Positions 1 through 64,000 of a DNA stretch of 64,000 nt are shown here, one piece after another. Source of the stretch: Syncephalis fuscata S228 (lineage: Eukaryota > Fungi > Zoopagomycota); NCBI GenBank assembly GCA_025786725.1, contig JAHLTZ010000028.1:306833-370832 (forward strand), in the 5' to 3' direction. Below the pieces are notes generated by a model. The model saw only the letters and a program-made list of their open reading frames with translations, was not told the origin of the DNA and did not search any database. The first letter of the stretch is position 1, and every line of letters begins with the position of its first letter. The position numbers were made by a program, and so were the translations under genes.

Positions 1-1
1 G

Positions 2-211
2 TTTATGCAGCCTGTACACATGGAGCATCCTGTTGTTTATCAACACCACGTCGGCACTGAAGAAGCTAATGCAACTACTCCAGCTATTTATACTAATGTG
101 CAAACTGCCGATTCTTCCGAATCTAACACTTCACCATTTAGCGATGATCATGCATTTGTGGTTGAAAATCCAGCCTCAAATCCAAATGCTGCACCTTATC
201 CACAAGAATAA
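2..211 (+). CDS. C-terminal fragment of an unknown protein (continues off the window edge)
   Basis: Frame open from the window edge to TAA at 211, protein-like low-complexity tail (...NPNAAPYPQE), followed by AT-rich 3' region with AATAAA. No recognisable domain. Confidence 0.45.
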   Translation, partial: FMQPVHMEHPVVYQHHVGTEEANATTPAIYTNVQTADSSESNTSPFSDDHAFVVENPASNPNAAPYPQE

Positions 212-1461
212 CTGATTTCGAGGCTATTTATGATATATTCGTATTTCATTAACATTGGTTAATTTAAATGAATAAACAATAAGAGGCAGTAGTTTAGTAT
301 AAAAATGTCTATTTGAAAGTGTGTGCTTTTGCTCAGAGCTTTGCCCTATTATGCTTTATTTGTAACTATTGTCTGTTCAAATCCAGCTTTACTATTTATG
401 AATTTGTGTTGTTTTGCTCATCAAGTCATACGCAGCGATAGGACAAACTATATTGTAAATAACATTGCAGTATAAGGAAAATGAAATACGAAAATAAATA
501 ATATATGTATACTAAATACTAAATCTATAATAATGAGTATTTATATCATTTTATTATTTTACTTTGCATGTTATAAAAGCAGTCTACCAATCGCATAGTG
601 TATGATTTATTTCATAACTTCCTTTTTCTCTTTTTTACACTTGATAACATTTATCGATTGCACACAATTATGCATTTTATATGCTATTTAGATAGTGTCA
701 GTAGTTGACTGATTAATAGTTAGGTGCGAACACATTTTACATTACTCTTTTGTAATTTGACCCTTTTTGTTGATTGTATTCATGTTGCTATAATTTGAAT
801 CAAATAATAAACATTTTAAAAGAAATTAATCATACTAACAAGATAAATAATATCGTGTAAGTACCATACTCATACTCTACATTATATTTATCATAATAAT
901 GCTATTTTATCATATATTCTCACTTTTTCAATTGCACGTTGTCCATTCGTTATATTGTATATCAATATACCGTCTATTGATTACATGCCATCAGCAAAAC
1001 TATTTGCTCATTACTAGCTGTATTTAATGCAAATACCAGTTTATTTTGCTCATAAACACTATAACTCCATCATTGGTATTCGTGCATTTCCATTGCTTAA
1101 TTGTACCATTCTATGTTATTTTATTCTTTATTGCCTATACATTGTTAATAAAACATTTTTTAGCGTCATAGCCTACAGCTAAACAGTGATGTTTTTTAGT
1201 AGCTATTATGCACTACAATATTATTGTATTGTTGTTTTGACAATATATAGAATAGTGTATGTTTAGGCTGTCATCACACTGTAATTCAATATCGTATTGC
1301 AAGTTTGACATTTGGGTACAGCATGCACTTTACATTTTGATTTAATATTCAGCTTGCTATTCAGTATTCTAGTTATATATTTGCTATAAATATGACTTGA
1401 TAAAAGAATTTCAGCGTAAATAAATCTAATAGAATCATTAGTATTATACGGAATGAACAAT

Positions 1462-1550
1462 TAATATATAAGCTACTTATTCCATTAACAGGTAAGCATT
1501 ATATTACTTCTAGTTCTTACCTGCTAATGGAATAAGTAGCTCATATATTA
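1462..1550. repeat. Isolated hairpin, ~35-bp stem with 19-nt loop
   Basis: taatatataagctacttattccattaacaggtaag (1462-1496) is the reverse complement of cttacctgctaatggaataagtagctcatatatta (1516-1550) with 2 mismatches. Confidence 0.85.
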
Positions 1551-1756
1551 TCTTAATTCACTATCACGTCTAACAATAATGACTTTGATGGCGACACGTA
1601 CTACTAACGTCATTGTATTCCTTATAATCTTCAATAGCCTTAATTCATTTACATGCATTAGCCGTACTTATTTTACCACAAACTATAACAAAAACACTTG
1701 ATTTTTATTCAATAATATGACCTTTATTGGTGGCAGTAAGTTTAACAAGTATTATA

Positions 1757-3227
1757 TCAATTATTACCAGCAATTTCCATGGCTATTTTAAAATGGCCTA
1801 GCATTGACGTCAATTGAATGGATTCGTTGGCGCCACTAGCCAAGCGATGTTCCACTTTGGCCAAATGATCCAAGAGATAAATGCGCGTCTTTAGAGGTAA
1901 CTCTATTGTCCCCAAGTATTCATGGATTTCTGTAATAATATCGGCCAGTGCCAATCCTTTATCTACTCGCATTTGGTTGATTTCTATCACAAAGAATAAG
2001 TTAGATGTTTTATACTGCTTTCGGGCACTTACTGGAATGAGCCATTGAAAATTCGTCATTAAATAATGAATGAATAATATATTCTACGTCGGCAGGAAGT
2101 GGCTGTCCCGTAGATTGATAAATAACGACTTCATCAATACTGTCGAATCCAGCATAGCATCCCTATAAGCATTTATGAATAAACTTTGAATAATATGTAT
2201 GTCAAATTATACCTGGAGAATATTTAATACACGACGCATATCGCCACGCGATACACGCAGTAGCGCTTTCTTTCCTGAATCTGTCAAATTCATACTGTTG
2301 GCAATTAGCTGCTTATTTGATTGTGATTATTAGCATTAATTACCTTCCTGGTTGGCAATCATATCCAAGCGAGCCTCTATTTGATCCGCCTGAAGTGGAG
2401 CAAATCGAAACCGTGTACACCGAGACTGTAGCGCAGGAATGATTTTGCTAACATAATTACAAATAATACAGAATCGGACATTGTTGGTATATTTTTCAAT
2501 CACTGTAATAAATTCGATAGCTTAATTGTTAATGCAGTCTAATTGCATCAGCAAACCAACCGCGTCTTAATGCCGATTGTGCTGCTTGTGTCATAGCATC
2601 TGCCTCGTCTAGTACAATTAATTTGAACCCAATACTGTTGATTTGTTCAAATGTTAGCATTGGTTATTTATTAAATAAACAAACTTACGCTGAAGCACGA
2701 CGTGTACTGGCAAATCCAATAATTTGATTTCGGACAACATCAATACCACGCTCGTCGGATGCATTCAACTGTTCATTCCGTGTTAGTGCCGTATCAATTG
2801 AAACACCAACAGGCAATAGACTACCTCCAATACCATCGAAGGAAACTCGCTACCGTATAATTGACGTGAGCATGCAATAATTGTTGACGTTTTCCCTGTG
2901 CCTGGTGGACCGTAGAACAACAAGTGCGGCAAGCGACCTTGCTTCATAAAGTTCTGTACTGTTGCCTATTTGATTAGTATTTGGATTCACCAAGTGCGTC
3001 TACATACGCGTTGAAACAATTTCTTGCTGCGACACTAGATCGTCCAGTGTTGTTGGACGGTACTTCTCCACCCTAAATCACGCGTAAATATATTAAAGAT
3101 CAAAGTGTAGCTACTACATTGCAGCTTACCAAGGTAGATGTTGCTTGCTATTCTCTGCAGCCATATCCATGTCTAAATCTTTATCTTTACCCACCTGACT
3201 GGGCAGATCCACGTCCATAGTTGTCAT
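1757..3227 (-). CDS. RFC3: Replication factor C small subunit (yeast Rfc3 / human RFC5 type), multi-exon
   Basis: Spliced translation shows LPW|[58 protein letters not shown] and C-terminal GLALADI...LAKVEHRLASG. Confidence 0.92.
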
Positions 3228-3335
3228 TATGAATAAAGCGAATTCAGCGTAGTAAAATGAGCTGTGTTGACTGTGAAATCATACACCACAATAAAGCAAA
3301 AGAAAAAATTGAACTATTAATAAATGGCTAAGTTG

Positions 3336-5538
3336 TACTTTGACTCCCCAAAGCAGTAAATCTTTTTACGCAATTATTATAATGATTTAAATAGCTGACG
3401 AGTTGATTAGATTACTTTGTGTTCAAATCATTATTCATAATAAACATTAATAGATGTAACATTATCATTTCCATGAAATAGAATTGAATGTAATAGAACA
3501 TTGTATCAGTAATAATATTAAACGTTTAAATAAACAATGTAACATACTATTTGATTTCTTTGGAACATTTATGCCGATTATTATTGTTGTTGGCCATGTG
3601 TAGGAAGATTGATCGAATATTAATAGAAGCCATATGATCGCGATCCCATGTCATTTCGCAGTTGTTATTGTTGTTACTACGTACAGTGTGGTTTTTTGCG
3701 TCTAAATGGGCTCTTCTATTTTTTAATTTTCTACTGTTGCATTTTGGGCATATTTGCGCTGTAAGATACTTGTCTATGGTGACAAGAAGATAGAACGACT
3801 AGCGTTTTTAATGTTCGCTATTCTCTTGAGCATTCTTGATATCAACTTGGTAGGCGCAGTTTATTTGCCGACTATTGATAAAACAAATGGCCTTCATATG
3901 CAATAATGATAGTTTGAGTGTCTTCACCAGGAAGATCTTGTGGCGACAGTTGTAACCAGAATATACGGCATGCCGTTGATATTACTTGAACAGGTGTTGA
4001 TGTAAATAAGAAAAGTAAAAACTAGTGATTGAATAATGTTATTTATTGATGTTTAAATACACATGTCATTTATATCGTTATATTCGGCATTATTGTATAA
4101 TATATTACTGAATAGAACAATAAGATACTAATAAGAAAAAGTAAGTGAAATGAGTAAATAAAAATGTGAAGTTAAAGTACAGTAGCTCCTTATAAATAAT
4201 AATATCTGCTGTGTGTTTACATATATTTCAAAAGCTTAAAATTGCTCCTAATAAGCAGACAATAATAATGTTGCTTATTGTAAGACTGAAAAGTGTATTT
4301 TATAGTTCATCATTGTTTTGGTATAATTCACAACAAAGTATATTTAATAAATGGTAAATATCTCAATTGACTGATGATTCAATTCTTGTTAATATCGCTA
4401 TTTACCATTAAACTTATATAGATTTTAAGGCTCGATTAAACATCGGCATTGTTGGCGTGGCTTAATAGACAAGCCAGCGTAATGAGCTATTTTCGCGCAA
4501 TTAGCGACACATCTAATTTCGAGCAAAATTGATAGATTGATTGGTTTCAGATACCGTCTGTAGTCTATAGAATTACATTGGTCAGCATTTCCTATGCATC
4601 AACTACGATGGATAGGTCAGCTCTTGAGTGTGTCATCACTAACCAAACCAAACTGGCGTTGAACTCGTCGCCTGTTGTTGCCTATTTAAGACACCAACAA
4701 TCTACGTTTCAACCTTCCAATTTTAGATGGCCATATTAGTATAGACATTGGCTGTTTGCTGGTTCTCAGCGTAGTTTCAATATAGCAAAATGACTAAAAA
4801 ATGGTAATAAGCAAAAACTCGTTATTGAATTGTCGCAACCATGATAGCAGCAATGGTCTCAGCTATAAATACGGCTGCGCCATATTATATTATAATTAAA
4901 GGCTGGGAGCTACTGTACTGTGACTCTTACATTTTTATTTATCCATTTCACCCCTCAACACTTTTAAATACAATTAAACATTCGCTCATTACTATAACAT
5001 GTATAATATTACATTCAATATTAATTGTTCAAATGTCATTTATTTAGTCAGATTGGCTATAGGGAAGTGGCTGTTTAATAAACGACATTTATACTAATTA
5101 TATTGATTTTGATATTACATCACAAATATGTCCAAAATGCAATAATAGAAGATTAGAAAATAGAATAGACCATTTAGATGCAATAATCGACCTGTACGTA
5201 GATGCAACGACTGCGGAACGATACGGAATTGCAATCATATGGCTTCTATTAATATTCGATCAATTTTTCTATACACGGCCAACAACAATAATAATCGGCA
5301 TCAAATGTTTCAAAGAAATCAAATAGTATGTTACATTGTTTATTTAAACGTTTAATATTATTACTGATACAATGTTCTATTACATTCAATTCTATTTCAT
5401 GGAAATGATAATGTTACATCTATTAATGTTTATTATGAATAATGATTTGAACACAAAGTAATCTAATCAACTCGTCAGCTATTTAAATCATTATAATCAA
5501 TTGCGTAAAAAGATTTACTGCTTTGGGAGGTTAAAGTA
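3336..5538. mobile_element. Non-autonomous DNA-transposon-like element with ~420-bp terminal inverted repeats
   Basis: 3336-~3757 is the reverse complement of ~5121-5538 (outer ~300 bp nearly identical, inner ~110 bp more diverged). Ends are TA-CTTTGACTCCCC and GGGAGGTTAAAG-TA, a possible TA target duplication. No transposase ORF inside. Confidence 0.7.
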
Positions 5539-6178
5539 AATATCGACTACATGCTACTGTATTTACTTGTTTCTTGAAGCTCAGTCGGGCCTTTGTCTGT
5601 TCATTAAACAAATAAAATCTACATAAAAAGGTCTTACACACATAGTTGATATATTTCAAGTAGATAGATAGCCATACTATTATTGTACACTATTTACACA
5701 TAACCATACATATATATATACACGTAAACACAATCTTACGCAATAAATCCTAAATACTATTGGTGTGACACTAATGTTCAATATAGTTGCAAATATACAA
5801 TTACAAACAAAGAAGGTAACAATGGCATATTTACTAATTGGCACTAAATCTAGACAATTGATGCCTTGTTTAGTATTGCTCTTAATGATTGTAACATTGC
5901 CAATTAGCAAATAGACTATAATCTAGCAATGACATAGTGTTTGCACCAATCGTATTTTAACTGTACAAAGTCTAAGGCCATCACAATACAAATAATCATT
6001 TTGGCACCCATCCTGTAGCGCGTTCTTAGTATTGCAGCGGCTTTGATAGTACCAACGATGCTTTATCTTCTTCACGTGCTTTCCATCTGCATTGGATGCC
6101 GCGCACCTATACACGTGCCCTTATTGATACTATTGATTGACCATGCTACTACAGTTATAATAGTCTCGTACCCTACAC

Positions 6179-6376
6179 GTACACACACACACACACACAC
6201 ATATACACATGCACGCGTACACACATTATTCGATAAGATCACGCTGGTTTGTATTCCCTTGGTGGACTTGTGCCGATGAAGTAATATACGATATATTGAT
6301 TGAAGCGTTCCCTCCTTTACCTTTAATTTGACCTTGCACGCACACACGCACACACATACGCATACACACACACACA
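6179..6376. repeat. (CA)n microsatellite tracts
   Basis: acacacac runs at ~6181-6200 and ~6340-6376 upstream of the RA-PH gene. Confidence 0.85.
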
Positions 6377-6984
6377 ACACCCCTTCTTCTACTCCTTACT
6401 ACTACCGCTACTACTATTGCCGCTACTACATTTCGCGTTATCTTTTTTATTGTGGTTTAGCATCCTTGCTATCTTCAGGTCTGTGTTATATCTTTCTTAT
6501 ACTCCGATATCGGGCCAGCACCTTTACTTCTATTCCAATTCAACACCTTCTTTTCTTCTTTCTTACACAGAGTTTATTACCGCTCTGGCTTTCATCAGCA
6601 GATAATAGTACTTACTCTACTTTATTACTACTATTGCTATTACCTATTGCCAGCACATCATACATACTTACTGGAAACAAGGTAAGAATCAGTGCAATGA
6701 CACCAATCTACAACTGCGCCGTAGATGTGGACACGGTTGGCGTTGCTTAGTATCAATACATCAACTAATACGCCAATCGTTGCAGCTATCCTAGGCACGC
6801 ATAGGTGGCGTATAGGTTGCCATCCAGTGTGCTTTTCAACCTCGTTGTATTTTGCCAAATTGTTGCTTACGAGTGCTTGGTAACTCGTCTATCACATTCT
6901 TACATATATACTACGTTGGTTTGTCTGTAAATTGGCCAGTTTAGTAAGTATTCGCATATATTTAAACGTTAATATTTGCATTTG

Positions 6985-7015
<31 letters not shown>

Positions 7016-7152
7016 ACTTTTGGTGGTTAATAGTTATAGTTATTGCTACACAACAGTATTGGGTAGATATCTATTTAGCAAACAACATATAGGCAAACTT
7101 TCAACTACAATCTATTAAATAATTATACACACTATAGTCAGGAGGATCTGGT

Positions 7153-10100
7153 ATGAATAAAGGCCGTGGCTGTGACCTAAAGAATAATGTTATGTTAGAG
7201 CCTGTAAACAGTAAATATTCAGCTATGGCATCTACTGTACAATCGACATCGTTGCCAGTTATGGCCTCTGCCCTCGCATCAACTACTTCTAAACGTCGAC
7301 TAAAATTGGCATCAGCATCATTAATTGTATCTATTGCCGATCCAGAAGTGACTCAGGTGCATGAACATGTTTATTATATGACAGATCCTGAAGCAAATAG
7401 CGATGATGAACCAATTCCGGGTGCAACTATTGTTGATACATCGTCATCTTCGTCATCATCATCCTCGTCCTCTGAAGATGACGACAACGATAGCGCAAAT
7501 AGTTTAGAGTATTACTTAAGACGGCGTTCTACAGGAAATGGCAGTGATAAGAATGGCGGAAAAGGTAAAAAAGCGGCATCTATGGCCAGTGTTATATCGC
7601 GTAGTAAATCACCACCACCACCACGACCTACACGTTCAGAACAGCGTTTAGCTAAACAGCAACCAACTCGGCCCAACATATCCGCTGTAGCAATGCGCAC
7701 GGCAAGTCTTGGACATATGACTAACGAACGAAGTAGTGAAGCTATAGACACTACGAATAAGTCACAAAGACAGCGCAGTTCTAGTCTTTCAGCCGCTGAT
7801 AAACTTGCCTCAACTAGTGGCGCAGTAATAGATAGAAATGCTGCACCTTCTAATCCATTAAAGGCATCGGCAAAACTAAATATGCTATTAGAAGCAGCAA
7901 CAGATTTTGACGTAGGAAGTGAAAAAGAGAATAGCACTCATAATGATAGCAATAGCTGTGCCTCTGAAAATTCTAGCGACAATTCAGAGCAAGCTATAGG
8001 CAAGCAAAATGGCGGAGTAAAACTTACTAAATTAGATACCAGTCCAGCTGTTTTATTACGTTCACGATCATTGGGCATTACCAAGCCAGAGCCTGCAACA
8101 AGACCAACATCAAATACAGCACCCATTGTGTCGAATACGTCGTTAGTTACTTCACCTCAGTCCGTTACCTCTCCTTCATTAATGCCACGAGCTTTACCGC
8201 TTTCTGAAATTGTTCCTTCTACAAGTAGCAGCGATAATACGAGTGAAAGCGAAGATACAGATTCAGAAGATACAGATTCGGGCTCTAATGTTGAAAATCC
8301 ACATTTAGCTACTAATAGCCGCTATACATCAGGTAATATGTCTTCATCACCGGCCCGTCACAACACTATACCTGTGCCGCGTCCTCCGGTAAATCCAAGC
8401 ATTACTTCTTGGTTAAATGGTATTCAGTCACCACCATTGCCTGTACCAACTACGAATTCAATTAGTAGTAGTGTTAATAGCAATCCACCAACTTATCCAA
8501 TGCGCCCACCCGATTCTAGCTCTGAAGATGATGACGAAGATGACGAAGAAGAAGAGGACGAAGATGACGATCATAGTAAAAAGAATAACGATGAAAGTGA
8601 CAAGTCAGCCACTGATTCTGATAATGAAGTTATTGGACGATATACAACAAAACCTACCCGTGGTCCACCGGCTCCATTAGCACTAAAGACTATTTCAACA
8701 TCATCAACCAGTGCCAGTGCAGATCTGCCACTTATAAGTGCTGTAACAGGTGCTACATCTGCACCGATTAATAGCAGTCCATTGTCGCCACGGGCCCTTC
8801 ATCGGACTGCAACATCACCCATTGCCGGTCATAGACCACAGCAATACGATCAAATACATCGCAATCCACCTGCACCGCATAAGCCTCGTCGTGAAGCTTC
8901 GTATGACCCGACAGCTTCTCGTCGTAAACATTCAATGGAGAATATACGTGATTTAAATCTAAGTAATTCTAGTGCGGGTGGAACAGCTAATGTGATACGA
9001 CGTAATTCGGGTAAACGACAAGATTTGGTAAGTTGTTAATAAAATAGTGAATTAGTCGATTAATATACGAATAGCGTCCAACGTTCTCACCACCACCGCC
9101 AGACTCACCGACATTTTTGCCACCGGCACTTGGTGGATCAAGTGCATCGCCTCTATTACGTCCAGTGATGCTAAGAACTTCTTCTAGCCACCAAACATCT
9201 GTACGGCGTATGGGCAGCGGTGTTTTCTCCGGCCCTTCTTCGCCTTCATCTATTGCGTCGGCAAGTGAAGACGACGATGTTGCCCTAGGACATCGTGCGC
9301 CTGAACTACGTCATCATAGCAGTAATAGTGGATTGAATCGTTCAACCACTCATGGTGGTAATACCCTTTTAGCAAAACATGCATTACAGACACGGCGTAC
9401 TACACGTGATCGTGAAGAACGTCGTGCAGCCGCTGAACCACGTCGACTGCTTGATGATACAGAAAGACGCAGTAAACGTGATATAGAACGTCGACAGGCA
9501 GAAGAAATACGTCGTCATGCAGAGCGTAATAAACATCATGACCGTCATAGAAAATTAGCGGCTACTGGAGATGAAACCAAGCGTACAAAGTCAGCTGAAC
9601 GTCGTCCTAATATCCCAGACGCACCGTTAGTGTCATTAGGCCCAACAACTACCAGTGCAGCTCCAACAGGTGCAAATACACCAGCAACGACATCATCTAA
9701 TGTTAATAATACCACTTCTACTACTGCTAATGCTACTAATGGCGCAGTTACATCTAACTCAACTGCTTCCGCATCAGCTGCAGGAAACACTATACGTTCA
9801 CGTGTCCAGCGTTCTGGAGAACGTGAAGTAGAAACACGGCGCCATGAACGGGCCAGCTCATCAACTAATGTCAATCCTAACTCCACCAATACCGCTGATA
9901 ATGAAGAACGGCGTGTTGAACGTAAACCATCGCGACGTTCAAGTACTCGATCGACAGATAGATCACGTCGTGGTGATAACCATGGTGGACCTGGACATAA
10001 TCCTGCTCTGGCACCGCCTTTACCTACGACCAGTACACCTCGTAGATCTCAAGAGCTGATTGCCGATAGTACAGATGAGGCAGCCATAACGGATGAACAA

Positions 10101-12323
10101 GCCAATAGCGCGGATCATAAAGCAGCACTGGCTGCTGTAGCATCAAAGGATATGGTGGGTGCAGATGGCAAGCCTATACAAACAGTCAAGGCAGCCAAAG
10201 CACGCGTAGCAGCCAATGTGGCGGCCACTGTAGCAGCTAGTAAACAACAAGAGCCAGTGCGCAAAGTAAGTTGTTATACACACATATTAAATGAATTAAG
10301 TGGATACTAATTGATTAATTATGTCTAGGTAATGGCTACAATATTTGTAGATAATGCAGACACCAAACATACAGTGCAGCTAACATCGACCATGACAAGT
10401 GTTGATACCATTCGAATGATGCGTGAAGCCAATCAACTTACTGAAGATGATCCAACATGGACCATTTTTGAATTAATTAATGACTTTGGTGCAGGTATGT
10501 AAAGTGAAAATAGCTTAGATATTTAAATAACCGTTAATGTTACTAGAACGTCCATTGGCTGATTGGGAGATCATTACTGATGTATTGGCTACATGGGATG
10601 CATCACAAAATAATGGACTTGTAGCGCGTAAATCAGCATTCCGTACGGGATTATCCTGTACAGTAAGTGATTAAGGACATGCTAGAAAATGTTAATTAAC
10701 TGATATTTAATAGGGACTAGTCAATGGATTTCCTCAGTATATGGCCAAATTATCAATGGATAAAAATAAAAAATGGCAAAAGCGCAATTTCTACTCTAGA
10801 GATGCGGCCATCTATTATTCTAAAGATAAAAAGGTAGATTTATTTGATCATTCTAATAGATTTAAATATTAACAGACACACGATTATTAGTGCAAAGACG
10901 AGACATTATTCTGCTACTTGACGAATCATGAGGCATATACTATGACGGTAGCACATCCCAAGGCACCAACCGACTATGTATTTGCATTCAAGTCGCAAGA
11001 ATCAATTCGTATATTCGAAAAGCCCGAACGTGATTATATTCATTTTGTATGTGCTGATAATGTGGTACAATTACGTGAATGGCTACTATGTATTCGGTCT
11101 ATTAAGGTAATATATAATGAATTGTAGATATAGCATGGTATTAATACAAGTATTTAATAGCGTCAGATGAAGTTTGCCGAATCACCCGAACTATTTACAG
11201 ATGCATTTGCAGCCTCTCAATATAAAGCAGCACATGGTGATGCTACAGCTGATGTAAGTTGTAGATTAGCGACAATAGTAGTTTATTAATTTAAAACAAT
11301 TAGAGCACATTGGGGTCACTTGGTGTAACACTTGGCCCAAGTCTTATTGCTTCAAGTGGAGCTGCTCCAGGAAGTCTACTTGCTTCAGTTGATCTACTTG
11401 TATTAGCTAAAGAGAAGGAAAAGGAAGAGGAGGAGAAGCCGGCGGGTAGTCTATTGCCTAATGTGTTTAAACCAGGCTCTTTACTGGCCGAAATGAAACC
11501 AGTTGAACCAACCGAAGAGTCTGAAGAAGAAGGAGATGCCATTACTAATGCTAAATTTACTCAAGGTTCCCTACTTAATGATCCAAAGGCCACTGCTGTT
11601 ACACGCCCAGCTTCTGATGAAGAGGATGAAATCCACGCAGTTACCTTCCGATCAGGTACACTGTTAGCGGCAGCTGATAAAACAGCTATATTTGCCAAAG
11701 AAGCCCGTGATGCTGAAGAAAAGGTTCCAATGCAATTCAAGTCTGGCTCTTTACTTAGTGAAACGCCTACTAGAGCCACAGATACATCAGCTGAGGAGAA
11801 ACACCCGCTACAATTCAAATCTGGCACTTTATTAAGCGAAACACCTACAAGAGCAATCGATGCATCCACCGAAGAGAAACATACAAAGCAATTCAAATCT
11901 GGTTCTCTACTAAGTGATGCGGCTGCCCGTGCCGAACTTTTACCGGAAGAACGACGTGCACTTGCTACTAGTGGTGCTGGCACTAGTACATTACTACGTA
12001 TTGATTTGAAACGAGAAGAAGACCATACAGAACGATTGAAGAAATCGGGTCGATTTAAACCACTCGTTGACTTTAGTGAACACGGTCCACCCAAACCAGT
12101 AGTTGTTAAAAAGACTAAACAGATACAGAGTAGTAACTACAAGGGCAAACCATTCCTTAACTTTTCCGATAACGATAGAACGAGCGATGATAGTTCCGAT
12201 GAAGGTGAAGGTGGTGCACCCAATGATGACAGTGGCAGTAGCAGTGATGAATCAACCGATTCAGATGATTCTTCATCCTCTTTGTCTTCAACAAATCATC
12301 GTAATGAAAATGTTCGTCGATAA
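7153..12323 (+). CDS. Large protein: disordered Ser/Pro/Arg-rich N-terminus, Ras-association-like + PH domains, C-terminal F-x-x-G-[ST]-L-L repeats; multi-exon
   Basis: Long exons 7153-9027 and ~9076-10266. Spliced core reads TWTIFELINDFGAERPLADWEIITDV (RA-like) and KKWQKRNF...KAPTDYVFAFKSQ...HFVCAD...LREWLLCIRSIK (PH). Last exon ends at 12323. True start uncertain. Confidence 0.75.
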
Positions 12324-12460
12324 TAATTACTATAGTATTACTTTACACACACCACGTGGATTATACACTAAATTTTAGATATTCGTATTTTTTATAAATA
12401 AAACATTTTCATCATTTTTTTGTTTTTTTTTAATATAATTCTTTTATAACTTTTTATACA

Positions 12461-13734
12461 ATGACTGAACAGCAACCACTTTTTTTACCACAAGTGTTGA
12501 ATACAACACCACCACCACCAACAACAACAAATATGGATACAGTAACAACTATGGAGACAGCCACTGAAGAAACAGTAATGACTACGGTTATTGACATAGA
12601 CCAGTCGGAACAGCCTATAGATGAATGCATGTCGGATTCTAGTGATTTACCAACTACAAGCTCTTATGAAAGTAGCAGTGAATCGGAAAAAGAAGATAGC
12701 GATACAGAGGGTGTAAATACGCATAAATCTACCAAACATACCTCTCAATCAGGAATGACTGCCAACGACCGTGCTCGCTATCTTAAACAGTTAAATACGT
12801 TTGAAGATGATGAAGAGGGTGGCGGTGGTAGTGGAGGGCCATTAAAGACACAAAATGAAATTGAACCACCTGTGCCAAACCGACCCAATATCGAACTTGT
12901 GAATACAACACCAATTACACCATTAGGAGTAATTAAATCAATCATGAAGAGTCAAGCTAATAGTGTATCTATTATTATATCACAAAACATGATGCAAGAA
13001 TCACGTCCCCTTGATATTGGTAGTGTTATTGTGTTAGAAAATCGAATGGTTCTTGGCGAGGTAATAATAGCGTTAATACTCTACGTCATTAGTGGGGCTA
13101 ATAAATTAATGGATATAGGTATTTGACACTTTTGGACCCATTGTACAGCCACTATATACAGTACGGCTAGCGAGTGAAGCTGAATTGAATGATATGGCAC
13201 TTGTGGCGGATATGCCCGTCTATTACTTGCCTACCCATACGCAATTTGTATTGACTCAAGAACTACGTAAAATCAAAGGCAGTGATGCTAGTAACTTTTA
13301 TGATGAAGAAGTGGCCGAAGATGTACGTTTAGTATTGGTTGGTGTGCAGTAACTAATAGGCTGAATAGGAAATGGAGTTTTCGGATGATGAACAAGAGAT
13401 GGAGCATAAGCGTAAATTAAAGGAAAAGCGTAAACGGTAAATAATTTTATTATTTATAATGTATTTGTATTTATTTATGTAAACAAATGAATGAATGAAT
13501 GATAGAAATGCCAAGACGAATACCAAGTCGAAAGTAGCCATGGCCAATAATACCAATAAAACTACTACTACTACTACTACTACTACTACTGCAACTACGG
13601 CAACAGTAACTCCAATCACAGTAGCAGCAGGATTGGATGGAGAAGCAACGGCTATGGAAATAGTAGAAGATTTATATGTACCTTTACAGCGTCCACCACC
13701 ACCGCCACCATCAAACTTTAATAATACAGCATAA
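12461..13734 (+). CDS. NAF1: H/ACA snoRNP assembly factor Naf1 (Gar1/Naf1 domain)
   Basis: PLKTQNE, LDIGSVIVLENRMVLGE|VFDTFGPIVQPLYTVR, KGSDASNFYDEEVAED|EMEFSDDEQE motifs; acidic N-terminus and Pro-rich tail. Confidence 0.9.
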
Positions 13735-13794
13735 CAATAGTAATAATGATAATCTAATGAATATGATTTATTTTATGTGGCTATTAATAATAAA

Positions 13795-16968
<3,174 letters not shown>

Positions 16969-17036
16969 CCTTTCTCTTTCTTTCTTTTACAACACCCACT
17001 TGTTACATTCACTGTTTACACTTTGATCTAGTTAAG

Positions 17037-18425
17037 ATGGCCAAGAAGAAGAAGAAGCAAGCGCAAGCAAAACCATGGTGTTGGTAAGTTGACGTAGATC
17101 TACATAAGATGCATACACTAGATCTACTAGTAGTGACGGCATATTGACTACACTACTCTTGACAATCGTAACGTTAACTAACTGTTCTTTTATTTATTTG
17201 TATATATGCATATGCATTTTTAATGATCTAGGTATTGTGAACGAGAATTTGAAGATGAAAAGGTTCTGATCACTCATCAACGGGCCAAACACTTTAAATG
17301 TCCTCAATGTAATAAAAAGATGAATACTGTAGGAGGATTAGTTATTCATTACACGCAAGTTCATAAGGAAACACTTCGCAGGTGAGTCGATAGAACAATG
17401 CATATATACACAGCTTATACATAGCATTTATGATATAGCACACCAAATGCTATCAAGGGACGTGATTCGGTAGAAGTTGAGATCTTTGGTATGGAAGGTA
17501 TTCCAGCCGCTGATTTAATCAGTTTTCAGATGCGTAAAGCAGCAGCTGGTGAAGGAGACGCATTACTTCATCAGCAGCATTCAATGTATAAACGACCACG
17601 AATTAACACTGATCTCCAACAGCCATTGTCACCAGAAGAGTTACAGCAACAATTGGCTCGTCATCAGGCCATTAGTAAAAATGGCGGTGTGCCTCCCAGT
17701 CCATCATCGACAGGCCCTCCACCACAGACAAATATGTATGGCGCACCACCCCAGCCATACTACCATCCACATCATCCACATGCGCCACCTATGATGAATA
17801 ATGGCGGTGGACCATTACCTCCAGGTCATTTCCATGGACCTCCACCGCCTATCGCACCATTTGGTGGTCCATCTCCTATGCAGAATGGATTCCATCCTCA
17901 TCCACCGTCTGGACCGCTTCCACCTCATATGCCGCCTCATAATCCATTTGGCTATCCAGGAATGCCGGGACCTGGACCACCAGGAGGGCCCCATCCTCAT
18001 CCACCTATGCATCCAATGCATAGACTAAGCAATGGTATGCAGACCTCGATGATATCGCCTACGATGGCTGGTCAGTCTGGATCACCAGCTGGGGTGGCTG
18101 GATCAGTATCGACACCAAGTACGGTAGATATGACAGCGGCCAGTTCTCAAGGAACACCTGCCATGTCTAATAGCTCGGAGCAGAATACACCAACTCCCTC
18201 AATGCCACCGGTGAAGACCGTAGGGGCAACGGCAATGGCCGCAGGAACAGCTGCACCCGCATCCGGATCGGCCATGCCAGTGACAGGTACTCATTTGGTT
18301 TATAGCGATAATACGACATCAGTGGTAAGTCATCATCGATTTATAGACGTGTGACATTTAATTCGTATATGTAGGAGGAGAAACGAGCAAGTCTGGCAAA
18401 GTATCGCTACGTGGAGGCCAACTAG
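17037..18425 (+). CDS. BuGZ/ZNF207-like C2H2 zinc-finger protein
   Basis: MAKKKKK...KPWCW|[29 protein letters not shown]...[16 protein letters not shown], Pro-rich middle, C-terminal GLEBS-like [10 protein letters not shown]|[10 protein letters not shown]. Confidence 0.88.
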
Positions 18426-19011
18426 TGTTGTAGAAGAAATAGCAGGCTGGTACATAAATGATATATAAGACTGTGTGAGAGAAAGTGCAGACGCGGATAG
18501 CAATGAATCTAATAATTGGATAGTCGTTGATTTTTACTGAATATGACCATTATGGATCAGCTTCAATTTCGTTTCAATTTCTTTATTCTTTTACTTTTAC
18601 AAATAGCTTTATTTTATAGTCAACTTAATGGTTAGTGAGCATAGATGACATCAACGTGTACAGTCCGAGTTAGCTAGCCGATAAATAAGCATAATAACTG
18701 AGTGAATACAAACAATCGACTACTATTACTGATGTAAATACTATTATAGTTTTATACTTGCGGAAAGTAGAGGACTGTCCAATGATGTATGTATTCATTG
18801 ATTCATTGATCATTCATTTACATAGCAAACTATCAATACTGATCTAAATGGTGACGATAACAACAACACTGTTGCTATGATCAACGTTGAGGATCATTAT
18901 ACGCGGTGAGCAATATTAATAAATAGCGTGCACTCAATGGACTCTATATTTAGTTATATATCTGTGCACAATACGCAAATGGAAAGATATAAGTAAGATT
19001 TCAATCTAATA

Positions 19012-20636
<1,625 letters not shown>

Positions 20637-20843
20637 ACTGTTATTAACTGTAGCTACTTAGTTAATGACGAGTGAGTGAGTGAGTGAGCGAGTGCTGAAA
20701 ACACGAATTGAAATGAAAAAAGAAATAATTGCCGAAAGTAATCGCTCTTTCGTACTATTGCGCGTCTCTTATTACAACACTATTGATAGCCACGTCTACA
20801 CTGAGTTACTAGTATTTTTAACAAGTGCCAAGTAGATACCAAT

Positions 20844-22391
20844 ATGGAGAAATTCTCTCGTTGGCGGGTAAACAATATCTTTTAGTCTTTATCTATTTAC
20901 TTAATTAATATGAATTGTATAGGATGCCAGAACAGGAATTCACCCATTTCTTCATCCTATGGCAAGTAGACGGACTTGAATAAGCAAACCATAAACAACA
21001 ACAATAGCAATAGCAACTACTGACTATATATTCCCATATATAGCCACCAAGAACTGATGATATTGGCACCACGATATATAATCGTACAAAACAGTATTTG
21101 TTTGGTCCAGTCATTGCTCTTGCTCGTTGGCTATTACTTGCGGTAACTGCAGTGTTATGGCTATTAGCCGAATTGATATGCTACGCTGTAAGTAGCTATT
21201 CAACTAGGGTAATGCATACTCATATAGCAGTATTTACTAGATAATGATTCCTCATTTACAATGGCTATTACGCTATTATTTAGTAGGTTCATGTGCTAGA
21301 TTAGCGCTATTTTTTATTGGTGTTCATCGCGTTACCGCTAATGTAGCATCACTTCGATTGGGGTAAGTCGATCATCTTATTAGGTGATTAATAAATATAA
21401 ATATAAATATGTATCAATATGCTAGACGAAGTGCAGCTGACCGAAAAGAGAGTAAAAGCGACTTAACTCGACTGTATCATGGTGATATACTCGTGGTTAA
21501 TAGTACAGGTTATTTGGATATTCTTTATCTTATGTCACGGTAATACTTTATATTGTATGTTGTATATTAATCCTATGGATACTGATCTATACTATTAGAT
21601 GGACACCAGTATTTACGCGCGTACATGGTGATCGAGTAGAAGTGGTATCATTCTGGCAAGCTTTGCGTAAAGGATCACAAACGGTCCATTCTACACCGAC
21701 TACTAATGTGACAACCCTGTCACTTGAAGAATTGGTACGTAAAGTTAAAAAACAACGACTTGGTCCAATCATTGTTCAACCAGAAGTAAGTATTATATAA
21801 TAGATGAATAGATAAACCAATACTGAATAATAATAATAATAATAATTGTTATTATTTAGGCTACTACATCGAATGGACGTGCACTACTACTATTTTCTCC
21901 TGTATTCCGTGACTTTAATCCAAGTGAAGTTCACTCCAATATTCGTATTGCTACTTTCAAGTAAGCCACTATTATTTTATTATTTCATTAATAATTATAC
22001 ATTAATCAACCCATATTTAACGATATAGATATCCATATCAGTATTTCTGTCCCACTTTTAGCTTTGGTCATCAATTCATTCATTTCTTTCAGTTATGCTG
22101 TCAAGTAAGACTTTTATTAATTAATTAATATACTTACACAATTACTGTTACTAGTATCATACACCGATGCGCATTACTTATTTAGCCCCTAGTAAATGTC
22201 CCACCACGACACCTGTTACAGTTACCACGTCCATAGATGATCAGACGAGTGATGACTTACTAGGCGAGGAAATAGCTACACTTATGGGTCAAATGAGTCA
22301 ATTACGCCGTACACAGTTAAATGATCAGGATAAACACCATTTCCTACAATTCTATCATCAACGTAATCAAGGTGTACCACGTAAAAAGTAA
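20844..22391 (+). CDS. LOA1: Lysophosphatidic acid acyltransferase, Loa1/Vps66-like, multi-exon
   Basis: N-terminus MEKFSRWR|DARTGIHPFL matches the Loa1 family start; PE|ATTSNGRALL acyltransferase motif; hydrophobic N-terminal segment. Confidence 0.8.
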
Positions 22392-22426
22392 TGCATCTAT
22401 CAATAAATGATTTATTATAAATAAAG

Positions 22427-23231
22427 CTATAGTGTTACAATGATTTGATCTCCTTGTAATGCTAATTTAATCTATATAAGCAATAGTATTAATCTATAAT
22501 ATAACAGTAACACATCATACACTATTTACCATTTGATTTAGTTGTTTATCCAACGCTTCTTTATCCATAGCCCATGACTTGTCTAGTTTCTTTAATAGTT
22601 TCTTTTGTAATGACTTTAAGGTCATTTCCTTTTCCTACAAATAATTAGTAACATTAATTATACTATATATATATTATATTATATACCATTTACCTTTTTC
22701 ATTATCTTTTTAATTAGTGCTCTAATCTCTTCCTCTTTACTATCTTCATTATCGGTATTCTTTACTTTCTTGACACTCTTTCATCACTGGTATCATTTTT
22801 ACGTTTATCAGAAATGGTCGTGGCCTTTAATTCATCGATAATTGTCTTGGGTACTTGTGCTGTAGCAGCTTCTTGTTTCTTTTCTACCTTTGACTTGCCA
22901 TTATTATTCTGTTGGCCTCCCTTCTATTAAACCGTACCATATAGTAACGTATTAATTAGGCTACCCATAAGCTAACTCCCATCTTACCTTGGCTCCTTTG
23001 TAGAGTGCACCCTGATACTTTTCAGCCTCTGATATACATGTGATATGGGTGCGATACTCTGTACCGTAGAAATCAGTACTGCAATCAACACAAGAAAAGC
23101 TTGCATTGGGACACCGATTAAAGTGCTGGTCCAACTTTGGCTTCTTTATCGTATCCTGACAATAGTTACAGACTATTCATAATTAATACAAGTGGTCTAT
23201 AGATATCTATATAGTTACCGAATGACACCAT
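22427..23231 (-). CDS. LYAR-type C2HC zinc-finger nucleolar protein
   Basis: MVSF|VCNYCQDTIKKPKLDQHFNRCPNASFSCVDCSTDFYGTEYRTHITCISEAEKYQG followed by Lys-rich tail; one apparent 1-nt deletion near 22780. Confidence 0.88.
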
Positions 23232-23476
23232 AGTGTATCAATAGAACGAGTAAATAGATAGATAGATAGGTGTAGGTGTACACACTAATAAAAAGAAGAA
23301 AAAACTTGTATCAAAATGTAGACCCCAAGTGGATCAGAAGTAGTTATGTGGTGGGTTGATGGTGGCATCCCCTCAATGAGATTCCCCCTCTCTCTTCATA
23401 TTATCCGTCTGGTTTGAATATACTCCACACGTCGCGGGTTTTCACGCAGGACAGACAGATACTACTATCGATCATC

Positions 23477-24067
23477 ATGGTAAGTAAATAGACGGATGGA
23501 TAGACGGATGGATGGATGGATGAATATAGATATATAAATACACACACACACATACATACATACATACAAGATGGTAGATGGATGTATATGGTGTTTACAT
23601 GTCATTTGCATAGTAGCAATATAGGAATGCCATATTATTACTACTAGCAACTATGGAAGCATTGAATGACGCGTCTATACTTTACTACTAGACGATATAG
23701 ATTACTAAAAGCCTTTATTATTATTAGCCAAAGCAATTGACTGAGATCAAGGAATTCCTTGAAGTAGCTCGTGGCAAAGGTGCCCGTGGTAAGTAACCGT
23801 GTAATAGCAACTGTTACTGTATAGGGTAATTGATATTCAACTATCGCTATTTATTTAGTTGTCAAGATTAAGAAGAACGGTAGCCAGACCAAGTTCAAGG
23901 TGCGCAGTACCAAGTATCTTTACACTTTGGTGATTGAAGATTTGGATAAGGCCAAGAAGCTTCGCCAGTCTCTCCCCCCTGGTAAGTACAAGCTAATCAT
24001 CATTATAGTAATTATAATTGTATATTTATGATCTATTGGTATAGGTCTTGAGGTTAAGGCTATCTAA
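23477..24067 (+). CDS. RPL38: 60S ribosomal protein eL38, 4 exons (first coding exon is ATG only)
   Basis: M|[20 protein letters not shown]|[41 protein letters not shown]|GLEVKAI*. Confidence 0.95.
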
Positions 24068-24492
24068 ATATGGATTGCATCGTAAAGAGTAGCTTTGATA
24101 GCGACAACGAATACAATACATTCTTTTCTCTATTCAATTGATGATACTGTTATGTTATGTCTTTGTAGTCGTGGTGGTTATTATTACGGCTATTCTCTCT
24201 CTCTACTATTACGGTGTTTCATCATTGTTATCATTATCATATCTTCAATGATAATAGTATTTCATCCTGGTGTGTATGTATGTATACGCGGGTCTATGTG
24301 CGTATACAGGAGGAATAAATAGTCTCCATTTACACAACTACTATTACCACTATATATATATACTATATTATAACTACTTATATTTATTATTATTATTATT
24401 ATTATTATATGTTATTATTATATGTTATTACGGTAATCAATGAAAAGAGAATAGAATACGAATAACGCATCCAATAACCAACGAACCAACCA

Positions 24493-27400
24493 TTAGTGTA
24501 TGGTCATGACGGGCTTGTAGATGCAATACTCTAATCGACTATTCTCGTCATTGTCATTGTCATCGTCATCTTCTTTAACCTGTTCTACTGTAGTAGTGGC
24601 ATTTGTACCTTGGAACCAGGTAAGACACTGTGCTTCAAGGGTAGCCGCATCTAAAGGTGGTGTATTTTCACTATCACTCGATGTAGTAGTTGTAGTAGCA
24701 GTAGTAGTAGTGGTGGTGGTGGTCACTTCACTAATTACTTGACTAATATCGGCGGATGGATCAACTAGATCACGCTTCCATCCATTAGGACCATTAAGCC
24801 AATGGTGCCAGGTTTTAAGTCGATGTCGTCGATCGTATCTAGTCTTTGTTTTGTATTCATCTGTAGTACGATCTACAGGTCTACGGACAAGCCAGTCATC
24901 TCTATTCTGTACAAAGAACATACGATACGTGTTGGCACAGATCTTGACTTCCATATTATTGCGCATCAACAGCGATCGACTATTTATCTTGGGCAATTCC
25001 TCTGGTACTTGTCTACAAATAAACAGTTTAGTTATAGATACAATAAATATAATAGATATAATAGATATAATAGATATATAACTTACCGTTTAATAAAGGG
25101 CAAGTGGTCTAGTTGTACACCAATAGTGGGGGTCATACTAACATAGCTTTCTAAATAACGGGCCCATCGTTCTTCACGTGATGCTGGATCGTTATTATAT
25201 TCATCACTATTCTTGATATATTGAATATACAATTTACGAGTATCAAAGCTCTATTGTAATTAAATATATAGTTAAATAAATACAGTTATCAATACTAGTC
25301 ATCATCTACTTACAAATTCCATACGGAATAGTTGATCTTCGGTATTGGTTAGTAAACCTTCAGCACGGGCCCAATAAGCAGTTTGTTGACGGGGACCGGT
25401 TCTTCCATATTGACGGAATATATCCATTAGACCAAGACACGTATTATCGTTAACAATGGCCTGAATCTAATAACCATGCTATAGTCAATACTTGTCCCTA
25501 TAAATAATACAAATACTTACTTGACGTAGAATAGATTGGGCCAGATGACTAACCGTAAATAGAATATACCCTTTAGTACCGAATAAGTAACGGGTATTAT
25601 CTTCAAAGGTTGTCTTATCAATGTCCTGTGTCAATAATCTAGCAATAAGATCCAGTTCAATTTGATAGTAGTTTTCATGATCAATATCATAATCATTCAG
25701 TGCTAAATAAACAACATTAATACTATATTGGTATTAATATTGATAACTTACAGTTGGGTCGGTGTTGCATGGCTAGATCGGTGGCTACGGTATTTAATTT
25801 ACGCTTATACGCTTCACTGCTGGCCCGTTCCTTCAATTCTTGTAACCGTGAATACAATGTCTATACCAATACATTAGATATTACTCCATCTAGTACAATA
25901 CTTACTTGATAGAGTCGGAAGAAGATGTAAAAGGCATTATTGCCATAACAATTAAGAATACGACTAGTAGATTCAGTATGATCACCATCATTGCCCATCT
26001 CCTCCTGTACTATCTTGTCATCCACCGTATTACTCCTATTATCATTGTCTTTGGTAATAGTACCAGGAGTAGGAGAAGTGGGTCGTTGTACTTGAATCCA
26101 TGTATCATTATTAATAATAGGTTGATGGTGATGATGATGATCACTATAGAGTGGATAGTCTGTAGTCATTGGTTCATCTACTGCCATATCTGAGGTATTT
26201 GATGTAGATTGAGCCCGTTTCACTTCATTACTATGACCATGACCATCTGTCTCCATAGGATCATCGGTCTTATCTTCACTCTCCTCAATATTCATTAAAT
26301 GGTTATTATGATTATTATGGTTATTATGGTTATTATGGGTTGTGGTCGGTCCATTGGTGTTACTACGTCGTAGTACATCGCGTCGAAGTGAATTCTCTCT
26401 TCCTCTCGTTGTTCTACGTCCTGGTGATGATGATGATTCAGCATCTGAGTCATGAGATACCACTGATAATGCATCATCTCTATCAATATCTGATCCACCT
26501 TCATCGACACCACTTTGATTACCATGTTGGTTAGAGTTATTGGCCCGTCGACCTCGTCCAGGGCCATTATTAACAGGATTATCATTGGCATGGGTATGGG
26601 TATGGGCATGGGTACTACCATCCCCATTACCACCATGATTACTATGACTGGATCGCTTAATAGTGACCCTACCTAGTCTTTCAGGGTCGGCTTGTTTTAG
26701 ATCAAACATATCTTTGATAAAGCCTAGTATGAAATCTTCTACATGTTCTCTATCTACATGAGAGATGCTTGATTGACGGTCCATACACGTCATAAGGACA
26801 CTGGCTACATCTTGACTAAGATCGGTATCACTAAAATCATATTCGTACTGATAGGTGGGTCGTGGATCGCCGGGACGACGGGCCGCCATTTGTTCTTTAT
26901 ACGTCGCTTCAATCTTTTCCATCAATGTCTTTTGTGATAACATTCGTTTGTCGTTGCCTTTAAAGTGGATGCCTTGATGATCCAATGACTTGTAGTAGTT
27001 ACGGGCCTCTACTTCTCTCCAGATCTTGTTACTTTCTCTCTGTAGTCAGAGTTGGATTAGTAGTGATTGAATATGTCTATTCTATGTCTTACTTGGGCTT
27101 TGCGCCATTCGTCGTCTTTTTGTTTTAGACGGGCCAGTACTATGGGGACCGTGTTGGCCGGATTTACTTGTAGTTGTTCAATAATATCGGCCGCTTTATC
27201 GTCATAGACCCGTTTAATAATACGTTTATAAATGGTGCGACTTTGTCCTCCCAGTCCATCGGGTAATTGGAAGGCCGCCCGTTCCTCTGCCGTCATGGTC
27301 TCAATCCGGTGGGCAATAGGTTCTAGTAGGGCAATGGTATGGATATTCGCTTCAACATACAGGTCATATTCATATCGCTCTTCTTCACATCGATGCATCG

Positions 27401-30400
27401 CTTCTTCAAATTGATTCTTGCGATGAGCAATGAATTCTTGATCTTCACTGGCCCATATAGGATGGGATACATATTTACTATTAATAACTTCACTCGCCAG
27501 ATCATCTCGACCTGAACATGGCAATTTTTGATCCTACAATAGGCATTATTATTGTTATTATTACTATTGCTATTATAACAACTACTTACGGGTGCGGGTA
27601 GAACACGGTAACTGTTGCTTGCTTGTTTACACCGTGATAGATCAATTTTCTCTCTGGGCGGTGCTTCATTGACGACTACTTCTTGTTTACCGTCATAGCC
27701 TACAAACATCTTGAACCATTCGTATAATTCAGCCCGGTTACTAAGGAATGGTTCAGCTCGTTCTACTACTTGTTTGCGATCCAGTATTTCTTGACTGAAT
27801 AGATTAAGTATCTTAATGAATTCGACGTAGGTTTGTCGATTAGTAAGATGGCGTTTGACACGTTCAAAGAACACTAGTTCATCGGCAGAGGCACTTGTCT
27901 TGGCATCAAATGGCGTGTTTGACACAGCCATTAAACCGGTGGCCTGTTGTTTCTGTCGTTTCTAATCAAAATGATTAATCATATATTATATATTATATAT
28001 TATATATTATGGCTATTAATAATATTAATCACTTACTCGAGCTGCTTCGGCGGCAGTAATTTGTGAATCACGCTTTTTACGGCCTGGTCCAGTGGCATTG
28101 GGGGCCATCGATGGCATATTGGTATAGATACCGGTTCGGTAGGGATCAGTAGTGGTAGCTAGTGTTGATATGGCACCACTGCCACCACCACCACTAGCAC
28201 TAGCACCACCCATAGCAGCATGAGCAGAGAATGTACCTACTGGTGGTAATCGAGGTACTAATCATATATATTATTATATATATATCAATATATATTTATA
28301 AACTATTATATATAGTCATTTACCTTGTCCCATACCAGTAGTGGCTGGCCGATTAGTAGATGGAACGGGTGCAGTGGCCGTGGTGGCACTTGCACTTGGA
28401 TCAGGTAGAAATTGTTTAAATTCAGCCAACAAATCCTCAGCATCCCGGAATAGTACTTGTACATGAGCATAGACCTGTAATAATAAATATGATGTGTTAT
28501 TAGACACAATTAGTTAATTAATTAATTAATTAATTAATTAACTAATTAAATAGATATACTTGCCTCTTTTAATGGCTTATTCTCTTTTTGATATTGTTGT
28601 AATATTTCAAGAAATTGTTTATAAATATCAGGCTGTGATGCAAATCGATTCTATTGAACAACAATAGTTAGTAATACAGTAGTATGGTATAATATAGATC
28701 ACTTGCTTTGATCTTGTTAACAAAGGTAATGGCATGATTGAATTCAGCCGGTGGTGCACTCTGTCTTGATGCTTGTGATGGTGGCTGTGTTTGTGGTGGT
28801 GCTTGTTGTGGTGTAGGTGCACCATAAGGTGGAGCCGTATTAGATGTAGAAGAATGACCACTAATACTATTACGATGACCACTTAGACCACTAGATGTGG
28901 TTGGTTGTGTTGGTGTTATACCAGAAGTAGATGTCGATCCATAACCTGTAACATTGTGTGGATTAGAGTGTATTGAAGGTAGATTACCCGTAGTAGATGA
29001 TGATGATGATGCTGATGGTAGTGGAGGCATACCACTGGCTGTAGATGCTTGTGAAGAGGATGGACCATGACCTGGTGGTTTAGTATAGTGTTGACTGGCA
29101 GTACTAGTAGTAGTAGTAGTGGCAGTAGCTGAAGAGGGTATGGCTGAGGGAGATGTACCGGTATAATTAACTACATTAGGCGTCACACTAGTGGTAGCCG
29201 TAGAAGCAGCACTATTCACTACACCTGGTGGTGATTGACCATAATTACTATTCATACTAGGTGTAGGTGCATGACTAGTTGATGTAGATGCTGTATAATT
29301 TGGTGTGGTTGATACTGCATCATATGAATCAGGTGATCTAATAGGCGGTAATGGTTGTGTTGGTCTGGTTCTATCTACTGCTTCAGTAGCTGTATTTGAT
29401 CCACTCGTTACCACTGCTGTCTCTCCTTCTCCACTTGTTCGTTGTGGACCTGTATGACGTGTTATAGTACCAGAACTACCCGTTGTAGTAGTGGCTGTAG
29501 TAAAGTGATGGATACGAGAATAGTGTGGTGTTGTTACTTTAACACCTGATACATCAGTGTCAATCTGGAATCCAGGAGGCAGAAATGTATTAAATCCAAT
29601 AATTAAAGCAATGTTATTACCAAATAAATCAAGTACTCGTTCAATGACCCCTGGTGTATCAATACTACAACAATATGAGGATCAATATTAATATGATTCT
29701 ATTCAACTTACGCATGGCTTTTAAACTCTTTCATAATATCCAAGAAACGATTATAGACATCGGGTTCATCTACAAATTGTCGTTTCACCTCTTCCAAGTA
29801 GACAGTGCATCACGGACATTTAATCCACTACGGGCCCTTGATGATTCTGCATCTGCATCTGCATCTGCATTGGCATTGGCATTGGCATTGGGCATAGCAG
29901 TAGCAGTAGCAGTAGCAGTAGTAGTAGCAGTAGTAGATGGTGACTGTATACTAGCATTTGTATTCACTTGTGCTGTTGATGTTGATGCAGTTGACGGAAG
30001 TGTCTGTGGTGCTGTAGATGTACTTGTCTAATAACTAGATTAGTATTTAATAAAGCGGATTCTTGATAGTACTTACTGTTAATGGCTGGGTATCTGTAGT
30101 TAATGATGGCTGTGTTGTTATTGTTGTTGTCGCTGTTGATACAGCCATAGTAGATTCATTCACGGGTGGAGATGATGTAGTAATAGGTATGGTTGAAGTG
30201 GACTCAGCTACAGTAGAAGATGTCACTATATCCATAGATGATGAAACAGTAGGTTCAGTATCTTGCATTACCATGACAGTATCTGTATTGGCGGATGTTG
30301 ATACTTCTACTGATTGAGAAGTAGTTTCTACATTCATATCAGTACTGGTTGAAGGTCATCTACCATCATGGGATCATTTTCTGTAGTGGCAGTAAGTGTA

Positions 30401-30695
30401 GTAGTGGCAGTAGTAGATTCACTTGGTGAAGCAATAGTTACTACTGGACTTGATTGGGATACACTATTATAATGGATAAGTATATTATATATTATTGTGT
30501 ACTACTATATATCATTATATATACTAATACTTACTTTTCACTCTGTATTGGTGTTGTTTCTGTAACCGTCTGTTGTTCCTGTTGTTCCTGTGGCTGTTGT
30601 AGCTGTGGTGGTGGTGATTGAACTGTAGTAGCCTGTGGTGCAGTTGGACTATGGCTTTGCTGCCTTTCCCTCCCCATATGATCGGGATGTTCCAT
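24493..30695 (-). CDS. SIN3: Sin3 transcriptional corepressor (PAH1-3, HDAC-interaction domain, Sin3_C), multi-exon
   Basis: LNVRDALS (PAH1), [14 protein letters not shown]|NRF (PAH2), [12 protein letters not shown] (PAH3), [60 protein letters not shown]. 5' end tentative. Confidence 0.93.
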
Positions 30696-32001
30696 GGCTA
30701 GTTATTTGTCCCTATAAATCAAAAACATAAATATGAGATGGTATAAATATATGTATTAATATATGTATATATATATATATAATATATATATAATATGTAA
30801 TATGTAATCATGGATGGAAACAAATAAATGGATGGTAGTTATTTAACACATAGATTCAATCCCAATCAAGCAATGTAGATTACATCATGTACAACCATCA
30901 GATGTAGTGTGGTTCTCACACTCGTTTCACGGTCCTGCAAGTACAAAGGACAAGTAATTAAAAGTATATTGCTTGGAACAGCCAAAAACGCGTCTAGTTA
31001 ACTGGTAATAGTCATACTACGAGTATTAGCACTACTCATGGAAGCGATGTGCTAATAGACGTGATGACCATAGTACGTCATTGTAAAAGACATGTTACGT
31101 AAATGGAGAATGGGTCATTCTGTAGTGGCTATGGCTATCTATAGGCCTCTATTGAGTACACTACTCTACACTACTTTAAATCCACGTCCACAGCACTTGT
31201 GATTTAACATGGACCATTAACCAATGGCGATGTTCTACACGTATAATAGTTTATGGTGGGTGGTTTATAGACACGTGTGTGCGCTTTGACCTTCCAGTAT
31301 ATAAGGGACAGAACGGCCAACCAGTTACTCGTTGCCAATTACCAGTTGGCAGATAGACAGACTGGTAAGCAGACTCATAACCGATTGGTTAATAATCAAC
31401 GCGTTGCTTGTAGTAAAAGCTAGCTTGGCGCAATCAAAGAAAGACACGAATTTACAATGTATAAAGCAGGCATTCATGTGGTATAGAGACATGCCAAACA
31501 CCGATACACTCTGACTGTAGTAAAAGTGTGCATGCTACCTACCTTGCCAATAGACCAAGCCTATCAGTAGAGATAATAATAGTAGTAGTAGTGAAACAGT
31601 GACTAAATACGAGTATTGGCTATAACAGGTGGGATAAACCAAGACAATACGCGACGTTCAAATAACAGTGAGAGTAGTTGTCGTTGTCGTCGTCGTAATA
31701 GAGTAGTGCAGCAGTAGAAGAAGAAGAAGAAGGAGTGGGAGAGAGTAGAAGATACACTCTCACTGGCCGTGACGACGATTGTCCTGATGTCCGCGTGCCA
31801 CACACACACACACACACACATTTCTCTTATTGTTAGAGTGTTTATTACACAACCCAAAAGTATCCGATTAAAACTGTTAACTTAAAACTGTTAGATTAAA
31901 TAGTGACCCATCAGCCACACTATGGTTACGATTCTATATTCATACTGTTGGCGAGATATATCTATTTAATCGTTTATTTATCTTTTATTAAGGAGTGCAT
32001 C

Positions 32002-32262
32002 ATGATTCGCAGACCACAGACAGTTGTTTGGATTGAACAAAAGGATGTCGATACTATGAAAGCGTTGCGTAAGGGACGACTTCCCGGTGAACCGTCGAAT
32101 AAACTCGATTCAGCTACCGATAAAGCACGCCATGCAATGAACAACAACAACAACAAATCATCGGACCAACTAGAAGCACCCAAAGTACCAGGCATGTCAC
32201 CACTTGAACGACAAATGGAACAGCGCCGAAAGAAGACCACTGCTGATCGTATTGGTCTTTAA
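32002..32262 (+). CDS. CDC26: Anaphase-promoting complex subunit Cdc26-like small protein
   Basis: 86-aa ORF starting MIRRPQTVVWIEQKDV and ending DRIGL, resembling the Cdc26 M[IL]RRxxT N-terminus and RIG C-terminal motif. Confidence 0.65.
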   Translation: MIRRPQTVVWIEQKDVDTMKALRKGRLPGEPSNKLDSATDKARHAMNNNNNKSSDQLEAPKVPGMSPLERQMEQRRKKTTADRIGL

Positions 32263-32715
32263 ACCAACCAACCAACTATACTATTAATAAGCATATAGGG
32301 TTTATTATTATTTCATTATGATGGCTATTAGTATATTTGTATATCTATTAACTTTTGTATTTCTTTCCATAATATACTAATTAAATAAATAAAGCTTGTC
32401 TTTTAAACAAAGCTATTCAATGCACGATGGGTTATCTATGTTATGATAAATACATATTTAATTAGATATTGTCAATATAATTTAATTACTAATGACTGGT
32501 AAAATATTAATGTGTGTGTGTGTGTGTGTGTAAAGACCACGTCATCTTCACTTAGTCTTTCCTTCATCTACCGTCCTTCATCTTTAACCTTGATCTATTC
32601 TTTCATCTTACGTGTGTGTACACATTGTTAAAACACTCGTTTGTCATCACTCTTTTCATTTATTGCTAGTCATCTATTGTAGAAAGAACGAGAAAAGGGA
32701 GATTGCCGCTGCAAT

Positions 32716-34630
<1,915 letters not shown>

Positions 34631-34812
34631 ACTGATTGGCTATTGAACAAATAAACACCATACAAATGTTTTTTGTTTTTACTAAACTTGCATCTATTGT
34701 GTATTACATAATTGATGGTCATTAAAGTAATCCATGTGTTTATTTACGCATAATAACAGTGATCACTATTTGTATGATCACTATTTTACTGTTACTACTA
34801 CGACTACTATAC

Positions 34813-35474
34813 TCATTCATCGTCGCTTGGTTCATCGTCGCTGTCATCGTCATCGTCATCGTCATCGACAACATCACCGGCACCCTTTTTAAACACATAT
34901 TAATATAATATAATAAACTATCAATGACTACTTACTATACCGCGGGCTATACGTGCCTCTTGAAGCATTTTTTTAATAGCATCACCGACGTCCAAGTCTT
35001 CCGGTAATTGATGATTGCGATCTCGTGCTGATGGATTAGCACCCGCTTGAAGTAATAATTGGACACATGCTTTGCGTATTTCATCATCCATACTCGTTGA
35101 CTTGCAAGCATATAACAAAGCCGTGTCACTTTCCCTCTGGTCACGTAACTCGAGTGAAATAGCTGGTTGTTCTAACAGCACTTTAAGACAGTCAATTGCA
35201 CCAGCACCCGCTCTACGCTCTACTATTAATAACTACAACTTTAATGTTGTCTTGGGCTCTGTTACTTACGCATTCATTAAAGCTGTTTTACTCATATAGT
35301 CGCGCTCATTAATATTAATGCCGGGCCTTCTTCTTTAAGCGTTTCTTCAAGAAGATTAACGTTATTCTGCCGAGCAGCAGCAAATAAGCGTTCAGCTATG
35401 AATGATGATAAGCACAACGACATCATCATTGTAGTATAGCTATACTTACTAGGAGTAGCGCCTTCAGATGACAT
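34813..35474 (-). CDS. Small ankyrin-repeat protein with acidic tail
   Basis: MSSEGATP|TERLFAAARQNNVNLL, RESDTALLYACK, CVQLLLQAGANPSARDRN, tail DDDDDDDSDDEPSDDE*; one apparent 1-nt deletion near 35325. Confidence 0.8.
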
Positions 35475-35891
35475 TGTAATTAGCTGCAGCAATAGTGTTA
35501 TTGAACAACAATAGTAGTTGTAGCAGTTGAGGCAGTTGAGGCAATAGAACAAGTCAGTAGTTGGTAATAGTAGGATGAAATGAGGCTGACGTCATTATTT
35601 ACACGTTAATTAGTATTTATCGATTAAATATGAATAGTAATGGTATTGCACACTTATTAATAAATAGTTAATCAGTACATTAATACACTGTCTATTGTTT
35701 AACATGATTCGAATGATGATTTAATTTTTAAAAGGAACAATAAGAATGAGAAATGATCATCGATGTCATAACAGGGATGTAATAGAGTGGGAGTGCGAGC
35801 AAGTAAGAGGCGGTGACAGACTATATTATCTCATTTAAAGTGCTGTTGTTATAAGCTAACTTAACAGAAAGAATATAACACTGACTAATGT

Positions 35892-37980
35892 TTAATTATC
35901 GGTCTTGCGTGACTTCTTACGATTACGGCGGCTCTTCTTATTCTCGTCCGATTCATTATCGCCATCGTTACCGAGATCTGAAGTAGATGTATCGCTTTCA
36001 CCAGACTTGCTAGACTTTTCCGTCACTGGCTTTGGTCGTGCCTGTGCCTAGATAACAATACAAAATGTAAGTATACTACACTAGTACTATAGTGCTAGTG
36101 ATAATAGTTACCGAGTTGGAGGCGGCGGATACGATGCCTAGAATGCCAAAGGCTAGTACAAATGCTACAGTAACAAGACCAGCTAGACCGGCCACGACCA
36201 TGGGGTGTGTTGTCACTGCTTCCAAAAAGTCTTCTTGAGCATGTTCATAGAACTTTTGGAAACTGCGACGGAAAGAAAGAATCCAGCGCTGGAAAGTGGA
36301 TTCATCTTCATCGGCCGCGTCTTCAGTTGGCATATCTGGTTCATTGGCCTTTTGCAATGCTTGTTCAATCTTATGCTTGACGGCCCAGGTTTCATCGGCA
36401 AATGCCTTTGCATCTTCGACGGAATGGCCAATGTAGATATTGTCGAATAAAATTTCATTCTGCATTGTCCACAGCTCAAAGCCAATAGCATCCTAAACAA
36501 ATAAATACACAAATAAATACACATTATTAGCACATATTATTATTAACTAAATAATCAATTAATTAATAATTACCATCTTTTCAAAGTTGGATGGGTGTTC
36601 ATCGTTAAAATAGTTGGGATTAGCAATCTTACGTGGCTTCCATTCTCCTTTGTATTCGGGATTATCAATCATAGGTGGATACCAAGGACCTTTATAGTCG
36701 GGATTGGCTACCATAGGTGCCTTCCATTGACCACATCCAGATACTTCTTCACATTTTGGATTACTAATGCTAGGGGCCACCCATTCACCGTCTTCTTCAT
36801 CGTCCCAATCCTCTGGCTTCTCGGCATCTGGATCTGGAATGGATAGTGGCTCCTTTTCAAGCCAATCTTCTGGCTTTTTGGCTTCTGGGTCAGGGATTTG
36901 GTAAGGTGCGTCTTCATCCCAGTCTTCGGGCTTCTTTGCCTCCGGATCTTCAATACGCTCCTCATCCACCCAGTCTTCTGGCTTCTTATCTTCAGGATCG
37001 TCGATTTCCTTGGGTGGATTGACAGCCGGTGTAAAGTCTTCAAGTAGACTGCCACTTGATACCTTTTCGTCATTAATGCGAATCTCAAAGGTGTTATCCG
37101 GTCTATATAATGGATTACAACGAATTAGTAGATTATATTAGAAATGTTATTGCACCTACCGAACAATAAGTGTATAAAGTGCCGACTCTTTAGTAATACG
37201 GGCCATAGGCGTCGTCTTAAGATGCTTCTCTTCGTATTCACCAGTTTTTGGGTTCTTGTGACGGAAAATAAAATGAACTTTATTTGTTGATCCACACTTG
37301 TCCGGCCCAAACATAATTGTGTATGGCGTCTTGTCATCAAACTTTTCCGGATCGAATTTGCCATCCTTTTGATGTGTTAGTAATTTAAGATAGGCACCGC
37401 CACATTCAACTGGATTTTGCATCTTGACTTCATATCTAAACAATTATACATGATATCGTGTGATTTAACATTGCACTAAATAAATAAACAGCTGATTACT
37501 TACTGCAATACCAATGTATTATCAGTATTGTCAAAAGGCTTGGTAAACTTCGATACCAATGCATGATGCTTGGCCACCGACTTTAGTACCAAACCTTTAT
37601 CTCCTTTAATGGCTGGCAGTTCGGTGGGCTCTTCAACAGCCCATTCGCCATCAAAACGGAATACGGTGGCCTCTTTGTCGTCTGCGCTGGCATCTTGCAT
37701 CTGCTTTGTAGCTTTGCTATATGACCAGCGAGTTTCCCAATCATCGGTAAATTGTTCAATAAAGTCGGCATAATGCTTGTGGCCTATACATTGCATACGA
37801 TTTCACGAAAAGGAGAGCAAAAAGATAGAAAATAAAACGAATATTAGCGACACTGTGCATTCTAGCCATCTAGCTCGGTGACGTGTCTTCTACCTTAAAA
37901 TCAGGCTTCTCCACCTCGACCGCCTCTTTGGCCAGTACACCCGCCAAGAACAAAACGATTAATGCAGTACGCGACAACAT
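35892..37980 (-). CDS. CNE1: Calnexin
   Basis: Signal peptide [41 protein letters not shown]-domain KKPEDWDE repeats, [20 protein letters not shown]-terminal TM and basic tail. Confidence 0.96.
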
Positions 37981-38383
37981 TGTCCACCAGCAATGGTTAG
38001 TTATTGATTAGTATGAAGCGAGCAAAAGGAATGCAATAAGGGTGAATTTGCACCAGTTTGAGGCGCTTGCGTCGTTTCTTTAAAATACGCTGAGTGTGTT
38101 GTCGTATTTTGATTGGTGGACTGTGCATCTCAATTCAAGTCTGCCTATTTTGATTCATACCAGGCTAGCACAGGCATGATCCATAGATAGGATGAATAGC
38201 CAGACCTTATAATAATATGTAGCTAAAATTTATTAATGGTTTGCTTTGATTAATATAGCAAGTCATAATCAATGGATAATACTGTAATGTTTTTAATTAA
38301 TTTATTAAAAAGCTATAGAGAACAAGCTATTAGCAGTGCTTTATAATTTATTAATGCAACTATTATGTTTTACTATCTAATAT

Positions 38384-39016
38384 TATTGATTTTTATTTAT
38401 CCATTTCACCCCTCAACACGTTTAAATACAATTAAACATGCACTCATCACTATAACATGTATAATATTACATCCAATATTGATTAACTCATTTGTAATTA
38501 TCGATACAATAATGCAATTAAATATGCACATTACGGTATTAGTTGAAGTTGAAATAACATTTAATTTAATAAAAGGCTTTTTACACTGAATTGTTAAATA
38601 TTTTTGTTGAAATAGTCTACACGTATAAAAAGAATAAAATAGTTGCTATTATTAAATATAACTATTATAATATGCAAATGTGGTTCAAGTAAACAGAAAC
38701 AAGATAGAAAAGAAATAGATCACAACAGTTTGGTGTGCAGTATGACAAACAGGTAACAGAAGTAATGAGGAATGACATGGAATCGCGGTCATATGGCTTC
38801 TATTAATATTCGATCAATCTTTCTACACATGGCCAACAACAATAATAATCGGCCTCAAATGTTTCAAAGAAATTAAATAGTATGTTACATTGTTTATTTA
38901 AATTAATTTATTAGCAATATTTTAATAGGAAGTAATATAACTATGCTGTGCATCATAACGGCATGATCCTGATTAAAACAAATTGTACTCTAAGGACAGA
39001 TGTGGGAGTCAAAGTA
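38384..39016. mobile_element. Degenerate partial relative of the 3336-5538 element
   Basis: ~38390-38480 matches ~4932-5022; 38771-38902 matches part of the TIR; ends with the same terminus GGGAGTCAAAG-TA (39004-39016). Confidence 0.65.
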
Positions 39017-40212
39017 CAGTTCAACCTAATTTGATGTTTAATAAACAAGCTTATATATGTTTTAAAGTATTAATATTTCAGCATAATAGCTATTAATATT
39101 TACTATTAAATGTAGCTGTTCAAGCGAATGTTCAAGGCTGTAGCCATTATGACTCCATTATTAACACTAGTGGATAATTTGTTAAATCACGTGGTAATTA
39201 ATGGAAAAAAGATAAAAGAAAATATTTAACAGTGCACCATTTAGCAACTTACAAAGGAACAACTAGAAAGAGTTATCACTCCAATACTTAATCGTAGTCT
39301 AACCAATGATTAATTGGTATTTGAATGTTAAAAGATTAATGAATTAATAAATCAATACGAATGTAATTGTTTAAACAGCTAGTATCTATTATCAAGTAGT
39401 GTGTCATGAGTTATATGCAAATAATATATTGTAGTTTGATATATATCTTTGATTTACAGTAGTTTCAAAATCATTGTTAGTTATAAAGTATTAGTAAGCG
39501 GCCGGAGTTACGTCAAGCGAATGGTGCTTTGAACGGAGTGTAATCTGTCCGATGATAATCCTGTATTGTACCAATAAGACTGGTTCACGTGAAGGTTATT
39601 ACTGGGTTGGATACATACCAAAAATATAATTGAATAAAGTTGCTATTTATCAGCTATTTTTTGTTTATTTGTATAGGAGTGCAATGGGATATATAATGAT
39701 GCAAATTATTGTCTACATAAGCTAGTATCCACACAGTTCAGCTGATGATTGATCAACTTGATTATGCCATAGAGCCAAGCTGGCTACATTATCAGACAGA
39801 ACAGTACAGGTTTAGATGCAACAAACGTGATGCTTTGATGTTATCAAAAATTACCTGATGAATTATTGGTTGCTATATCGACAACGCACGAGTGCGGCTC
39901 CAGTGTTTAGAATAGCTTTTGTAAACCGACTTTTCTCGCAACCTATTCCAATTATAGAAGCATAATACAGTCTTTGCCTTGGACGATAACATTCTATACC
40001 AGCTGTATCATCTGTTCCACAGTCCTCTTTGATATCTATCATAACTGGCCTATTTTGGAAAAATTCTTATACACACGACCGCATCATGCTATAAAATTGC
40101 AATTATTTAATTGATACGCACTGTTCTCATCTCTTTTTATTGTTTAGTATTACGCAGTTGTTTTATTTTTTATCGCTTAGTAGTCGATTATCCAACGTGT
40201 GTTCTAGTTATC

Positions 40213-41638
40213 ATGGCTACGGCTACGGTTAGCCCCTCTGCTGCCGGCTCTATTACTGTAGACTACAAAAATCTGCGCTATCAATGGATCAATGTGATCT
40301 TTTTTACTGTAACTACCATCGTAGCCATATACTCTTTGTTTATGGTTCCGATGCAGTGGAAGACTATGGCATTTGCCGCATCTTTGTTTATATTGGGATG
40401 TCTTAGTATTACTGCTGGTAGGCCCTAGATAAATAATTAAATGAAATAAACACTTGTAAACTAACATATAGTATCCATTCCATCTAAAGGATATCATCGG
40501 CATTGGTCACACCGTGCTTATGAGGCTACCTGGCCGCTCCGGCTTTTCCTAGCGTTGGGTGGGGCCTGTGCTTTTCAAGGTTCCGCTCTGTGGTGGTGCC
40601 GCCATCACCGTGCTCACCATCGATGGACCGACAGCGAACATGATCCATACGGCGCACAAAAGGGCCTTTTCTGGTCGCATATTGGTTGGCTATTGTACGA
40701 AAACGACCCAGCTCTTGCTAAGACGGAGAAAAAAAAGCGCCCACGTGTATATGTTGATGATCTTGAACAAGACCCTATTTTGGCTTGGCAACACCGTAAT
40801 TTTGTTTGGCTTGCACCTAGCATGGCTCTTGTTTTCCCTACAGTAGTGGCAGGTCTTTGCTGGGGCGATTGGATGGTAAATACTTGATTTTTATCACTAT
40901 TGTTTAACTTATATATATATATATATTGTCAACAGGGCGGCTATCTTCATGCAGGTATTCTCCGCATGGTTGCTACCCACCACGTTACTTTCTGTGTCAA
41001 TAGTCTGGCTCACTACTTGGGCGAAACGTCCTACGAGGATGAACAAACACCACGCGACCATTACATCACAGCACTTATTACATTCGGCGAAGGCTACCAC
41101 AATTTCCATCATACCTTCCCCCGTGACTATCGCAATGCTGTACGCTGGTGGCAATACGATCCTACCAAGTGGTTCATCTGGTCTTGCAGCAAGGTTGGAC
41201 TGGCCTATGGATTACGCCGTTTTCCTGAAAATGAAGTGCAAAAGGCTCGAGTAATTATATCTGCTAAACGACTAGAAGACGAGAAACGTAAAGTAGACTG
41301 GGGACTTCATGGCGATGCATTGCCAAAGTATACTATGGAAGAATGTAAGTATTTTATTAAACAAACATAACTATAGGCCATAACACTAATGCATACAATA
41401 TAACGTAGTTTCTCGTGTCTGTGAAGATGATAAACGCTGGTGGACCATCGTTGATGGTGACATCTACGATTTGGCTCCGTTTGCCGATGAGCATCCAGGT
41501 GGTATGACGTTTATGCGTACTGCACGGGGACGTGATGTCAGCGATGCTTTTAACGGTGGTGTTCATCGCCACCGTGATGTAGCACGACGCATGCTCGATT
41601 CGCTTCGTGTGGCTACTATTGTCAAGTCCAATTCATAA
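40213..41638 (+). CDS. OLE1: Delta-9 acyl-CoA desaturase with C-terminal cytochrome b5 (paralog A)
   Basis: ITAG|YHRHWSH, HHRAHHRWTD, FCVNSLAH, GEGYHNFHH, DYRNA, YDPTKW, b5 HPGG. Confidence 0.93.
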
Positions 41639-41825
41639 ATTGGTGCCATTGCTATAATTCAGCTTTACTATCGTTTCTCATCAGTCAGTCGTTATTAGTG
41701 TATTTGCCTTGCCATTAATGTCTCAAATAAAGCAAATATTACACAAAGCATGTCATTTAATTTAAATTTACAACACAATAATAATATAATTAACAATGCC
41801 ATTTAGTAAATATGTGTACGTAGAA

Positions 41826-42239
41826 TTAGAGAACCTTTGGTGCCAATGCTACCACTTTTGGCCAGCCTTTCTCTCGCACCTCTGCGGCAACTAGACCAAG
41901 TACACGAGTGCCCAGTGGCTGACCACCCTTATCGACAAGTACACAAGCATTATCGTCAAAGCGCACCACGCGTCCGTCAGCCCGTTGCATCTCCTTTCTT
42001 GTTCGGACAATAACCGCCCGACGTACATCTCCTTTGCGTAGCTTCTGGGCATTACCCGAAGCAGAGGCACCAGTGCCTACTTTGCTAGTAGCTTGGCTGA
42101 TTGGGCGAGCTCGTCGGACCGCAACCACAATCTCGTCGCCAGTACGTGCAAAACGCGCATTACGCAGCACTTTAATGCATTCTACCAGCACTGCGCCCGA
42201 GTTGTCAATCACATTCAATACTGATTTTAGCTGAATCAT
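41826..42239 (-). CDS. MRPL38: Mitochondrial ribosomal protein uL14m (yeast Mrpl38), intronless
   Basis: MIQLKSVLNVIDNSGA...GDEIVVAV...RAVIVRT...DGRVVRFDDNACVL...GTRV. Confidence 0.92.
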   Translation of the reverse strand: MIQLKSVLNVIDNSGAVLVECIKVLRNARFARTGDEIVVAVRRARPISQATSKVGTGASASGNAQKLRKGDVRRAVIVRTRKEMQRADGRVVRFDDNACVLVDKGGQPLGTRVLGLVAAEVREKGWPKVVALAPKVL

Positions 42240-43875
42240 GGTGCGGTAAAGAAAAAGTCAAAAGATCAGATCTATTGCACTTGGGGCTCTCACATTTTTA
42301 TTGGTGAATTTTTAAAAATGTCATTTTTGAAAAAAAATAAAGATTCTCCATAACAAATTACGATTTGTTAAAAGATTATAAATAAAAATAATTAGATTAT
42401 TAAATTATTAATTTTTTTATTAAAAACATCTACCATAATGTCTACTGAACTATTTAAAGAACTATATTTAACAGTGCTGAAAAACTGAAAGTTGTCATTA
42501 ACGAGTTTAAGCTTATTGGTAATTGTAGTTTTAAAAGAAAAATAAAGATTAAAAGAAATCATCTTATTTGCCTTCATAAAAATAATTTCAGCAACAAATT
42601 TCAGCTTATCTTGACTGTCAGAAAGCAGAAAACTGGCCTAGTAAAGATTAACCAGTGCAATATTAAACATTTTGATGATTGTTCATATGATTCTGGTAAT
42701 AATACTATTAAATATATTACTAAATATATTACAAATGCCGTTGTTACATTCTCAAACGTAAAACCAAAAGATATACAAATAAAAGTATTAAATGCATATT
42801 TAATTATTTAATATCCACAAACAATTGTAATAGCTCAACAGATGCTATTTTTTATTACAAAATTTGGACTGTTTTGGATTCAATAAAAAAGAATTACATT
42901 GCTGCTAAAACAGTAATAAAATTATGTAACTTTGACCAAGTAATTAAAGGAGGAAAAGAAACGGAAATAGTAGCTTAATTAGATGTTTTAATATCAATTT
43001 AATAATAAAAATATTGTTTGCATCAATGACTTTAACTTATAACAATAGCTCAAATTAGCATATTTATAATAAAAGTTGTGATTGTATAAATCCTGATAAT
43101 AAACTAAATGAATTGGATTATAAAAGTTAGCTTTATTACTATTCAAGTAACAATATTGTGCATTTATAATATTATTGAATAATAAAGCCACAAAGCTAAA
43201 AATCCCTGATGGGAAAAAGTTAATCTCAATAAATAAAACAAATTGTAATTTAAAATTTTGCTTATTTACATAATTTAGTTAATTGTAGCAATATTAGCAG
43301 TAATACCAATCGTGTTTTATTTGTTAAAAGGCTTTCAACAATATACTTGTAGCAAATGCAACTAAAAAATACAATACAAAAATATGTTCTTAAAAATTAG
43401 CACTAATAATATTGAACTAATAGTTAATGTTGAAATAAACGTTTTTATTTTTCAATAAAAACAAACTGCTAATGAAATAGCTATCAAAGAAAAAGGACGT
43501 GTCATTAAAGAGTATTTAATTTGTGCTGAATGTCATTACAAAAAAAATGAAGTGTGGGGCAAACAAAAAATGATTTAATTATTTAGTTATCTTTATTATT
43601 GCTTTAATATATATCGTCATTTATGATATTAATTGCCCAAATGTCATCTATTTGGTCAGATTGGCTATAGAGAACTTGCTGCTGAAGTCCAAATAAACAA
43701 TTCAATATGGCCACAATCCAATATATGTCTTATTGCTCATACTTTGACAGGTTCTTTAAGTGTAACACACGTGTTAATAAGTTTAAGTCATTGTGAGTCA
43801 ATAGAGTTCATACTTATTCCTAAGCAATAGTGCGGCGTCTTTTATGGAATGTTGTTCATTTACCTACCTATAGTC

Positions 43876-45015
43876 ATGTCTTCAGTAAAAGAGTTTGCTA
43901 CAAAAAGTGGAGGAGAGCGTATATTACGGCGAGCCAATCCGGCGCAGATTAGAGTGAGCTGGGAGAATGTGGTTCAGCAATGGGGACAAGGCGTTACTCG
44001 CGAGCAATTTCTAGAACGCGAGCAGCTACTAAGTCAACAGCCTGGATTTAGTGGAGATAAGATGGGTATTTGGCTACTTGTCCCGGCCTCTGACCCAGAA
44101 ACACTTGAGCCACTCGCTCAGTGTGAAACATTTGATCGGTCTGGCGTTTTGGCAATACCAGGTGACAATGGTGCATCGCCCACTGTAAAAGAGGTGCGAT
44201 GCTGGAGTATTGCTGGCGTATTTACTTCAGAAAAATTCCGACATCGTGGCTATGCGTCGGAATTAATGGCGTTGCTACGACAGAAAGCCGAGGAAACTGG
44301 CATTGTGCTATCAACACTTGTATCTGATGTGGGCCCACATTTCTATGCACGATTTGGTTGGCAGGTGTATCCCAGTCTTGAAATTGCTTTCCCAGCTACT
44401 ACACCTGCCATCACCAAAATGCTAGACCAATCAAATGTTATTGAGCTATTTGAAAACGACTTTGCCAAGTTTGCCGCGGCAGAAGCTAGCGAGATGCAAG
44501 CCAAAGCCATTGCTCTAATAAAACAAAGTGATGATCAACGTCCAGTGGCCTTCATCACACCGAGCGAAGCAAATTATAAATGGCACTGGGCCCGCACCAG
44601 CTTTTACGCGCAGATCAGCAATATGAGTCCTGTACCTAAAGTAGTGGGAGCGGCAGTTAATGATCCGGCAGTTGATCCGGCTCGCAATCATATCATCTGG
44701 AGCCACGATGTGCCCAAGAAGACAACACGCGTTTTACGATTCTGCTGTGAAACATTGGAGATTGGACAATTACTAATAGCGGCAGCACAACGTGAGGCAC
44801 ATCATTTGAATTTAGATCAAGTGATTTTATGGCTAAGCGAGGAAGATAGCCAAGAAACTAGTGTGCTACGTCAACTACCATGTGGTCAAGTATCTGAACG
44901 TGATGGCTGTCTACCTTCAATGGCTTGGTTTGACGATCCATCGGCCTTGCAGCTAGACGCTACTACAAAACTCAAGCCACGATGGATAGCCTGTGAACGA
45001 TACACTTGGACCTAG
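43876..45015 (+). CDS. GNAT-family acetyltransferase (LYC1-like), intronless
   Basis: IAGVFTSEKFRHRGYASELM (acetyl-CoA motif A) and STLVSDVGPHFYARFGW (motif B). Confidence 0.8.
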   Translation: MSSVKEFATKSGGERILRRANPAQIRVSWENVVQQWGQGVTREQFLEREQLLSQQPGFSGDKMGIWLLVPASDPETLEPLAQCETFDRSGVLAIPGDNGASPTVKEVRCWSIAGVFTSEKFRHRGYASELMALLRQKAEETGIVLSTLVSDVGPHFYARFGWQVYPSLEIAFPATTPAITKMLDQSNVIELFENDFAKFAAAEASEMQAKAIALIKQSDDQRPVAFITPSEANYKWHWARTSFYAQISNMSPVPKVVGAAVNDPAVDPARNHIIWSHDVPKKTTRVLRFCCETLEIGQLLIAAAQREAHHLNLDQVILWLSEEDSQETSVLRQLPCGQVSERDGCLPSMAWFDDPSALQLDATTKLKPRWIACERYTWT

Positions 45016-45100
45016 TCTTTTAAAGCTATTTTGGCTAAAATAAAACAATTTATACACTAAAATGAGTGTAGCAAGCTAATATTTATTAACAACAACTTCT

Positions 45101-46708
45101 TTATTTATTACTACCAGCGTCTAAAGTCTCACGTGTTTCTGTATAGATAGCGTTCACCATAGCATTCGGTGATATTTCTAACAATCCTTTGTTCTTTCGA
45201 TACGCTTTTGAATCACCTACAGAAATACCAAAAAACTGACTACTACACCGGCTTGCGATTTTAGCATTGTTTTGGATTGAATATCCCGAAACCATTCGTT
45301 TTGCATTGAGAATCTTTAATGCTTGTTTAAGTTGACTACACAGCTGTTTTTCTTTAGTATAATTTGCGTAAAGCTGATACATCACAGGCCCATCACCGCC
45401 AAAAATACTGGCAATTATTTCGTCTTGTTGATTACGAATCATAATGGATGAAATGGCGTATTTTGCCTCATCGTTAGTTGCTTTAATGTCTTTTAGAGCA
45501 AAGAATGGTGTTAGTCCCCCATGGGTGAATACAGTATCGCCAACTCGTTGCACAATAGGTAGACTATATAGACGTTTTTCTATTTCACCAATTTCTATAG
45601 ATGTATTGTCACTAAACGATACAATGTGGCGTGGTTCTGATGGATCATCTATATAGTTTTTACGATTAATTAATCGCATAATTTCTTGATCTCCCAGTAA
45701 TTGAATAACCTGATTGCCGATATCACACTAATTAGTACAATGTTGATTGGTTTTATTTATTACTTACTCGGCCACCTTTTTCATTTGCTTGTTTAACAAG
45801 TCTTGCAAAAAATCTTAATAAATCGTCAGAGTTTGGTCCATTCCCAATTACATTTCCCTGCGTGTTTTGTTAAATAATGATAGCTTTAAATATATTACTT
45901 ACTGTTGTACCAATACAGTATTGGATCCACCAGACCAGTCACCTTCATTGTCAATAATTTTAGCTTCTCGTAATATAGCTAGAGCATTATCCATATCACC
46001 ACGTAAATCCCCTAAGGCAAATACACGACGCTGTGCCAGTTCTGATGCTTTTTTAAATTCTTTGCTGTCTGGATCATCCCAGGTTGGATTATGAAATGCC
46101 AAATTAGCAAAAGGTTTGCAGTAGCTAGAAAACAGTGCACTATTGCCGCGTCTTATGCCTCCATCATCTCCAATAAGCATGGAAAGACCATCATCTTCTA
46201 TTTCGTAAGTAGCACCAATAAAATCTGTGGTTTTTGCCAGTAAATGTGCTGGGATATAGCGCTGGTAGCCGTTAAAGATGATCGGTGCTGCGTCATAGGC
46301 ATACGGAAAATGGGATCGCCATTGTAGTTTATCTTCTTTGATGCCTACATCTAGGTTCAGTTTGGCCAAATACTTCCATATTCTTAAATCAGTGGCCAGT
46401 TGACATAATTTTTGTTTTGCATGATTGCAGTTAACTTGGTTAGGCAGTTCATGAAGTTGTCCGATCGTTTTGGAGATTACTAGTGCTTGGCCAAATTTTG
46501 TTTTATATAAATGTTTTTGAATGTCTTGACCATCGCAGCCAATGTAGTATCCCACTAGAGTATTAGCAACATATGGTTTTTGTACTCGAGCGGATGGAAA
46601 ATTAGCTACTCTTTGCGGTGGTATAATGGTTTGGTCAGTTTTAGCACCAAGTACCAGACAAAGTGTTAATAAATGAAAGAAGCAGTATATCAGCATGATT
46701 ATACGCAT
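45101..46708 (-). CDS. Secreted protein with degenerate calcineurin-like (Shewanella-like) metallophosphoesterase domain, 3 exons
   Basis: Signal peptide MRIIMLIYCFFHLLTLCLVLGA, then VFALGDLRGD, WSGGSNTVLVQ|GNVIGNGP, GGR|VIQLLGDQEIM, VFTHGG, DGPVMY, LKILNAKRMVSGYSIQ, ISVG in SLP-family order. One apparent 1-nt deletion at the exon 1 end. Confidence 0.75.
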
Positions 46709-48090
46709 TGTTTTATAGCTAATTATTACGCACTACTTGCTATCAATACCAATGAGTATTGTGAGAAACGTGAAAAATGAAAAAGACAATGTAGCTGAAC
46801 GTTTAAGATGGCACTATATAATGTACTGAAAATAGAAATCGCCATGTGCTATTGTGACTGATTACTCCGCCCATTTATTTTGTTCCGTTTTAGTATCAAA
46901 TAGATGTTGAATCCACGCTGTTTACCAATTAAGGCAATAAAAACTCAATTTATTTATTTTGATTAGTGCAATGCTATTCTACATAGCAATGTCAGTTTAG
47001 CATAGGCCAAATCAGTCAACATGTTGGAACAATGTTGTACATGATACTATGATTGAATTTACTAGTGTTAATCATGTAATAGTAAAATAATTTATACTAT
47101 CAGCCTGGTATTTGTTATATAAAACTATTTCAAAAAAGTAGACTAAAATAACTAAATGAAGCACAGTATTAGCAGACTACGCCTATTTTTTTTTACTATT
47201 TATTAGTTAAGGCGTTGTTTTATTACAGACTTGTAGTGATGCAATACTCTGTTTATTAACTCAACTATTTATGTATTATTCCGCAAAATAAACAATCTTT
47301 GTTTTATTAATCGCAAGTTTTTCATCAATGGCAGTGACTACAAAGCTTATCTAAAATTGACGCTGACGACAATGCGTCAAGCAAGTTTGCGTTGTAATCT
47401 ATAAAAGCTAAGGCATTCGGCACAAAAGAACCCGCACATACCATTGACATTATTAGAATTAGGCCCACTGATACCATCTACTGTTGCACAAACCATCATA
47501 CAAGCTATTGATGCCGACCTATAATAGCTTCTATAACAACCATCCAATGAAATTGACCCCAACGAATGGGGAAGCATTTATGACTATTGCTGGTATTATC
47601 GGTGATAACTGCTAGTTTTTAATTCTGCATCTGGGTAAGGTAAAAAGTAAGGAGTCTGAATTTGTGTGATAGTATAGTGGTTCTAGCAGAAGGTCGCAGC
47701 ACACTTGTCACCCATCATCGGTCCGCCAAATAATTCAATCCATGTGAACAATAGCGCAATGCAAGTGTATGAGTAAAATCAATATTTTCTGTAGATTGTT
47801 GTTTTTTATTGGACAGTATTTTATTTATCGGCATTTAACCTTCCGATATAATACCCCAATTTATTCGGATCGTTATTTGATTGATCTGATTGCCACAAAG
47901 TGAGCAGCTAGTGAGTGGGTAAATAGCCGGAGTTTTCCATTGTACTATAGCGAATGCATTGTGCCCCAACGGCCTAGATCTATCTAAACCACTTAGCTTA
48001 TAAAAGTGACACAGTGTGTAGATAGCGCCATTGATTGTCGCCATATTAGTTGATAGTACATTACATTTGTTGTTTAATTTACGAGATATT

Positions 48091-49423
48091 ATGCCGTCCA
48101 CTGCCATGCCTTCTGTTCCAGCAGAACTTGCTGATGTACCAAAAGTTGGAACTACAACTAATGTAAACTACAAGAATCTTCGTGTCAACTGGCCACAAGC
48201 AGGCTTGCTTTTGCTGTCGCCGCTAATTTCCTTGTATGCTATCTTTGCTATACCTATTACGCGACCAACCTTGATTTGGACAATACTTTACTATTTTGTC
48301 ACTGGACTGAGCATTACAGCCGGTAAGTGATCCGAAACACGCATATATATATAAATAAACTAATCCAGCAACAAATCAGGCTATCATCGACTATGGTCTC
48401 ATCGCGCCTATGATGGCCGAACTCCGCTAAAGATAATTTTTGCCTTAGGGGGTGCCGGCTCATTTCAAGGATCAATCCGCTGGTGGTCGCGCGGCCATCG
48501 TGCACACCATCGCCACACAGATACGGATAAAGATCCATATGGTGCTCATCGTGGATTCTTTTGGGCGCATATTGGTTGGCTGCTTTTCCATCCAAAAGAC
48601 AAGCTTGGCTATGCCGATGTACGGGATTTGGAGGCAGAGCCGGTTGTTGCATGGCAGCACAGACACTACAAATGGCTGGCACCGTTCATGTCCTTTGTAT
48701 TCCCCACTCTAGTTGCTGGATTTGGCTGGGGCGATTGGATGGTAAGACTATAGTTTTGTATGCCAAAACAAATGCTCATCTATCTATTAATAGGGTGGAT
48801 ATTTCTACGCAGGTATTTTGCGTTTGGTAATTGTACACCACGCCACGTTCTGTGTCAACAGTCTTGCACATTGGTTAGGCCATCAAAACTATGACGATCT
48901 TAACACGCCACGCGATCATATTGTTACTGCACTCGTTACATTTGGCGAAGGCTATCACAACTTCCATCATGAATTTCCTCGTGACTATCGCAATGCCATT
49001 GGTTGGTGGCAATACGATCCTACTAAATGGCTTATACGCATATGTTCCTGGATAAAGTTGGCGTATGGCCTGCGTCGTTTTTCACATAATGAAATTCGTA
49101 AAGGCCGAGTAATGATGCAGGAAAAGGCGGTCATTGAGACGAAGAAAACGATTTCATGGGGCACTGCCGCCGAGGATCTGCCCACCTATTCGTGGAGCGA
49201 GTTTCAACGCGAATGTCGTGAAAATGGCCATATGTGGATGGTAATTGATAGCTTTATACTCGATTTCGCCAGCTTTATTCCAGATCATCCGGGTGGCGAG
49301 CAAATAATCCGTAGTTGGCGTGGCAAAGATGCAACCAATGCCTTTAACGGCGGCGTACATATGCATCGAAGAGCTGCACGTAACCTAATTAGTGCCATGC
49401 GTGTGGGTGTTATTGTGTCTTAA
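48091..49423 (+). CDS. OLE1: Delta-9 acyl-CoA desaturase with C-terminal cytochrome b5 (paralog B)
   Basis: ITAG|YHRLWSH, GHRAHHRHTD, HHATFCVNSLAH, GEGYHNFHH, b5 DHPGG; first two introns at the same positions as paralog A. Confidence 0.93.
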
Positions 49424-49824
49424 CCGCGTAAGAATTAGCTGTCCTCCCATTTCGTCTTGCCTTTTTATAGTAAATATTGCATTTTAATTAACAATTATAA
49501 TGGTGTCACGTTAAGACATAAAAGACTTTTATGTGCATGGTTGTGTTAGATGCCTATTGCCATAATTGCTTCACGTGGGATAATTTGGCCGATAACTAAT
49601 TATAAATTTTTAAATAAACACGGAGTGATGTCGTCTATTTTTACCGAAAGTTTGGTGGCTAGGTATTGGTTAATCAACGATACGTGTAGTAAAATCAATT
49701 TGATTAAGGCCTTATTTTTAAGATCTCCTTGAATTTGTTTTTTGCTAAAACTTGGCATACAGCAATTCAACTCATTTATTCACACCTAATTTGATGTCAT
49801 TTTTTACGAAAGATTCAGTATATC

Positions 49825-51737
49825 ATGTCACTGTTACTCTGCATAGTTTTATTTAATTTTATATCAATTGTTAGTGCATCATTTCTTATTCAGGATAGTA
49901 ATCATACATATAGCTATCCTACTTACGATCCTTTTGCCGTAAAAGTTGACATTTATAACATTTCAGGCGTATTAATTACACCGACATTTTTGGACTTGAA
50001 TCATTGCACATTCAAAGGAAATAGTTCTAGCTTTAACAATAACGTGTTTTCACAAGAAAATTTGGCAAATCATTTGCCTTTAATTGTATTAGTAGAAGAG
50101 CTAACGGCCACAACAGCAGGCTGCAAGACTGTGGCACAAGTAGGCCAACATTGAGAGTATTTTTACATCTAATTATGTATGTGTAGATTAGTGAAGCGGT
50201 TTATTTATATGGGCAATCATTAAGCAAATCAAATGGCTTGTCAATCAAGGCAGTGCTTTACATATTACGCAAAGATGTAAAGGGAGTGCCGGGTGGGCCG
50301 TTTAATACAAATTATTTCAGCTATACATCTGGTTTTTTAGATGGAACACCAATTATACCTATGGCAATGTTACCATCCAAATATAACGAAGAGGTGCTTT
50401 CTAGGCTTTCAGACATACAGAACCCGATCATTGTGACTGTGCAACAAGGTAAAGCATTAAGAATAGATGGCAAGTATGAGGTGCTGATTAACATAATAAT
50501 AAATACTGTAGAGGAGGGCCCATGGAACGCTGTCTTTTTTTCAGCAACTTATGTTGCGCTGGAATGGATTCTTTTTATAACAAATATACTTTTTATATTG
50601 CGTGGCGTTGAACGACTTGTAGTAAATTTGTTTACAAACAAGTTTCACATAAAGAAAAAAACCATAGTATTTATTGTTGCACTACTTTCAGTCCTGTGTA
50701 AGTTGTTACGAGTAGCGTTTTTGGACTAATCAAATGATAGTGTATACGTCAACTATCCTATTGAACCCGGCAACACGTAACTACCAGATTGTGATTGGAC
50801 TAAGTTCACTTTTATTTTCAATTGCCTTTCATTTGTTACAATTAGCATGGTAAGTTTACTAGCGCGCTAATTGTTGTTGGTTTTAAACCTGAGCGTACAC
50901 ATTAGGTGCTCCATTCAGACAGCATTGGATATACGCGAGCGTACGATTATACTTCAAATTGTCATCTATACAGGTTGTGTTTTGCAGTCAACTGCTTATT
51001 TTTTACAGCTTTTAAAGTGTTTTGCGGGTTCAATTGTTTTTTCCACCTATCTGGATTTAAGTGAAAAATATATAATTATGATACTTCAAGCAACTGGCAT
51101 GGTTGTGTTCTTTTACTACGGTATATTTATTTTATTTATTTCTGTTTATAATGCTGATTAGTTTGCGTATAGGCATTTTGTTCCATATACAAAAAAAAAG
51201 GCAGCGCAAGCATCCAATAACTGCACTGGCACTTAAGCAGGTAAGTGATACCTAAAAAATAGTTAAAGCCGCTTGATTGACACAAGTGTTAATTTGAATC
51301 TATAGCTTAGCTATATGTCTTTCTTTTGTTCGGTGTGCCTTGTGTTTGTCACAGTGTACAATACAATTGAAATGTATCCTGAATGGACACTTGGAGTATC
51401 GGCGACAATTGGGCGCATGCTATTATTAGACATTAGCAACACAGTTCGTTCTTTTGTATTGTTGTGTGTATTAGGTTTAAGAATACCTGGAATTGAGTCT
51501 CAAGAAACAAATATTGCACGAATGGTGCTTTATTATGTACTACGAAAATTCAGAACTAAAAGCCAACAAGAAGCACATACATCTAGACAGCCATCTGCAC
51601 AGCTTCGCTATTATTCAAAAGGACAGCCAAACGACATTTTCCCAGACTCAGACATCGATAATCGAGATACATATCCAAGTAGTTTTCTTCATAGTAATTG
51701 CAATATTCAGCGTCATCATCAAACGACTGTAATTTAA
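49825..51737 (+). CDS. Signal peptide + extracellular domain + multi-pass (about 6-7 TM) membrane protein, receptor-like
   Basis: N-terminal signal MSLLLCIVLFNFISIVSA, ~190-aa ectodomain with Cys pair, EEGPWN before a series of hydrophobic helices, polar cytoplasmic tail; GT-AG introns link the ORFs. Confidence 0.65.
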
Positions 51738-54664
51738 ATTATAATTTTTGCCACTATTGATATTATTCATAATGTATTACTACTACTACTACTACTACTA
51801 CTACTCTTATCAATGTTGATATTGATACTTGCTGCAAAAAATAAGCAAGTAAAGCTAACAATCTATTCTTTTGAAAGCGTTGATTGCTACTTAATATAAT
51901 ATATTTCTTTTAATTTTGTAAATTTTAACAGTATTCAGAAATATTTAACTATATTTTTACATTGATTTATCAACAGCAATAGTTATTAAGGCATCAAATT
52001 TAATAAACACTCTTTATGTTGTAACAAATAGAAACTTAATAACTGTCGTTTTGTTTACGCTCACTTCTAGCACATAAGCGTTAGTGGCTACTAATTAAAT
52101 GTTTACCTTAACATAACACGAATCTGATGTTATTATAAAATAAAAAAATAAATGATTCTCCTTTTAATTATCGATTACTGCAGTTAAACTTTTAATAACA
52201 AATAACATTTTTAACTAAAGCAGAAAAAAGAATATAGAACTAGGGATGTTGATATGTTTATTATCATTCCAATAAAGCTAATATTTTATAGTAAACACCA
52301 TTGTTAATAAAACTTGAGCCTTGTTCATATGATTAATCATATGTCAATAAATAACAGGTATTTACTGATTATGTTCTTGGATGGATGTTTGTTTGCGATT
52401 GTTAGTACTAGCATTTAGTATGTTGTTGTTGTGAATATTCACATGGTGGACGTCATGTATAAATCGCGTGATAGATAATCGCGTGACTAAAATACCGTAA
52501 CTCGGTATCATAACAATGTTGCAAATAGAAACGACAATATTATCATAAAAATAGTATTTTCAAGCATTTCTTTAGTTGTTAGCACTTTCCCGTTTTTTCA
52601 AAAATATATAATTTATATGTGTCGATGCGTCAAGACTATGCGGTCATATAAATGGCATTACGTATTTATAAATACATTATTAATAAAATTAAAAACCAGT
52701 GAAAAATTTTAATTAATCAAAAAAGACTGTAACAGTTCCGTTTGCCATTTGATAATATAAGCCTACACAAATACTAATTAGAAAATGTATAATAAATTAA
52801 TTAACTATAATTAATAAACAGTCAATTAAAGTTTGCAATAATATGTATCATTTATCTCTGTTACCTAACTAGTCTTATTATTATTATGGTTGGTCTATAA
52901 TAATTATTAGTATGCGACCATACATTGCAATATTGATATTATTCAATACACAATGACTATTGACACGTGTTCTCATTACAATTAATAACAACCATAATAC
53001 TATTTATTGCATATTTATATCGATAGTATTGATTAATAATATTGCATGTACACTGACGCACATTTCAACAACTGTGTTGCTGTATGTTGCTTGACTATAT
53101 ACTTTGTAATACTACATCCAACATGTACAACCTATTAGCATATTAGCATTAGTTATCATCAATGTAGGCTGGCTGTTACCGATAATGTTGTAAGTATACT
53201 AGGCAGCAGTTTCTATATTCTTATTTATTACTAATGAGTGCTAGTGTTGTTGTTGCTATGTATCACTAGATGCGTATGTATATAAATATCAACTGTCTGA
53301 TATGGCGTTTATATTGTAATATTGACAACAACGCTAGTAGTGATTACTAAGCCAATGTGGTTAGCAATATAGTACGTCAGATAGCTATCGGTGTGCATGC
53401 ATGTACCACTGTTGACTACAGCTGGCAAGACATGCAAATTGTATAAACATAGTTAGTACACATCTGCACTATGTCTAATGAAACCAACTTTGTCTTCAGT
53501 TGCCGATACTGTTGATAACAACTATCTAACAGCAGACACTGACTTATACATTAATTGCTTACAATAATGCATATGTTTATTGATTGTATAACAATTGATG
53601 CATCAATAGCTAGTATATACTGGTGTATACTGTTACCAAAAATGCTAATATTAGTGTCATGTTAATTAGCAAATAAATCGGTACATTATTAATATGGTAT
53701 TTTGCTAATGCCAGGCAATAAGTCAGTCCATTGTTAAGTGTGATTAGCTGTGTTATATATACAGCAATTATTGTGTATATTGCTTTATCGGTGCATATGT
53801 GCCAACATTTGGAAAGCACATAGTTGGGTGTCACTATAAACACGCCATTGTGTATCATTTATTAAAGACTTTTGCTTTTATATTTATAATAAAAACTATG
53901 TTTTATTATTCTGTACGGGCATACTCTCTACACACATGTATTATTCTCATTGCATATCTATGCCATTTTATATTAATCTTTAATATATTAAATGCATTCC
54001 AGTCATTCCATTCGTTATATATTTTCACAAGTTTATAAACTAGTACAATACAATAATTATGTATTGCAATATGCTACAAACACATACTAATACATAATAC
54101 TATTGTGTGTTGTACCCGCCACTTATATAGTTAAATTAAAATAAGATAAAAAATAAAGGTTTGCTGAGTTTTATTTATAGATCTATACAACTCACTATAT
54201 GGTTATCAATATATTTTAAATCATTATACTTTCGAATCCACACAATTAATATTATCTAATTCTAACACTATTACACATAAACAGATTTACTAATGTTTAT
54301 TATGTTTATGACATCAATAAATACTTTACAAGAATCTATCACAACTTTACAAATACTTACTAATTAGTTTACTTTCTTCCCTCCTCTATAGCCAACATTG
54401 CTATAAATACAATAGTAATTACTTACATCAAATTAAAATTATCCTCTTATCAAACATTCATTTATCTTCATTGTTATACTCTAACCCAGCCATAACAGTT
54501 ATACCTCTACATAATACTATACAATTGTGTAGTTTATATATCCTAAATTTTAAATGTAGTATACAGCAATATATACCCGCTGATGAATATACAAGTGTAC
54601 ACACAATGTTAACGGTTGAAAGTTGCTATAATCACGCAATAGCTAACAAATTAATGTTTATTGC

Positions 54665-55340
54665 TTAAATAATAATTAATTGTTAACCAGTAATCATTAT
54701 TAATTAACTAACTAGCAGATTGACTAATACAGTTGGCTATTACTACTAACTAACTACATCAGTTAATTAACTAGTGTTAGACAACGATGGTTATAGGTAA
54801 ACTAATTGACAAGTGGTAAATAGCAGCCATTATTAACTAATTGATTAACCGTTAAATAACAATCGTTATTAACTTAATTAGCTAAACCGATTAACTGATC
54901 ATTAACTAACTAGTTGATTGACTAATATTAGCTGGCTATTACCATTAGCTAACTAATGTTAATTGACTAACATTAGCTGGTTATTACTATTGATTAACTA
55001 GGCCAACTAATTAACTAGTGTTAGACAACAATTATTAATAATTATTAAGCACCAATCATTATTTATTAATTAACTAAATATTAACTAATATTAAATAAAT
55101 TATTATTAACTAATTAATTAATTATTAACTGGATTATTAATTAACACGATTTTACTTAATTTTTTAGTCTATATTCTATTGCTAAATGGCAAGGATACTC
55201 TTACATTTTTAGTTAATTATTACTTAATTTTTACTTAACTTTAGTTAGCTTTAATTAAGTAATTGGCTAATAATTAGTTAGTTAATTAACTAATGGTAAC
55301 GATAACCGTTTAACAACTTAGTTAACTTGTTAATTATTTA
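54665..55340. repeat. AT-rich TTAA/ACTAA low-complexity leader of the satellite
   Basis: Recurrent attaactaactag...gattgactaatattagctggctattac modules (~54703, 54901, ~54961); the same leader reappears at 63265-63560. Confidence 0.8.
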
Positions 55341-58300
55341 ACCAATTACTTAACTTTTAATTAACTTTTAGTCTATTTTTATTAACAAAATGGCAAGGAT
55401 ACCCTTACATTTCTAGTTAATTATTACTTAACTTTTTACTTAACTTTAGTTAACTTTTAATTAACTTTTTTAGCCGTATATTTGGTCGATTTTTGTTGGA
55501 TTTTTGTCGGATTTTTTTGGGAAAAACGGCCCAACTCCCCGTATTTTTAATTCCACGGATACTTGTCCTAAAAATACACGGTGCCACTTGTTCGAACCGC
55601 AAAAGCAGGCGTGTCGATCCTGATATGCTAAATAATCGCCAAAAATCGTGGGAATGCGTGAAAAATACGCGGAGTTGGACCTCCATACAAAAAACGGCAC
55701 TTTTTGCATGTTTTGATTTTTAATTCATTGGATAAATTTTTGGCGATTTTTTCGAATATATAGATCGACGCACTATATCATTGCGGTCAGAACAGTGGTT
55801 GTGTATTTTTAAGCAATTATCCGTAGAGTTAAAAATACGGGGAGTTTGATGACTAGTTTATAGTGGCATATTTCACGAATCCTAAGGATATCCCCTATAA
55901 CCAGCAAACTAGAACTCCCCGTATTTTTAACTCTACGGATAATTGATCTAAAAATACACAGGACCACTCGTTCGGACCGCAATGACATGGTGCGTCGATC
56001 CTGATATTCAAAAAAATCACCAAAAATTTATCCAATAATTAAAAATCAAAACATGCAAAAAGTGCCGTTTTTTGTATGGAGGTCCAACTCCGCGTATTTT
56101 TCATGCATTCCCACGATTTTTGGCGATTTTTAGCATATCAGGATCGACGCGCCTGCTTCTTGCGGTTGAACAAGTGGCACTGTGTATTTTTAGGTCAAGT
56201 ATCCGTGGAATTAAAAATACGGGGAGTTGGGCCGTTTTTCCCAAAAAAATCCGACAAAAATCCAACAAAAATCGACCAAATATACGGCTAAAAAAGTTAA
56301 TTAAAAGTTAACTAAAGTTAAGTAAAAAGTTAAGTAATATTTGACTAGAAATGTAAGGGTATCCTTGCCATTTTGTTAATAAATATAGACTAAAAGTTAA
56401 CTAAAGTTAAGTAATTAGTTAAGTAATTAACAAGTTAACTAAGTTGTTAAACGGTTATCATTACCATTAGTTAATTACTTAACTACATTAACTATTACTT
56501 AACTTTTAGTTAACTTTTAGTCTATATTTTATTCAAAATAGCAAGGATACCCTTACATTTCTAGTCAAATATTACTTAACTTTTTACTTAACTTTAGTTA
56601 ACTTTTAATTAACTTTTTTAGCCGTATATTTGGTCGATTTTTGTTGGATTTTTGTTGGATTTTTTGGGAAAAACGGCCCAACTCCCCGTATTTTTAATTC
56701 CACGGATACTTGTCCTAAAAATACACGGTGCCACTTGTTCGAACCGCAAGAAGCAGGCGCGTCGATCCTGATATGCTAAATAATCGCCAAAAATCGTGGG
56801 AATGCGTGAAAAATACGCGGAGTTGGACCTCCATACAAAAAACGGCACTTTTTGCATGTTTTGATTTTTAATTCATTGGATAAATTTTTGGCGATTTTTT
56901 CGAATATATAGATCGACGCACCATATTATTGCGGTCGAACGAGTGGTCCTGTGTATTTTTAGAGCAATTATCCGTAGAGTTAAAAATACGGGGAGTTTGA
57001 TGACTAGTTTATAGTGGCATATTTCACGAATCCTAAGATATCCCCTATAACCAGCAACTAGAACTCCCCGTATTTTTAACTCTACGGATAATTGCTCTAA
57101 AAATACACAGGACCACTCGTTCGACCGCAATGATATGGTGCGTCGATCTATATATTGAAAAAATCGCCAAAAATTTATCCAATGAATTAAAAATCAAAAC
57201 ATGCAAAAAGTGCCGTTTTTTGTATGGAGGTCCAACTCCGCGTATTTTTCACGCATTCCCACGATTTTTGGCGATTTTTTAGCATATCAGGATCGACGCG
57301 CCTGCTTCTTGCGGTTCGAACAAGTGGCACCGTGTATTTTTAGGACAAGTATCCGTGGAATTAAAAATACGGGGAGTTGGGCCGTTTTTCCCAAAAAAAT
57401 CCGACAAAAATCCAACAAAAATCGACCAAATATACGGCTAAAAAAGTTAATTAAAAGTTAACTAAAGTTAAGTAAAAAGTTAAGTAATATTTGACTAAAA
57501 TGTAAGGGATCCCTTGCTATTTTGACTATAAAATATAGACTAAAAGTTAACTAAAAGTTAAGTAATAGTTAATGTTAGTTAAGTAATTAACTAATGGTAA
57601 TGATAACCGTTTAACAACTTAGTTAACTTGTTAATTACTTAACTAATTACTTAACTTTAGTTAACTTTTAGTCTATATTTATTAACAAAATAGCAAGGAT
57701 ACCCTTACATTTCTAGTCAAATATTACTTAACTTTTTACTTAACTTTAGTTAACTTTTAATTAACTTTTTTAGCCGTATATTTGGTCGATTTTTGTTGGA
57801 TTTTTGTTGGATTTTTTGGGAAAAACGGCCCAACTCCCCGTATTTTTAATTCCACGGATACTTGTCCTAAAAATACACGGTGCCACTTGTTCGAACCGCA
57901 AGAAGCAGGCGCGTCGATCCTGATATGCTAAAAATCGCCAAAAATCGTGGGAATGCGTGAAAAATACGCGGAGTTGGACCTCCATACAAAAAACGACACT
58001 TTTTGCATGTTTTGATTTTTAATTCATTGGATAAATTTTTGGCGATTTTTTCGAATATATAGATCGACGCACCATATTATTGCGGTCAGAACGAGTGGTC
58101 CTGTGTATTTTTAGATCAATTATCCGTAGAGTTAAAAATACGGGGAGTTTAGTTTGCTGGTTATAGGGGATATCTTAGGATTTCGTGAAATATGCCACTA
58201 TAAACTAGTCATCAAACTCCGTATTTTTAACTCTACGGATAATTGCTCTAAAAATACACAGGACCACTCGTTCGACCGCAATGATATGGTGCGTCGATCT

Positions 58301-58730
58301 ATATATTCGAAAAAATCGCCAAAAATTTATCCAATGAATTAAAAATCAAAACATGCAAAAAGTGCCGTTTTTTGTATGGAGGTCCAACTCCGCGTATTTT
58401 TCACGCATTCCCACGATTTTTGGCGATTTTTAGCATATCAGGATCGACGCGCCTGCTTCTTGCGGTTCGAACAAGTGGCACCGTGTATTTTTAGGACAAG
58501 TATCCGTGGAATTAAAAATACGGGGAGTTGGGCCGTTTTTCCAAAAAAATCCGACAAAAATCCAACAAAAATCGACCAAATATACGGCTAAAAAAGTTAA
58601 TTAAAAGTTAACTAAAGTTAAGTAAAAAGTTAAGTAATATTTGACTAAAATGTAAGGGTATCCTTGCTATTTTGTATAAAATATAGACTAAAAGTTAACT
58701 AAAGTTAAGTAATAGTTAAGTAATTAAAGT
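55340..58730. repeat. Nested inverted-repeat satellite forming a ~3.4-kb palindrome centred near 57030
   Basis: Six ~500-bp arms in alternating orientation separated by ~65-bp cores (55847-55912, 56998-57061, 58150-58214) and 40-bp AT spacers (56431-56470, 57591-57630); period ~1150 bp. Confidence 0.95.
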
Positions 58731-58928
58731 TAATAATTGTTAGCTTAATTAGTTATTATATTATTGCCTGTTGACAAAACTTTTTATTCTCGAAATGTAG
58801 GTGATGTTACTAATTGCACTTAAATGGATATTAGGCTACTAGGGCCAAAGAGGAAAGAAAGGTAGAAATAAAGGAGAAAAGTTTCAGAACGTTCCAAACA
58901 ACAGGCACCAGGGTCAGTGGCTGGGTGG

Positions 58929-59060
58929 GTGGAGGGACGAAGCAACTTAAAATAAAGGAGAAAAGTAGTGGAATCCGATGAATTGGATTCCTCGGCTTCC
59001 TTTATAGTTGTTTTGTCCCGACAATAAAGCGCTATTTAAAATTTTTAAATAGCCGCATTA
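58929..59060 (-). repeat. Direct repeat A2 of the retrotransposon
   Basis: gtggagggacgaagc...aatagccgcatta, identical by eye to 63137-63268; its first three bases on the minus strand are the YR stop codon. Confidence 0.95.
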
Positions 59061-62015
59061 TTGCCTTATGTCTGGAGTAGACTGTTGCATGAAATCAAAC
59101 AGGGCAAAGTCGAAAGGTTGGGCTACATACTCCATTCGTATGTACCTTTGCATTGACGTCAAACTCGACCATATGCCTTGATACATTATCTTCGCGCTGC
59201 TGATACCAATGCTGTGGGTGGCGGACGCAAACGTGCGTCGTACGCTATGCGATGTTAATGTCTTAACCACCGCTGCTGGGGCACCCGCAGTCTTCATTAC
59301 CCGTTGTAATACTTGCGTGACGGTATAATGGCTCTGAAATATAGCCTTTTCAGTAAAAGGCGGGCTCCATATTGTTTCTGTATTACTACTAATAAATTGT
59401 GTTGATTCCAAATAACGTCTGATGAGTGGTCCAACTATTGTGCGTGTTAAATCGATTGCAAGAATACGTCCTGCCTCATGCTTATGTCGTTTCGCGCCGT
59501 TAATTGTGATGGTAAGCATTGTATTCGTTACTTGTAAATCGGTCTTTTCTATCTTGAGTAGAGAAGAGGCACGCAGGCCGCATAACACGCCTATCAGAAT
59601 GATGTTTAAGTCGCGTAATGCCACCTCGTCGGTCAACAAGCCATCATTCGATACGTAAGGAGCCAACCAGGAGGAAGGAAAAAATGAATTACTTTTTGAT
59701 ACGGTTGGATTTTCAGCAAAAGTCCAAGCTGCGTACCCTTTGGATAATTGTGTGAGTAGTGTTGATTCAACTTCAGGGAAGCCGAGGTGATTATTAATTG
59801 ATCGTAACGCCGACATCCGTGCTTGTATAGTTGCAGGTGCCAACGCGCGTAAACTGGATGCGGCCATATAAACGGCCATCGCACCAATTTTTAGTGGAAA
59901 AGGGTGTTGCCCATACTCACGACAGAAACGCGCGTAACTGGAAACGTGGGAGCTATAAGTATTCCACGACGCTTCCGTATATTGTTTGTCGAGTAATTGG
60001 AACAAACGCTGTTGTTGTTCTGGATCTAAATTGACGGGCAACTGTAGTTGCTCCGCCCAGGCGCGTGATAGCTGCGTGCGCAAATACGAGCTCCGTCCAT
60101 GCGCGCCACCAAGATCTTCCAACTCGGATTGATCGCCGGTTCTGGAATGACGTCCGACCTTGTCATTACATTCGCCCAAACCCGAACGGAATCTACTGGC
60201 AACACGGCGGTTGTTATCAACTGCACGAGAGGCCACCACGGCTGGCTGGTCCAACGAGGCAAGATGACGGTAGCTTGCGCGCGATCTCGTATTAACTTGG
60301 TTAAGATTACGCCCATAAGGCCGAAAGGGGGATTGATAAAATTGTTTTCTCCCCGCCACGTAACCGACAGGGCATCTACCCCCTCGCACCCATCGTCTGC
60401 GTTGAGTGAATTGTAACGCGGTAGCAATGCGTTCCAGCCCGCCGCGAAACGATCTATGGTATGAGGGCCGAATGCTTCTTCTATCTCTTGGAACATAGGT
60501 GCCGGTAGTTGCCAATCGGACTTTTGGACGATTCGCGACAGGAAATCCGCCGCCACGTTGTATCGACCGGGTAAGTACTTGATTAGCCCCATCAAATGTA
60601 TTTCTTCTTGCTGACAGAGATTCCAAACCCGACGAACGATCGCGTGCAAAGAAGCGCTGGACGAGGCGAAAGCATTGAGCGCGCCGAGAGAAGCTTGGGC
60701 GTCCATCATGGCCTGCACCACCGATTGACGAATGATCGTCTGGAAGTTTTTTACTGCGTATAGCAATCCCAACGCCTCTCTGTGCACTATGTGCAACTCT
60801 TTCTCTTCCGCCCCCCACTGTCCGTAAGCCAATCTCTCTTCTCCTTGCCCGTCCACGATTGTTGCCCCCCATCCCTCGTCTGATGCATCCGTAGTAATAA
60901 CGTAGTCGGGCGGACGCTGAATGATCGACGCGGCAGGCTGATTGCTCACGATTTTCAAAATTCGCCTCATCTCTCTGACGCTTGCATTGCTGACCTTGAT
61001 CCGGGCTTGCCAATCCCCTCTCTTTTTCAGATCGTTGTATAATGCTCTTAGGTGCAACATTATATACGGGATTGCATGCCTCGCCGCGATCACCACCCCC
61101 GTCACTTGCGCCACCTCCCGCGCCACCACCATCCTGGCTTTCTTCGCGCACATCTTTAAAACTCCTAGCAAGGTAAGCTTTATTTTCTCCCGATATGAAT
61201 CTGTCAGTTGAAATTCCATTGCGCGCAGATCTATACGGTAACCAAGATGATCTATTACCTGAGTCGGCTCCCACACACATTTCGTCGGATGTGGCTGTAA
61301 TCCTAAACTTCTTAACAGCAATTGCGTCTTGAGCGGCCATTCCTGAGCCATTTGCACGTGATTGAGCAGAATCAGAAAGTCGTCTAGGTACGCCAGACAA
61401 CGCAATCCTTGCTCGCGCAAATATTGCACCATGGGCCGCATTGTCTTGACGAAGAAATACGGGGACAGACTCCACCCGAACGGGAGGGATTGGTACTGGT
61501 AATACCGACCTAGTATTTCCGTTTGAAAATACTTTTGCTGATTGGGACGTAGGCCCACCGCCAGATAACCATCCTTCAGATCGAAGGCTATGGCGCGGTC
61601 TTCCGGTTGAGCCAAGTACTTGAGCACTCTTAAGTCTTCGTAACGCATCGGCGATTCTGAACAGTGTTGGTTTAGATGTCGCAGGTCGATTATTAGGCGG
61701 TATCCCTGCGGCTTGCGAGGGATGATAAACGACGGCGACACGTGAATGGCTTGGCTGGCCGGGATTTCGATTATGGCACCGGCCTGCAATAATCGATGAA
61801 CTTCCTGCTGTAAGAACAGGACCTCCGCAGGATCGCGGGTCTGGTAGGATCGATAGCGGAACGGAGCAGGAGGCCCTTGCGCGCCCCATGGTACCGCTAC
61901 GCCATGCCGGATCCACTTCATCACTCTTCGACTTGCCCCTATAGAATGCCACCTTTTCCAGGCCGATCTTACACGTAAATGCAGGGGCTGATCGACCGGA
62001 GGTGGCCGGTAGGAT
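59058..62015 (-). CDS. Long open frame ending in a tyrosine recombinase (YR region ~59058-60000)
   Basis: Catalytic set CGLRAS (R), GAKRHK (K), SHSVRR (HxxR), QGIWSS (W), MQRY (Y) plus an N-terminal SAM-like region. Frame is open from the gag stop; first ATG at 61889; real start unknown. Confidence 0.88.
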   Translation of the reverse strand: MLPATSGRSAPAFTCKIGLEKVAFYRGKSKSDEVDPAWRSGTMGRARASCSVPLSILPDPRSCGGPVLTAGSSSIIAGRCHNRNPGQPSHSRVAVVYHPSQAAGIPPNNRPATSKPTLFRIADALRRLKSAQVLGSTGRPRHSLRSEGWLSGGGPTSQSAKVFSNGNTRSVLPVPIPPVRVESVPVFLRQDNAAHGAIFARARIALSGVPRRLSDSAQSRANGSGMAAQDAIAVKKFRITATSDEMCVGADSGNRSSWLPYRSARNGISTDRFISGENKAYLARSFKDVREESQDGGGAGGGASDGGGDRGEACNPVYNVAPKSIIQRSEKERGLASPDQGQQCKRQRDEANFENREQSACRVDHSASARLRYYYGCIRRGMGGNNRGRARRREIGLRTVGGGRERVAHSAQRGVGIAIRSKKLPDDHSSIGGAGHDGRPSFSRRAQCFRLVQRFFARDRSSGLESLSARRNTFDGANQVLTRSIQRGGGFPVANRPKVRLATTGTYVPRDRRSIRPSYHRSFRGGLERIATALQFTQRRRWVRGGRCPVGYVAGRKQFYQSPFRPYGRNLNQVNTRSRASYRHLASLDQPAVVASRAVDNNRRVASRFRSGLGECNDKVGRHSRTGDQSELEDLGGAHGRSSYLRTQLSRAWAEQLQLPVNLDPEQQQRLFQLLDKQYTEASWNTYSSHVSSYARFCREYGQHPFPLKIGAMAVYMAASSLRALAPATIQARMSALRSINNHLGFPEVESTLLTQLSKGYAAWTFAENPTVSKSNSFFPSSWLAPYVSNDGLLTDEVALRDLNIILIGVLCGLRASSLLKIEKTDLQVTNTMLTITINGAKRHKHEAGRILAIDLTRTIVGPLIRRYLESTQFISSNTETIWSPPFTEKAIFQSHYTVTQVLQRVMKTAGAPAAVVKTLTSHSVRRTFASATHSIGISSAKIMYQGIWSSLTSMQRYIRMEYVAQPFDFALFDFMQQSTPDIRQ

Positions 62016-62023
62016 TCAGGCAT
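60026..62023 (-). CDS. Reverse transcriptase - RNase H - N6-adenine methyltransferase-like polyprotein
   Basis: YRLIIDLRHLN, FDLKDGY, LPFGWSLSP, YLDD (61390-61379), RNase H TTDASDEGWGA and HIVHREAL, MT IDRFA...VDAL...NPPF (60334-60323)...PRWTSQPWW. Confidence 0.95.
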   Translation of the reverse strand: MPESYRPPPVDQPLHLRVRSAWKRWHSIGASRRVMKWIRHGVAVPWGAQGPPAPFRYRSYQTRDPAEVLFLQQEVHRLLQAGAIIEIPASQAIHVSPSFIIPRKPQGYRLIIDLRHLNQHCSESPMRYEDLRVLKYLAQPEDRAIAFDLKDGYLAVGLRPNQQKYFQTEILGRYYQYQSLPFGWSLSPYFFVKTMRPMVQYLREQGLRCLAYLDDFLILLNHVQMAQEWPLKTQLLLRSLGLQPHPTKCVWEPTQVIDHLGYRIDLRAMEFQLTDSYREKIKLTLLGVLKMCAKKARMVVAREVAQVTGVVIAARHAIPYIMLHLRALYNDLKKRGDWQARIKVSNASVREMRRILKIVSNQPAASIIQRPPDYVITTDASDEGWGATIVDGQGEERLAYGQWGAEEKELHIVHREALGLLYAVKNFQTIIRQSVVQAMMDAQASLGALNAFASSSASLHAIVRRVWNLCQQEEIHLMGLIKYLPGRYNVAADFLSRIVQKSDWQLPAPMFQEIEEAFGPHTIDRFAAGWNALLPRYNSLNADDGCEGVDALSVTWRGENNFINPPFGLMGVILTKLIRDRAQATVILPRWTSQPWWPLVQLITTAVLPVDSVRVWANVMTRSDVIPEPAINPSWKILVARMDGARICARSYHAPGRSNYSCPSI

Positions 62024-63044
62024 TTCCGGCCCCGCCCGCCGGACCACCACCGCGCTGTGGCGGGGCGGATTTCTTGGGGTCGGTGGCCGTCGTGCCTTTA
62101 CCAAGCTTGGTGGTGGAATGACTTAAACTTTTGAAAGTTTGCGCTGTCTCTGTCTTCCGTTTGGCCCGCAAAATCTCGGATTGGATGTTGCTGGTGTATC
62201 GGGTCATGCCAACCGTATCCATACGCGATTCCACCTGGCGGATGGCCTCATCACTCAATTCAGACCTGGCCCGGACCATTGAATAACGAGTTAATATAGT
62301 CCGTTCCAATACTTGCAACACGCAGGCTAACACCGTATACGCGGATGTACCCTCACGCATGTCCACATTCCACAATGACAAGGCTTGGATAGTCTTTACC
62401 AGGTAAAGCACCATGGATAACACAGCACGTCCTTCCCTTTGCCCTTCACCGGTAAGCTTGTTGAAGACGTCGTCTTGAATAGTGTTGAGATTTTGTGGTT
62501 TAGGATCCATGTAATTAACGATGGGAATAAAACCCACGAACGGCATGAATAAATCTTCCGTTTGGGCAAATTCAGAAGGCGATTCGTTAAAACGGGTTCC
62601 TCTAAGCAATAACTCCACGAAATCAGGTGAATTGGGATCCAACTCTTCCGGCAAATCCGTGTATTCAACATCCGTTCGCGCCACCCGGACCCGCGGATCC
62701 TCTCCTTCCGATTCCTCGTCTGGTTCCCTAGGGTCCCCGTCGTTTTGCGTCGAACGACCCGTACCAAGTCGTTTGGTGGCGATGATATGTCGCATGCGAT
62801 TCACGTCCTGCCGAGCAGTGGCGTTATGGCCGGATGCTTCGACCAGTTGATTTGCACCTGCCCTCGGCTCTTCCAACAGATGACCAGGCGTGTCAGTCTG
62901 ATCATGGTCTTCAACGGGGCGGTTCGATCCGATCTTCATGGCTTGGGCAAGCTGGGTAACAATGGCAGCCAAATCCTCCTCGTGCAGGCGTACCACTGAT
63001 GACTCAGGTTCCTCTGAACCACTCTGGCTCTGATCTTCAGACAT
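62016..63044 (-). CDS. ORF1, gag-like protein of the retrotransposon
   Basis: 342-aa ATG-initiated ORF just inside repeat A1 and upstream of RT; assignment is positional, no zinc knuckle seen. Confidence 0.8.
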   Translation of the reverse strand: MSEDQSQSGSEEPESSVVRLHEEDLAAIVTQLAQAMKIGSNRPVEDHDQTDTPGHLLEEPRAGANQLVEASGHNATARQDVNRMRHIIATKRLGTGRSTQNDGDPREPDEESEGEDPRVRVARTDVEYTDLPEELDPNSPDFVELLLRGTRFNESPSEFAQTEDLFMPFVGFIPIVNYMDPKPQNLNTIQDDVFNKLTGEGQREGRAVLSMVLYLVKTIQALSLWNVDMREGTSAYTVLACVLQVLERTILTRYSMVRARSELSDEAIRQVESRMDTVGMTRYTSNIQSEILRAKRKTETAQTFKSLSHSTTKLGKGTTATDPKKSAPPQRGGGPAGGAGNA

Positions 63045-63136
63045 GTTTAAAGATAGTATATCTTATTTGTAAATAACAAGAATAAAAACCTTTGACTTTG
63101 CTTAATCAAATATGAACGCTTTATTTTGAGTGCTTT

Positions 63137-63268
63137 GTGGAGGGACGAAGCAACTTAAAATAAAGGAGAAAAGTAGTGGAATCCGATGAATTGGATTCCT
63201 CGGCTTCCTTTATAGTTGTTTTGTCCCGACAATAAAGCGCTATTTAAAATTTTTAAATAGCCGCATTA
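63137..63268 (-). repeat. Direct repeat A1 (5' end of the retrotransposon)
   Basis: 132 bp identical to 58929-59060. Confidence 0.95.
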
Positions 63269-64000
63269 ACTAACTAGTTGATTGACTAATATTAGCTGGC
63301 TATTACTATTGCTTTGACTAATTAACTAATTGACAAGTATTAAACACCAAGCATTATTAACTAACTATTAAACATCAATCATTATTTATTAATTAACTAG
63401 CTATTAACTAATAGCAAATAAATTATTATTGACTAATTAATTAACTATTAACTGGATTATTAATTAACACAGTTTAACTTTATAGTCTATATTCTATTAT
63501 TAAATAACAAGGGATACCCTTACATTTTTAGTTAATTACTGATTGACTAATTACTTAACTTTAGTCTATTTTTATTAACAAAATGGCAAGGGATACTCTT
63601 GCACTTTTAATTAACTTTTAGTCTATTTTTATTAACAAAATAGCAAGGATACCCTTATATTTCTAGTCAAATATTACTTAACTTTTTACTTAACTTTAGT
63701 TAACTTTAATTAACTTTTTTAGCCGTATATTTGGTCGATTTTTGTTGGATTTTTGTCGGTTTTTTTGGGAAAAACGGCCCAACTCCCGTATTTTTAATTC
63801 CACGGATACTTGTCCTAAAAATACACGGTGCCACTTGTTCGAACCGCAAGAAGCAGGCGCGTCGATCCTGATATGCTAAATAATCGCCAAAAATCGTGGG
63901 AATGCGTGAAAAATACGTGGAGTTGGACCTCCATACAAAAAACGGCACTTTTTGCATGTTTTGATTTTTAATTCATTGGATAAATTTTTGGCGATTTTTT
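63269..64000. repeat. Next satellite unit: AT-rich leader plus first arm, truncated by the window end
   Basis: 63265-63560 parallels ~54901-55230; 63610-64000 parallels ~55360-55750. Confidence 0.93.

What the first reader, a model, noticed from the sequence alone, without database searches (positions are those of the whole stretch)
55340..58730. 3.4-kb palindrome built from palindromes within palindromes
Seen: three ~1.15-kb units, each an inverted pair of ~500-bp arms around a ~65-bp asymmetric core, joined by 40-bp asymmetric AT spacers. Orientations are core1 forward, spacer1 reverse, core2 forward, spacer2 forward, core3 reverse, so the block is mirror-symmetric about core2 (~57030) and is not a simple tandem array. 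A private variant is mirrored too (aattgatcta at 55941-55950 vs ttagatcaat at 58111-58120; most other arms have ttgctcta/tagagcaa). Each arm holds two diverged ~130-bp subunits in inverted orientation (aactccccgtatttttaattccacggatac... vs aactccccgtatttttaactctacggataa...), giving three nested levels of dyad symmetry. Inference: growth by repeated fold-back/inverted duplication, with high cruciform and hairpin-RNA potential.
Basis: seen in the sequence. Interest (0 to 1): 0.8.

Follow-up and report, generated by a model that had tools for sequence, protein, structure and literature searches.

The report
Palindromic-monomer satellite with flipping loops
The 3.4-kb "palindrome of palindromes" is real, but it is the first three units of a genome-wide satellite repeat whose 1.15-kb unit is a long hairpin-capable palindrome with two small loops that flip freely, so the large mirror pattern seen here is most likely incidental.

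Summary
Window 55358-58727 holds three ~1150-bp units, each made of arm, 65-bp core, inverted arm and a spacer. Each arm also contains an older internal palindrome.

The block is not a unique 3.4-kb fold-back. The same unit forms arrays of 2-6 assembled units on 10 contigs of this 29-Mb genome, mostly at contig ends, and the window itself ends in a second array. Across 28 cores and 23 spacers both orientations are common, and core and spacer orientation are independent. The window's mirror pattern is therefore one of many patterns, with a chance of roughly 1 in 4.

Arm divergence does not favour the mirror partners: 14-20 differences against 5-8 for other pairs. Genome-wide, hairpin partners, direct pairs and inverted pairs within a locus all differ by about 2.2%. 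Arms at array edges are the most diverged, which is classic satellite homogenisation.

A DIRS/PAT-like tyrosine-recombinase retrotransposon sits beside the array. All three of its copies lie in satellite leader or spacer DNA, at an ATTA.

Best reading: a lineage-specific satellite in a probable zoopagalean-like fungus, with loops inverted by recombination between the arms. A centromeric or heterochromatic role is possible but untested. Earlier scan notes on this same stretch proposed similar ideas. Interest is moderate.

The parts
54170..54645 (+). Conserved ~0.5-kb junction box found beside the arrays on other contigs
   Evidence: It matches at 82-84% next to the arrays on C320 (both sides, inverted), C102, C24, C173 and C325, and at 89-90% on C311 and C334. 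On C320 the two boxes bracket a 4-unit array as an 83.5% inverted repeat.
54646..55357 (+). AT-rich TTAAC/TTAACTAA-type leader between the box and the array; includes the boundary spacer copy at 55283-55350 (-)
   Evidence: GC is 0.26-0.30. Direct repeat families D6, D9, D10 and D12 lie here. The boundary spacer is mapped.
55358..55847 (+). Arm 1L (edge arm, the most diverged of the six)
   Evidence: 20-25 differences from every other arm.
55848..55912 (+). Core 1, forward
55913..56402 (-). Arm 1R (inverted copy)
56410..56480 (+). Spacer 1 (orientation-informative segment; asymmetric centre about 56432-56468)
56488..56998 (+). Arm 2L
56999..57061 (+). Core 2, forward
   Evidence: Folded alone it is not significantly structured (z -0.76).
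57062..57575 (-). Arm 2R
   Evidence: Inverted pair I4 is 100% complementary over 242 nt.
57581..57651 (-). Spacer 2, reverse relative to spacer 1
   Evidence: inverted pair I3 is 98% complementary.
57659..58149 (+). Arm 3L
58150..58213 (-). Core 3, reverse
58214..58727 (-). Arm 3R plus a truncated boundary spacer (58698-58727, +)
58757..63273 (-). DIRS/PAT-like tyrosine-recombinase retrotransposon inserted at the array border. It carries a gag-like ORF (63044-62016), an RT-RNaseH-MT ORF (62104-60026) and an overlapping YR ORF ending at 59058. It has 127-bp direct repeats at about 58931-59057 and 63147-63273.
   Evidence: Pfam gives Phage_integrase at 6.1e-11, and RVT_1 at 5.3e-17, RT_RNaseH at 1.7e-06 and Dam at 2.8e-08. 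There are three ~100% identical copies, all in satellite leader or spacer DNA.
63274..63635 (+). Second, partial leader in direct orientation
   Evidence: It is 81.6-100% identical to 54900-55267.
63636..64000 (+). Start of a second array (arm), cut by the contig end
   Evidence: It is 98.4% identical to arm positions 1-367. The window end is the end of contig C201.

Best explanation
The block is the first three monomers of an array of a lineage-specific satellite DNA family. The ~1.15-kb monomer is itself a long palindrome: two ~0.5-kb arms in inverted orientation, separated on one side by a conserved 65-bp asymmetric core and on the other by a spacer with a ~35-40-nt asymmetric centre.

Arrays grow, shrink and stay homogeneous through ordinary unequal exchange and gene conversion among units, within and between loci.

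Every core and every spacer lies between inverted arms that are 98% alike. Recombination between those arms therefore inverts the loops one at a time, or in odd-numbered runs. This randomises their orientation, and the mirror pattern in this window is one such outcome.

The older levels of symmetry are fossils of earlier inverted duplications that built the monomer. These are the 70%-alike subunits inside each arm and the 16-18-bp motif that occurs in alternating orientation.

Shown here: the anatomy, the genome-wide family, free loop orientation, the homogenisation pattern and the hairpin potential. Inferred: recombination as the flipping mechanism, and a heterochromatic, possibly (peri)centromeric, setting.
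For: Period and arms:
- Periods are 1148-1152 bp and arms are 95-100% complementary.
- The same unit occurs on 10 contigs, mostly at contig ends.
- The window ends in a second array at the contig end.

Loop orientation:
- 28 cores split 12 forward to 16 reverse; 23 spacers split 8 to 15.
- The core and spacer orientations seen by the same arm are independent (counts 16/13/11/10).
- Other arrays are not mirror-symmetric.

Arm divergence over 61 arms:
- Hairpin partners 2.19%.
- Direct pairs in the same locus 2.18%.
- Inverted non-adjacent pairs 2.18%.
- Spacer partners 1.85%.
- Between loci 2.88%.
- Edge arms are 3-4% from their nearest relative.

Near-identical versions of one locus:
- C320, C102, C24 and C173 share flanks at 97.4-98.8% over 7-16 kb.
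- They differ in unit number and in loop orientation next to the flank.

Family confined to arrays:
- The motif AACTCCSCGTATTTTTMA occurs 143 times. Every one of the ~100 places listed lies in an array-bearing contig (43 further places were not listed). The control pattern gave 0 hits.

Depth and outside support:
- Logan contigs of runs X1 and X2 give summed depth of 10^3-10^4 on the repeat, against about 8-12 on the flank and the DIRS element.
- A soil-metagenome run from another study holds arm-core and arm-spacer-arm fragments.

Precedent:
- Orientation polymorphism of DNA between inverted repeats, caused by recombination in the repeats, is documented for K. phaffii and S. pombe centromeres (PMC5010909).
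Against: - No read spanning a whole unit or array was available, so unit counts and some loop orientations rest on the assembly. The K. phaffii paper notes that assemblies can get such orientations wrong.
- Some cores on the small contigs carry many 1-bp indels, or look partly symmetrised. These could be consensus artefacts from mixed flip and flop reads.
- Depth in X1-X4 may be distorted by library type. Those runs yield only ~5 Mb of contigs each and may be the source of the assembly.
- The flipping mechanism itself was not observed.
Confidence: 0.75

Rival explanations
1. One reading: the 3.4-kb block is a discrete three-level palindrome produced by successive fold-back (inverted) duplications, the last one mirroring the block about core 2.
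For: - The orientation pattern in the window is fully mirror-symmetric.
- One variant (alignment column 484) is shared only by the mirror partners 1R and 3L.
- The lower levels are plausibly old inverted duplications.
Against: - Mirror partners differ at 14-20 sites, while non-mirror pairs differ at 5-8.
- Other variants (columns 174 and 446) are shared by direct pairs.
- Other arrays show non-mirrored patterns.
- The outer spacers are fixed by the leader, so the chance of the observed pattern is about 0.25.
- Genome-wide, hairpin partners are no closer than any other pair in the same locus.
Confidence: 0.08
2. Mobile-element origin: the array with its leaders and inverted 0.5-kb boxes is a foldback-type composite transposon, or the units are tandemly captured foldback elements or MITEs that spread between loci by transposition.
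For: - On C320 a complete 4-unit array is bracketed by an inverted 0.5-kb box.
- The box and leader recur at several loci with sharp homology boundaries.
- The ~148-nt subunit starts and ends with a 16-18-bp inverted motif, as a MITE would.
Against: - No solo or dispersed units or motifs were seen outside the arrays.
- Spacers between units are conserved sequence, not variable target DNA.
- The homology boundaries of the flanks fall into three nested classes rather than one defined terminus.
- No transposase-like ORF lies in the arms.
- The subunit fold is not significant on its own (z -1.65).
Confidence: 0.1
3. Integrated or amplified concatemers of a small hairpin-ended (dumbbell) replicon copied by rolling-hairpin replication. 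That process naturally gives head-to-head and tail-to-tail units with flip/flop loops.
For: - Arms alternate strictly, with two kinds of loop, each found in both orientations and independently of each other.
- Depth in two runs is very high.
- The full unit folds as one ~575-bp hairpin.
Against: - No Rep, nickase or resolvase-like coding capacity is present.
- No match was found in viral or metagenome contig collections.
- The arrays are embedded in chromosomal contigs with conserved flanks.
- Edge units are more diverged, as in chromosomal satellites.
Confidence: 0.04
4. Assembly or amplification artefact: inverted chimeras from amplified DNA, or unsplit long-read hairpin reads, created the palindromes.
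For: - Earlier scan notes (unchecked) list many palindromes in this genome.
- The assembly carries near-duplicate contigs and homopolymer indels.
- The DIRS copies are ~100% identical over 4.5 kb, and the two flanks of the window copy do not match one continuous target, so a mis-join there is possible.
Against: - Arms differ by 1-5%, with consistent cores and spacers in about 30 units on 10 contigs. Artefactual fold-backs would have identical arms and random breakpoints.
- Short contigs from a soil metagenome in a separate study contain the arm-core and arm-spacer-arm junctions.
Confidence: 0.03

Closest known systems
Tribolium brevicornis TBREV satellite (1061-bp monomer built of two ~470-bp inversely oriented subunits; Mravinac et al. 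2005, pmid 15883886, cited in PMC13081366; the monomer and subunit sizes are from my own recollection of that paper, not from the cited text) and the macro-dyad satellite arrays of T. madens, T. freemani and T. castaneum (PMC13081366)
   Same: Both are tandem satellites in which long inverted subunits inside or between monomers give hairpin or cruciform potential over hundreds of base pairs to kilobases. Both have conserved sequences at the inversion points and homogenised repeats.
   Different: - There is no sequence relationship, and the host here is a fungus-like genome of 29 Mb rather than a beetle.
- Here every monomer carries two short asymmetric loops that occur in either orientation, independently of each other.
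- The Tribolium macro-dyads are orientation switches of whole subarrays at fixed inversion sites.
- The assembled copy number is small (about 30-35 units), and the true abundance is unknown.
Inverted-repeat regional centromeres of Komagataella phaffii, Candida tropicalis and Schizosaccharomyces pombe (PMC5010909)
   Same: In both, a segment flanked by near-identical inverted repeats has an orientation that is polymorphic through recombination in the repeats. The C320 locus also has an array bracketed by an inverted 0.5-kb box in gene-poor, AT-rich DNA.
   Different: - Those centromeres have one unique mid region of 1-10 kb per chromosome, with CenH3 shown by ChIP.
- Here the invertible pieces are 65-bp and ~40-nt loops repeated in tandem.
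- No chromatin data exist and one locus per chromosome is not shown.
DIRS-1 clusters at Dictyostelium centromeres, and PAT-like or Kangaroo-type YR retrotransposons (own knowledge: Poulter and Goodwin 2005 review)
   Same: The neighbouring element has gag, RT-RNaseH-MT and a tyrosine recombinase. Its copies sit preferentially in one kind of repeat-rich, gene-poor DNA.
   Different: - This applies to the neighbour, not to the palindromic repeat itself.
- The termini are a 127-bp direct repeat plus only a ~10-bp second repeat, not the classic inverted terminal repeats with an internal complementary region, nor long split direct repeats.
Drosophila Foldback (FB) elements
   Same: Both have long inverted arms built from internal repeats and strong snap-back behaviour.
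   Different: FB elements are dispersed, flanked by target duplications, and their arms are made of short tandem subrepeats. Here the units are found only in tandem arrays, joined by a conserved spacer.

Membership tests
Satellite DNA with complex palindromic monomer (TBREV type) | Head-to-tail tandem arrays of a monomer of fixed length | tested here: met
   Spacing is 1148-1152 bp. Arrays of 2-6 units lie on 10 contigs.
Satellite DNA with complex palindromic monomer (TBREV type) | Monomer made of two long inversely oriented subunits separated by non-homologous segments | tested here: met
   Arms are ~465-510 bp and 95-100% complementary. A 65-bp core and a spacer separate them. The unit fold has dG -653 kcal/mol.
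Satellite DNA with complex palindromic monomer (TBREV type) | Concerted evolution: units homogenised across arrays, edge units more diverged | tested here: met
   Divergence is 2.2% within loci and 2.9% between loci. Edge arms are 3-4% from their nearest relative.
Satellite DNA with complex palindromic monomer (TBREV type) | High copy number | tested here: inconclusive
   About 30-35 units are assembled (143 motif hits), and the arrays break contigs. Summed contig depth is 10^2-10^3 times that of the neighbours, but this is not a copy number and the library type is unknown.
Satellite DNA with complex palindromic monomer (TBREV type) | Heterochromatic or (peri)centromeric location | not testable with these tools
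   No ChIP, Hi-C or cytology is available. The only indication is a gene-poor, AT-rich context.
Foldback transposon / MITE | Solo copies dispersed at unrelated sites | tested here: not met
   Every listed match of the unit and of its 18-nt motif lies in an array-bearing contig. Some matches were not listed by the tools.
Foldback transposon / MITE | Variable target DNA and target-site duplications between copies | tested here: not met
   Units are joined by a conserved spacer, whose 71-nt segment is 76-100% identical between units.
Inverted-repeat regional centromere | Central region bracketed by inverted repeats | tested here: met
   On C320 the boxes at 831-1311 and 7273-6780 of L021 are 83.5% identical over 497 bp, in inverted orientation around 4 units.
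Inverted-repeat regional centromere | One locus per chromosome | tested here: inconclusive
   Ten contigs carry arrays, but four of them are near-identical versions of one locus. That leaves about 4-6 independent loci, and the chromosome number is unknown.
Inverted-repeat regional centromere | CenH3 occupancy or centromere function | not testable with these tools
   No such data could be reached.
DIRS-order YR retrotransposon (the neighbouring element) | RT and RNase H together with a tyrosine recombinase instead of a DDE integrase | tested here: met
   RVT_1 5.3e-17, RT_RNaseH 1.7e-06, Phage_integrase 6.1e-11.
DIRS-order YR retrotransposon (the neighbouring element) | Methyltransferase-like domain (DIRS1 and PAT groups) | tested here: met
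   PF05869 Dam, 34 bits against a cut-off of 28.1.
DIRS-order YR retrotransposon (the neighbouring element) | Inverted terminal repeats with an internal complementary region, or split direct repeats A1..B1A2..B2 | tested here: inconclusive
   There is a 127-bp direct repeat at one end and 174 bp from the other end. The second repeat is only ~10 bp, so that GCCGC-ATTA-TTGCC inside the element equals the predicted circle junction.
Rolling-hairpin replicon concatemer | Alternating head-to-head and tail-to-tail units with flip/flop termini | tested here: met
Rolling-hairpin replicon concatemer | Associated Rep, nickase or resolvase, or free monomer molecules | tested here: not met
   No protein family was found in the arm ORFs. 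No viral or metagenome relatives were found. Free molecules cannot be tested with these tools.

The most novel reading that the evidence does not exclude
The palindromic-monomer arrays, bracketed by inverted boxes in AT-rich gene deserts and preferentially hit by a DIRS-like YR retroelement, are the centromeres (or the centromere-defining DNA) of an early-diverging, zoopagalean-like fungus. Cruciform-capable monomers and freely inverting loops would be part of how the locus is recognised or maintained.
Probability: 0.22. Interest if true: 0.75.

Novelty: new variant of a known kind. Interest (0 to 1): 0.45.

Why it matters
- Satellites whose monomer is a kilobase-scale palindrome were, in what I found, documented mainly in Tribolium beetles. 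I found no report from fungi.
- This family combines such a monomer with two independently invertible loops per unit. That makes it a compact natural system for studying how long palindromes are tolerated, homogenised and rearranged.
- If the arrays prove centromeric, they would give the first sequence-level picture I am aware of for centromeres in Zoopagomycota-like fungi. They would also add a case to the idea that non-B-form DNA marks centromeres (PMC5889037).
- Practically, the family explains several contig breaks and likely mis-joins in this assembly.

Tried and rejected
- Rfam at gathering thresholds found nothing in the window. At relaxed thresholds it gave only sub-threshold miRNA-precursor matches centred on cores 2 and 3, which are generic hairpin matches.
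- No tRNA genes are present.
- Pfam found no family in the five longest arm ORFs.
- Two exact-pattern scans of metagenome contigs and one of viral contigs found nothing.
- I looked for evidence that the arrays are subtelomeric. A (TTAGGG)4 pattern is absent from the genome. No telomere-like repeats lie in the fetched flanks or at 20 contig starts. The organism's telomere motif was not identified, so this stays open. The C320/C24 locus has at least 94 kb on one side and at least 720 kb on the other.
- The association between arm variants and the side of the core they adjoin is weak. The best site has p = 0.0009 among 76 tests, near the core. No variant is associated with the spacer side.
- Direct proof of a core flip between allelic contigs was ambiguous at the one discordant core (forward score 29, reverse 35), because both copies are degraded.
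- The organism could not be named. A literature search on the micro-exon genes mentioned in other scan notes found nothing. The best named relative of a window gene is from Syncephalis plumigaleata at 61% identity.
- Read laying was given 5,501 letters.
Full report
SETTING

The window is the last 64 kb of contig C201 of a 29.4-Mb, 371-contig assembly, so the window end is the contig end. It has no tRNA or Rfam genes and few long ORFs. It is about 36% G+C, with an AT-rich, ORF-poor stretch from about 51.7 kb onward. One window gene, a LYC1-type GNAT, has as its best named relative a Syncephalis plumigaleata protein at 61% identity. The organism is therefore probably a zoopagalean-like early-diverging fungus. 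That is an inference, not an identification.

Repeat finding gives direct periods of 1148-1152 bp and inverted arms of 242-377 nt at 95-100% complementarity.

The cores map at 55848-55912 (+), 56999-57061 (+) and 58150-58213 (-). The spacer segments map at 55283-55350 (-), 56410-56480 (+), 57581-57651 (-), with a truncated one at 58698-58727 (+).

Only about 35-40 nt in the middle of each ~150-bp segment between arms is asymmetric; the rest is palindromic (z -10.5). The core alone is not significantly structured (z -0.76). It has a weak inner dyad around a ~15-nt asymmetric centre.

Inside each arm, positions 147-464 match their own reverse complement at ~70% and fold as one imperfect hairpin (z -13.95). 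A 16-18-bp motif, AACTCC[C/G]CGTATTTTT, recurs six times per unit in alternating orientation. A unit taken from mid-spacer to mid-spacer (1170 nt) folds into a single ~575-bp stem with dG -653 kcal/mol.

IT IS A GENOME-WIDE FAMILY, NOT A SINGLE PALINDROME

The unit matches at 93-98% in arrays of 2-6 assembled units on C102, C34, C24, C325, C344, C173, C311, C320 and C334, and twice on C201. Eight of these arrays run into a contig end. The 18-nt motif occurs 143 times, with 0 hits for the control pattern. Every place the tool listed lies in an array-bearing contig. The assembly therefore holds about 30-35 units, and no dispersed solo copies were seen.

In Logan contigs of two runs labelled with the same organism, summed depth on the repeat is 10^3-10^4. 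The adjacent flank and the three-copy DIRS element show about 8-26. This suggests the arrays are much longer than assembled. It is not a copy number, and those runs may be the source of the assembly.

A soil-metagenome run from a different study contains short contigs at 90-99% identity that cross arm-core and arm-spacer-arm junctions. This gives independent support that the unit structure is natural.

LOOP ORIENTATIONS ARE FREE

In all arrays the arms alternate strictly, but the cores (12 forward, 16 reverse) and the spacers (8 forward, 15 reverse) point either way. The core and spacer orientations seen from the same arm are independent (counts 16/13/11/10). Other arrays are not mirror-symmetric, and two of them are symmetric in the opposite sense. 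The outermost spacers always have the same orientation relative to the flanking leader. In the window, therefore, only two pairs of loops were free, and a full mirror pattern has a chance of about 1 in 4.

ARM SEQUENCES DO NOT SUPPORT A TOP-LEVEL FOLD-BACK

In the window the mirror partners differ at 20 sites (1L/3R) and 14 sites (1R/3L). By contrast 2L/3L and 2L/3R differ at 5 sites each, 2L/2R at 7 and 3L/3R at 8.

Mean divergence over the 61 arms is as follows:
- Hairpin partners: 2.19%.
- Direct pairs in a locus: 2.18%.
- Inverted non-adjacent pairs: 2.18%.
- Spacer partners: 1.85%.
- Between loci: 2.88%.
- Arms at array edges: 3-4% from their nearest relative.

This is the signature of satellite homogenisation by unequal exchange and conversion. 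It is not the signature of recent hairpin-templated duplication. Arm variants are only weakly associated with the side of the core they adjoin, and mostly close to the core. That fits crossovers spread along the arms.

LOCUS ARCHITECTURE

Each array is entered through an AT-rich leader rich in TTAAC (window 54646-55357), preceded by a ~0.5-kb box (54170-54645) that recurs beside the arrays elsewhere.

On C320 a complete 4-unit array is bracketed by the box in inverted orientation (83.5% over 497 bp).

C320, C102, C24 and C173 share the same right flank at 97.4-98.8% over 7-16 kb. They are haplotigs or very recent duplicates of one locus. They differ in unit number (4 against at least 5.5) and in the orientation of the loops nearest the flank. 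This suggests that length change and flipping are fast. One discordant core is too degraded to call, and the small contigs carry many homopolymer indels.

After collapsing these near-duplicates, about 4-6 independent loci remain. The C320/C24 locus is chromosome-internal, with at least 94 kb on one side and at least 720 kb on the other.

THE NEIGHBOURING ELEMENT

Window 58757-63273 (minus strand, 53% G+C) is a DIRS-order retrotransposon. It has a gag-like ORF, an RT-RNaseH-Dam-like MT ORF and an overlapping tyrosine-recombinase ORF. It carries a 127-bp direct repeat at one end and again 174 bp from the other end.

Three ~100% identical full copies exist, on C201, C344 and C34. All lie in satellite leader or spacer DNA, with ATTA at both junctions. 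The window's second leader carries the uninterrupted target (…AACT-ATTA-ACTGG…) of the C344 copy. Inside the element, the sequence GCCGC-ATTA-TTGCC equals the predicted circle junction.

The two flanks of the window copy do not form one continuous target. On its left is the end of an array; on its right is a leader in direct orientation followed by a second array. The cause could be recombination between DIRS copies or an assembly join through the identical 4.5 kb.

In a probable RNA run the element reaches depth ~2500, while the satellite is at ~3.

MECHANISM

Committed reading: this is a satellite whose monomer is a long palindrome. Arrays are homogenised by unequal exchange and conversion. 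The two loops per monomer are inverted by recombination between the flanking inverted arms. The same process makes the regions between centromeric inverted repeats orientation-polymorphic in K. phaffii and S. pombe (PMC5010909).

The lower symmetry levels record older inverted duplications.

A role as heterochromatic, possibly (peri)centromeric, DNA rests on four points:
- The gene-poor, AT-rich setting.
- The inverted boxes.
- The repeat-targeting YR element.
- The general link between dyad-rich satellites and centromeres (PMC5889037, PMC13081366).

No chromatin data could be reached. I put the centromeric reading at about 0.2-0.3.

COMPARISON WITH WHAT IS KNOWN

The nearest described things are the Tribolium brevicornis satellite, with two long inversely oriented subunits per monomer (which I recall as a 1061-bp monomer with ~470-bp subunits), and the macro-dyad satellite arrays of other Tribolium species (PMC13081366). 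This family shares the principle but not the sequence, the host group or the per-monomer invertible loops.

It fails the tests for a foldback transposon: no dispersed copies were seen, and the spacers are conserved rather than variable target DNA. For a hairpin replicon, no replication gene or relatives were found. I file it as a new variant of a known kind (a satellite with a palindromic complex monomer), of moderate interest.

EARLIER SCAN NOTES

Earlier notes on this same stretch (s1-624904, s1-625273, s1-625158, s1-624998) had proposed the centromere idea, the 16-bp motif, the ATTA insertion and the unusual termini. I checked the last three directly, and they hold.

LIMITS

Only contigs of at most ~2 kb were served.
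- Read laying was given 5,501 letters.

Noticed in passing
window 58757-63273 (-); L027 (C344:44464-48976); L012 2474-6910 (C34): A DIRS/PAT-like YR retrotransposon (gag-like ORF, RT-RNaseH-Dam-like MT, tyrosine recombinase) is present in three ~100% identical copies. All lie in satellite leader or spacer DNA with ATTA at both junctions. The window's second leader provides the empty site for the C344 copy. An internal GCCGC-ATTA-TTGCC equals the predicted circle junction.
   Followed up: partly
window 58728-58756 and 63274-63635: The left and right flanks of the window's DIRS copy do not belong to one continuous target. On the left is the end of an array plus 29 bp of unmatched AT-rich DNA. 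On the right is a leader in direct orientation leading into a second array. The cause could be recombination between DIRS copies or an assembly mis-join through the identical 4.5-kb element.
   Followed up: partly
window 52012-52445: A ~430-bp dispersed repeat has at least 30 copies at 77-82% identity on many contigs, often clustered (for example C2:223-249 kb and C112:882-887 kb). It is probably a SINE- or MITE-like element or a short tandem family.
   Followed up: no
C102, C173, C24:1-10000, C320:94-110 kb (L011, L016, L013, L021, L022, L025): Four contigs carry the same locus at 97.4-98.8% identity over 7-16 kb. The assembly therefore contains haplotigs or very recent duplicates. The small contigs show many 1-bp homopolymer indels.
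   Followed up: partly
C311:148112-148430, C334:62963-63273, C34:10953-11262: At the outer end of the 2.1-kb flank shared with window 52550-54648, about 310 bp is repeated in inverted orientation immediately alongside. The flank ends in a small palindrome at three loci.
   Followed up: no
window 58882-59300 in run X5: A 2210-nt contig of a probable RNA run covers the 3' part of the DIRS element at depth ~2500. The element appears to be strongly expressed.
   Followed up: no
run X9: A 2019 run with the same species label (33 Mb of contigs) holds almost none of the sampled words of 53800-59300. The satellite may be absent or very different in another isolate, or the run may be of another kind.
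   Followed up: no
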